Below, one piece after another: positions 1 to 46,713 of a stretch of DNA of 46,713 nucleotides. The stretch is from sequence record SRR2962707_2686; one strand, written 5' to 3'. The notes below the pieces were generated by a model. It saw only the letters and a program-made list of their open reading frames with translations. It ran no database searches and was not told the origin of the DNA. The position numbers and the translations under genes were made by a program. The first letter of the stretch is position 1, and each line of letters begins with the position of its first letter.

Positions 1-41
1 TCCGCTGCGCTCCAAACCAGCCGCAAATGCGGGCGTTAGAG
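1..41 (+). mobile_element. Integron attC site, 3' part (cut by window edge)
   Basis: Ends in R' core GTTAGAG (35-41). GTTAGAGGG is the exact reverse complement of CCCTCTAAC (828-836) at the far end of the same cassette. Confidence 0.8.
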
Positions 42-48
42 GGTAGCC

Positions 49-813
49 ATGGATAGCGCATGCCTAAAGGTCCAAAGAGCTGAAAAACATTACGCTGAGT
101 TGGCGACTCTGATTCGAAAACATAAGCCTTTCAGGTATTTCGTGGAGACCAATTTCAAAACTGGCGAGAAAGCGACGTTTGCGAAGAAGGATGAGGAAGT
201 TACCAATCAAGCAGCAATTATTATTGGCGACATTATCCACAATCTTCGGTCTGCACTCGATCACACGTATTGGAATTGCACCGAGCAATTCGCTAAATCA
301 GATGGCGAAAGGAGATTTATCCAATTTCCTATAACCTCAAACGAGAAAGCGCTCAAAGATTCTGTATTGCTAGGTCTTCCTTCGAGAGTGTCTCAATCCT
401 TTGCTGAGGCGCTAGAGAGTCTGAAACCGTACAGAGACGGCGGTAATCGGTTACTTTGCTTGATCCATGATCTCGATGTTATGGACAAGCACAAGCTTCT
501 GATACCTACCGGGAATTTCACCAAAATCACGAGCGCGATGATTCAAAAGCAAGTGCCGGATTTCCCATCCGGACTCGTAGACTGCGGTTTTGGCAATAAT
601 TACCGAGATGTTGGCTGGCAAGTCCAACCGATGACTTGGACGCAAAGAAGAAAAGCTAAAATCCCTCCCTCTAATGTGCTTGAAAAAGAGCTAGATGTTC
701 CCGTTGAGACAGTTCTTTCCGATATTGATTCTGTTCGGCCTGCCCTTGAAGTTCTCCAAGAACTTGTCGAGGTTGCCAAGGTGGCCTGTAAGGTGCTCAG
801 GGAAGGAGTGTAG
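49..813 (+). CDS. Integron cassette hypothetical protein (254 aa; HNLRSALDH...DKH motifs)
   Basis: ORF fills the space between two attC sites; AT-richer than host genes; no family securely recognised. Confidence 0.8.
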   Translation: MDSACLKVQRAEKHYAELATLIRKHKPFRYFVETNFKTGEKATFAKKDEEVTNQAAIIIGDIIHNLRSALDHTYWNCTEQFAKSDGERRFIQFPITSNEKALKDSVLLGLPSRVSQSFAEALESLKPYRDGGNRLLCLIHDLDVMDKHKLLIPTGNFTKITSAMIQKQVPDFPSGLVDCGFGNNYRDVGWQVQPMTWTQRRKAKIPPSNVLEKELDVPVETVLSDIDSVRPALEVLQELVEVAKVACKVLREGV

Positions 814-829
814 TTCAGAAGTAGCAACC

Positions 830-901
830 CTCTAACAAGTTGCTGCATGCGGATAAATTACTCGCTGGGCTCCTAATTTGCCGGTGAGCAAAGCGTTAAG
901 T
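830..901 (+). mobile_element. Integron attC site (72 bp)
   Basis: R'' CTCTAAC; arms TTGCT(G)CA...TGAGCAA with extrahelical G; inner AAATTA/TAATTT; R' GTTAAGT. Confidence 0.9.
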
Positions 902-918
902 TTACATCGGGATCGGTC

Positions 919-1512
919 ATGGATGATATAATACGAGCATCCTGGGGACGCGCTCTTCACCCAGAAACCCTCGAAAACAACATCATCACAGCATCAATAT
1001 TCTCGATGGCTTTCGAAATGCTGAAGAGCAGCATTGTAGAAAAGATCGAAGGTTTCTTTACGAACGGGTTTGATCAGAATGGACCGATTATCAGTCCAGA
1101 ATACAAAGAAAAGGTCCTTTCCCTGAATAGAAGTCCCGTCTACGCGTCATTGAGGTGGCTGCAGGACATGGACGCCATCAATGATGAGGACATGGGGAGG
1201 TTTGAACACGTTAAAAAGTGCCGCAACACGCTGACACACGAAATGCTTCCATTCGCGTCCAGTGGGGTAGATTTCAACGTTGCGGAGGCATTCGACGAAA
1301 TGGTAGCGCTGTTACGGAAAATCGAAATGTGGTGGTTCGAGCATTTTGAAATGGCAATAGATCCGGAATCCTATCCAGGCGATTTAGATCTGGATCAGGT
1401 GATCCCTGGGCCAGTCTGGAGTCTCCAAATGCTTATAGATGTTGCGTTGGGACCAGAGGAAGAGGCCAAGAAGTATTATGATCTGTTTGTGGCAGCCGCA
1501 GACAAAACTTAA
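919..1512 (+). CDS. Integron cassette hypothetical protein (197 aa) with HEPN-like RxxxxH motif
   Basis: ORF between attC sites with its stop codon inside R''; contains RNTLTH. Confidence 0.8.
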   Translation: MDDIIRASWGRALHPETLENNIITASIFSMAFEMLKSSIVEKIEGFFTNGFDQNGPIISPEYKEKVLSLNRSPVYASLRWLQDMDAINDEDMGRFEHVKKCRNTLTHEMLPFASSGVDFNVAEAFDEMVALLRKIEMWWFEHFEMAIDPESYPGDLDLDQVIPGPVWSLQMLIDVALGPEEEAKKYYDLFVAAADKT

Positions 1513-1578
1513 CCAGTGGGTGAAGCCGACCGGTACTACGCTGCTCTCCGTCCCGGCGGCTTACCCAAGGCGTTATAC
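1507..1578 (+). mobile_element. Integron attC site (72 bp)
   Basis: R'' ACTTAAC (AAACTTAAC complements upstream GTTAAGTTT at 895-903); arms TGGGT(G)AAGCCG(A)CCGG / CCGGCGGCTTACCCA; R' GTTATAC. Confidence 0.9.
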
Positions 1579-1595
1579 GCTCGCGAGCAATGCAT

Positions 1596-1661
1596 GGGGT
1601 CAGGTCTTGCGTTTTGCTTATCTAGGCCCGGTTTACCGAAAAGGCAAAACGCAAGCCCCCC
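1596..1661. repeat. GGGGTCAG-type inverted repeat / palindromic element
   Basis: GGGGTCAGGTCTTGCGTTTTGC ... GCAAAACGCAAGCCCCCC; 12-bp perfect stem at 1606-1617/1644-1655. Confidence 0.65.
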
Positions 1662-1821
1662 AAAAAAACCAGGGAGTCATAACCTTCGCGGGTTTCCTTC
1701 CCGCCGGATGGCAATGCTCTGGAAATCCATTCAGTTACGGCCTTGGAGCGGGGTTTTCCGTTGACGCTCCTTGGGGCGGGAGTTCTGCTTACCGTAACGT
1801 GAAAGGCCGGGTCCATGGATA

Positions 1822-2268
1822 ATGAAACGTAACGCATTTTCGGGGAAGCGATCATCAGTTGCCCGTGTGAACCGATTCCTTCCTGCCTTGCTGGTCGTGG
1901 TGGTGTTTCTCGTCGGGTTGGCGATTCTGGCCCCCGAGTCTGAATGGCGATGGTTCGTCGGTTTCTACGCGCTGATGAGCGTGCTGAGCTTTTCACTTTA
2001 TGGCTTGGATAAGCGGACCTCGGTGCGTGGTGGTTGGCGCACGCCCGAGGCGCGGCTGCATCTGGTCGAGCTGCTGGGTGGCTGGCCTGGTGCTTTGCTG
2101 GCGCAGCGGGTATTCCGCCACAAGACCCGCAAGACGTCGTTCCGGGTGGTGTTCTACCTGGCGGTGGCGGCCAATCTGGGGGCGCTGGGGTGGTTGCTCT
2201 TTGCGGATGGCGGGCCGGGTTGGCCGGTACTTTCCGGATTGGGGGAACGCCTTCGGGGCGGCCTTTAG
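1822..2268 (+). CDS. DUF1294 family membrane protein
   Basis: FSLYGLDK...WRTPEARLHLVELLGGWPGALLAQRVFRHKTRK signature. Confidence 0.85.
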   Translation: MKRNAFSGKRSSVARVNRFLPALLVVVVFLVGLAILAPESEWRWFVGFYALMSVLSFSLYGLDKRTSVRGGWRTPEARLHLVELLGGWPGALLAQRVFRHKTRKTSFRVVFYLAVAANLGALGWLLFADGGPGWPVLSGLGERLRGGL

Positions 2269-2373
2269 CGAGGGGCCTGTTGCGTTGTCCGGCCTGACCC
2301 CGGGCCGCGCGGCCAAGGCGTGCCGGTGGGGTTGGTGACATAGTCCGGGCTTGGTTGATGAACTGAGGGTGCT

Positions 2374-2811
2374 ATGACGGCGAGCACATTGGCATTGTGG
2401 AGTTGCGGGCTGTTCTTTCTGGTCGGCCTGCTGACCGGGGTGTGGAAGTACGTTCAGATCAGGGGCAGTGACAAGGCCCGGGCGCATTACTATGTGGACA
2501 TCGCCCACCGGGCGAGCCTGATGTACGCCTTCGCTTGTCTGGTGCTGGAGCGCTTCGCGGTGCTCAGTGTCTGGCCGGAGTGGGTTAACGTGCTGGCGGT
2601 GTTGGCGTCGGTGCTGTTTTTCGCTTTGGCGGTGGGCAGCTATATCCTGCACGGCGCGCTCAAGGACACGCGTAACCAGCTGCAGAAGCCGCACGCTTTC
2701 GGCGCCGGGTCTTTGCCGGCGTGGTTGATAAGCGGTTTCATGTGGGTGTTGGTGATCGCCGAGATCGGTGGTTTCCTGGTGCTGTTCGCGGGCTTCGCCG
2801 CCGCCCCCTGA
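2374..2811 (+). CDS. Integral membrane hypothetical protein
   Basis: About four hydrophobic segments; GVWKY...AHYYVDIAHRASLMY conserved-looking motif; GAGG RBS. Confidence 0.7.
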   Translation: MTASTLALWSCGLFFLVGLLTGVWKYVQIRGSDKARAHYYVDIAHRASLMYAFACLVLERFAVLSVWPEWVNVLAVLASVLFFALAVGSYILHGALKDTRNQLQKPHAFGAGSLPAWLISGFMWVLVIAEIGGFLVLFAGFAAAP

Positions 2812-2879
2812 GCCCGCTGGTTCGCTGCGGTCTCGGTGCACCCTTCATCTATGTTCGCATTGGAAAAAAGGGAAGGGGA

Positions 2880-3335
2880 ATGCGCCCGAACTCAAAGGAA
2901 AAACTAGAAATCCTGAAGGTCGAAATGGGGCTGATACAGGGTACATTCGATAAGTATGATGATTTGATCTTCAGAAACAGGAACTGGTTCATAACCCTAT
3001 GGGCGGGTGCAATTGGTCTGGCGTTTACTATTAAAGACCCGGGAATCATCTTTCTCTCGATACTTGCGGCGGTCCTGTACTGGGTCCTTGAGGGATTTAT
3101 GAGGCATCAGTACTGGTATAAGTATGTTGTACGTTACCGTGCAATTCGGGAATGGCTCAATAGCTCCAAACCGGAAACCATATCCATCTATGATTTGACC
3201 AATCACTATGGCCAGAGGCCCGGAAGGCGAGAAAGAGTCAAGAATTCGTTCCTGAAACTGGAACCCTCGCTGTTAAGTGTAGTGATGATAGTGAGCGCGA
3301 TTATTGCGTACACATTGGTGCCGATAAATGCCTGA
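2880..3335 (+). CDS. AT-rich small membrane protein (about 3 TM), hypothetical
   Basis: ATG at 2880 after a purine-rich RBS; hydrophobic segments; low GC. Confidence 0.65.
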   Translation: MRPNSKEKLEILKVEMGLIQGTFDKYDDLIFRNRNWFITLWAGAIGLAFTIKDPGIIFLSILAAVLYWVLEGFMRHQYWYKYVVRYRAIREWLNSSKPETISIYDLTNHYGQRPGRRERVKNSFLKLEPSLLSVVMIVSAIIAYTLVPINA

Positions 3336-3554
3336 AGGATTGTCAAAGGGTATGCTTTGGTCTTGGCACTTGGGTGACACACGTAATACTTATTACAGTT
3401 GGAACGTTACACCTGTAAAAAAGCGATGCCCGATACGACATGTCCCTTCCCTTACTTCGTGGATGATCCCGTGACTTCATGCTCCTGACGGCCGACAGCG
3501 ATGTTGGTGCGTATTTTGCTGGATATCGCTAACAAAAACGTAAGGAGCACAATA

Positions 3555-4622
3555 ATGAAGGCAGCACGTTTTTATGACCGTGGTGATATCCGCATCGAGG
3601 ACATACCGGAGCCCGTGGTGGAGCCCGGTACGGTGGGTATCGAGGTGGCATGGTGTGGTATCTGTGGTACGGATTTACATGAGTTCATGGAAGGGCCGAT
3701 CTTCATTCCTTCCTGTGGCCATCCGCATCCGATCTCCAAGGAGTCAGCCCCCGTTACCATGGGCCATGAGTTTTCTGGTGTGGTGTATGCCGTGGGTGAG
3801 GGGGTGAGCGACATCGAAGTCGGTCAGCATGTGGTGGTGGAGCCCTACATCGTGGCGGATGACGTGCCCACTGGGCCCGGCGATAAATATCATCTTTCCA
3901 AGAACATGAATTTCATCGGCCTGGGTGGTCGTGGCGGCGGCCTGTCCGAGAAAATTGCGGTTAAGCGCCGTTGGGTGCATCCGATTTCCAAGGATATTCC
4001 GCTGGACCAGGCTGCCTTGATTGAGCCCCTGTCGGTGGGCCATCACGCCTTCACCCGCAGCGGCGCCAAGGCTGGCGATGTGGCGTTGGTCGGTGGGGCG
4101 GGGCCTATTGGCTTACTGCTGTCAGCGATTTTGAAAGCCAAAGGGCTGAGCGTTATCGTCACGGAGCTCAGCAGCGCACGTAAGCAAAAAGCCGCCGAGT
4201 CCGGTGTCGCCGACCACATTCTGGACCCATCCGAAGTGGATGTGGTCGAGGAAGTGATGAAGATCACCGATGGGAGGGGCGTGGATGTGGCGTTTGAATG
4301 CTCCAGCGTGAACAAAGTCCTGGATACCCTGGTGGCTGCGACTGCTTCCGCCGGCGTAGTGGTGATTGTGTCCATCTGGAGTCATCCGGCCACCGTCAAT
4401 GTACATAGTGTGGTAATGAAGGAGCTCGACGTGCGTGGGACCATTGCGTACTGCAATGACCACCAGGAAACGATCAGGCTGGTGGAGGAGGGCAAGATCA
4501 ACCTGGAGCCGTTCATTACCCAGCGCATTCAATTGGATGATTTGGTTTCAAAGGGATTTGATACCCTGATTCATAACAATGAATCGGCGGTGAAAATCAT
4601 TGTTCAGCCTCGAATCAGCTGA
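3555..4622 (+). CDS. 2,3-butanediol dehydrogenase (Zn-dependent MDR)
   Basis: MKAARFYDRGDIRIE, CGICGTDLHE, GHEFSG and GAGPIG motifs; AGGAG RBS. Confidence 0.85.
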   Translation: MKAARFYDRGDIRIEDIPEPVVEPGTVGIEVAWCGICGTDLHEFMEGPIFIPSCGHPHPISKESAPVTMGHEFSGVVYAVGEGVSDIEVGQHVVVEPYIVADDVPTGPGDKYHLSKNMNFIGLGGRGGGLSEKIAVKRRWVHPISKDIPLDQAALIEPLSVGHHAFTRSGAKAGDVALVGGAGPIGLLLSAILKAKGLSVIVTELSSARKQKAAESGVADHILDPSEVDVVEEVMKITDGRGVDVAFECSSVNKVLDTLVAATASAGVVVIVSIWSHPATVNVHSVVMKELDVRGTIAYCNDHQETIRLVEEGKINLEPFITQRIQLDDLVSKGFDTLIHNNESAVKIIVQPRIS

Positions 4623-4877
4623 AAATAGGTGGCGATCCGGGCAGATCTCGCCTTTCCCTATCAATGCTGGACGTGCCCTGGCGAAAGGCCAGGGCTTCAA
4701 GTCTCTCTGACTGCCGTCACGCAAAATAGATCACCTTCCTCACCCCCTTTACTACTTCGCCGGATCCAGAGGTGCCTGGATGCGCTGGCTATTTCGGTTT
4801 GCCGGAACACGGTAAGCTATCGGATTCGGCAAGAGGGATTCCTATTGCCCCTTCTTATATAGTGTGAAGAAATAATT

Positions 4878-5264
4878 ATGATCGTGGTTTATGGAATAAA
4901 GGAAAAGCTTAATCCGATAAAGAGCCGGCTGTCGGATGTCATTCATGGTTGTATGCAATCCGTTCTGGGCATGCCGGAGGATAAGCGTGCGCATCGGTTT
5001 GTGCCTTTGGAGCGGGACGACTTCTATTATCCCGGAGGCCGAAGTGATGCCTACACCGTCATTGAGATCAATATGATGGCGGGCCGCAAGCCGGAGACCC
5101 AGAAGGCGCTGATCAAGGCCATCTTTCGGGAACTGGAAAGCCAGCTGGGGCTTCCTCCCGTGGATGTCGAGATTACCCTCAAGGAACAACAACCCTATCA
5201 GTGGGGCTTTCGAGGCATGACCGGGGACGAGGCAAAGGATCTGAAGTATAACGTGAATGTGTAA
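4878..5264 (+). CDS. Tautomerase family protein
   Basis: PEDKRAHRF...YPGGRSDAYTVIEI...GR...WGFRGMTGDE pattern. Confidence 0.8.
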   Translation: MIVVYGIKEKLNPIKSRLSDVIHGCMQSVLGMPEDKRAHRFVPLERDDFYYPGGRSDAYTVIEINMMAGRKPETQKALIKAIFRELESQLGLPPVDVEITLKEQQPYQWGFRGMTGDEAKDLKYNVNV

Positions 5265-5276
5265 TGCCAACCTGTA

Positions 5277-5705
5277 TTGGCGATGGCGAAGGAAAGCGCC
5301 TGTCGTGGAGCTGCGTCAAAGGGGAGTTTCGCTGACGGTGTTCAACAGCCATTGAGCGGCGGAAATTTTGAGGGCCACAGCGCCGTGGCTCACGCAGCGG
5401 GACGAACCTGTGTCCATTCCGGAGTAAGAGACATTGTGGTGTCCGCCTACAAGAATCTGGAGAGAGCGCAACCGGAGAAGGGCTACAAGTACGCTGAGAG
5501 AGGAAGGGATGGTGCTCTACCTCAAGGATGGTCATATAATCCATGGGCTTTCCACGCATGCTGGTGATCAAGATTTGCCATTGCGCTATTGGTAAATCTG
5601 AAAGCGTTCCTTGGCTCAGAGTTGGGCTGCATTGGTCATGAAGCATCACCGGATGTGGGCGATCCGCAGGAGTTCATGCGAGCAATGAAGAGCCATCAGC
5701 GTTAG
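5277..5705 (+). pseudogene. Frameshifted remnant of a hypothetical gene
   Basis: Protein-like segments in shifting frames (...LKDGHIIHGLSTHAGDQDL / ALLVNLKAFLGSELGCIGHEASPDVGDPQEFMRAMKSHQR*). Confidence 0.4.
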
Positions 5706-5790
5706 TGAGGCTGTTAAACGCACCATTAAAGATCGGGGCGGCCCCCGGGGGCTTGCACTGATGGGATGTTACACTGCATCAGGGCCAGCC

Positions 5791-6207
5791 ATGCCGTTAA
5801 CAATCAACCGCACCATTCTCTTTGGAGACTGCGATCCCGGCGGGGTCGTCTACACACCCAGGATCAGCCATTTCGTGGTTGAAGCCGGGCTGGAGTTCTT
5901 GTCGTCCCTGCTTGAAGGCCCCGCGGCGCGGCGCATCTTCTCAATGGGTGTTCTTCCTCCCGCCCGGGCGCTGTCCATCGAGTTCTTGCATCCGATGACC
6001 TGGGATCAGAAGATCGACATAGAGGTGTCGATCAAGGAGATCGGCGCCCATTCTTTCTCGTTGCTGTTCGTCGCGCAGAACGCCGAGAGAACGGAGACCT
6101 TCCGAGCTTCCCTGACACAAGTTTGTGTATCGCCTGACACCAAGCGCCCGGTTCCGCTGCCTGACGAGTTGCGAATGGCCTTGGAGCGGGACTTGATTGA
6201 TAGGTAG
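5791..6207 (+). CDS. Acyl-CoA thioesterase (4HBT/hotdog fold)
   Basis: FGDCDPGGVVYTP motif; C-terminal RPVPLPDELR. Confidence 0.85.
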   Translation: MPLTINRTILFGDCDPGGVVYTPRISHFVVEAGLEFLSSLLEGPAARRIFSMGVLPPARALSIEFLHPMTWDQKIDIEVSIKEIGAHSFSLLFVAQNAERTETFRASLTQVCVSPDTKRPVPLPDELRMALERDLIDR

Positions 6208-6243
6208 GGAACCCAGGCGCTTTGCTTCGTGGATGGAGCGAAT

Positions 6244-6780
6244 ATGAATAGAAACACCGCCAGCCAGAATCCAGAACTGCTACGCCGCCTGCTGCGTGCC
6301 AAGGACCGGATGGATGCGGCCTCGAACGAGGATTGGCCTGTTTCCCGTCTGGCCAGTGTGAGTTGTGTCTCCGAGGCCCATTTTGCCAGATCCTTCAAGG
6401 AGGCCTTCGGCGTTCCGCCGCACCGTTACCTGCTGACACGGCGTATTGAGCGCGCGACGGCGCAGCTGCGCGACACCGATCTGCCTATCACCGATATCGC
6501 CTTCCGTACCGGCTGGAGGAGCCTGGGGACGTTCGGGCGTACCTTTCGCGATATCACGGGTAGGAGCCCTGGGGAGGTTCGGGTTCAGGAAAGGGCTGCT
6601 CGGCGCGGGCTCGAGAATGTGCCCGCCTGCATCCTGGGAGCCGCCCACCGCCCGGACCTCAGAACCGCAGTTTTGGAGAAGCGGCGCCGTCCGGCTGACG
6701 GTAAAAAAGGGCCCAACCAAAGGAGGTCCTATGACTCAAGGCGTTCAGGTAGCCGGCATATACGTGCGAGACCAGGATGA
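6244..6780 (+). CDS. AraC-family HTH regulator (DNA-binding domain only)
   Basis: LLRAKDRMD...SEAHFARSFKEAFGVPPHRYL...GTFGRTFRDITG. Confidence 0.85.
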   Translation: MNRNTASQNPELLRRLLRAKDRMDAASNEDWPVSRLASVSCVSEAHFARSFKEAFGVPPHRYLLTRRIERATAQLRDTDLPITDIAFRTGWRSLGTFGRTFRDITGRSPGEVRVQERAARRGLENVPACILGAAHRPDLRTAVLEKRRRPADGKKGPNQRRSYDSRRSGSRHIRARPG

Positions 6781-7138
6781 GGCGCTCGCTTTCTATATCG
6801 ATAAGCTCGGATTTCAGGTCCACACGGATGTGCGCAATGGTGATTATCGTTGGCTCACCGTGCGGCACCCGGATCAGCCGTCGTTCCAGCTTGGGCTGCT
6901 CTTGCCGGGGCCGCCGGTACACGATGAGGCAACGGCGCAGGCGCTGCACGCGATGGTGGCCAAAGGCGCGATGCCGGCCCTGGTACTGGAGGTGGACGAT
7001 TGCCGTGCCGCCTATGAGCGGATGCGTGCCCTGGGCGTGGAATTCACGCAGGAACCCGTGGACCGCTACGGCACCGTGGACGCCGGTTTTCGCGATCCGT
7101 CGGGTAATGGCTGGAAGATGATACAGACGCGGGGTTGA
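6731..7138 (+). CDS. VOC/glyoxalase family protein
   Basis: VRDQDEALAFY...LGF...RWLTV...FRDPSGN; AGGAGG RBS at 6721. Confidence 0.9.
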   Translation: MTQGVQVAGIYVRDQDEALAFYIDKLGFQVHTDVRNGDYRWLTVRHPDQPSFQLGLLLPGPPVHDEATAQALHAMVAKGAMPALVLEVDDCRAAYERMRALGVEFTQEPVDRYGTVDAGFRDPSGNGWKMIQTRG

Positions 7139-7293
7139 GGAGGGAGGCCGCCGTCCAATCCGTCCGGGTCGGGCGTTGCTCGGCTGTCTGTCGCCGATGG
7201 GAGCGTTCAGGTTACGTAATTTTGGGGGCTGATGTTTCCGGTCATCTGCCGCTGGGCTGCCTGATCTCGATCTTAATTGGAATGAAAGGAACC

Positions 7294-7707
7294 ATGATGG
7301 ATAACCTGCGTGAAGTGGACGGTGTGCCGATTCGTCCCAAACACAAGGCGACATGCCATTGCGGTTCGGTGGAGCTTGAATTTGATCTCCCCGATGGGCT
7401 GGTTGAGGTGCGCAGGTGTGATTGCTCTCTATGCCGGCGAAGGGGGGCGATAGTGGCCTCGGTGCCCCTGTCTGGTATCCGGATATTGAAAGGCGATGAT
7501 GTTCTCAGGCTGTATCAGTTCAACACGATGACGGCGAAGCATTTCTTTTGCGGTCGTTGCGGGATTTATACTCACCATCAAAGACGCTCCAATCCTTCAC
7601 AGTATGGTTTCAATGTCGCCTGTCTGGAAGGCGTTAATCCATTGAAGATAGAGGGCGTGCCGACCAATGACGGCGTCAATCACCCCGCGGACAGGAGAGA
7701 CCTCTAG
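7294..7707 (+). CDS. GFA (glutathione-dependent formaldehyde-activating) family protein
   Basis: CHCG, CDCSLC and HFFCGRCG zinc motifs. Confidence 0.9.
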   Translation: MMDNLREVDGVPIRPKHKATCHCGSVELEFDLPDGLVEVRRCDCSLCRRRGAIVASVPLSGIRILKGDDVLRLYQFNTMTAKHFFCGRCGIYTHHQRRSNPSQYGFNVACLEGVNPLKIEGVPTNDGVNHPADRRDL

Positions 7708-7785
7708 CTGGTGCCGGTGTGTTAGGGCGCTATACTGTGGGGCGTACCAAGGGCCGTTTGGGCAAAGTTGAAGCTGAGTCTCTGA

Positions 7786-8292
7786 ATGAACTTCGAAATT
7801 CGAGCGGAAGCCGCGTCCGATATTGCGGCCATCCATGATGTAACGGCGGCCGCGTTCCTGAATGCGCCGCACACGGATCATACTGAGCAGTTCATCGTTG
7901 ACGCCTTGCGAGAGGCGGGAGCTCTCACCGTATCGTTGGTGGCGGTGGAAATGGGCAGGGTGATCGGCCAGGTTTCGCTATCACCGGTTTCAATTTCGGA
8001 TGGCGCTTCGGGGTGGTATGGGCTGGGGCCCATCTCGGTCAGCCCGGAGCGCCAGGGGCGCGGTGTCGGTAGCGCGCTTATGAAGGCGGCGTTGAATGCG
8101 CTGAAAGAAATTGACGCGGCAGGCTGTGTGCTCCTCGGGGATCCCGCCTACTACTCCCGTTTTGGCTTCAAGCCGGAGGCGGGCCTGGTGTTGCCTGGCG
8201 TTCCCGCTGAATACTTTCAGGTTCTGCCATTGGGGCCGTCGTTGCCGCGTGGGGTGGTTACCTATCACGCGGCTTTCAATGCCCAGGGCTGA
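7786..8292 (+). CDS. GNAT N-acetyltransferase (YhbS-like)
   Basis: GLGPISVSPERQGRGVG and CVLLGDPAYYSRFGF. Confidence 0.9.
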   Translation: MNFEIRAEAASDIAAIHDVTAAAFLNAPHTDHTEQFIVDALREAGALTVSLVAVEMGRVIGQVSLSPVSISDGASGWYGLGPISVSPERQGRGVGSALMKAALNALKEIDAAGCVLLGDPAYYSRFGFKPEAGLVLPGVPAEYFQVLPLGPSLPRGVVTYHAAFNAQG

Positions 8293-8547
8293 CCGCCCAA
8301 TAAGTGGAATGGATTCTCCGGTTCATGGTGCCTCCCCGGTAACTGACTGAATGCCCGGGGGAGAGGATGGCCGGGAGCTTCCTTTCGCCACTTTGCCCCA
8401 TCACAAAAATCGTCTTATCCTGAATCTCGCCTTGCCGCCGCTTCTTTCCTGAGGTGGTGCTACAGTGGCCTCAACCTGATCCATCTGCTCCGCCACGGGG
8501 CCCTCGGCTTTACTGCCGGCGCCCCGTCCGGACATCGGAGACGCACC

Positions 8548-10875
8548 ATGAGCGACACGCTTCCCCCCGCCGACCGTCTGCGCTTCAAGCCGTACAAGGG
8601 CCCGGCCGCGGGTTGGGGCGCCCTGCGCGCCGTCACCGACCATTGGTTTGAGAGCAAGCAGCCGTTCAAGAATCTCTATGCCATGGTCAAGACCAACCAA
8701 AGCAACGGTTTCGATTGTCCGGGCTGCGCCTGGGGCGAATCCCCCGAAAGCGGCATGATCAACTTCTGCGAGAACGGTGCCAAGGCGGTTAACTGGGAAG
8801 CCACCAGCCGTCGCGTGGACGCCGCCTTTTTCGAGAAATACAGCGTTACCGAATTGTTGCAACAGGATGACTACTGGCTGGAGTTCCAGGGCCGGATCAC
8901 CGAGCCGATGGTGTATGACCGGCGGACCGACCACTACAAACCGATTGATTGGGAGGGCGCCTTCGCGTTGATCGCGCGCCATCTCAATGGTCTGGAAAGC
9001 CCCAACGAGGCCAGCTTCTATACCTCCGGGCGTGCCAGTAACGAGGCGGCCTATTTGTACCAGTTGTTCGTGCGCGCGTTTGGGACCAATAACTTTCCGG
9101 ATTGCTCGAATATGTGCCACGAGGCCAGCGGCGTGGCCTTGATCGAAAGTATTGGCACCGGCAAGGGCACCGTCACCTTCGCGGATTTCGATAAAGCCGA
9201 CGCGTTGTTCCTGTTTGGCCAGAACCCGGGCACCAATCATCCGCGCATGCTCGAGCCGATCCGCGATGCGGTGAAACGCGGGGCCCAGGTGGCGGTGTTC
9301 AATCCGCTGAAAGAGCGAGGCCTGGAGCGGTTCCAGGCACCCCAGGATCCACTGGAAATGCTGACTCAGTCCTCGTCGCCGCTGAACACCGCTTACTTCC
9401 GCCCGGCTCTGGGCGGTGACATGGCGGCGGTGCGAGGCATGGTGAAGTGGTTGCTGCAGTGGGACCGGGAAGCCCTGGCCAGCGGCGGCGAAGCGGTGTT
9501 CGATCATGACTTCATTGCCCAACACACCGATGGCGTGGAGCAGTACCTGGCGATGGTGGATGCCACCAGCTGGGAACGGATCGAGGCCCAATCAGGGATC
9601 AGCCGCGACATTCTGGAACAGGCCGCGCGCATTCATCGCGACAGTAAAAGGGTGATTATCTGCTGGGCCATGGGCATTACCCAGCACAAGCATTCAGTGG
9701 CCACCGTCCAGGAGATCGCCAATCTGCAATTGCTACGCGGCCAGTTCGGCGAGGGTGCCGGCTTATGTCCGGTGCGCGGCCATTCCAATGTGCAAGGGGA
9801 TCGTACCGTGGGCATTGCCGACGAACCACCGGCGGCCTTGCTCGATGCTCTGGAAAAACGGTTCGGTTTTACACCGCCGCGTGAGCCCGGATACAACGTG
9901 ATCACCACGCTGCAGGCGATGGCGGCGGGCAAGATCAAGGTGTTTCTGGCGCTGGGCGGCAATTTCGCCCAGGCCACGCCGGATACGGCGCGCACGCATG
10001 AGGCGCTGGGGAGCTGCGAACTGACCGTCCAGATCAGTACCAAGCTCAACCGCAGTCATCTGATATGCGGCAACGAGGCGTTGATCCTGCCATGCCTGGG
10101 GCGCACCGACATTGATGAGCAAGCGGACGGCCCGCAGGGCGTCACCGTGGAGGACTCGTTCAGCATGGTGCACCTGTCCCATGGGCAGCTGCGGCCTTTG
10201 TCGAAGCAGATGCGGTCCGAGCCGGCGATCATCGCCGGTATCGCCGAAGCCACTCTGGGCAAAACGCCGGTGGATTGGAGCGCCCTGGTGGAGAACTACG
10301 ACCGTATTCGCGATCTTATCCAGGACACCATTCCCGGTTTTGACGACTTCAACGCGCGGCTCAAGACGCCGGGCGGCTTCTACCTGGGCAATCCCGCCCG
10401 CGACCGCCAATGGCACACGGAATCCGGCCGTGCCCAATTGGTCAGCCACGCACTACCGGCCACCCTGGTGGATGCGGAGACACTGGCTTCTGGCGCCAAA
10501 CCGGATCTGGTGCTGCAGACGCTGCGCTCCCATGACCAGTACAACACCACCATTTACGGCCTGCATGACCGTTACCGGGGCGTGCACGGCGGCCGCAAGG
10601 TGGTGTTCATCAATCGTGCCGATCTCGAACGTCTGGGATTCCAGCATGGCGACAAGGTCGATGTTGTTTCTCTATGGCGTGACAGCGAGGAACGGCGGGT
10701 CAGCGATTTCACGCTGCTGGAGTACGATGTCCCCGCCGGCCAGGCCGCCGCCTATTACCCGGAAACCAATCCGCTGGTGCCCATGGACAGCTATGGCGAC
10801 GGCAGCTTTACACCGACCTCCAAGCTGATCGCCATCCGCCTGGAGAAAAGCAGAGCCCCGAAGCGTATCGCCTGA
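8548..10875 (+). CDS. FdhF/YdeP family molybdopterin oxidoreductase
   Basis: GFDCPGCAW, FCENGAKA, GTNNFPDCSNMCHE, RGHSNVQGDRT and RSHDQYNTTIYG. Confidence 0.92.
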   Translation: MSDTLPPADRLRFKPYKGPAAGWGALRAVTDHWFESKQPFKNLYAMVKTNQSNGFDCPGCAWGESPESGMINFCENGAKAVNWEATSRRVDAAFFEKYSVTELLQQDDYWLEFQGRITEPMVYDRRTDHYKPIDWEGAFALIARHLNGLESPNEASFYTSGRASNEAAYLYQLFVRAFGTNNFPDCSNMCHEASGVALIESIGTGKGTVTFADFDKADALFLFGQNPGTNHPRMLEPIRDAVKRGAQVAVFNPLKERGLERFQAPQDPLEMLTQSSSPLNTAYFRPALGGDMAAVRGMVKWLLQWDREALASGGEAVFDHDFIAQHTDGVEQYLAMVDATSWERIEAQSGISRDILEQAARIHRDSKRVIICWAMGITQHKHSVATVQEIANLQLLRGQFGEGAGLCPVRGHSNVQGDRTVGIADEPPAALLDALEKRFGFTPPREPGYNVITTLQAMAAGKIKVFLALGGNFAQATPDTARTHEALGSCELTVQISTKLNRSHLICGNEALILPCLGRTDIDEQADGPQGVTVEDSFSMVHLSHGQLRPLSKQMRSEPAIIAGIAEATLGKTPVDWSALVENYDRIRDLIQDTIPGFDDFNARLKTPGGFYLGNPARDRQWHTESGRAQLVSHALPATLVDAETLASGAKPDLVLQTLRSHDQYNTTIYGLHDRYRGVHGGRKVVFINRADLERLGFQHGDKVDVVSLWRDSEERRVSDFTLLEYDVPAGQAAAYYPETNPLVPMDSYGDGSFTPTSKLIAIRLEKSRAPKRIA

Positions 10876-10922
10876 GAGGCGGTTCAAGGGCGGGTATCAC
10901 AGGAAATTAGCAGGAGAGGAGT

Positions 10923-11375
10923 ATGACGGAAAAGGCGTTGCCGATTGAGGGTAGCTGCCGATGCGGTCAGGTCAGAGTGCGCATCGAAGCTCAGCCGCTG
11001 CTTACCATGGCCTGCCACTGTACGGGATGTCAGAAGATGAGTGCCGGCGCCTATTCGTTAAGTGCCGCCATCCCCAGCCCGGGTTTCTCGGTGATAAAAG
11101 GCGAGCCGGTGATCGGAGGGCTACACGGCGCATCCCGCCATTATTTTTGCCCGCATTGCATGAGCTGGATGTTTACCCGGCCCGAGGGGGTCGAGGAGTT
11201 TGTGAACATTCGCCCGGGAATACTCGATCAACCTGTTTGGAGTAAGCCTTTCATCGAGACGTTTACCAGCGAAAAGCTGCCTTGGGCATCGACCCCCGCC
11301 AAACACAGTTTCGAGCAGTTTCCGCCTTTCGAGGCTTATGGAGAGCTGATCAGGGAATATGCCGAACAAAGCTGA
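10923..11375 (+). CDS. GFA family protein
   Basis: GSCRCG, CHCTGC and HYFCPHC. Confidence 0.88.
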   Translation: MTEKALPIEGSCRCGQVRVRIEAQPLLTMACHCTGCQKMSAGAYSLSAAIPSPGFSVIKGEPVIGGLHGASRHYFCPHCMSWMFTRPEGVEEFVNIRPGILDQPVWSKPFIETFTSEKLPWASTPAKHSFEQFPPFEAYGELIREYAEQS

Positions 11376-11580
11376 GTAAGAAAGGGGGGCTTTCCCGTCT
11401 ACCGCCGCGCCTTCCGTTTTCTCCACCAGATCATCATCGTACTCTCAGAGCAAGCGCTTGTAGCCGGTGGGCCGACCAACTATGGCGGGTCTCATACAGA
11501 GGGTCGGCTTACCTTGGGAATGAAGAGGTAAAGGCTGTGGTCTGGAGGCTGTTCAGCGATGCCACTCGATACTGATGCGT

Positions 11581-11600
11581 CAAAATGAGAATGATTATTA
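11581..11600. promoter_or_regulatory. Putative Fur box
   Basis: CAAAATGAGAATGATTATT matches 14/19 of GATAATGATAATCATTATC. Confidence 0.6.
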
Positions 11601-11731
11601 ACTTCGTCTAGAGCGGGAATTTACCTGGTTTTGCACACCCTCGAGCCCGCCAAGACGAACCCCTGCAAAATCAGGATAATGGCGCCCAGCCATGCCCCTG
11701 CGCGCCAAACTCTCCAACCCGGACTCTCTCC

Positions 11732-13930
11732 ATGGAAATCAAGGTCAACTTCCTCGACAACCTTCGCCTGGAAGCCAAGTTCGACGACTTCACCGTCGTC
11801 ACGGATCAGCCGATCCGCTACAAGGGTGACGGCTCGGCGCCGAGCCCGTTCGACTACTTCCTGGCATCGTCGGCACTGTGCGCGGCTTACTTCGTCAAGG
11901 TGTACTGCAAGGCGCGGGATATCCCCACGGACAATATCCGCTTGTCGCAGAACAACATCGTCGACCCGGAGAACCGCTATAACCAGATCTTCCGTATTCA
12001 GGTGGAGCTGCCGGAGGACATCTCCGACAAGGACCGGCAGGGTATTCTGCGCTCCATCGACCGCTGTACGGTGAAGAAGGTGGTACAGACTGGGCCGGAG
12101 TTCCAGATCGAGACAGTGGAGAATCTGGACGAGGATGCCCAGGCGTTGCTGATGGGCGCGCCCGAAGGGGAGGCGCGCACTTATATCGAGGGCAAGGACC
12201 GGCCATTGGAGGAAACCATCGCCACCATGACCGGCATCCTCGAGGCGCTGGGCATGAAGATCGAGATCGCCTCGTGGCGCAATATCGTGCCCCATGTGTG
12301 GTCGCTGCACATCCGTGACGCGGCCTCGCCGATGTGTTTCACCAACGGCAAGGGCGCCACCAAGGAGAGCGCCTTGTGCTCGGCCCTGGGGGAGTTCATC
12401 GAGCGGCTGAACTGCAACTTTTTCTACAATGATCAGTTCTTCGGTGAGGAGATCGCCAACAGCGCCTTCGTGCATTACCCGAACGAGCGCTGGTTCCAGC
12501 CCGGCCCTGATGATGAACTGCCCGAAGGCATTCTGGATGAGCACTGCCTGGCCATCTATGACCCCGAAGGTGAACTGCGCGGCTCCAATCTGATTGACAC
12601 CAATTCCGGCAAGGTGGAGCGGGGAATTTGTTCGCTGCCATTTCAGCGCCGTTCGGATGGCGAGACGGTCTGGTTCCCCTCCAATCTGATCGAGAACTTG
12701 TTTCTCAGTAACGGCATGAGCGCCGGCAATACCTTGCCCGAAGCGCAGGTGCAGTGTTTGTCGGAGATCTTCGAGCGGGCGGTGAAGAAGCAGATCATCG
12801 AGGAAGAGCTGGCCCTGCCGGACGTGCCGCCAGAGGTACTGGCGAAGTATCCGAATCTGGTGGAGGGTGTCGAGGCATTGGAAGCCCAGGGCTTCCCGGT
12901 GCTGGTCAAGGACGCTTCCCTGGGCGGCCAATTCCCGGTGGCCTGCGTGGCGCTGATGAATCCACGCACCGGCGGCGTATTCGTTTCTTTCGGCGCGCAT
13001 CCGAGCATGGCTGTGGCACTGGAGCGCAGTCTTACCGAATTACTGCAAGGCCGCAGTTTCGAGGGGCTCAACGATGTGCCGCCGCCCACGTTCAACAGTC
13101 TGGCGGTAACCGAGCCCAACAATTACGTGGAGCACTTCATCGATTCCACTGGTGTGGTGTCCTGGCGTTTCTTCAGCGCCAAGGCGGATTACGACTTCCA
13201 CGAATGGGACTTTTCCGGCAGCGCTTCAAACAATAATGAAGAAGAGGCGACTGGCCTGTTCCGGATTCTCGAAGATATGGGGCATGAAGTGTACACGGCG
13301 GTATACGAAGACCTGGGCGCGCCGGTTTGCCGGATTCTGGTGCCCGGTTACTCCGAGGTGTACCCGGTGGACGATTTGATCTGGGACAACACCAACAAGG
13401 CCCTGGACTATCGGGAAGATATCCTGAATCTGCATAGCCTGAATGACGATCAACTGGCCGATCTGGTGTGGCGCCTGGAAGAAAGTCAGATCGACGACTA
13501 CACCGACATCATCACCCTGATCGGCATCGAGTTCGATGAAAACACCGTCTGGGGTCAGCTCACGGTTCTGGAGCTGAAGTTGCTGATCAGTCTGGCCCTG
13601 GGACAGCACGAGGATGCCCTGGAGCGGGTGGAGGCCTTCCTGCAGTACAACGACAATACCGTGGAGCGTAATCTGTTCTATCGTGCGGTCAGCGCCGTGC
13701 TGGAGATTACTCTGGACGAGGAACTGGAATTGAACGATTACCTGGTGAGCCTGCGGCGTATGTATGGTGAGGACACCATGAGTAGTGTGGTTGGTGCGGT
13801 CGATGGCACCGTTCGCTTCCCTGGTTTGACGCCCACCAACATGCAGCTGGATGGCCTGGACAAGCACCTGCGCCTGATCGAGAGCTATAAAAAGCTCCAT
13901 GCGGCGCGGGCGGTGAAGGCAAATCTTTGA
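11732..13930 (+). CDS. OsmC-domain / YcaO-domain fusion protein
   Basis: N-terminal OsmC (DQP...PSPFDYFLAS..LC...RC); YcaO motifs TNGKG, SALGEFIER, SNGMSAGN and EIFER. Confidence 0.9.
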   Translation: MEIKVNFLDNLRLEAKFDDFTVVTDQPIRYKGDGSAPSPFDYFLASSALCAAYFVKVYCKARDIPTDNIRLSQNNIVDPENRYNQIFRIQVELPEDISDKDRQGILRSIDRCTVKKVVQTGPEFQIETVENLDEDAQALLMGAPEGEARTYIEGKDRPLEETIATMTGILEALGMKIEIASWRNIVPHVWSLHIRDAASPMCFTNGKGATKESALCSALGEFIERLNCNFFYNDQFFGEEIANSAFVHYPNERWFQPGPDDELPEGILDEHCLAIYDPEGELRGSNLIDTNSGKVERGICSLPFQRRSDGETVWFPSNLIENLFLSNGMSAGNTLPEAQVQCLSEIFERAVKKQIIEEELALPDVPPEVLAKYPNLVEGVEALEAQGFPVLVKDASLGGQFPVACVALMNPRTGGVFVSFGAHPSMAVALERSLTELLQGRSFEGLNDVPPPTFNSLAVTEPNNYVEHFIDSTGVVSWRFFSAKADYDFHEWDFSGSASNNNEEEATGLFRILEDMGHEVYTAVYEDLGAPVCRILVPGYSEVYPVDDLIWDNTNKALDYREDILNLHSLNDDQLADLVWRLEESQIDDYTDIITLIGIEFDENTVWGQLTVLELKLLISLALGQHEDALERVEAFLQYNDNTVERNLFYRAVSAVLEITLDEELELNDYLVSLRRMYGEDTMSSVVGAVDGTVRFPGLTPTNMQLDGLDKHLRLIESYKKLHAARAVKANL

Positions 13931-13947
13931 CGTTGGAATAAGTAATT

Positions 13948-14205
13948 ATGGAATACGATGATCAAAAGGTGCTGGAAACGGTGCTTGCCTTACTTGGCGT
14001 ATTTGAGTTTGACAATGGCAGGGTTTGGAAGAGGATTGAATTCAGCGTCATGGATGAACTTTTTGAGAAAGGATATATCTCCAATCCAACAGGGCGAGCA
14101 GAGTCCGTCTATTTGACAAAAGAGGGCTTCGCTCTGGCTAAAGAGCTTGCGGAGAAGCACTTTTCAAAGAGTTATGAAGGAGATGCGGAGTGCAAACCAA
14201 GGTGA
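13948..14205 (+). CDS. DUF6429-like small protein
   Basis: VLALL...RVWK...VMDELFEKGYISNP..RAESVYLTKEG pattern. Confidence 0.7.
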   Translation: MEYDDQKVLETVLALLGVFEFDNGRVWKRIEFSVMDELFEKGYISNPTGRAESVYLTKEGFALAKELAEKHFSKSYEGDAECKPR

Positions 14206-14570
14206 TCAACGAAGGGAATAAAATCCCGATCAAGAAAAAGTAGCGGCAACCTCTGATCAATACAGAAGGTGGCTATAATGAGGTCGGCGGTCTTTCGTAT
14301 GGTGATCCCTTTCTTGCGCAAAGCGCGATAATTCTCGGCACACTTTACGGCCATCTCCATACCGAGCATCTCGTACTGATCCAGTGTCGTTAGTAATTGC
14401 TTGGTCCTGCGATAGTCCCGATCATCGCGGATGCCCTGTAGAATCTCCAGAAGTATCAGGTCACCGATGGCAACGGTGCCTTCGGTAATGGCCGAATCCA
14501 AGGCGTCAGTGTGGCTGTTCTCCGCACCGTTGAAATAGTCGATCCAGACACTGGTATCCACCAGTATCAT
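14172..14570 (-). CDS. vapC: PIN-domain VapC toxin
   Basis: MILVDTSVWIDY...EILQG...D.IIA...LLFLDRDF; ATGA overlap with the antitoxin gene. Confidence 0.9.
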   Translation of the reverse strand: MILVDTSVWIDYFNGAENSHTDALDSAITEGTVAIGDLILLEILQGIRDDRDYRRTKQLLTTLDQYEMLGMEMAVKCAENYRALRKKGITIRKTADLIIATFCIDQRLPLLFLDRDFIPFVDHLGLHSASPS

Positions 14571-14761
14571 TTCGCGCCCCGCATCTGATCCAGGTCCCCT
14601 TCCCATTGGACCTTGCCGCGTAACTTGCGGAGTTCCTGTTGGCGATTCAGACGGACCAGCAGCTTCAGCCCTTGTTCAACGGCTTCTTTCTTGGTTTCGC
14701 AGCCGGAGGCTTTCAGGGCCTCCGCCATCAATTTGTCGTCTATGACAATATTTGTTCTCAT
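14567..14761 (-). CDS. vapB: VapB antitoxin
   Basis: MRTNIVIDDKLMAEA...TKKEAVEQGL...WEGDLDQMR; directly upstream of vapC. Confidence 0.9.
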   Translation of the reverse strand: MRTNIVIDDKLMAEALKASGCETKKEAVEQGLKLLVRLNRQQELRKLRGKVQWEGDLDQMRGAK

Positions 14762-14773
14762 GGATATCACCTA

Positions 14774-14800
14774 TGTGTATAAAAATAGAATTTGTACACA
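14774..14800. promoter_or_regulatory. Palindromic operator upstream of vapBC
   Basis: TGTGTATAAA-7nt-TTTGTACACA imperfect inverted repeat in the AT-rich region upstream of vapB. Confidence 0.55.
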
Positions 14801-14970
14801 ATCTAACATGGGCAAGGGTACCTGACAATCCCATCAGCGCGGTGGTGGCCGCCCACTGGGTTGTGGCTCAAGAAGGAGGATTTCAGCCCGCTGTCGATTC
14901 CCAATGTTCCCGTTCGACTATGCCAGTAACCCAGAAAGATTGTCGAGTTTGCGAATCGATGGAGCTGACA

Positions 14971-15597
14971 ATGATCAAGTTGTACGGAACACCCCCGACC
15001 CGTGCTCTGCGTGCTATCTGGTTGCTTAATGAACTGGGCCTGGAGTACCAGATGCTCCCGGTGGATATTCTGAAGGGCGAGACCCGGGAACCGGACTTTC
15101 TCGCCCTTAACCCCGCCGGGAAGGCCCCTGTTCTGGTGGACGGCGATCTGGTGATCACCGAGTCGTCCGCAATCCAGCTTTACCTCGCTGATAAATATTC
15201 CCAGGCTGGTTTTATCCCGGAGACCGTGGAGGACAGGGCGAAGATGTACCGTTGGATCTTTTTCCTGGCTACCGAAATCGAACAGCCGTTGTGGCGTATC
15301 GCTCGTCATACCTTCTTGTACCCGGAAGAGAAACAGCTACCCCAGGATGTGGATCTGGCGAGGCAGGAGTGCCTGGAGATGCTGGCCGTGCTCGAGCAGC
15401 ACATGAAGACGCATGAGTTCATGGTCGCCGACCGGCTCAGCGTGGCCGACTTCAACGCCGCCTATACTTTGGACTGGGCCAACGAAGAGAAGATGCTGGG
15501 CGATATGCCGAGATTGACCGAATACCTGAAGGCCATGTACTCCCGGCCCGCCGCCCCGCCGTCCATTTCCGGAGTGCTTGCGGCCCCGGGAAGTTAG
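14971..15597 (+). CDS. Glutathione S-transferase family protein
   Basis: TRALRAIWLLNEL, LNPAGKAP, ITESSAI and SVADF. Confidence 0.9.
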   Translation: MIKLYGTPPTRALRAIWLLNELGLEYQMLPVDILKGETREPDFLALNPAGKAPVLVDGDLVITESSAIQLYLADKYSQAGFIPETVEDRAKMYRWIFFLATEIEQPLWRIARHTFLYPEEKQLPQDVDLARQECLEMLAVLEQHMKTHEFMVADRLSVADFNAAYTLDWANEEKMLGDMPRLTEYLKAMYSRPAAPPSISGVLAAPGS

Positions 15598-15642
15598 ACT
15601 GGTATTGCACCGTGGCGTGGCTTCAAAAGGAGCTGTATTCAA

Positions 15643-15885
15643 ATGACGGAACCGGAAAGCAAATCCCATATGACCACCGGCAACTGGATCTTTGTGGTGG
15701 CGGCCGCATTGCTGGGAGTGATAAACCTCATCGACTTTGCCTTTTATGGGCATGATTTTCGCGACCTGGGGGCGGCGGTTGGTTTGCTCTTCATTGCCTG
15801 GGGAGGCTACAAGGATATCACCATGGTGATGGTTGGCGGTGCGCTCCTGGCGATCGGATCAGTGGCCGCGAAATATCTATTGTAA
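15643..15885 (+). CDS. Small membrane protein, hypothetical
   Basis: AAGGAG RBS; three hydrophobic stretches. Confidence 0.55.
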   Translation: MTEPESKSHMTTGNWIFVVAAALLGVINLIDFAFYGHDFRDLGAAVGLLFIAWGGYKDITMVMVGGALLAIGSVAAKYLL

Positions 15886-16022
15886 GGAGGTTCTCGTCCG
15901 GCCTTGGGATACGATCTGGCCGACTGGCGCTGCCGTTGCATCGAGTCCTGTCGCTGAAACGGCGCACAATGATGGGCCTGGCTTGTTAAGCTGCTTTGAG
16001 ATGATGTTGAGGGAGCATCGGT

Positions 16023-17009
16023 ATGAAGGCGGTGATGATTTCAGGTTGGGGACGTAACCCTCGCTTGGTGGTCCGGGAGATGCCGGAGCCCGGTGAGCCG
16101 GGGCCGGATGACGTGGTGGTACAAGTGCGGGCGGCTTCCGTTAATCCCAAGGACTGGAAGCTCAATTATCACCTCGCCCTGCTGGCGACTCCCATGCTGA
16201 GCCGGCGACTCCCGCCACTGTTTGGCGATGACCTGGCGGGGACGGTGATCGCCACCGGGCGCAATGTCTCCGACTTTGAAGTTGGTGACGCGGTTTATGG
16301 CATGGACATGAATCTGCGTACCGCGTCCCTGGCGGAGCGGACACGTATCAAGCAGACGTGTATTGCCAGGAAACCGGCCTCGTTGTCGTTTCGTCAAGCC
16401 GCGGCCATGCCGTTGGCGGCGCTTACCGCATTGCAAGGATTACGCAAGGGGCGGGCACGGGCTGGCGGTAAAGTGCTGATCATTGGCGCCTCCGGCGGGG
16501 TGGGAACTTTCGCGGTACAGATTGCCCGGGCGCTCGGTGCCCGGGTGACCGGGGTGTGTAGCGGAAGAAATACGGATTTCGTTCGTAACCTTGGCGCCGA
16601 TGAGGTGATCGATTATACCCTTGGAGATTACCGCCACGGCGCCGGGACCTTCGATCTGGTCTTTGATGTGGCCGCCAATGAATCCCCTCGCGGTTGCGTT
16701 GATCTGATCGCGCCCGGCGGCTGGTTCATTTCCACCGGAGGTCATGCTCGGTCGATGCTGGGGACATCGATATACCGTATGTTGGGCCGGAACGCGGCGA
16801 ACATCATGGTGGCTCCCCGGCGCAAGGATCTGGAAATCCTGTCGGCCCTGGTTGATGAAGGAAAACTCAGGCCGGTGATCGACAGTGAATTTGATCTTGC
16901 CGATATCGAGCAGGCCTACCAGCGTAGCCGCACCGGGCGCTGTCGGGGTAAGGTGGTGATTGGCGTCGCCGAAGAAGGGCCGTCCGGGCCAGTCTCTGAT
17001 GAGCTCTGA
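16023..17009 (+). CDS. NAD(P)-dependent MDR oxidoreductase (quinone reductase-like)
   Basis: AASVNPKDWK, GASGGVGTFAVQIA and GKVVI. Confidence 0.88.
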   Translation: MKAVMISGWGRNPRLVVREMPEPGEPGPDDVVVQVRAASVNPKDWKLNYHLALLATPMLSRRLPPLFGDDLAGTVIATGRNVSDFEVGDAVYGMDMNLRTASLAERTRIKQTCIARKPASLSFRQAAAMPLAALTALQGLRKGRARAGGKVLIIGASGGVGTFAVQIARALGARVTGVCSGRNTDFVRNLGADEVIDYTLGDYRHGAGTFDLVFDVAANESPRGCVDLIAPGGWFISTGGHARSMLGTSIYRMLGRNAANIMVAPRRKDLEILSALVDEGKLRPVIDSEFDLADIEQAYQRSRTGRCRGKVVIGVAEEGPSGPVSDEL

Positions 17010-17056
17010 TGAAGACTACTTTCAAACTTTGAACGCCTGGTTTCAGGGAGAGAACA

Positions 17057-17362
17057 TTGGTTGATTCTGTTTGCATAAACACAGACTCCGTTGAAATCAG
17101 CATTTCCGGAAACATCATTTCCGTTGCTTTTGATGATGTGGTGGGCATTCACGCCTATGTCCTGGAAATCCCGGCTTCCTCGCTGACCTTTGTTGTTCTT
17201 GCCACTGAGTCGGGCTACAACCTGGAAGTTCGAAGTGATATGGCGGGATGGAGCCCCTTCCTGCGTGAGCTTGGTGAGCATCTTCCTCTGAAAGTACGGG
17301 ACCTGCCCGGCCTGATTGGCCGGTTGACTGCCGATGTTCCAGTGGCGGAGCTGTATCCATAG
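17057..17362 (+). CDS. Hypothetical protein
   Basis: TTG start after GGGAG; fills the intergenic gap. Confidence 0.5.
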   Translation: MVDSVCINTDSVEISISGNIISVAFDDVVGIHAYVLEIPASSLTFVVLATESGYNLEVRSDMAGWSPFLRELGEHLPLKVRDLPGLIGRLTADVPVAELYP

Positions 17363-17418
17363 ACGAAGCCGTTAGGGGAACTGGCTATTAGACAGGCGCC
17401 ATCATAAGGAAAAGACGG

Positions 17419-18660
17419 ATGCCGATAAGTACAATGAAAAAGACCACGGACGAAAGAGGCGACCTCTGGCGGGATATCTTCACCGCTCTGGGCTTATCCA
17501 CCGGTGCCGCGGTTGCCTTGGGATTGTCTCGATTCGCCTACGGTTTGCTGCTGCCTCCGATGCAAGCGGATCTGCAATGGACCTACGTTGAAGCCGGTGC
17601 GCTGAATACCGCGAATGGGGCGGGTTATATCTTCGGCGCGCTGGTGGCGGCCTGGTTGGCGCGGCGATGGGGAACGGCGCGAGCGTTCCTGGCGGGTTTC
17701 TCGGTGAGTGTTCTGGTCCTGCTTTTAACGGCAATGACGGCCAGTCTGTCTGCTCTCATCCTGTTACGAACCGTCGGTGGCGTTTCCACGGCGGTTACTT
17801 TCATTCTCGGCGCTGGTTTGGTTTCCGCGATCTGTCCGCTGGAAAACCCTCGTCGCCGTGGGGCCCTGGTGGGTGTGTATGTGGCGGGAGTCAGTATCGG
17901 CGTTATTCTCGCCGGGGTGGCTTTACCGATCATCCTGCAGGGTGGCGTGCAGCGGTGGCCGGAGGGTTGGATAGTGTTGGGCCTGCTCGGCGCCGCCGGC
18001 TTGCCCGCCGCCTGGTTGGCCGCTCGCCGAGTGCATCAGTCGGCGGGTGGCACCATGGCGTTGCTGAATGCCCGGGAGTGCCGGCGGATCGCACCGACGT
18101 TGATCGGCTACGGTGTTTTCGGGGCCGGTTATGTCGGTTACATGACCTTCATTATGGCGCTGCTGCAGGAGCAGGGTGGCAGTAGCGAGCAGATGATCTG
18201 GTTCTGGTTCACACTGGGGCTGGTGTCCGCCGTTACCAATCTCCTATGGGGACGGGTGCTGGGCGCTTTCAGTGATGGTCGCGGGCCGGCCCTGGTTTTC
18301 GCAACGGCTATGCTGGGCACCTTGCCGGTTCTGCTCTATCCGGGACCGGTGGCGATGTTCCTGTCGGCGATCCTGTTCGGCGGCAGCTTTATGGCGGGCC
18401 CCACCTCGATTACCGTCGTTGCCCAGCGTCAGTTGTCGCCCGCGTCCTGGACCGCCGCCATCTCGCTGCTGACGGTGGGGTTCGCATTTGGCCAGACCAT
18501 TGGCCCGATCCTGGCGGGCGCCATATCCGATGTAACGGGCAGCATCGAGGCCGGCTTTTGGGTATCTCCGTTACTATTGGCTATTGCCGCCTGTGTGAAT
18601 CTGTTGCAACGTCCCCCTGTACCGGCTGAGTCTCCGGCGCTTGCCGGTAAGTCCAGTTAG
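17419..18660 (+). CDS. YbfB/YjiJ family MFS transporter
   Basis: LGLSRFAYGLLLPPM...AGALNTAN..GY; about 12 TM segments. Confidence 0.88.
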   Translation: MPISTMKKTTDERGDLWRDIFTALGLSTGAAVALGLSRFAYGLLLPPMQADLQWTYVEAGALNTANGAGYIFGALVAAWLARRWGTARAFLAGFSVSVLVLLLTAMTASLSALILLRTVGGVSTAVTFILGAGLVSAICPLENPRRRGALVGVYVAGVSIGVILAGVALPIILQGGVQRWPEGWIVLGLLGAAGLPAAWLAARRVHQSAGGTMALLNARECRRIAPTLIGYGVFGAGYVGYMTFIMALLQEQGGSSEQMIWFWFTLGLVSAVTNLLWGRVLGAFSDGRGPALVFATAMLGTLPVLLYPGPVAMFLSAILFGGSFMAGPTSITVVAQRQLSPASWTAAISLLTVGFAFGQTIGPILAGAISDVTGSIEAGFWVSPLLLAIAACVNLLQRPPVPAESPALAGKSS

Positions 18661-18682
18661 ACACCTTTCAGGAGTTGCGAGG

Positions 18683-19306
18683 ATGAAAAGCGCGAAAGTC
18701 TTCTGGGACAAGGCGGCGCCTCGTTACGCCAAGAGCCCGGTCAAGGACGAAGAAACCTACCAGAAGAAGCTGTCGATAACCCGGAGCTATTTTCAGCGCG
18801 ATTGGTCGGTGTTGGAGTTTGGCTGTGGTACTGGCAGTACCGCCATCCAACATGCCGCTCATGTGGGCCGGATTCTGGCCACGGATGTTTCTCCCAGAAT
18901 GCTGGAGATCGCGGAAGGGAAGGTTCGTGAGGCGGGAATTACCAATATCCGCTTTCAGGAGGGCAGCCTGGAAACCCTGAAGCTGGCGTCATCCAGTTTC
19001 GATGCGGTGTTGGGACTGAATATCCTGCATTTGCTGGAGGACGTTCCGGGTGCGGTCCGTTGTGTTCATTCTCTGCTCAAACCGGGAGGCATTTTCGTTT
19101 CCAGCACCGCGCTGGTTGCCGAGATGGCGTTCTATTGGCGATGGGGCATTCCGGTAATGCAGCGTCTGGGATTGGCTCCCTATGTGAGCCCGTTGAGTGA
19201 GAAGGGACTGGTGACCCAACTGACCGATACGGGATTCCACATCGATCACGAATGGCGGGTAACCAGGGAGTCGGTTTTTATCATCGCCAGGAAGCCGTTG
19301 ATATGA
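18683..19306 (+). CDS. Class I SAM-dependent methyltransferase
   Basis: FWDKAAPRYAK, VLEFGCGTG and LKPGG. Confidence 0.9.
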   Translation: MKSAKVFWDKAAPRYAKSPVKDEETYQKKLSITRSYFQRDWSVLEFGCGTGSTAIQHAAHVGRILATDVSPRMLEIAEGKVREAGITNIRFQEGSLETLKLASSSFDAVLGLNILHLLEDVPGAVRCVHSLLKPGGIFVSSTALVAEMAFYWRWGIPVMQRLGLAPYVSPLSEKGLVTQLTDTGFHIDHEWRVTRESVFIIARKPLI

Positions 19307-19665
19307 ACTACGAGGAATTCAATGCGTTCTGCCGCTCTCTGCCGGCGACTTCCCATGTCGTCCAGTGGGGCGGTTCCCATGTCTGGAAGGTGGGAGGCAA
19401 GGTTTTCGCTATCGGAGGGTGGCAAAAGGACGGCCAGCCGGCCTTTACTTTCAAGGCTTCGGAGCTGAACTTCCATATCCTGAGCGAGGAGCCCGGGTTC
19501 CGGCCGGCGCCCTATCTGGCTTCCCGCGGCATGAAGTGGATACAGCAATACGATGCTCCCGCCGAGTCGGATGAGCAGCTCAGGTACTACATCAAGGAAT
19601 CCCACCGTATTGTTGCCTCGGGACTAACCAAGAAGAAGCAGAGGGAGCTGGGCCTAGTGGAGTAA
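19303..19665 (+). CDS. MmcQ/YjbR family DNA-binding protein
   Basis: VWKVGGKVFA, RPAPYLA and LTKKKQ; ATGA coupling to the upstream gene. Confidence 0.88.
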   Translation: MNYEEFNAFCRSLPATSHVVQWGGSHVWKVGGKVFAIGGWQKDGQPAFTFKASELNFHILSEEPGFRPAPYLASRGMKWIQQYDAPAESDEQLRYYIKESHRIVASGLTKKKQRELGLVE

Positions 19666-19680
19666 AAAGAGCGCAGTCCT

Positions 19681-20520
19681 TTACCCGCCCTGTCGCTCCG
19701 ATAGCCGTTCTTCCAGCGTGCCCAGGCGTTTTTCCATTGTTCTCAGAAGGTCCAGCATCTCCTGCCGTTCATCATGAGCGCGCTGGTTCTCCCGCTCCCT
19801 TTCCTCCCGCAGTTCCATGTCGTGTACCTCCTGGGTGGCGTTGACAATGATGGCGATGAACAGGTTCAGCACCATGAAACTGGAGATAAGAATGAAGGGG
19901 ACAAAGAAGATCCAGGCATGGGGGAATTGCTCGATCACCGGACGGGCGATGCCCATGGACCAGCTTTCCAGGGTCATGATCTGAAACAGGGTATAGATAC
20001 TGGCGCCCAGAGTGCCAAACCATTCCGGGAATGCCTCGCCGAACAGTTCCGTACCCATTACTCCGAAGATGTAGAACATCATCAGCAGCAGGGCCGCGGT
20101 CCAGCCGATGCCGGGCAGCGAGTGCATAAGGGATTCCACCAGCATGCGCAGCCGTTTTACCGTGGACAGGAGCCGCAGTACCCGGAGGATGCGAAGGCTG
20201 CGCAGGATCGCCAACTGACCGGAGGTGGGAGCCAGGGAGAGGCCGATGATGAGAAAATCGAAAAGATTCCAGCCGGAGCGGAAGAAGCGGGGGCCGAAGG
20301 CGGTCAGCTTGATCAGAATCTCCGCCACGAACACCGCCAGGATGATGCTGTTGAGCAGTGCCAGTAACCCGCCGGCGGCTTCTTCCGCGGCGGCGGAAGT
20401 CTCCACCCCCAGAACGATGGCATTGAGGAGGATCAGGGCGGTAATGAAGTGCCGCACTGGCGCTGATTCGATCCACTCTCCCAGCCGTTGGCGCCAACTG
20501 TTCAAGACAAGCGTTGTCAT
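19681..20520 (-). CDS. Bacterial voltage-gated sodium channel (BacNav-type ion transporter)
   Basis: Six TM segments; S4 RSLRILRVLR; selectivity filter TLESWSM; LNLFIAIIV gate; C-terminal coiled coil. Confidence 0.92.
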   Translation of the reverse strand: MTTLVLNSWRQRLGEWIESAPVRHFITALILLNAIVLGVETSAAAEEAAGGLLALLNSIILAVFVAEILIKLTAFGPRFFRSGWNLFDFLIIGLSLAPTSGQLAILRSLRILRVLRLLSTVKRLRMLVESLMHSLPGIGWTAALLLMMFYIFGVMGTELFGEAFPEWFGTLGASIYTLFQIMTLESWSMGIARPVIEQFPHAWIFFVPFILISSFMVLNLFIAIIVNATQEVHDMELREERERENQRAHDERQEMLDLLRTMEKRLGTLEERLSERQGG

Positions 20521-20897
20521 ACCTTCTCCATCCGTTCAATAGCCTTCGTCACCGGCCCGGGTTCTCCCGGCCGATGGGTCCGGCGTGAAGTATACATTGT
20601 GTGATTTAGGAGTCCGACAGCTGGAACCTGGCAGTTAGTACAGAGTGATAAGAGGAAAGAACGACGGAGTCTTTGCCGAATACCGGCGTGGCTTAGATGG
20701 TTACTGCCGGCAGGCGGTCGAAGAGTCGTTCGGGCCGTACTTGTCGCTCTGGCGGGAGCGGGCGATCAAACGGCTGATTGGACCACCTCCTGAGTTTCTG
20801 GCATTACCCAACGAGGTTTCAAAAGGATGACGGTTCCGAAGGGGCGTTGAGAAGTGATAGGGTGAGTTCTTTCCTGCAAGAGTGAAGGATATGGCCA

Positions 20898-21274
20898 ATG
20901 AAAAGGATTTTAAGGAAGTTGTTCGGTTTGAAAACAGGCACGAGAAGCCCTGATGAAGCCTTTCCCGCCAGGAAAACCCCGGAAGATTGGGCATCCTGAA
21001 ATGGCTGGAGGATTACAACGGTCTCACGGTTCAGGAAGTTCAGGTCGCCGAAGATGACTTTGTCATAGTGCTGATCAGCGAGGCACGGCAGCCTCTGCCT
21101 TTGGGAGTCGACCCGCCCAACGGGCGAATGGATCTTCTTGTCGCCACCGTTATAACCGATGACGAGATGGAATGGTTCATGGGGAACGGTCGGGGTGCGC
21201 TGCTGGACAAGTTGATCGCCGCGGGAGTGGGGCAAGTCAGCGAGAAGGGCGGAAAATCAATCCTGCAGGGATAA
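20898..21274 (+). pseudogene. Frameshifted gene, possibly SUFU-like immunity fragment
   Basis: MKRILRKLFG...EAF in one frame continues as RQENPGRLGILKW... in another frame near 20963. Confidence 0.4.
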
Positions 21275-21281
21275 TGACACG

Positions 21282-21914
21282 ATGCTTGATGAATCAGAGA
21301 TGAATCCGGAGCGCTGGGCCCGACTTATGACGCTGTGGGGCTTCGGCGACAATACCGAGACGTATCGCTCCTTGGTGTCTTCCTACTCAGGGAAGGGCCG
21401 TTACTACCATTCGCGAGAACATGTTTCCGCTTGTCTTCGACATCTGGATAGATGCGTTTCGGAGATACAGTCCCCCCGTGAAGTAGAATTGGCCTTATGG
21501 TTTCATGATGCCATCTATGAGCCGCTTTCAGGAAAGAACGAGAAGAAGAGTGCTGACTGGGCACAATCTTTCGTGCTGGAGAATGGAGCATCCAGAGATA
21601 TCGCCGATAGGGTGCACCGTCTCATTATGGTGACCGAGCACAATGCTCCTGCGAAGACGAGTGATGAATCGCTGCTAGTGGATATCGATCTGGCTGTATT
21701 GGGCGCGGAACCCGCAACTTACCAGGTCTTCGAAGAAGGCGTGCGAAGCGAATACAAGATGGTGCCATGGCCTTTATATAAAAAGAAGAGAGTGGAGGTG
21801 CTCAAGGGCTTTCTTGATCGCCCCAGGATCTTTAAGAACGAGCCTTTCCTGACGGAGCGCGAGCAGCAGGCCAGAAAAAATCTGGCGGCTGCAATATCGA
21901 AACTGGACGGATAG
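21282..21914 (+). CDS. HD-domain metal-dependent phosphohydrolase (COG4339-like)
   Basis: RYYHSREHV, LALWFHDAIY, NEKKSA and DIDLAVLG. Confidence 0.88.
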   Translation: MLDESEMNPERWARLMTLWGFGDNTETYRSLVSSYSGKGRYYHSREHVSACLRHLDRCVSEIQSPREVELALWFHDAIYEPLSGKNEKKSADWAQSFVLENGASRDIADRVHRLIMVTEHNAPAKTSDESLLVDIDLAVLGAEPATYQVFEEGVRSEYKMVPWPLYKKKRVEVLKGFLDRPRIFKNEPFLTEREQQARKNLAAAISKLDG

Positions 21915-21952
21915 TCAGAAGAGATCCGGGATAACAGAGTCAGTAAGGGAGT

Positions 21953-22237
21953 TTGGCGGTGTCGAAAGTGATATTGAAAGGGTACATCGTGGTACCCGAG
22001 CCCGATCTTGAAGCCGTCAAGACCGAGCTGGCTAAGCATATTGATTCCACTTTGAGAGAGCCCGGCTGCCTCTTGTTTGAGGTGTCCCAGGATGTGTCCA
22101 ATCCGTACAGATTCAATGTCCATGAGGTATTTTCGGATAATGACGCTTTTGAAGCTCACCAGACGCGAGTGCGGCAATCAAAGTGGGGGAAGGTTTCCGC
22201 AAGAGCGGAGCGGCATTACAAGGTTAGTCACCGATAG
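21953..22237 (+). CDS. Antibiotic biosynthesis monooxygenase family protein
   Basis: TLREPGCLLFEV...F.VHEVF...AFEAHQ. Confidence 0.85.
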   Translation: MAVSKVILKGYIVVPEPDLEAVKTELAKHIDSTLREPGCLLFEVSQDVSNPYRFNVHEVFSDNDAFEAHQTRVRQSKWGKVSARAERHYKVSHR

Positions 22238-22294
22238 ATGAAGATATATACAGGAAACCTGCTTCGCCGCTGAGTTATAAGGAGATTGTGAACT

Positions 22295-22633
22295 TTGGAC
22301 GCCAAAGAATTTGCAGCACGCTGGAAATCCGAGAAGGACTCGACTCTGAGGCTGCTTCGAGAAGGGCAAGGGCTGGCCGCGCAGCGAATCAGGGAAATAG
22401 GGCTTTCTACCGACCAGCAAGCGAAACTTTGGGCAGCTATGGATGTGGCGTTGACGGACGTCTTCTACACGCTGCTTCTTGGTTTGGATGGTAGTGCGGG
22501 CATCGGGGGTATCCAGGAGGCGTATACGATCCGGGACGAACAGGGGAACACACTTGCCGGCAACGGTGAGTTGGAGGCGGCCGCATACGAACAGTTCCAC
22601 GGTCTGGGTAGTAGGGTGAGACATGCGGATTGA
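22295..22633 (+). CDS. Hypothetical protein
   Basis: AAGGAG RBS with TTG start; TDVFYTLLLGLDG conserved-looking motif. Confidence 0.65.
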   Translation: MDAKEFAARWKSEKDSTLRLLREGQGLAAQRIREIGLSTDQQAKLWAAMDVALTDVFYTLLLGLDGSAGIGGIQEAYTIRDEQGNTLAGNGELEAAAYEQFHGLGSRVRHAD

Positions 22634-23057
22634 AAGTGTCAAGAAGAGCGACCATGGTCGTTTGATAGAAATATGGGAAGCGTCCGTCAGGGCAACTCAT
22701 GACTTTCTAATGGAAGAAGATATAGAGGTGCTCAGGCCACTTATACTTGAGCAATACTTTGACGCGGTTGAGCTTACCTGTGCCCGGGATGAATCCGGCG
22801 AGATTAAGGGATTCTGTGGCGTGAGCGAAGGAAACATAGAGATGCTGTTCATCACACCGGAGGCACGCGGAACCGGTGTCGGGTCTTTACTGGTGGCGCA
22901 AGCCGTGGAGTGGCAAGGTGCCACAAAAGTAGACGTTAATGAACAGAACGACCAGGCTCTGGGTTTCTATAAGCGCATCGGTTTTTCGGTAGTGGGTCGC
23001 TCGCCTTTGGATGGGCAGGGTAAACCCTACCCACTATTACACATGGAATTGGCTTAG
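22623..23057 (+). CDS. GNAT acetyltransferase (YjaB-like)
   Basis: IWEASVRATHDFL, VDVNEQN..A.GFY and DGQGKPYPLLHM. Confidence 0.9.
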   Translation: MRIESVKKSDHGRLIEIWEASVRATHDFLMEEDIEVLRPLILEQYFDAVELTCARDESGEIKGFCGVSEGNIEMLFITPEARGTGVGSLLVAQAVEWQGATKVDVNEQNDQALGFYKRIGFSVVGRSPLDGQGKPYPLLHMELA

Positions 23058-23424
23058 TCGGCCTGGCTGCGATCCAGAGATTCGTGCACTTCCGAGACGG
23101 CTTTGTCCCTTATCGCGCCGATTTACGGATATGAGCGACTCATCGGCTTCCTGTACTACGATCTGCCGTTGAATGGCGGGGACGGACCTGGCCGCGAGCT
23201 TTCGTCTTGAAAGCGTCGATGACGCGCTGAGTGTCATTCTGGAAGAGATCCATGTGCTCTAGATGGAGATCAGCGATGGCCGGAGCGGGAGCGATGCTGT
23301 CTGGTGGCGTTGGCACGGCAAAGCATCGGGCAGGATCAGGCAAGGGGGATGCCTTGCCGTTCGCCTGGGTTTATGTTGGCATGCTACACGTCAACTGACC
23401 TTGGCTAATCGTGAGAGCGTTCCA

Positions 23425-24294
23425 ATGACCGACGACACCTATACACCTCCGAAAGTCTGGCAATGGGAGCCCGGCAACGGCGGTAAGTTCGCCAACATCA
23501 ACCGGCCCATCGCTGGTGCCACCCATGACAAAGAACTGCCGGTGGGCAAGCACCCATTGCAGCTTTACTCCCTGGCTACGCCCAATGGCGTCAAGGTCAC
23601 GGTAATGCTGGAGGAATTGCTGGCTCTTGGCCATACCGGGGCTGAGTATGACGCCTGGTTGATCAATATCGGTGAAGGCGATCAATTCGGCAGCGGCTTC
23701 GTGGAAATCAATCCGAATTCCAAGATTCCCGCCATGGTGGATCACAGCGTGGACCCGCCGCAGCGTGTTTTTGAAACCGCCTCCATTGTCCTGTATTTGG
23801 CGGAGAAATTCGGCGCTCTGATACCCAAGGAGCACGGGGCCCGCACCGAGTGTATGAACTGGCTGTTCTGGCAGCAGGGCGCGGCGCCTTTCCTGGGCGG
23901 TGGTTTCGGCCACTTTTATGCCTATGCCCCGGAGAAGTATCGCTATCCCATCGATCGCTACACCATGGAAGTGAAACGCCAGCTCGACGTGTTGGATCGC
24001 CACCTGGCGGAGAACACTTATCTGGCCGGTGATGAATATTCCATCGCTGATGTGGCCACCTGGCCCTGGTACGGACAGTTGGTATTGGGACGTTTGTACG
24101 ACGCCGCTGAATTCCTGGATGTGACGTCCTACAAGAATGTGACCCGTTGGGCCAACGAAATTGACGCTCGCCCGGCGGTGAGCCGTGGCCGTATGGTGAA
24201 CCGGACTTTTGGCAAGCCCGAAACCCAGCTCCGAGAGCGTCATGACGCCAGCGATTTCGATACGCGCACCCAGGATAAGCTTGAGGCGTCCTGA
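23425..24294 (+). CDS. yghU: Glutathione-dependent disulfide-bond oxidoreductase YghU
   Basis: YTPPKVW...FANINRPIAG, YSLATPNGVKV and LRERHDASDF. Confidence 0.9.
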   Translation: MTDDTYTPPKVWQWEPGNGGKFANINRPIAGATHDKELPVGKHPLQLYSLATPNGVKVTVMLEELLALGHTGAEYDAWLINIGEGDQFGSGFVEINPNSKIPAMVDHSVDPPQRVFETASIVLYLAEKFGALIPKEHGARTECMNWLFWQQGAAPFLGGGFGHFYAYAPEKYRYPIDRYTMEVKRQLDVLDRHLAENTYLAGDEYSIADVATWPWYGQLVLGRLYDAAEFLDVTSYKNVTRWANEIDARPAVSRGRMVNRTFGKPETQLRERHDASDFDTRTQDKLEAS

Positions 24295-24315
24295 TCACGG
24301 AGGGCATGAGCAGGG

Positions 24316-24633
24316 ATGAGTGCACTCTTTCATAACGGAAGGTACAGGCTGGATACTGTTCCCCGTGAGATGAGAATGTCTCACTGGGTCCATGCTCCGG
24401 TGCTCATTGATACGGAGACGTCCGAGGTCCTGCTGGATCTCGGCGACAGTCTTTGGGACCTACGAGGGGCGAAGGAGGAAGGGCGGGCTATCCTGCTGAC
24501 ACTGGCGCATTATCCGGATGGTAATAAAGAATACGAGCTGCTTTTGTATCCAGATGCCGGAACGATGGCCGTTGGTGGTTGTGAGTATCCGTTGGCCAGA
24601 GCCGCGGAGATCTTGAAAACCGCGCTGCCATAA
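24316..24633 (+). CDS. Hypothetical protein
   Basis: 105-aa ORF downstream of yghU; EMRMSHWV..P motif. Confidence 0.55.
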   Translation: MSALFHNGRYRLDTVPREMRMSHWVHAPVLIDTETSEVLLDLGDSLWDLRGAKEEGRAILLTLAHYPDGNKEYELLLYPDAGTMAVGGCEYPLARAAEILKTALP

Positions 24634-24895
24634 AGTCCATTGCAAATAAAGTGCACCGTGAGACCCTGTATGCGGTGCCTGTTGGCAGCGGGGTTTACGT
24701 CATGGCTTCTTTAAACCCTGTATTGGATAGAAAGGCGCATATTATCGTGGACAACAACGAGGTGGACAGGCCGTTTATCGTCAAATGGGATGATCGTTCA
24801 CTGGATTGAAAGGGGCATGTGTGACCCTGGCAAGGTAAAAAATCCAATCCCCACGTCGCTTGGCGTGGTCAGTCGCTCCCCAGGAGGGAACGGAT

Positions 24896-25459
24896 ATGTC
24901 TCTTTCAGTGAATACGCTGGGTGAAATACGGGCCCTGGTGCGCGGTGGGTTCGATGAGCGTGATGACATCATCGGAATCCTGTGTGAGGAGATGTATGAA
25001 CCGGGAGAGCTGGACGAGCAGGCGGTGGAGCAGGCCGTGGACGCTGCTTTCAGTGAATTGGAGCATGAAAAACGCCAATGGCCGGCGGTAACGGATTGCG
25101 ACCGTTTGGAGCAGGCGTTCCTGGCGCTCAATAAGCGGGGTGTGATTGCCTTGCATAATGCCGGGTACACGCAGGATGACGGCTATGCCGACGTTCAGGA
25201 GGTGTTCTCTGAACACCCTGAGCAGGACGGCGTTAGCGGCTACTGCTTTTACCACGGTCAGGATCTGGAATGCGTGGTATCCGGCGGTGGTCTATATCTG
25301 GCCTTTGGCCCCATGGACCCGGTGCATGAAGAGACGGAGGGGCCAGTGGTGGGCACGCTGATTGTCGAGGAACTCACCAAAGCCGGCCTGGATGTGCAAT
25401 GGGATGGTACCTTCGCCCATCGTATCTTCATTCCCGATATGGATTGGCAGCGCCGCTAA
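24896..25459 (+). CDS. DUF6891-like hypothetical protein
   Basis: WP.VTDCDRL..AF..L...G, GYCFYHGQD and WDGT...RI; GGAGG RBS. Confidence 0.7.
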   Translation: MSLSVNTLGEIRALVRGGFDERDDIIGILCEEMYEPGELDEQAVEQAVDAAFSELEHEKRQWPAVTDCDRLEQAFLALNKRGVIALHNAGYTQDDGYADVQEVFSEHPEQDGVSGYCFYHGQDLECVVSGGGLYLAFGPMDPVHEETEGPVVGTLIVEELTKAGLDVQWDGTFAHRIFIPDMDWQRR

Positions 25460-25470
25460 GCCAGCGCGTG

Positions 25471-25857
25471 TTACTGCCATTTGCTTTCGATGGGAGTGCC
25501 CCGTCCCACGGTCTTGGTCACCGGGGTTTTGGCGGCGATCTCCAGTAGCCGCTGCCGTTGCTCGTCGGTCAGCTCTCTGCTGCAGGACAGGGTCCGGTCG
25601 ATAAACTCGTTGCCGTCTTCGCCGCGACGGAAGTGCAGATGCACGCTGATTTCTCCCAGATCCCAGCCCTTGCGGTCGGCGTACATGCGCAGGGTAATGG
25701 AGGTACAGGCACCCAGGCCGGAGAGCAGCAGTTCGTAGGGATTGGGGCCGCTGTCCTCTCCACCCAGATCGGCGCCCTCATCGGCCTGAAGGCGATGGTG
25801 GCGGGCGTGGATATGCTGCTGGTAGTGGGTGTCGCTGTATACCGATACCTTGGCCAT
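25471..25857 (-). CDS. OsmC family protein
   Basis: ADE...GG.DSGPNPYELLLSGLGACTSITLRMYA; the second Cys position reads KTPV. Confidence 0.88.
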   Translation of the reverse strand: MAKVSVYSDTHYQQHIHARHHRLQADEGADLGGEDSGPNPYELLLSGLGACTSITLRMYADRKGWDLGEISVHLHFRRGEDGNEFIDRTLSCSRELTDEQRQRLLEIAAKTPVTKTVGRGTPIESKWQ

Positions 25858-25970
25858 TGCGGTCTCCTTGGCGAGGGGCGAACAGAGTTCATACTGTGCC
25901 ACACCCATGCCGGTATCGGGAATGCCCCTCGCCGTTGGAATCCTGTCTCCGTCGGGAGGGGCGGTCTGAA

Positions 25971-26603
25971 TCAGACTGCGTGGGAGGCCAGATCATTATC
26001 GATTTGCCGTGCCTTGATGGCCGCGGGGCGCTCCATCAGATTGGCGCAGTAGCGTTCGAATACCGGCCGCTTTTCAATGGCGCCGACAGCCATCTCGTAA
26101 CCCAGGTAAGCGCCAGCGAGCAGGTCGGCGGCGGTGAATCGCTTTCCAACCAGGTAATCGCGCCAGCGTAGTTCGTTTTCCAGCGTATTCAGTACCCGGT
26201 CCAGCGTGCCGTATCCGGCGGTGGCCGCCTTCTCGGCATCGTTGCCGATCTCGAAACCCAGCACATGGTTGGTGCAGGCGGCATCGAACGGGCCGGCGAT
26301 GAAAAACAGCCAACGATAGTAAGCGCCCCGCTCCCGGCTGGTCGGAGCCGGTGCCAGTCCGGCTTGCGGGAAGGCATCGGCCAGATAGGCGCAGATCGCC
26401 GAGACTTCGGTGACAACGGTGTCGCCGTGCACCAGGGCGGGTACCTTCCCCATCGGGTTGATCGCCAGATAGTCCGCGTCTCTCATCCCCAAACCGAACG
26501 ACAAAACATGAGTGCGGTAGGGCTGATTTACTTCTTCAAGCATCCACCGCGCCACCCGCGCCCGAGACATGGGATTGGTATAGAAAACCAGATCCTGACT
26601 CAT
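25971..26603 (-). CDS. Glutathione S-transferase family protein
   Basis: YTNPMSRAR..RWMLEE, INPMGKVP and FTAADL. Confidence 0.9.
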   Translation of the reverse strand: MSQDLVFYTNPMSRARVARWMLEEVNQPYRTHVLSFGLGMRDADYLAINPMGKVPALVHGDTVVTEVSAICAYLADAFPQAGLAPAPTSRERGAYYRWLFFIAGPFDAACTNHVLGFEIGNDAEKAATAGYGTLDRVLNTLENELRWRDYLVGKRFTAADLLAGAYLGYEMAVGAIEKRPVFERYCANLMERPAAIKARQIDNDLASHAV

Positions 26604-26691
26604 GCAATCCTCTCCGTGTCGTTATTGATTGGAAGAGGAGTGTAAGAGTGTCTCCTGTCAGATAATGGCAGCAGTGTTGCCGGACGGGGCG

Positions 26692-27435
26692 TCAGCCCTT
26701 CTTCGCCACTTTCTCCAGCGCCAGCAGGGTATCCATGTAACTGACGAAGTGGCTCAGATAGTCCGGTGACAGGCCGCGCAGGGTTTCGACGCTGCGGGTA
26801 ACCAGGCGGTGTGCGTTGAGCGGGCCGGCGTCGCCGGGTGTCTGGGCGATGGCGTGGTCGATGCGTTTTTGGGTATGCAGGCGGGCGCGGGTGGCGCGCA
26901 GCTGGCGCAGGGCCTTGAGTTCCCGCGGCGATGTCAGGGGACGGATGTCGCGAGGCCCCTTGCCGGCGACCTTCTGAAACAGGTTGGGATGGTCTCTTAG
27001 CAGGGAATCCAAAGGGGTGTTGTCGGCGTCTTCGTCGTCGATATCGTTGTTTTGCAGTGCCTCCAGCAATGCCACCAGCGGTGACGGTGATCTCCGTACC
27101 TGCTGCTCGGCGAGGCGCTGGAAGGCGCGCAGGTCACCGCTTTCGAACAGATGATCCAGCTGTGCCTGTGTCGTGTCGTCGAGAGTGTCATAAGGCAAAG
27201 CGGCGCGTCGTGCCCGGGCCGCCTCCCGCGCTTCTTCGAAGCGTGTTTGATAGTCCGTCAGTGCTTGCTGCAATTTGTCCTGCTGAGCCGGTGTTGGCGC
27301 GCGCGGGCTTTCCGCCAGCCGTCGCGCCAGCGCTTCCAGATAACGGAAGCGCACCGGATCGTAGCGGTCGGCGCGGTCGTCACGTAACCGGGCAAGGCGG
27401 TCCAGAGGCGTGGGGGCCGAATTGACGTCACTCAT
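26692..27435 (-). CDS. DUF2894-like protein (Zorya type III accessory, ZorG-like)
   Basis: DPVRFRYLEALARR, AGPLN..RLV and LSPDYL.HF.SY.DTL; last gene of the operon. Confidence 0.75.
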   Translation of the reverse strand: MSDVNSAPTPLDRLARLRDDRADRYDPVRFRYLEALARRLAESPRAPTPAQQDKLQQALTDYQTRFEEAREAARARRAALPYDTLDDTTQAQLDHLFESGDLRAFQRLAEQQVRRSPSPLVALLEALQNNDIDDEDADNTPLDSLLRDHPNLFQKVAGKGPRDIRPLTSPRELKALRQLRATRARLHTQKRIDHAIAQTPGDAGPLNAHRLVTRSVETLRGLSPDYLSHFVSYMDTLLALEKVAKKG

Positions 27436-28069
27436 CGTTCTCTGCCTGATTGCTCTGGCGCGGTACGGTGGTGATCTCCACCCGGCGGTTCTGGGCGCGG
27501 GAAGCCTCGCTCTGGTTTGGAACCACCGGCTGGTTATCGCCGAAAGCGGCGGCGAAGATGCGATCCGCCGGCATGCCCTGGGCGATCAGGGTGCGGGTGA
27601 CGGTGAGCGCTCTCTGTGCTGAGAGTCCCCAGTTGTCCTGATAACGCGGATTTCCTTTCTGGATTGCCAGGTCGTCGGTGAAGCCGCTCACCATCAGCAA
27701 CTCATCATGCTCGCTGAGATAATTCCGCAGCGGTTCCACCAGGCTGCTCAGCAATTTTTCGCCCTTGGGTTGCAGGACATCGGAATTGAGCGCGAACAGC
27801 ACACTTCCGCTGATGCCGATGCGGCCGTTATGGAAAGTGATGCGACCGCTGGAGAGGGGATCCCGCAGGGCGTCTTCCAGGGCGATACGGCGCTGTTCCT
27901 CCACTTGGCGGCGGGCTTTTTCCTGTTGCAGGGACTGGCTCAGCTCCAGCTGGATGCCGATCACCCACACCGTGATCAGCACAAAGATGCCCACCAGTGC
28001 CGCCATCAGATCGGAGAAGATGGCCCATACCGGCGTGGCCTGGGCCTGGCTGTCGTGCAGCTCGTCCAT
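27428..28069 (-). CDS. zorB: ZorB-like MotB/OmpA-domain protein
   Basis: N-terminal TM WAIFSDLM with the conserved Asp; OmpA motifs GFTD, NWGLSAQRA and NRRVEI. Confidence 0.8.
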   Translation of the reverse strand: MDELHDSQAQATPVWAIFSDLMAALVGIFVLITVWVIGIQLELSQSLQQEKARRQVEEQRRIALEDALRDPLSSGRITFHNGRIGISGSVLFALNSDVLQPKGEKLLSSLVEPLRNYLSEHDELLMVSGFTDDLAIQKGNPRYQDNWGLSAQRALTVTRTLIAQGMPADRIFAAAFGDNQPVVPNQSEASRAQNRRVEITTVPRQSNQAENDE

Positions 28070-30588
28070 CAGCCGGCTCCGTTGCCGTTGGTGGCCGACT
28101 GCTGGCGCACGGCGCCAAGCGCCTCAAGCACATCCTTCTGCGAGGTCATGCTCAGGTCGATGACTTCACGGGCTTGCTCCACATAGTAAGCCAGTTGTTC
28201 GTCGCTGCGTGCGGTGGCCTGTTCCAGCGCGGTTTCCACCCGCTGAAGATGATCCACCAGCTTGTCATTGGCGTCGCTGAACAGCTGCACGGCGACGGAG
28301 AACGCCTCGCTGAGGCTGGCCACTTCATGGGCGCCGCCGGTGACGTCCGACGTCACTTCATCCAGCTTGCGGCTTTGTTCGTCCACCTGCTGCGAAAAGG
28401 CGTCGCTGACGGTTTTGAGGATATCTCCGGAATCGCGGATCAGGCTTTCCACCGCCTCGCGTTGGGCGGCGGCGGTTTCACGCTGGGCGGCCAGCAGGGT
28501 TTCCAGCTCCGCCATGATACGCCGGCGCTCCTCCAGCATTTCGTTGTCGCGTTCACTGCCGCGGGCCATCTCCTCGCGCAGCTGGCTGATCACTTCGGCG
28601 GCGGCCTTGGGCGTCTCCGAAGCGGTTTCGATCAGTCTCGTCATGGGCGCTTCCAGAGCCGCGCCCAGGTCGCCGAGATGGCGGGTAACCGTGGTTTCCA
28701 GTTCGGCCAGCCGCGCGGTGGCGGTTTCGCCGCGCCGGGCTTCTTCATCGCGCAGCGCGGACAGGGCCTCGCCAGTATCCGCTATCAGTTTCTCCAGGCC
28801 GCCGCGCTGTTGCGCTATAAGCGTCTCGGCGGCGTTCTGGAATTGCGCATTGTGGCTTTGCAGTGTCTGGGTGATGTTCTCAATCAGGCCCGCGGCGGAA
28901 CGCTGCTGTTGATTCAGGCCGTGGCGCCAATGTTCGGCGGTTTGCTCGGTGGTGGCCTGGAAGCGCTCGGCCAGTGTCGCCAACTGCTGCTCGCCGGTGT
29001 TTTGCAGCTGCTGGTGGTGCTCGCGAGTCTGCTCCAGCAATGCAGTGCTATGTTGGTGGAAAGTGTCGTTGTGGTCCTTCAGGGTGGCGCCAAGGGTCTC
29101 CGCCAGGTGGGCGTTGGTTTGCTGCTGCTGGTTCAGGCCATCTCGCCACAGTTCCGCCGCTTGCTCGGTGGTGGTCTGGAAGCGCTCGGCCAGCGCCGTC
29201 AATTGCGTCTCACCGGCCCGCTGCAAATGCTGATGATGCTCTTTCGCCTGAGCCAGCAGAAGTTCGCTTTGTTCACGGAAGCGTTCGCTATGCGCCCGCA
29301 GCGCTTCGGCTACTTGTTCCGTCAACTGGCGGCTGTGTTGTTGCTGTTCGCCAAGACCGGATTGCCAGACCCGGGCGGCCTGCTCGGTGGTGGCCTGGAA
29401 GTGTTCGGCCAGTTCCGATAATTGTTGCTTGCCCGTTTCGCGCAGTTGCTGATGGTGCTCCCGCGTCTGTGCCAGCAGTTCGCTGCTGTGTTGTTCGAAG
29501 CGGCTGTTGTGCGCCTTGAGCGCGGCGTCGATATCGGCGGCCAGTTTGGCGCTGGTCTGTTGTTGCTCGGCAAGCCCCTGGCGCCAATGCAAGGCGGCTT
29601 GTTCGGTGGTGCTCTGGAAGCGTTCCGCCAGGGCGCCGAGTTGGCGCTCGCTGATCTCGCTGAGCGCTTGGTGGGTGCTTTCCGCCTGCTGCCCAAGGCG
29701 GGCCATGGCCACTTCCACGATCGGGCGGGTGCTCTCCGCCGCGATGCGGCCGCTGTCCGCCAGACTTTGTTTCAGGGTCTCGCTGACCGAACGGGCCAGT
29801 TGTTGGTAGTGGCCGCTGACATTGTCGTGGAATTGCTGCTGGTTTTGCGTCAAGGCACCGCTGACCTGCTCGCTCATGTGTTCCATGCGTTCGGCAAGAT
29901 GACCCAGTTGGGCGACCACTTCGGGGAAGGCGGCGGACTGCTCCCGCAACGCCTGGTAAGTGTCGCGCTGTTGCTGGCCGATCGAGAAGGCACGCAGTTC
30001 CGTGGCGATATGACCGTCCAGCTCGCGGCCGGCCACAATCCGGTCACGGCGGCTCAGGGCGGCGGCCAGACCCAGCATGGCGGAGCTGGCGACACCGGCG
30101 ATGGAAGTGCCGAACGCCAGACTCATGCCGCTGATCGGCGCGGCCAGCGCATTACGGATGGCGTGCAGCTCGCTGCCGCCTTCCAGGGCGGTAACGGCAC
30201 CGCGCAGAGTCACGATCATGCCGATGAAGGTGCCGAGCAGGCCGAGCATGACCAGCAGCCCGGAGAGGTAAGGGGTCAGCATCGGGCCGGGCAGGGCAGC
30301 CGGTTCCCCTTCCACCCGGCGGCGTACCGTGCCGCGCAGGGAGGCCGGCAGGCCGGCGAGCCACTGACTCAGGCTTTCCGGGCTGCCCGGCAGTTGCCCC
30401 AGGCTCTGGCGCATTTGATCGGTGGCGCGGCGAAACTGCCGCAGTTCCAGAAAGCCCAGCCCATAGACCAGCGCGATCAGCAAGGTGGCGGTCAGCGCCA
30501 CCAGGTCGGTGCCGAGAAAGCCCAGGCCCACCCAGATCACCGTGATGGCGCCCAGAATGAAGGTCAGCGCGAAAAGAAAACGTGTCAT
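28069..30588 (-). CDS. zorA: ZorA-like MotA-domain protein with long repetitive helical tail (DUF802-like)
   Basis: TM region with LVMLGLLGTFIGM and AFGTSIAG; >600-aa Q/E/A-rich tail; ATG at 30588 overlaps the upstream stop. Confidence 0.8.
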   Translation of the reverse strand: MTRFLFALTFILGAITVIWVGLGFLGTDLVALTATLLIALVYGLGFLELRQFRRATDQMRQSLGQLPGSPESLSQWLAGLPASLRGTVRRRVEGEPAALPGPMLTPYLSGLLVMLGLLGTFIGMIVTLRGAVTALEGGSELHAIRNALAAPISGMSLAFGTSIAGVASSAMLGLAAALSRRDRIVAGRELDGHIATELRAFSIGQQQRDTYQALREQSAAFPEVVAQLGHLAERMEHMSEQVSGALTQNQQQFHDNVSGHYQQLARSVSETLKQSLADSGRIAAESTRPIVEVAMARLGQQAESTHQALSEISERQLGALAERFQSTTEQAALHWRQGLAEQQQTSAKLAADIDAALKAHNSRFEQHSSELLAQTREHHQQLRETGKQQLSELAEHFQATTEQAARVWQSGLGEQQQHSRQLTEQVAEALRAHSERFREQSELLLAQAKEHHQHLQRAGETQLTALAERFQTTTEQAAELWRDGLNQQQQTNAHLAETLGATLKDHNDTFHQHSTALLEQTREHHQQLQNTGEQQLATLAERFQATTEQTAEHWRHGLNQQQRSAAGLIENITQTLQSHNAQFQNAAETLIAQQRGGLEKLIADTGEALSALRDEEARRGETATARLAELETTVTRHLGDLGAALEAPMTRLIETASETPKAAAEVISQLREEMARGSERDNEMLEERRRIMAELETLLAAQRETAAAQREAVESLIRDSGDILKTVSDAFSQQVDEQSRKLDEVTSDVTGGAHEVASLSEAFSVAVQLFSDANDKLVDHLQRVETALEQATARSDEQLAYYVEQAREVIDLSMTSQKDVLEALGAVRQQSATNGNGAG
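28800..29646 (-). repeat. Four tandem 219-bp (73-aa) repeats within zorA
   Basis: Motif LAE(R/H)FQxTTEQxAxxWxxGLxxQQ recurs every 219 bp (near 28944, 29163, 29382, 29601). Confidence 0.9.
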
Positions 30589-31346
30589 TGCGGGAGTGGT
30601 TCCTCGTGATTCAATGCGTCCAGCAGGCCTTGCACCGGTTCCAACCGGGTTTCCAGCTCGGCCAGCAGCAACGTCTGCATTTCCTGTCGAAACTGGTGTA
30701 ACCAGCCCCCCGGCGCCACCCAGGCGTCGGCCGGATCGGGCTGATCTTCCGGTTGTTGATTGCGGTGCGCCCGCCAAAGAGAGCGAAAGCGTTTGCCCAG
30801 CACCATCGGTATGGCGGCGAAGCAGTAACGGCCATAGCTGGCCAGAGTGTTGTCGAACACCGTGTCGAGCACGGCGAGCTGGGCGAGAGTGTGATTCTGG
30901 GCGGCGAAGCCGTCACGCAGGCGTTGCCGCAGATACTGGATGGCGGTGATCAGCTGTCTCTGATGAGACAGGTAAAAACGTTCATAGGGTTTGAACACCG
31001 GTGGCGTTTCGACGGTCCGCGGCAGCCGCAGCTTCACCTTGGCCTCGCCGGGATCGAAACTCAGCGTGATGCCGCTGATGAGGGTATCACGGGTCTGGTT
31101 GAAGTCCGCCCGGAGACGTTCCGTCAGACCTTCTTCGGGGCGGAATGGCCCCATGGACTGGTACTTATAGGCGGCGTCCAGCGCAATGGTATCGGACAGG
31201 TCAAACAACCGGCCCATGCGCTCCGCGAAGCAGGCGTGAGCATCAAGGCCGGTGCCGTTGCCCAGTGCGGCCACCAGCTGTACCAGTCGGGCGCTGGGAG
31301 GAGCCGGTTGCGCTTTTTTTTGCGTCCTGTGCGTGTTGTTGCTCAT
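30585..31346 (-). CDS. DUF3348-like protein (Zorya type III accessory, ZorF-like)
   Basis: F.PY.R.Y..HQR, LAQLAVLD and W...FRQEMQ.LLLAEL..RL.PV.GL..AL; first gene of the operon. Confidence 0.75.
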   Translation of the reverse strand: MSNNTHRTQKKAQPAPPSARLVQLVAALGNGTGLDAHACFAERMGRLFDLSDTIALDAAYKYQSMGPFRPEEGLTERLRADFNQTRDTLISGITLSFDPGEAKVKLRLPRTVETPPVFKPYERFYLSHQRQLITAIQYLRQRLRDGFAAQNHTLAQLAVLDTVFDNTLASYGRYCFAAIPMVLGKRFRSLWRAHRNQQPEDQPDPADAWVAPGGWLHQFRQEMQTLLLAELETRLEPVQGLLDALNHEEPLPQ

Positions 31347-31467
31347 GGGCCGCCGTGGCTAGGAAAAAGGTATGACCATGCCGTCGCCTGATGCGACGGG
31401 AAACCGCCCATTCTAATCAACTGCGGCGGCCCCACCAATCCTGCGGATGCCTGAGTCGGGTTGGCGG

Positions 31468-32679
31468 TCAGCCGGGATCGTTGGCGGCGGGCATGCTAAC
31501 CACGCCCTGGGCCCGCAGAGCGTCGATAGCACTATCGGTGAAGCCGGCTTCCCTGAGCACGGCCCGGCTGTCATTGCCGAGGCGCGGCGCCGGCCGATCC
31601 GGTTGCGTCGGGGCATTGATGAAGCGCAACGGGTGGCGGGTGGCGAGCAGCTTCCCTTCGCTGGGGTGATCCACCTGTTGAAAGAAGCCCACCGCGCGTA
31701 AATGGGGGTCGGCGAGCAGGTCTTCCAGCGTATTTACCGGGCCGCAAGGGATATCCCGTTCCTTCAGCGCGGTCAGCCAGTACTGGTTGTCATGAGATGG
31801 CATGCACTCCGCCACGACCTGATACAGCTCGCCGATGCGCTCGCTGCGGCGGGCCGGATGCATGACCCATTCCGCTCTGGCCAGATCGTCCCGGCCCACC
31901 AGGTCGAGAAAGCGTTGCCAGTGACGGGAAGTATAGGGCAGTACCGCGATATAGCCGTCGGCGGTTTGATAGGGGCGCCGGTAGGGCGTCATCAGGCGGT
32001 CGTAGCGCAATGATCCCCGCGGTGGTTCGAAGACGTGGCCAGCAAGGTGTTCGGCCAGCAGGAAGGAAACCAGGCTTTCGAACATCGGCGCTTCCACCGC
32101 ACCGCCCTGGCCGGTGCGTTCCCTCTGCAACAGAGCCGCGGCGATTCCGACGGTGGCGTACAGGCCGGCTACCTTGTCCGCCAGGACCGTGGGGGCGAAG
32201 GCCGGAGGTAAGTCGGGTGTGTGGTTCAGCGAAGCCAGTCCGCTGATTGCCTGCATGATGTCGTCGTAGGCCGGGTCGTCGGCGTAAGGGCCGTCGCCAC
32301 CGAATCCGACCGCGGCGCAATATACCAGGCGTGGATTGAGCGGGCCGAGAGTGTCGTGGTCGATCCCCAGTTTTCTGGCCGCGGCTGGGCGGATGTTGTG
32401 CAACAGCACATCCGCCCTGGCCACCAGTTTGTGCAGCGTGGCCTGCCCCTGAGCGGTTTTCAGATCCAGCACCAGCGACCGTTTATTGCGGTTCAGATTG
32501 AGAAAGCCGGCGCCCATGCCCGGGTGCCGGGCCGGTGCGGCGGCGCGAAAAATATCTCCCTCCGGTGATTCCACTTTGATGACCTCGGCGCCCAGGTCGG
32601 CAAGAAGCTGGGAAGCGAAAGGGCCCAGCACCACGGTGCTCAGATCCAGCACCGTTATGCCTTTAAGCAACTCGAACAT
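31468..32679 (-). CDS. CaiB/BaiF family CoA transferase
   Basis: GPFASQLLADLGAEVIKVE, NRNKRS and AYDDIMQA.SG. Confidence 0.92.
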   Translation of the reverse strand: MFELLKGITVLDLSTVVLGPFASQLLADLGAEVIKVESPEGDIFRAAAPARHPGMGAGFLNLNRNKRSLVLDLKTAQGQATLHKLVARADVLLHNIRPAAARKLGIDHDTLGPLNPRLVYCAAVGFGGDGPYADDPAYDDIMQAISGLASLNHTPDLPPAFAPTVLADKVAGLYATVGIAAALLQRERTGQGGAVEAPMFESLVSFLLAEHLAGHVFEPPRGSLRYDRLMTPYRRPYQTADGYIAVLPYTSRHWQRFLDLVGRDDLARAEWVMHPARRSERIGELYQVVAECMPSHDNQYWLTALKERDIPCGPVNTLEDLLADPHLRAVGFFQQVDHPSEGKLLATRHPLRFINAPTQPDRPAPRLGNDSRAVLREAGFTDSAIDALRAQGVVSMPAANDPG

Positions 32680-32799
32680 GGCATTTCCTCACTGCATTGC
32701 CGATGTTCGGAAGGCGCCTTCATCGTCATCGGCGGGGATGATTTTTTTATTCAGTCTTGCATGGTGAGGCTTATTCGTGCAACGCTATTTTGAATCAAA

Positions 32800-32816
32800 G
32801 GTTCACACAGTGAACC
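32800..32816. promoter_or_regulatory. Perfect palindrome, probable IclR operator
   Basis: GGTTCAC-ACA-GTGAACC between the divergent CoA-transferase and IclR genes. Confidence 0.65.
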
Positions 32817-32855
32817 AGCATTGAAAGCCAATGGTATTCAAAAAGAGTGAGGCGC

Positions 32856-33614
32856 ATGGGATACGCACCGGTATCGGCGGTCCTGAAAGGACTGAAAGTG
32901 TTGGAAGTGGTGAATCGTCTGGGGCCGGCAAGCCTGCGCGACATCACCGATGCCACCGGCCTGCCCAAGGCGTCCACGCTGCGGTTGCTCGATACCCTGC
33001 AGCATGCCGGCTATGTCTCGGTAATGAACGAAAGCCGCCGCTACATCGTCACCGCCCGGGTCTTGTCCCTGTCCAACAATTTCCGTCCGGACGACGCGCT
33101 TCTCGCGGCCGCCGTTCCGGTATTGAAAGCGTTGCGTGATAGAACCGGCTGGCCATCGGATCTGGGTATCTATCAGCACGGCAAGATGGTGATCGCCGAT
33201 ACCAACCGGCAGCCGGGCGCCTTTTCAATGAATCGTTCGGTGGGATCGCGGGTGTCCATGACCACCACTTCGCTTGGCAAGGTCTACATGGCGTTTTGTC
33301 CGGAGCCGGAACGGGAACAGATACTTCAGCACTTGTCACGGCTTGATGATCCGGATGAGAACGGCGCTCTGAAAGGCGAAAAAATCGAGCGTTTGCTGAA
33401 AAAAATTCGCAAGCAGGGGTATGCCACGAGCGATCAGGAACAAGGCAAGAGTATTCGGGCGGTGGCGGTGCCGGTGCTGCTAGGCGACCGGGTCGCGTGC
33501 TCGTTCAATGTCATCGTGCCAGCTCAAGTGATGTCGATGGAGCAGGCGGTAACCGACTATGTGCCATTGATCAGCAGCGCGGCCCGGGAGATTGAACAAC
33601 GTATTCAGGGATAG
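32856..33614 (+). CDS. IclR-family transcriptional regulator
   Basis: HTH TGLPKASTLRLLDTL; TSLGK; IRKQGYA; AVAVPV. Confidence 0.9.
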   Translation: MGYAPVSAVLKGLKVLEVVNRLGPASLRDITDATGLPKASTLRLLDTLQHAGYVSVMNESRRYIVTARVLSLSNNFRPDDALLAAAVPVLKALRDRTGWPSDLGIYQHGKMVIADTNRQPGAFSMNRSVGSRVSMTTTSLGKVYMAFCPEPEREQILQHLSRLDDPDENGALKGEKIERLLKKIRKQGYATSDQEQGKSIRAVAVPVLLGDRVACSFNVIVPAQVMSMEQAVTDYVPLISSAAREIEQRIQG

Positions 33615-33720
33615 GCCGGCCGTGGCCGGGCATCACCATGGTGAAGGAGAGGTAACGTGATCGAGGCCTTGCTGTTTCAGGCTCGGCCGAATCAAAACAA
33701 CGCACGATAAAGGTGACGTA

Positions 33721-34671
33721 ATGAAAATAACAACGTCGATTTTGCGAAAACAGCTCCCGTTCTGGGGGTTGATGCTGACTCTTCTGTCCACGCCCTTGGC
33801 TCAGGCACGGGACATGACCCTGGCGGATTCGTTTCCTTTGGATCATTACTTGTCCAGGGAAGGCACGGTGTATTGGATGCGGAGAGTCACCGAACTGACC
33901 GGGGGTGATCTGTCCTTCCAGCATTATCCGGCGGAGCAGATCGCCAAGGCCTCGGAGATCATGCGCCGGGTTCAGGATGGCGTGGTGGATGTAGGGTACG
34001 TGGGCATTGGTTATGTCAGTGATCGCATGCCCCTGAATGGCGCCACCATGCTGCCCGGGGTGGTGCGCGACTCGAGGCGCGCGAGCCTGGCGTACTGGTC
34101 CGAATTACAAGATCCGGACAGTGTTTACCGGAAGGAGTTTGACAAAAACGGGCTGGTACCCGTGTTCGCGGTACTGTTGCCGCCTTACCAGGTAGTACTG
34201 AACAGGCAGGCCATCGACTCGCCTGGAGATTTCAAGGGATTGAATCTGCGCTCCTCCGGTAGTCTGGACCTGGCGGTGCAGGCGCTGGGCGCGTCACCGG
34301 TCTCCATGGCGGCGCCGGATATCTATCTGGCTCTGCAAAGAGGAACGCTGGACGGCACGCTGTTGCCGGTGACGAGTATCACCCCCTATCGGGTCGACGA
34401 GGTGACCTCCAGTGTCTCCACCAATGGTGCCTTCGGCAGTTTCGCCATCACCGTCGCCATGAACGCCAGTCGCTATGAGGCCCTTAGTGACGCCCAGAAG
34501 CATGCCATCCGACAGGCGGGCGACGAGACCGTTCGACATCTGAGCGAATACGAGGCGGAACAAGTGGATCAACTGCTGACGCATTTCAAGAACGAGGACA
34601 TTGACGTATACGCCTTCTCCGACGCCACCTTGCAGTCCATGGAGCATGCCCTCGAACAAAACCGCCGGTAA
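33721..34671 (+). CDS. dctP: TRAP transporter substrate-binding protein DctP (possibly C-terminally clipped)
   Basis: Signal peptide; DFKGLNLR, LGASPV and YLALQRGTLDG. Confidence 0.85.
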   Translation: MKITTSILRKQLPFWGLMLTLLSTPLAQARDMTLADSFPLDHYLSREGTVYWMRRVTELTGGDLSFQHYPAEQIAKASEIMRRVQDGVVDVGYVGIGYVSDRMPLNGATMLPGVVRDSRRASLAYWSELQDPDSVYRKEFDKNGLVPVFAVLLPPYQVVLNRQAIDSPGDFKGLNLRSSGSLDLAVQALGASPVSMAAPDIYLALQRGTLDGTLLPVTSITPYRVDEVTSSVSTNGAFGSFAITVAMNASRYEALSDAQKHAIRQAGDETVRHLSEYEAEQVDQLLTHFKNEDIDVYAFSDATLQSMEHALEQNRR

Positions 34672-35213
34672 TGCCGATGTCCCGGTATTTGAAGTTGTTG
34701 GAGCAGAGCCTGGCGGCCATTGCCGTTGCCGCGGTGCTGGCGATGATGTTACTGGTGAGCCTGGACGTGATCGCCCGTTACCTTTTCAAGGCACCGTTGA
34801 CCTTTCAATACAATCTGACCGAAGACTATCTGATGGTCATTATGGTGGCGCTGGCTCTGCCATGGGCGGAGAGGCGCGGTGTCTTCATTCGCCTGACGCC
34901 GTTTCATCGTTTCATGAGCCCGGCGGTGCGTCGATGTCTGTACGCGTTCAATAATCTGCTGGTCGCCTTGATGTTGCTGGCGATGACCTAGTACGCCGGT
35001 GAGCGGGTATGGACTGACTGGCAGGAACAGAGGGTGATTTTCGGCGTGATCGACTGGCCGGTGTGGCTGTCCCATGTCTGGGTGCCGATTGGAACCTTGG
35101 CGCTTTCCCTGCGACTGTTGACCAATGCCTGCCTGTATTTGCTGGGCGTGACACCAGTACCATCGCCGCCGTCCCTGGATGAGATGCAGCAGGGCGGGGA
35201 GGCGTTGCGATGA
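34671..35213 (+). pseudogene. dctQ: TRAP small permease DctQ interrupted by an in-frame TAG
   Basis: DVIARYLF motif. TAG at 34989-34991; the frame continues (YAGERVW...WPVW...PIG) to TGA at 35213, which overlaps the dctM ATG. Confidence 0.85.
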
Positions 35214-36496
35214 TTCTCTTGATCGGAGTCGGCCTGCTTGTCGTTCTGCTGTTGATGGAAATGCCGATCGCCTTCGCGATGATGGTGGCGGCGACCGTGG
35301 GACTGTGGCTGGTGGGCGGGGAGCTCATGGTGCACAGCTATTTGGCGGATGCCTTTCACAATGTCACCGCCTCCTACACCATGCTGACTATTCCCATGTT
35401 CGTGCTGATGGCCCAGTACATGGCTCAGAGCGGCATGGCCAGGGATATCATCACCTGTAGCGATACCTGGTTGCGGCGGCTCAATGGTGGTTTGGGCATG
35501 GCGTGCGTGTTCGCCAGCGCCTTCATGGCGGCGATCATCGGCTCCAGCACCGCTTCCTGCGCCACCATGTCCTCGGCGGCTTTTCCCTCCATGCGTGACA
35601 GCGGCTATGACCGCCGGATTTCGGTGGGCATAATCGCCATCGCCGGCACTCTGGCGATTATGATCCCGCCCAGTATCGTGCTGATTATTTACGGCATTCT
35701 GACACAGCAATCCGTGGGTAAATTACTAATCGCCGGCCTGGTGCCGGGGCTTCTTACCGCTGCCGGCTATATCCTCACCATCTGGGTCCTCAGTAAGCGG
35801 CGTCCGGATCTGGTGCCCAAACCCACGGCGTTTGATATGCGCGACGCAATGAAGTCATTGCGTCCGGTCTGGCCCGCCATGCTGTTGATGGTGGTGACCA
35901 TTGGCGGCCTGTACAGCGGTCTGGCCACGCCGACGGAAATCGGCGCGGTGGGCTCGCTGGCGGCCCTGGCCATCGTGTTGATGATGCGGCGTATCGATAA
36001 GCGGCGTTTCACCAGTGCCATGACTGAAACACTGGGGACCACGGTGATGATCATCACGATCATCATCGGGGCCATGATGTTCGGGTACTTTCTCACCCTG
36101 ACTCAGGCCACCCAATCTCTCATCGCCATGATCAACGACGCCAACCTGTCGCCTTGGGCGGTGTTGCTGACCCTGGTGGTGATCTATCTGGTGCTGGGCA
36201 TGCTCATGGACCAGATGGCGATTCTGGTATTGACCGTACCGGTAACCTTCGCGCTGATCACCCAACTGGGCTTCGACGGTATCTGGTATGGCATCGTCAT
36301 AACAAAGACCGTGGAAATTGGTCTGGTGACGCCGCCACTCGGACTCAATGTGTTTATCACTTCTGGTATTACCCGGGTGCCGGTGGCGGAGTGTTTTCGT
36401 GGCGTGGCTCCTTTCGTTCTGGTGGATTTGCTGATTCTCGGATTGCTTCTGGCGTTTCCGGAGATCAGCCTGTTCCTGCCCGGCCTTATGAAATAG
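35210..36496 (+). CDS. dctM: TRAP large permease DctM
   Basis: IPMFVLM, GTLAIMIPPSIV, ATPTE and EIGLVTPPLG. Confidence 0.92.
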   Translation: MILLIGVGLLVVLLLMEMPIAFAMMVAATVGLWLVGGELMVHSYLADAFHNVTASYTMLTIPMFVLMAQYMAQSGMARDIITCSDTWLRRLNGGLGMACVFASAFMAAIIGSSTASCATMSSAAFPSMRDSGYDRRISVGIIAIAGTLAIMIPPSIVLIIYGILTQQSVGKLLIAGLVPGLLTAAGYILTIWVLSKRRPDLVPKPTAFDMRDAMKSLRPVWPAMLLMVVTIGGLYSGLATPTEIGAVGSLAALAIVLMMRRIDKRRFTSAMTETLGTTVMIITIIIGAMMFGYFLTLTQATQSLIAMINDANLSPWAVLLTLVVIYLVLGMLMDQMAILVLTVPVTFALITQLGFDGIWYGIVITKTVEIGLVTPPLGLNVFITSGITRVPVAECFRGVAPFVLVDLLILGLLLAFPEISLFLPGLMK

Positions 36497-36517
36497 TGAA
36501 TGACATAGGAAACCGTG

Positions 36518-37720
36518 ATGAATTTTGATCTCCCCGAAGAACTGGTGACACTGCGTGACGCCGTTACCGATGTTTGTGAAAAGCACCTGATTCCCGGCAT
36601 CAAGGATTTCGAGGAGCGGGAAGAGTTTGCTTACCCTCTGATCCGGGAGATGGGGAAAGCCGGCCTGTTCGGCGCGCCGTTTCCGGAAGAACTGGGCGGT
36701 AGTGCCGCCGGCTTTCTGGCGGTGTCGGTGATCGCCGAGGAAATTTCCCGGCTGGCGCCGGAATTCGGTTACGCCATGAACATGCAATCGATGACCTGCC
36801 CCTACACCATCTACAACTGGGGCACGGAAGAGCAGGCGCGGCGATTCGTGCCGGGATTGATTGCTGGTGAACAGATTGGCATGTTCGCCCTGTCCGAAGA
36901 AGGCAGTGGCTCCGATCCGGCCGGTTCCATGCGCACCGTGGCCAGGCGTGATGGCGACGTGTACCGCCTGAACGGTTCGAAAATGTGGATTACTTTTTCC
37001 CATGCCACTGATGTGGGGGTGTTGTTTGCCAAAACCGACCCGCACGCCGATCCGGCGCATACCGGGATTACCGCGTTCATCGTGCAGCCGAAGCTATTCG
37101 AGGGCTACAGCGCGCAACCCATCGAATTGCCGGGCCTGTCCAGATCGCTGCGCAGTTGCACCGTGTTTCTGGATGACTTCGTGGTGCCGGTGGAGAATCG
37201 CCTGGGTGAGGAGGGTGAGGGGTTCCGCATCGCCATGAACGCTCTGGAGTACGGCCGTCTGACCGTCAGCGGCCGGTTGACCGGTCTGGCGCAGTCCGCT
37301 CTGGATGTGGCGCGAAATTACGCCAACGAGCGCATCATTGACGGTAAGCCGATCGCCCGCTTCCAGTTGATTCAGGAGCGCATCGCCGATGCCACGGTGG
37401 CGGTGGAGGCGGCGCGTCTGATGTCGCATCGGGTGGGTTGGACCATGGACCAGGGGCGGGTGTCGACCCGGGTGGCGTCCCGTGCCAAATACTTCGCCAC
37501 TCAGGCGGCGCGCCTGGCCGGGGATGTGGCACGGGAAGTCCTGGGAGGCAATGCCTTGACCGCGGAATACCCGGTCAAGAAGATCAACGCTTACATTGAC
37601 ATGCTGACGGTGGGAGAGGGATCCGAGAACGTGCAGCGGGTGCTGATTGGCGAGGACTCCCTGGGTATCAAGGATGCCACTCGGCACGCCATGCGTAACC
37701 GCTTCGCGGGAATGTTGTAG
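36518..37720 (+). CDS. Acyl-CoA dehydrogenase family protein
   Basis: FALSE..SGSD, LNGSKMWIT, FQLIQ..IAD and GEGSENVQR. Confidence 0.92.
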   Translation: MNFDLPEELVTLRDAVTDVCEKHLIPGIKDFEEREEFAYPLIREMGKAGLFGAPFPEELGGSAAGFLAVSVIAEEISRLAPEFGYAMNMQSMTCPYTIYNWGTEEQARRFVPGLIAGEQIGMFALSEEGSGSDPAGSMRTVARRDGDVYRLNGSKMWITFSHATDVGVLFAKTDPHADPAHTGITAFIVQPKLFEGYSAQPIELPGLSRSLRSCTVFLDDFVVPVENRLGEEGEGFRIAMNALEYGRLTVSGRLTGLAQSALDVARNYANERIIDGKPIARFQLIQERIADATVAVEAARLMSHRVGWTMDQGRVSTRVASRAKYFATQAARLAGDVAREVLGGNALTAEYPVKKINAYIDMLTVGEGSENVQRVLIGEDSLGIKDATRHAMRNRFAGML

Positions 37721-37743
37721 CGCCGGTGGTGTGGAAGGCCGCA

Positions 37744-37775
37744 GCGGGAGCTTGCCTTGCAAGGGAAGCTCCCAC
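37744..37775. repeat. REP-like palindrome between convergent genes
   Basis: GCGGGAGCTTGCCTTGCAAGGGAAGCTCCCAC; GTGGGAGC end on the minus strand. Confidence 0.55.
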
Positions 37776-37852
37776 GGCGGGCTTCGTAGTCCCGTTTTAT
37801 GGGCCGTAATGGCCCTTTAACGAAGGCGTGTTTATTACCTGAGCCTGTTGTC

Positions 37853-38239
37853 TCAGAACGGCAGTGCTTTCTGAATCAGACTGGCGATATCGCCTTGCCC
37901 TTGTTTCTGGAAATACTGCAGGATCACCGGGATAAACTGCACCAGAGTATCCTTGTCCAGCCCCAGCTTTTGCATGCCGCCGGCGATCTGTGTCAGCCCG
38001 GCCAGCTTGTCACTGCCCATGCTGGAAAGCAGGCCTCCGGCCATGCCCAGCAGGGAGTCACCGCCACTTTCCGGGGCTTGCGACATCATCCCTTCCAGCT
38101 TGGGTTCGGCGCCCAGAATGCGGCCGAAGTCGGTGCCGGAGAGGTTGTCCTTCACCAGCTTCATCAGCAGGCCGGTACCGCCTTCGGCTTGCTGGCCACT
38201 GACCCCGAGAGTGGATACCAGTTGGTTGATCAGGTCCAT
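37853..38239 (-). CDS. DUF2780 family protein
   Basis: DLINQLVSTLGVS..QAEGGTG...LGL......QF.P. Confidence 0.8.
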   Translation of the reverse strand: MDLINQLVSTLGVSGQQAEGGTGLLMKLVKDNLSGTDFGRILGAEPKLEGMMSQAPESGGDSLLGMAGGLLSSMGSDKLAGLTQIAGGMQKLGLDKDTLVQFIPVILQYFQKQGQGDIASLIQKALPF

Positions 38240-38261
38240 GGCCTTGTCTCCTTGCCGGTAT

Positions 38262-38699
38262 TTATTTGGGAATACGGATTTTCTGGCCCGGGTAGATCAG
38301 GTCAGGGTCCTTGATGACTTCGCGGTTGGCTTCAAAGATAGCGGTGTATTTGTTGCCGTCACCGTAAAACTGGCTGGCCACTTTCCACAAAGTGTCGCCT
38401 TTCTGAATTTCGTAGTACTCCACTTCTTCCACCGCGGCTTCCGCCGGCAGAGTGAGGGCGTCACCTTCCACTTTTTCCACGTTTTTAACGTTGCCGGCCA
38501 ACAGTACGGTTTTTTCCTTGGCGGCCTGGTTTTCGCAATCGCCACTGAGTGTGGCGCAGCCGTCGGCGAATTTCACCTCCAGGTTCGACACGCCGGGATT
38601 GTCTTCCAGAATGTGTGCTTTGATTTTCTCGGCCGCGTCCGTGTCATCGCTACCGAACAGTTTCTCACCGATGTTTTTCGCAAAGCTGAACAGATCCAT
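38262..38699 (-). CDS. BON-LysM protein (Kbp/YgaU-like)
   Basis: MDLFSFAKNIGEKLF, GDTLWKVA..FYG and IKDPDLIYPGQ. Confidence 0.88.
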   Translation of the reverse strand: MDLFSFAKNIGEKLFGSDDTDAAEKIKAHILEDNPGVSNLEVKFADGCATLSGDCENQAAKEKTVLLAGNVKNVEKVEGDALTLPAEAAVEEVEYYEIQKGDTLWKVASQFYGDGNKYTAIFEANREVIKDPDLIYPGQKIRIPK

Positions 38700-39024
38700 G
38701 TTGCATTCCTCATACATTAAGGTGGGTCAGGCTCGGGGCCAGGGATTGATTATTTCCCTATTGGCACGGCAAACACCATGCCGAGTGATCTTTTCTTACC
38801 GTAATTCAACACTATTTTGTGATTGTCTCGTGACGGCGGCGCTTCATGCCATGCAACTATTGGACTATCGATGCCGCATGCATGATGCCCGGGGCGTGAT
38901 TACCGTGATGAAGGTAATCACCCCGGTGATCGCTGATGGCCGGGCGGATATGACCTGGGAGGTAATCGCGGTGTGCTGGTGGCGTGGCTAGAGTGGAACT
39001 TTTCAGCAACCGGAGAGGCCACCA

Positions 39025-39459
39025 ATGATCCAGCACTATGGGAATGACTTCGTTGATCGTTTCGCCACTTTCTGGCGTTCTCCAAGCCCGGAAGCAATGG
39101 CGAGCCTCCTGACCCCGGATGCCGTTTTGACTCAGCCGTTGGCGAGACCCATGCAAGGGCTGGAAGCGGCGCGGGAGGAATTTCGGCGATTATTTCGATG
39201 GCTGCCCGATCTGCGCGCCGAGGTACGAGATTGGGGTATGCATGATGCCTCGCTGCTGATCCGGATTCAGGTGTCCGCGACGGTGGGAGGAAAGCCTTTG
39301 ACATGGCCGGCGGTGGATCACTTTCAGTTGAGGGAAGACAAGGCCTGCCGTCGGGATACCTATTTTGATCCAACGCCACTGATGCTTCACATCCTGGCCA
39401 CGCCCAAGACCTGGCCGGGCTGGTGGCGCTCCGGCACGGCGCGCCCCTGGATGCGCTGA
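39025..39459 (+). CDS. SnoaL/NTF2-like protein
   Basis: FVDRF...W...L.QP...PDL...W..VD.F......R..YFDP. Confidence 0.8.
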   Translation: MIQHYGNDFVDRFATFWRSPSPEAMASLLTPDAVLTQPLARPMQGLEAAREEFRRLFRWLPDLRAEVRDWGMHDASLLIRIQVSATVGGKPLTWPAVDHFQLREDKACRRDTYFDPTPLMLHILATPKTWPGWWRSGTARPWMR

Positions 39460-39526
39460 CGGCTTGAATAGCGGCTCTGGCCCAAGGACAATCGCCCTGT
39501 CCGCTGGATCACTCGACGTCGCCCTC

Positions 39527-40528
39527 ATGCCCTTCAGACTTTCTTTTTGTGTTTTCCTGCTCGCATTCAGCACCGGCGCCGTGGGCGACACCGTCTGGTT
39601 GAAGAATGGTGACCGGCTCACTGGCGAGATCGTGCTGATGGACAGTACCAAGCTGCTGTTGGAAACACCTTACGCGGGCTCGGTGCCCATTGACCGGGAG
39701 ATGATCAGCACGCTGCAGAGTGACCACGAGCTGCTGGTGAAGTGGCCAGGGGGCAATGGCGAAGTCAGTAAGACAGTGGCGGCGGGGCAGCCTGGCCGGA
39801 TCGTGGTCAGCAACGGGGAAGAAACCACGGTGGAACTGGCCAGTGTTACCCGTATGTTGCGCCCCAAGCCCTTCCTTCAGGATCTGGAATGGACCGGGGA
39901 TCTGGAATTCGACATCAATTATGAGCGGGCTGAGCGGGACACCGACGACTTCGACCTGGCCCTGAACAATCAAGCCCGGCACGGGCCCTGGCGGCATAAC
40001 CTGCAGGCGGACTACAACCGCAAGTTCCGTGACGATGTGCGTATTGAGCAGGACTGGAGCGCCAAGTACGCGCTGGACCGCTTCGTCACCGAGAGCCGGT
40101 TCTGGCAGACCCGCTACGAGTACCAGCGCGACTGGTTCGAGAATGTCCGGCGGCGCCGTTCCCTGGGAGCGGGACCAGGTTACCAGTTCTGGGACAATGA
40201 ACTGGGGGCTTTTTCCCTGGCGTGGTTGCTCAGTTACAACCAGTTCTCCTACGCGGAGAGGAGTGACAAGGCCTTCTACGCGTTGGGCATGCAATGGGAT
40301 TACAACCGGTATCTGGTGGGCAAAACCTTCGAATTGTTCAGCCGCGGCAGTGTCGGCAAGGCTCTGAGTGGTGTGGAGGGGTATTCCGTGGATGCGGAAT
40401 TCGGAGTGCGCTACCGGCTCACCGACTGGGCTTCGCTGAGCATGAAAGTGGAAACCGATCTGGTGAAGGATTTCTCCGAGGACCTGGATGAAACCGACTA
40501 CAGTCTCGGCCTGGGCATCGGTTGGTGA
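39527..40528 (+). CDS. DUF481 family outer-membrane beta-barrel protein
   Basis: Signal peptide; DTVWLKNGDRLTG; GPGYQFWD; C-terminal aromatic residue (LGIGW). Confidence 0.85.
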   Translation: MPFRLSFCVFLLAFSTGAVGDTVWLKNGDRLTGEIVLMDSTKLLLETPYAGSVPIDREMISTLQSDHELLVKWPGGNGEVSKTVAAGQPGRIVVSNGEETTVELASVTRMLRPKPFLQDLEWTGDLEFDINYERAERDTDDFDLALNNQARHGPWRHNLQADYNRKFRDDVRIEQDWSAKYALDRFVTESRFWQTRYEYQRDWFENVRRRRSLGAGPGYQFWDNELGAFSLAWLLSYNQFSYAERSDKAFYALGMQWDYNRYLVGKTFELFSRGSVGKALSGVEGYSVDAEFGVRYRLTDWASLSMKVETDLVKDFSEDLDETDYSLGLGIGW

Positions 40529-40546
40529 GTGGGCTGGTGCGCTGAA

Positions 40547-41707
40547 CTAGGGCCAATTCCACCTGGGGGTATTCAGTAGTCCCTGGCCCATGATGCGGGT
40601 TTCCCCAAGTTCTTTTTCCAATTCCACGCCATGGCAGTCCGGTGCCTGATTGAGAGCCGCCACCAGGCGTCTGGCATGGCTGATCACCCACACCTGACTG
40701 TGGCGGCTGGCGCGGGCAATCAATCGCGCCAGGGCCGGGAGCAGATCCGGATGCAGGCTGTTTTCCGGTTCGTTCAGAACCATCAGTGAGGGCGGCCGTG
40801 GTGTCAGCAAGGCCGCGATCAGAAGCAGATAACGCAGTGTGCCATCGGACAGCTCCGCCGCTGTCAGCGGACGGAGCAGGCCGTACTGGTGGAAGGCGAT
40901 CTTGAGCCGGCCGTCGTCCAGGGGAACGATGGCCAGGCGCGCGCCGGGAAAGGCATCCTCGATGGCACTGTCGAGCGCCCGGGCATCGCCGATTTCCCGA
41001 ATGGTTTGCAGGGCCGCCGCCAGATCGCGCCCGTCGTGATGCAGCACGGGGGTACGGGTGCCCAGCTGGACCTGCCGGGCGGGGGCGTCCTGATCGGTGC
41101 GAAAGTGGTCGTAGAAGCGCCAACCGCGAATCCGCTCGCGCAGGGTGACCACCTCTGGTGTGGTGCGGGCGTCGGCCACCTGACTGAACAGGCTGTCGAA
41201 GCTGTTGAGGTGTTCGCTGATAACCTGCCAGGGGCCTTCTCCCCGGGTTTTCACCAGCGGGCCGCGGCGATCCACCAGCGCCGTGGCCGGACGATAGCCG
41301 GAGCCGGCCCAGATCAGTTCCCGTTTGATCTCCGGGTCCAGATTGAAGGCGGTGGTGGCGTCCGGTTTCGGCAGACCCAGCTCGATCAGATAGCCATAGT
41401 CCTCATCGTTGAATCCGAGACGCAGGCGGCGGCTGTGCTGGCGAGGCCCGCCCTGCACCGGCACCGAGCCGTTGCGCATGCCTTTGGTGAGGGTCTCCGG
41501 TCCAGCCCAGAACGTGGATTCCAGCCCGCCCTCGGCGGCCAGGGCGGCGATCACGTCGTCACGCGCGGTGGCGGCCAGCAACCGCAGGGCGCGGTACAGA
41601 TTGGATTTGCCGCTGCCGTTGGCGCCGGTGACCACATTCAGGGGCCCCAGCGGCACGGTCAGATTCAGAACGGAACGGTAGTTGCCAATGGCCAGCGTGG
41701 TCAGCAT
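40547..41707 (-). CDS. Predicted ABC/SMC-type AAA ATPase (COG4637-like)
   Basis: Walker A GANGSGKS; signature LSDGT; Walker B VLNEPE; H-loop ISH. Confidence 0.88.
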   Translation of the reverse strand: MLTTLAIGNYRSVLNLTVPLGPLNVVTGANGSGKSNLYRALRLLAATARDDVIAALAAEGGLESTFWAGPETLTKGMRNGSVPVQGGPRQHSRRLRLGFNDEDYGYLIELGLPKPDATTAFNLDPEIKRELIWAGSGYRPATALVDRRGPLVKTRGEGPWQVISEHLNSFDSLFSQVADARTTPEVVTLRERIRGWRFYDHFRTDQDAPARQVQLGTRTPVLHHDGRDLAAALQTIREIGDARALDSAIEDAFPGARLAIVPLDDGRLKIAFHQYGLLRPLTAAELSDGTLRYLLLIAALLTPRPPSLMVLNEPENSLHPDLLPALARLIARASRHSQVWVISHARRLVAALNQAPDCHGVELEKELGETRIMGQGLLNTPRWNWP

Positions 41708-41819
41708 GCCGGACGGTTCCTGGTAGCGGGGAGAGGCCAGTAAAAGGGAATCCCGGCGCTGATTCAAGGCGGTGGCAGCGGGCCTTCCGCATCATTGGCG
41801 CCGTGCTATGCTGGCGCCC

Positions 41820-42455
41820 ATGAAAACCGTTGCCATCATTGTGAGTGCCTTGTTGGGGGCGATGCCGTTGCCGCTGGTGGCTCAACCCTCGACGGAATCC
41901 GCCTTCGTGACGGCCTTGGTCGATGCCGCCATGGCACGCACCCGGGTGTCCGTCACCTATGACGGCGGCTATCGCCGTATCGACTATCCCAACGGTGATG
42001 TGCCCGACAATATCGGCGTGTGCACGGATGTGGTGATTCGCTCCTATCGCAAGACGGGGGTGGATCTGCAGCGTCTGGTGCATGAGGACATGAAGCGAGC
42101 TTTTGACGCTTATCCGAACCACTGGGGATTGCGTCGTCCCGATCCCAATATCGATCACCGGCGAGTGCCCAATCTGCAAACGTTCTTCGAACGTCAGGGG
42201 GCGGCGCTGCCGGTCTCCGACCGGGCCGAAGCCTATCGCCCCGGTGATCTGGTCACCTGGATGCTGCCCGGAAATCTTCCGCATATCGGCGTGGTGACCG
42301 GGCAACGTTCCACCGATAGCGGCCGCCCCTTGATCGTTCATAACATCGGGCGCGGACCGCAATTGGAGGATCTGCTGTTCTCTTATCCCATCACCGGGCA
42401 TTACCGTTATATCCGGCTTCCCAGCCAGGAGGCCTTGAATGGGGATGCCCGCTGA
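41820..42455 (+). CDS. DUF1287 (YijF-like) exported protein
   Basis: YPNGDVP...GVCTDVVIR, D.NIDHRRVPN, PHIG and HNIG. Confidence 0.88.
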   Translation: MKTVAIIVSALLGAMPLPLVAQPSTESAFVTALVDAAMARTRVSVTYDGGYRRIDYPNGDVPDNIGVCTDVVIRSYRKTGVDLQRLVHEDMKRAFDAYPNHWGLRRPDPNIDHRRVPNLQTFFERQGAALPVSDRAEAYRPGDLVTWMLPGNLPHIGVVTGQRSTDSGRPLIVHNIGRGPQLEDLLFSYPITGHYRYIRLPSQEALNGDAR

Positions 42456-42464
42456 GGTGACGTC

Positions 42465-43070
42465 TCAGCGGCCCTGTCGTCGCTCAATGGCGGCCTGAAT
42501 CAACGGCATCCGGTCATTGCCGAAGTACATGTCATCGCCGTCGATAAAAATAGTGGGTGAACCGAAACCGCCCCGTCGCATGACGGTCTCCGTATTCTCG
42601 CGCAGCTGGTCCTTGATGCCGGGTTCCTGGATGCCGGCGAAGAAAGCCTCCCGGTCCACGCCCAGCTGGTCCAGAATCGGAATCAACTGGTCGTCCTGAG
42701 CGATGTCCTTGCCGTCGCGCCAATAGCTCTGGAACACCGCCCGGGCGAACGGCACCAGTTTGCCCTGAGGGGCGAGCCAGAGGCAGCCGCGCATGGCCTT
42801 GACGCTGTTCACTGGAAAGACCTCCGGCCAATTGATCTCCAGCCCCTGATAGCGCGCCCAGTCCTGCAGATCCTTACGCATATAGCTCGCTTTCTGCGGT
42901 ACTGGTTTTTCCCGCGAAGCGTACACGGAGGGATTGATGGTATTGAAGATGCCGCCCACCAGAATGGGTTTCCATTCGATGCTGGTGCCGGTGTCCTTGG
43001 CGACGTTTTGAATACTCTCGAAGCCCAGATAAGTCCAGGGGCTGGAGCAGTCGAAGTAAAACTCGATCAT
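42465..43070 (-). CDS. 2-hydroxychromene-2-carboxylate isomerase / DsbA-GSTkappa family
   Basis: FYFDCSSPWTY and GGFGSPT...FGNDR. Confidence 0.9.
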   Translation of the reverse strand: MIEFYFDCSSPWTYLGFESIQNVAKDTGTSIEWKPILVGGIFNTINPSVYASREKPVPQKASYMRKDLQDWARYQGLEINWPEVFPVNSVKAMRGCLWLAPQGKLVPFARAVFQSYWRDGKDIAQDDQLIPILDQLGVDREAFFAGIQEPGIKDQLRENTETVMRRGGFGSPTIFIDGDDMYFGNDRMPLIQAAIERRQGR

Positions 43071-43088
43071 GGCGAAATCCTTATGGTG

Positions 43089-43784
43089 TTATTCGTTGGT
43101 CGCGGTTTGGTTCTGGCCGAACAGGACTCGTTTGGCGTCGTCGGACATGGTGCTCTGGCGCAGCGTCTTGCCCACCGCCAGGCCTTTTTGCAGGGCTTCG
43201 CGGCCCCGCAACTGCGAGAACCAGCGTGCTACGTTGGGGAAGTCGTCCAGTGTGATGCCCTGGGCTTTGTGGGTCATCACCCAGGGAAAGATAGCCATGT
43301 CGGCGATGGAATAGTCGCCGGCCACGCAAGGGGCGTCAGCAAGGGCCTGATCCAGCACGCCGTAGAGGCGCCGGGCTTCGCGGCCGTAGCGGTCAATGGC
43401 GTAGGGTACCTTTTCCGGTGCGTATAACAGGAAATGCCCGTTTTGACCCAGCATTGGGCCCAAGCCGCCCATTTGCCACATCAGCCACTGTTTGACCCGA
43501 TAGCGTCCACGCAGGTCCGCGGGCAGGAAGCGGCCACTCTTCTCGGCCAGATACTCCAGGATGGCTCCGCTTTCGAAAAGGGAAACCGGCTCGCCGCCAT
43601 CCTCCGGCGCATGATCCACCAGTGCCGGCATCCGGCCATTGGGGCTGAGGGCGAGAAACGTGGGATCGAATTGCTCTCCCTTGCCGATATTGACCGGCAC
43701 GATGCGGTAAGGCAGCCCGCACTCCTCCAGCATGATGGTGATTTTCCAGCCATTGGGGGTGGGCCAGTAGTACAGGTCAAGCAC
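43089..43784 (-). CDS. Glutathione S-transferase (YfcG-like)
   Basis: LYYWPTPNGWKI, SPNGRMPA and WQMGGLGPMLGQ. Confidence 0.88.
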   Translation of the reverse strand: MLDLYYWPTPNGWKITIMLEECGLPYRIVPVNIGKGEQFDPTFLALSPNGRMPALVDHAPEDGGEPVSLFESGAILEYLAEKSGRFLPADLRGRYRVKQWLMWQMGGLGPMLGQNGHFLLYAPEKVPYAIDRYGREARRLYGVLDQALADAPCVAGDYSIADMAIFPWVMTHKAQGITLDDFPNVARWFSQLRGREALQKGLAVGKTLRQSTMSDDAKRVLFGQNQTATNE

Positions 43785-43909
43785 GAGCGTCTCCCGGAGT
43801 GGTTGTCATGATTATGGGCGGCATGCCGCCGGGCCAAACCAATCTAAAACATTCCCACCGGTTTCGCGAAAGCGACGGATCGGATGATGGTTGTCATGAG
43901 GGGATTGGG

Positions 43910-43938
43910 TTGACGGTGGAGAATGATCGTTCTACTCT
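43910..43938 (+). promoter_or_regulatory. Sigma70-like promoter with embedded palindromic operator
   Basis: TTGACG-17nt-TACTCT; AGAATGATCGTTCT palindrome in the spacer. Confidence 0.65.
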
Positions 43939-43945
43939 CTTGATC

Positions 43946-44536
43946 ATGATCACTTCTGCACGACAATCCGCCACGGAGTCTCCGCAAACAGTGAGAGCAA
44001 AGCTGCTCGCTGTCACCGAACAGCTGATCTATAGCGGTGGCATTCACGCCACAGGCATGGATCGCATCGTGCGTGAATCCGGCGTGGCGAGGAAAAGCAT
44101 TTACCGCTACTTCCCCACCAAGGAAGCGCTGGTGGCGGAGGCGCTGCGTGAGCGGGACGAGCGTTGGATGCGCTGGCTCGTCTCAGAATGCGAAGCGGCG
44201 CCGCCGGGGCCGCCACGCTTGCAGGCGATCTTCGAAGCGCTGGCGGACTGGTTTGCCCGGGATGATTTCAATGGCTGTGCTTTCATTAACGCCGCCGGCG
44301 AAGTCGCCGCTGGCCCCATTCATGACGTGGCCCGGGCCCACAAGCGCCGATTGCGGGATTATCTTTGTTCGGTGCTGGCGGAATGTGGTGTGGCCGATGT
44401 GGAAACCGTGGCGGCGGATCTCTCGATTCTGATCGACGGCGCGATCACCAGCGCCCGCGTCGGAGGGGATTCCCGGGCGGCGGAGCGGGCCGCGCGCATG
44501 GCGCGCCTCCTGATTCAGGACAGCGACGTTTTATAA
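43946..44536 (+). CDS. TetR/AcrR family regulator
   Basis: GIHATGMD.I...[27 protein letters not shown]. Confidence 0.9.
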
Positions 44537-44552
44537 ACCACCGGAGACGGTC

Positions 44553-45026
44553 ATGACCACTGCTACACGCCCACCCTTGCCCCCCTTTACCCGCGAAAGT
44601 GCCATTGAGAAGGTGCGTTTGGCGGAAGATGGCTGGAACAGCCGGGATGCCGATAAGGTCGCGATGGCCTATAGCCTGGATACCCGTTGGCGGAATCGGG
44701 CCGAGTTCGTGCAAGGCCGGGACGAGGCCCGCGCCTTCCTTGAACGCAAATGGAACAAGGAGCTGGAATACCGTCTGATCAAGGAGCTATGGGCGTTCTC
44801 GGAGAATCGCATCGCCGTGCGCTATGCCTATGAATGGCGGGATGATTCCGGCAACTGGTTCAGATCCTACGGTAACGAGAATTGGGAGTTCGACGATGAT
44901 GGTCTGATGCGCCATCGATACTCCAGTATCAACGACCTGCCGATTGGCGAGCAGGAGCGTAAATTCCACTGGCCATTGGGACGGCGCCCCGACGACCACC
45001 CCGGTTTATCCGATCTGGGCCTATAA
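44553..45026 (+). CDS. DUF1348 / NTF2-like protein
   Basis: [25 protein letters not shown] and RSYGNENW. Confidence 0.92.
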
Positions 45027-45034
45027 CCGACCGG

Positions 45035-45430
45035 TCATGGCAGATTGAGTTGCCAGGACACACCGAAACGGTCGGCTACCCAGGCAAAACGAGTACTGAA
45101 TCCATAATCGTCCAAAGGCATCATGACCTCCCCTTGTTCGGACAAACGGTTATAAAGGGAGGTCAGCTCTTCTTCGCTGTCACAGTCGATGAAGAAGGAA
45201 AACGACGGCGTGAAATCGAAATCATGGGGAACTGGTGAGTCGATGCAACGAACCCTCTGCTGCCCCAGGCGAAACATGGCCTGATACACCCTTCCGGCGG
45301 CCTCAGGCTGTGTCTCGTCATAATGTGACAGGCTGATGATCTCGCTATCCTCGATCAGAGAGACATAAAAGCGCAACGCCGCTTCGGCGTTGCCCTGAAA
45401 CATTAAAAAAGGAGTGATTGCCTGTGCCAT
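45035..45430 (-). CDS. VOC family protein (PhnB / 3-dmu-9 methyltransferase-like)
   Basis: ITPFLMFQGNAEAA, FTPSFS and W..DRFGVSWQL. Confidence 0.9.
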   Translation of the reverse strand: MAQAITPFLMFQGNAEAALRFYVSLIEDSEIISLSHYDETQPEAAGRVYQAMFRLGQQRVRCIDSPVPHDFDFTPSFSFFIDCDSEEELTSLYNRLSEQGEVMMPLDDYGFSTRFAWVADRFGVSWQLNLP

Positions 45431-45497
45431 GGCGCGCTCCGGTCAAAAAGGCAAAAATCAGGAGCATCAGTCTAGTCATCATTGAAGGATGGAGACA

Positions 45498-46013
45498 ATG
45501 CCGGAGACCGTGATCCGAGATGCTTGCCTCGCTGATGCCGAAGCCATGGCGCCTTTGTATAACCATTACGTCCACCGAAGCATCGCGACCTTTGAAACGG
45601 AACCGGTAGCGGCGGTGGAAATGGCCCGGCGCATCCAGAAAGTCAAGGCGTCGTCATTGCCCTGGCGGGTGGCGGAAACGGCGGGCGAATTATCCGGATA
45701 CGCCTACGCGACCCGTTGGCATGATCGCCATGCCTACCGGTTCAGTGTTGAATCCACGGTGTACATTGATGCCGGGGCGGTTGGTCAGGGGCTGGGCGAG
45801 CGTCTGTATCTGTCTTTGCTGTCACAACTTCGTCATCAGGGGCTGCATACGGTGATGGCGGTTATTGCCTTGCCGAACGCCGCCAGTGTGGCGTTGCACG
45901 AGAAAGTCGGGTTCCGGCAAAGTGGCGGTCTGCGTGCGGTGGGCCGAAAATTCGAGCGCTGGATCGATGTCGGGTACTGGCAGTGTTTCCTGACGGACGC
46001 GCCGGAGCCATAG
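45498..46013 (+). CDS. GNAT N-acetyltransferase (phosphinothricin/ArsN1-like)
   Basis: YNHYV...ATFE, AYRFSVESTVY, ALPNAASVALHEKVGF and WIDVGYWQ. Confidence 0.88.
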   Translation: MPETVIRDACLADAEAMAPLYNHYVHRSIATFETEPVAAVEMARRIQKVKASSLPWRVAETAGELSGYAYATRWHDRHAYRFSVESTVYIDAGAVGQGLGERLYLSLLSQLRHQGLHTVMAVIALPNAASVALHEKVGFRQSGGLRAVGRKFERWIDVGYWQCFLTDAPEP

Positions 46014-46171
46014 TCATCGCTCATGACAGGGACGGCGCAAATAGTGTATGTCCCCTTTTTCTGACGAGACGTCGTTCCCCTTCCGATTGTTGACACCAGC
46101 CTGGCGGCTGCTTAAAAGGGGAAGAGGAAACAGTCTGTTTCTTAATGATGGAACAACAGAATAACTAAGGG

Positions 46172-46603
46172 ATGAGAACCATGGAATTCAGTGATGGGCA
46201 AGACCCCTATACCCGCGACGATTTCAAAACGGAGATTGAAGAAGCCATTACCCGTCTGGAAAAGGCCAATGACGTGGCGCAGGAGGCGGTGAGTTTCCAC
46301 CTGGCGCGTGCTTCCGGTTTGTTCTTCAGCCGCTTTGGCACCATGGATGAGTTCATGATGGCCTCGGAAGACGTGAAGATGGGCTATATCGAGGAACTGA
46401 ATCAGCGCGAGGATGAATACGCGGAAACGGACCGCTTTGCTTCCTACGCTTTTGCCCTGTTCAAAATGTGGGTGGGAACAGTGATCGAATGCGACCGGGA
46501 ATTAATGGTTCTTTTCGTGGAACGACTGGGACCGTTCATGAACCGGGGAGAGAAGCTCATCCTGGAGTTGCTGGATGAGGAGGAGAATGAGAACACGCAC
46601 TAG
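46172..46603 (+). CDS. Acidic hypothetical protein
   Basis: 143-aa ORF with AAGGG RBS; no family recognised. Confidence 0.65.
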   Translation: MRTMEFSDGQDPYTRDDFKTEIEEAITRLEKANDVAQEAVSFHLARASGLFFSRFGTMDEFMMASEDVKMGYIEELNQREDEYAETDRFASYAFALFKMWVGTVIECDRELMVLFVERLGPFMNRGEKLILELLDEEENENTH

Positions 46604-46689
46604 TTCTCGGTTGCCCGCCGTCCGGGCGGTTCCCCAAGCCTGTTTGCGGGCCTTGGAGAAATGAATTCAGAAGTTGCTACAAGGCCGCT

Positions 46690-46713
46690 GTGGGAGCCAG
46701 CCTGCTGGCGAAT
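46690..46713 (+). repeat. REP element (GTGG type), possibly the first arm of a REPIN
   Basis: GTGGGAGCCAGCCTGCTGGCGAAT: GTGG foot plus GCCAGC/GCTGGC hairpin, at the window edge. Confidence 0.7.

Follow-up and report, generated by a model that had tools for sequence, protein, structure and literature searches.

An apparently lineage-core Zorya type III operon with a modular ZorA tail in an Alloalcanivorax xenomutans-like genome

The window analysed here, a stretch of 46,713 nucleotides (SRR2962707_2686), carries four adjacent genes on the minus strand, with overlapping start and stop codons and no internal stops. The first encodes a DUF3348 protein of 253 residues (30585..31346; ORF 31346-30585). 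It is followed by zorA3 (28069..30588), whose product of 839 residues, counted from the ATG (the ORF-calling tool extends the frame to an upstream TTG), has a MotA-like membrane head and a long helical cytoplasmic tail, and by zorB3 (27428..28069), coding for 213 residues with one transmembrane helix, which holds Asp20, and an OmpA-like peptidoglycan-binding domain. The last gene (26692..27435) encodes a DUF2894 protein of 247 residues, comprising a dispensable N-terminal helical domain, a variable linker and a conserved C-terminal domain. A preliminary description had placed the gene junctions at an ATGA (30585-30588), a TGATG (28067-28071) and an 8-bp overlap (27428-27435), and all three are found there, the last as ATGAGTGA.

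Each of the four products has its best PADLOC match among the type III Zorya models (ZorG3 2e-104, ZorA3 5e-268, ZorB3 2e-105 and ZorF3 2e-54), and for ZorA the best type I model reaches 2e-11, against 5e-268 for type III. The Pfam matches are DUF3348 (E 2e-84), DUF802 (E 1e-49, in four stretches), OmpA (E 4e-17) and DUF2894 (E 3e-60). Together they bear out both the families first read from the sequence (DUF3348, long-tailed MotA-like, MotB/OmpA and DUF2894) and the suggestion that these form an intact type III system. By its gene content, the locus is almost certainly an intact, canonical Zorya type III system; as such it is a further copy of an already known system, one among thousands catalogued. 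Since the labels ZorF and ZorG are reversed between PADLOC-DB (DUF3348 is ZorG3, DUF2894 is ZorF3) and the text of Payne et al. (DUF3348 is ZorF, DUF2894 is ZorG), the domain names are preferred here. The genome holding the operon appears to be close to Alloalcanivorax xenomutans: ZorB is 100% identical to that of an A. xenomutans record (L006), and the operon region is 98.6% identical to the same record over 12.3 kb.

For comparison, 111 operons were assembled from 42 complete loci of the host family and 69 loci of three other groups. ZorB W15, F18, D20, D132, R153, R191, R195 and R196 are invariant in all 111, as are ZorA T120, T161 and S162. D20 lies within the WAIFSDLM motif, where a conserved transmembrane aspartate had been recognised beforehand. 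The TM2-TM3 region of ZorA aligns to the solved ZorA structure 8vvn (E 0.0017), and by this alignment ZorB D20 and ZorA T120/T161/S162 would match the essential D26 and the filter residues T147/S184 of E. coli ZorAB. Because these residues are invariant and their E. coli counterparts are essential or filter-forming, the motor is very likely functional. It would presumably rotate, with a ZorA5B2 (5:2) stoichiometry.

The ZorA tail appears to be built from a fixed head and a conserved tip, linked by a spacer of variable length. In this copy the spacer (28816..29691, minus strand; residues ~300-591) consists of four tandem 73-residue DUF802 repeats, with a self-identity of 0.40 at lag 73 and 0.39 at lag 146. 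The 43 ZorA proteins measured in the host family have spacers of 91, 164, 237 or 310 residues, plus 80, 215 and 226, and so differ by steps of 73 and 11. Four repeats are the maximum among them, common to three close relatives; yet one protein (from genome G027) with a head and tip 96% identical to this ZorA has three. The 73-residue unit could be read as six hendecads and one heptad, a pattern consistent with a right-handed coiled coil in which each unit is ~11 nm long. Across the 111 operons the distance between P289 and P660, which encloses the spacer, ranges from 94 to 415 residues, whereas S162 and P289 lie 127 residues apart in 98 operons, and P660 and Y801 141 residues apart in 109.

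The tip (28099..28671, minus strand; residues 640-830) contains residues conserved at 95% or more, many of them polar or aromatic (R680, D681, E687, R688 and R794-E808). Its dN/dS, summed with a custom counting script over 15 close pairs picked from the tree, some of them non-independent, is the lowest within ZorA (0.078, compared with 0.097 for the motor head and 0.179 for the spacer). This is the pattern expected of a binding site. Fixed in length and seemingly as constrained as the motor head, the tip is therefore a candidate docking site.

What might dock there? The AlphaFold2 model of the DUF3348 protein is a confident bundle of helices only (pLDDT 88.8, pTM 0.84), and that of the DUF2894 protein is also all-helical, albeit loosely packed and uncertain (pLDDT 75.5, pTM 0.46). 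Neither protein has a transmembrane segment (maximum hydropathy 0.93 and 0.68). The two show no detectable relationship to one another (hhalign probability 0.4%). In DUF3348, Q129, R144, D161, E230 and R234 are invariant across the 111 operons and could form a site. The N-terminal domain of DUF2894 was detected in 99 of the 111, so the core of this protein is the C-terminal domain with its GP-x-N and P-x-Y motifs. Natural minimal versions, intact operons whose DUF2894 is without the N-terminal domain, are L196, L197, L202 and L205-L207 (genus g132), L161 and L185.

Among the families listed, fold searches gave generic answers. For DUF3348 the best match is a designed protein (Z 8.7, rmsd 6.5, 152 aligned residues), followed by MxB and dynamin stalks at Z 7-8, a range that the search tool labels a common arrangement. 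For DUF2894 the best match (Z 7.8, rmsd 7.9, 135 aligned residues) is a generic helical bundle, in a search that barely probed the C-terminal domain. Foldseek returned no match at E 0.001 for DUF3348 and none for DUF2894, and PDB sequence searches, the ESM Atlas and PHROGs gave nothing usable for the operon proteins. Complex prediction without custom alignments (three ZorA tips, DUF2894 118-245 and DUF3348) scored 0.60, and a control in which ZorA was replaced and both DUF chains were kept scored 0.81, a pair of scores that favours neither reading. HNH, PD-(D/E)xK and P-loop folds require strands. Because the models are all-helical and soluble, both proteins are probably non-enzymatic, and we judge it fairly likely that they are partners sitting on the ZorA tail tip. 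Against this, all-helical enzymes exist, DUF3348 has invariant charged and polar residues, and the DUF2894 model is the uncertain one. Effector fusions were sought among the longer DUF3348 forms, three singletons, and none was found, which is weak evidence; we take all three to be frameshift artefacts with garbled ends, two running into a ZorA head and the third doing the same by eye.

The operon seems to contain no recognisable enzyme for attacking phage, and judging by models and sequence neither DUF partner resembles a nuclease. The absence of an adjacent nuclease or helicase, claimed at the outset, extends further: zorC (EH signature), zorD (helicase-nuclease) and the zorE HNH nuclease are absent from the operon and from the 50 other ORFs scanned in the window, and the EH signature was not found in the nearest genome (G001). 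Three of these 50 ORFs match PADLOC models (a partial match to a methyltransferase, a weak one to an HTH protein, and an ATPase at 40547-41767, ~9 kb off), and none is a Zorya effector or a neighbour of the operon. The ATPase (AAA_21, minus strand) matches HEC-01A (E 2e-51), and a similar one adjoins the Zorya III operon of locus L071.

As first described, the operon is flanked by a glutathione S-transferase (GST) gene (25971-26603) and a CoA-transferase III gene (31468-32679). Most members of the genus also have a GST gene directly downstream. The other 50 ORFs are for the most part metabolic, transport or glutathione-related; the window has four GST genes in all (14752-15597, 23263-24294, 25971-26603 and 43089-43784), two GFA-family genes and OsmC proteins, among them an OsmC-YcaO fusion of 732 residues (11732-13930, plus strand). 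It also encodes a PIN-domain protein, possibly a VapC-type toxin (14172-14606, minus strand), and an ion transport protein (19681-20520, minus strand; Pfam Ion_trans, E 2e-46), which we take to resemble a bacterial voltage-gated channel. At 1-1512, two ORFs without Pfam or PADLOC matches lie in DNA with a GC content of 0.47-0.52 against about 0.60, and may mark the edge of an acquired segment.

The preliminary description had also stressed that the operon lies outside a defence island. This is true here, but it is nothing peculiar, being the usual state for Zorya III across the compared operons. When up to two genes were taken on each side of the 111 operons, by heuristic gene calls that certainly include spurious ones, 421 ORFs resulted, which fall into 264 clusters. 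One representative per cluster was scanned, and 12 of the 264 match PADLOC at 1e-15, a rate that is purely descriptive because it has no matched background. These are mostly generic (phospholipase D, a kinase, DinG, an ATPase, a methyltransferase), with one strong DpdJ. The genes met most often beside the operon encode a MOFRL enzyme, a BCCT transporter and an MFS transporter. Flanking genes are kept within subclades and differ between them. At strain level there is a deletion directly beside the operon: the 1,024 bp of 31760-32783, in which the upstream CoA-transferase III gene begins and has most of its length, are absent from records L001 and L006; contigs of runs X1, X2 and X4 cover 25466-32748 unbroken. 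Contigs of runs X1-X4 have ~600 other letters each at 24646-24731 and at 25447-25466, small, gene-sized indels downstream of an unchanged operon.

How widely is the system held? In the host family, DUF3348 occurs in 45 of 70 genomes: 19/19 in the genus of the window, 24/24 in a second genus, probably Alcanivorax, 2/8 in a third (g5) and 0/19 across six others. The matches in the 43 genomes of the first two genera have no internal stops, and DUF3348 is single-copy except in G015, which has a second, identical-scoring match. In this Zorya III differs from most defence systems: none of the sampled species of these two genera, which are related and marine, is without it. As markers of Zorya I, a ZorA1 model and the EH signature of ZorC were used; each occurs in 2 of these 43 genomes and 3 of the 70. 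Genomes G007 (C2:428496-432482) and G029 (C135:11271-15257) carry type I markers alongside type III. All four genes stand in the same order in 42 of the 45 family loci, and the other three end at contig edges.

Class-wide, DUF3348 is rare (6 of 401 genomes) but clumped. It was found in 83 of 250 genomes of family f15, where three genera score 10/10 and others 0/10 (one genome unscored), in 66 of 80 of genus g132 and in 9 of 19 of genus g171. From the 158 positives outside the host family, 69 loci were fetched (40/83 from f15, 20/66 from g132 and 9/9 from g171), and in all 69 the four genes are ordered on one strand; 66 passed a gap limit of 150 bp and three missed it by 1-7 bp. Searches with tblastn gave no Zorya III match in 50,697 phage records and matches in 164 of 72,556 plasmid records, of which at least 65, all of the matches listed, are replicons of 0.37-3.2 Mb.

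Descent of the operon appears mostly vertical, judged by one marker, gyrB. For the 41 genomes that supplied gyrB and the complete operon, the tree of the concatenated Zorya genes has 23 of 38 splits in common with the gyrB DNA tree (patristic r 0.79), and the ceiling, set by the gyrB protein tree, is 27 splits (r 0.88). Three of 29 well-supported splits conflict, one of them grouping G003 with the other genus. A recent horizontal gain is unsupported, as the GC content of the operon (0.637) is like that of neighbouring 1-kb windows (0.61-0.65) and sister species are syntenic. Summed over the same pairs as above, dN/dS is 0.155 for DUF3348, 0.130 for ZorA, 0.067 for ZorB, 0.228 for DUF2894 and 0.021 for gyrB. 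In four RNA runs of one study the operon lies within contigs of 13-22 kb at flat depth, coverage from which transcription cannot be read; a sigma-70-like promoter was looked for upstream of the genes and not found.

The data themselves show which genes are present, that the motor residues are intact, how the tail is built and how the operon is inherited; the motor mechanism proposed here is carried over from Zorya I and II. By analogy with these types, ZorA5B2 would be a proton-driven motor in the inner membrane, ZorB would engage peptidoglycan when a phage deforms the envelope, and the signal would then travel down the ZorA tail. In type III, the helical DUF3348 and DUF2894 proteins may dock on the conserved tip and gate or couple the motor. 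It is plausible that the output depends on these two proteins, as the preliminary description had proposed. Because the operon holds no nuclease, the output would not be DNA cleavage by its own products; the likeliest outputs would be the recruitment of a host factor or an uncontrolled ion flux that depolarises the infected cell or makes it dormant. Ion flux by itself is a tentative suggestion. In Zorya I and II the motor acts as a sensor and the output comes from nucleases, so the texts consulted offer no direct precedent for an output through a channel.

Is defence the main job? According to the accessible text of Payne et al. (2021; PMC8565338), E. coli gains protection from a type III system of Stenotrophomonas, which, when expressed inducibly, lowers the plating of at least one phage, and ZorF and ZorG are proposed as regulators of ZorAB. 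Phage exposure up-regulates zorG3 and zorF3 in S. maltophilia (bioRxiv 10.64898/2026.01.02.697320, available part), and the first Zorya III genes changed expression during infection of B. cenocepacia (PMC12584637, available part). Alternatively, Zorya III may be a domesticated, lineage-core ion motor with a mainly native role in envelope sensing or upkeep: a peptidoglycan-anchored, energised machine with an adjustable arm (~11 nm per repeat), a fixed docking tip and two adaptors, through which tip and DUF proteins couple the motor to a host process. The anti-phage effect would then be secondary, or a by-product of an over-expressed membrane motor. Genus-wide fixation and vertical descent are indeed unusual for a defence system. 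DUF3348 is stop-free in 19/19 and 24/24 genomes against 2/43 for the Zorya I markers, the phylogeny of the operon tracks that of gyrB with dN/dS of 0.07-0.23, fixation is alike in three genera at 10/10 with another at 66/80, phage records are devoid of matches and the listed plasmid matches are all large replicons. Furthermore, in the sole functional test found, the system was expressed inducibly in a host other than its own (PMC8565338, accessible text). However, that same protection and the induction by phage in S. maltophilia speak for defence, the system is absent from most lineages (6/401 class-wide, 9/19 in g171 and 2/8 in g5), and flanking genes vary between subclades. Coreness alone implies no other job, because core systems make up 13.6% of complete defence systems in one survey (PMC13064858, accessible text). 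We thus regard the domesticated role as possible, though unlikely.

A defence role without cleavage could also take another form: at the tail, the DUF proteins would hold on to phage DNA as it enters, or to ejection proteins, and the rotating motor would trap the genome or reel it in, so that the cell survives. Such reeling has been proposed for Zorya I, according to the part of that literature consulted, DUF3348 has arginines that are invariant or nearly so, and many DUF2894 homologues have basic C-terminal tails. The net charge of both proteins is balanced, however (K+R 29 vs D+E 28 for one and 39 vs 37 for the other), the basic tail of DUF2894 is short in this copy, and the spacer varies more than fourfold in length; we find reeling improbable. 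That one of the DUF proteins is a cryptic all-helical enzyme or a pore-former released by the motor has in its favour the invariant charged residues and compact, confident fold of DUF3348, but is very improbable given that neither protein has a strongly hydrophobic segment, no His or Cys is found among residues conserved at 85% or more in either family, and several intact operons have a DUF2894 protein of which no more than about 100-135 residues align.

On balance, it seems somewhat probable that the locus is an intact, vertically inherited Zorya III system in which a motor works with non-enzymatic tail-tip partners towards an output other than DNA cleavage of its own. If the domesticated role were true instead, a further class of housekeeping MotAB-like motors would now be counted as immunity in defence catalogues. 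The data may narrow the type III mechanism, in that the spacer appears to tolerate changes in length, the tip is fixed, the N-terminal domain of DUF2894 looks dispensable and neither partner is nuclease-like. Two testable questions are sharpened, namely what output Zorya III has and whether it serves mainly for defence, and a harmless marine host with a fixed operon suits the second.

How does the operon compare with what is known? Payne et al. defined type III and counted 6,401 such systems; as far as their available text goes (PMC8565338), the four genes are the same (DUF3348, ZorA, ZorB and DUF2894) and the content does not differ. A literature search lying mostly outside subscription papers and supplements found no mechanistic study of type III, no Zorya report for Alcanivorax or the host family, and no report of genus-level fixation or a repeat-quantised tail for Zorya III. 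In their accessible parts, two papers (PMC11953036, PMC554113) merely mention Zorya III or DUF802, and a 2026 review (PMC13434031) does not mention ZorF or ZorG. Species-level coreness is already published: the survey of highly conserved anti-MGE defence systems (HCADS; PMC13064858, accessible text) names the type III Zorya of R. solanacearum as a species-core system, with only 1.2% of HCADS in defence islands. That survey works within species, whereas here fixation spans whole genera and was checked against the host tree.

Zorya I (ZorABCD) has in common with the operon a MotA/MotB-like motor with the transmembrane Asp and Thr/Ser filter, a peptidoglycan-binding domain and a long helical tail (Hu et al., bioRxiv 10.1101/2023.12.18.572097, available part). 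There, tail deletions abolish defence and a uniform tail length was suggested to be essential, in contrast to the 94-415 residues of the type III spacer in natural, intact operons. The operon differs from type I in having no ZorC or ZorD, and in the genomes where type III is fixed the markers of type I have a patchy distribution. It differs from Zorya II (ZorABE; Mariano et al.) in having no ZorE HNH nickase. The motor core of type II is the same, and the ZorB Asp, peptidoglycan binding and the tail are required there, according to the part of the study available (PMC11890865). Among type III systems, this copy stands out by its four 73-residue tail repeats, the most in the 43 family ZorA proteins, and what is added here is evidence that Zorya III behaves as an operon that is core to its lineages, descends vertically and has a tail of modular build.
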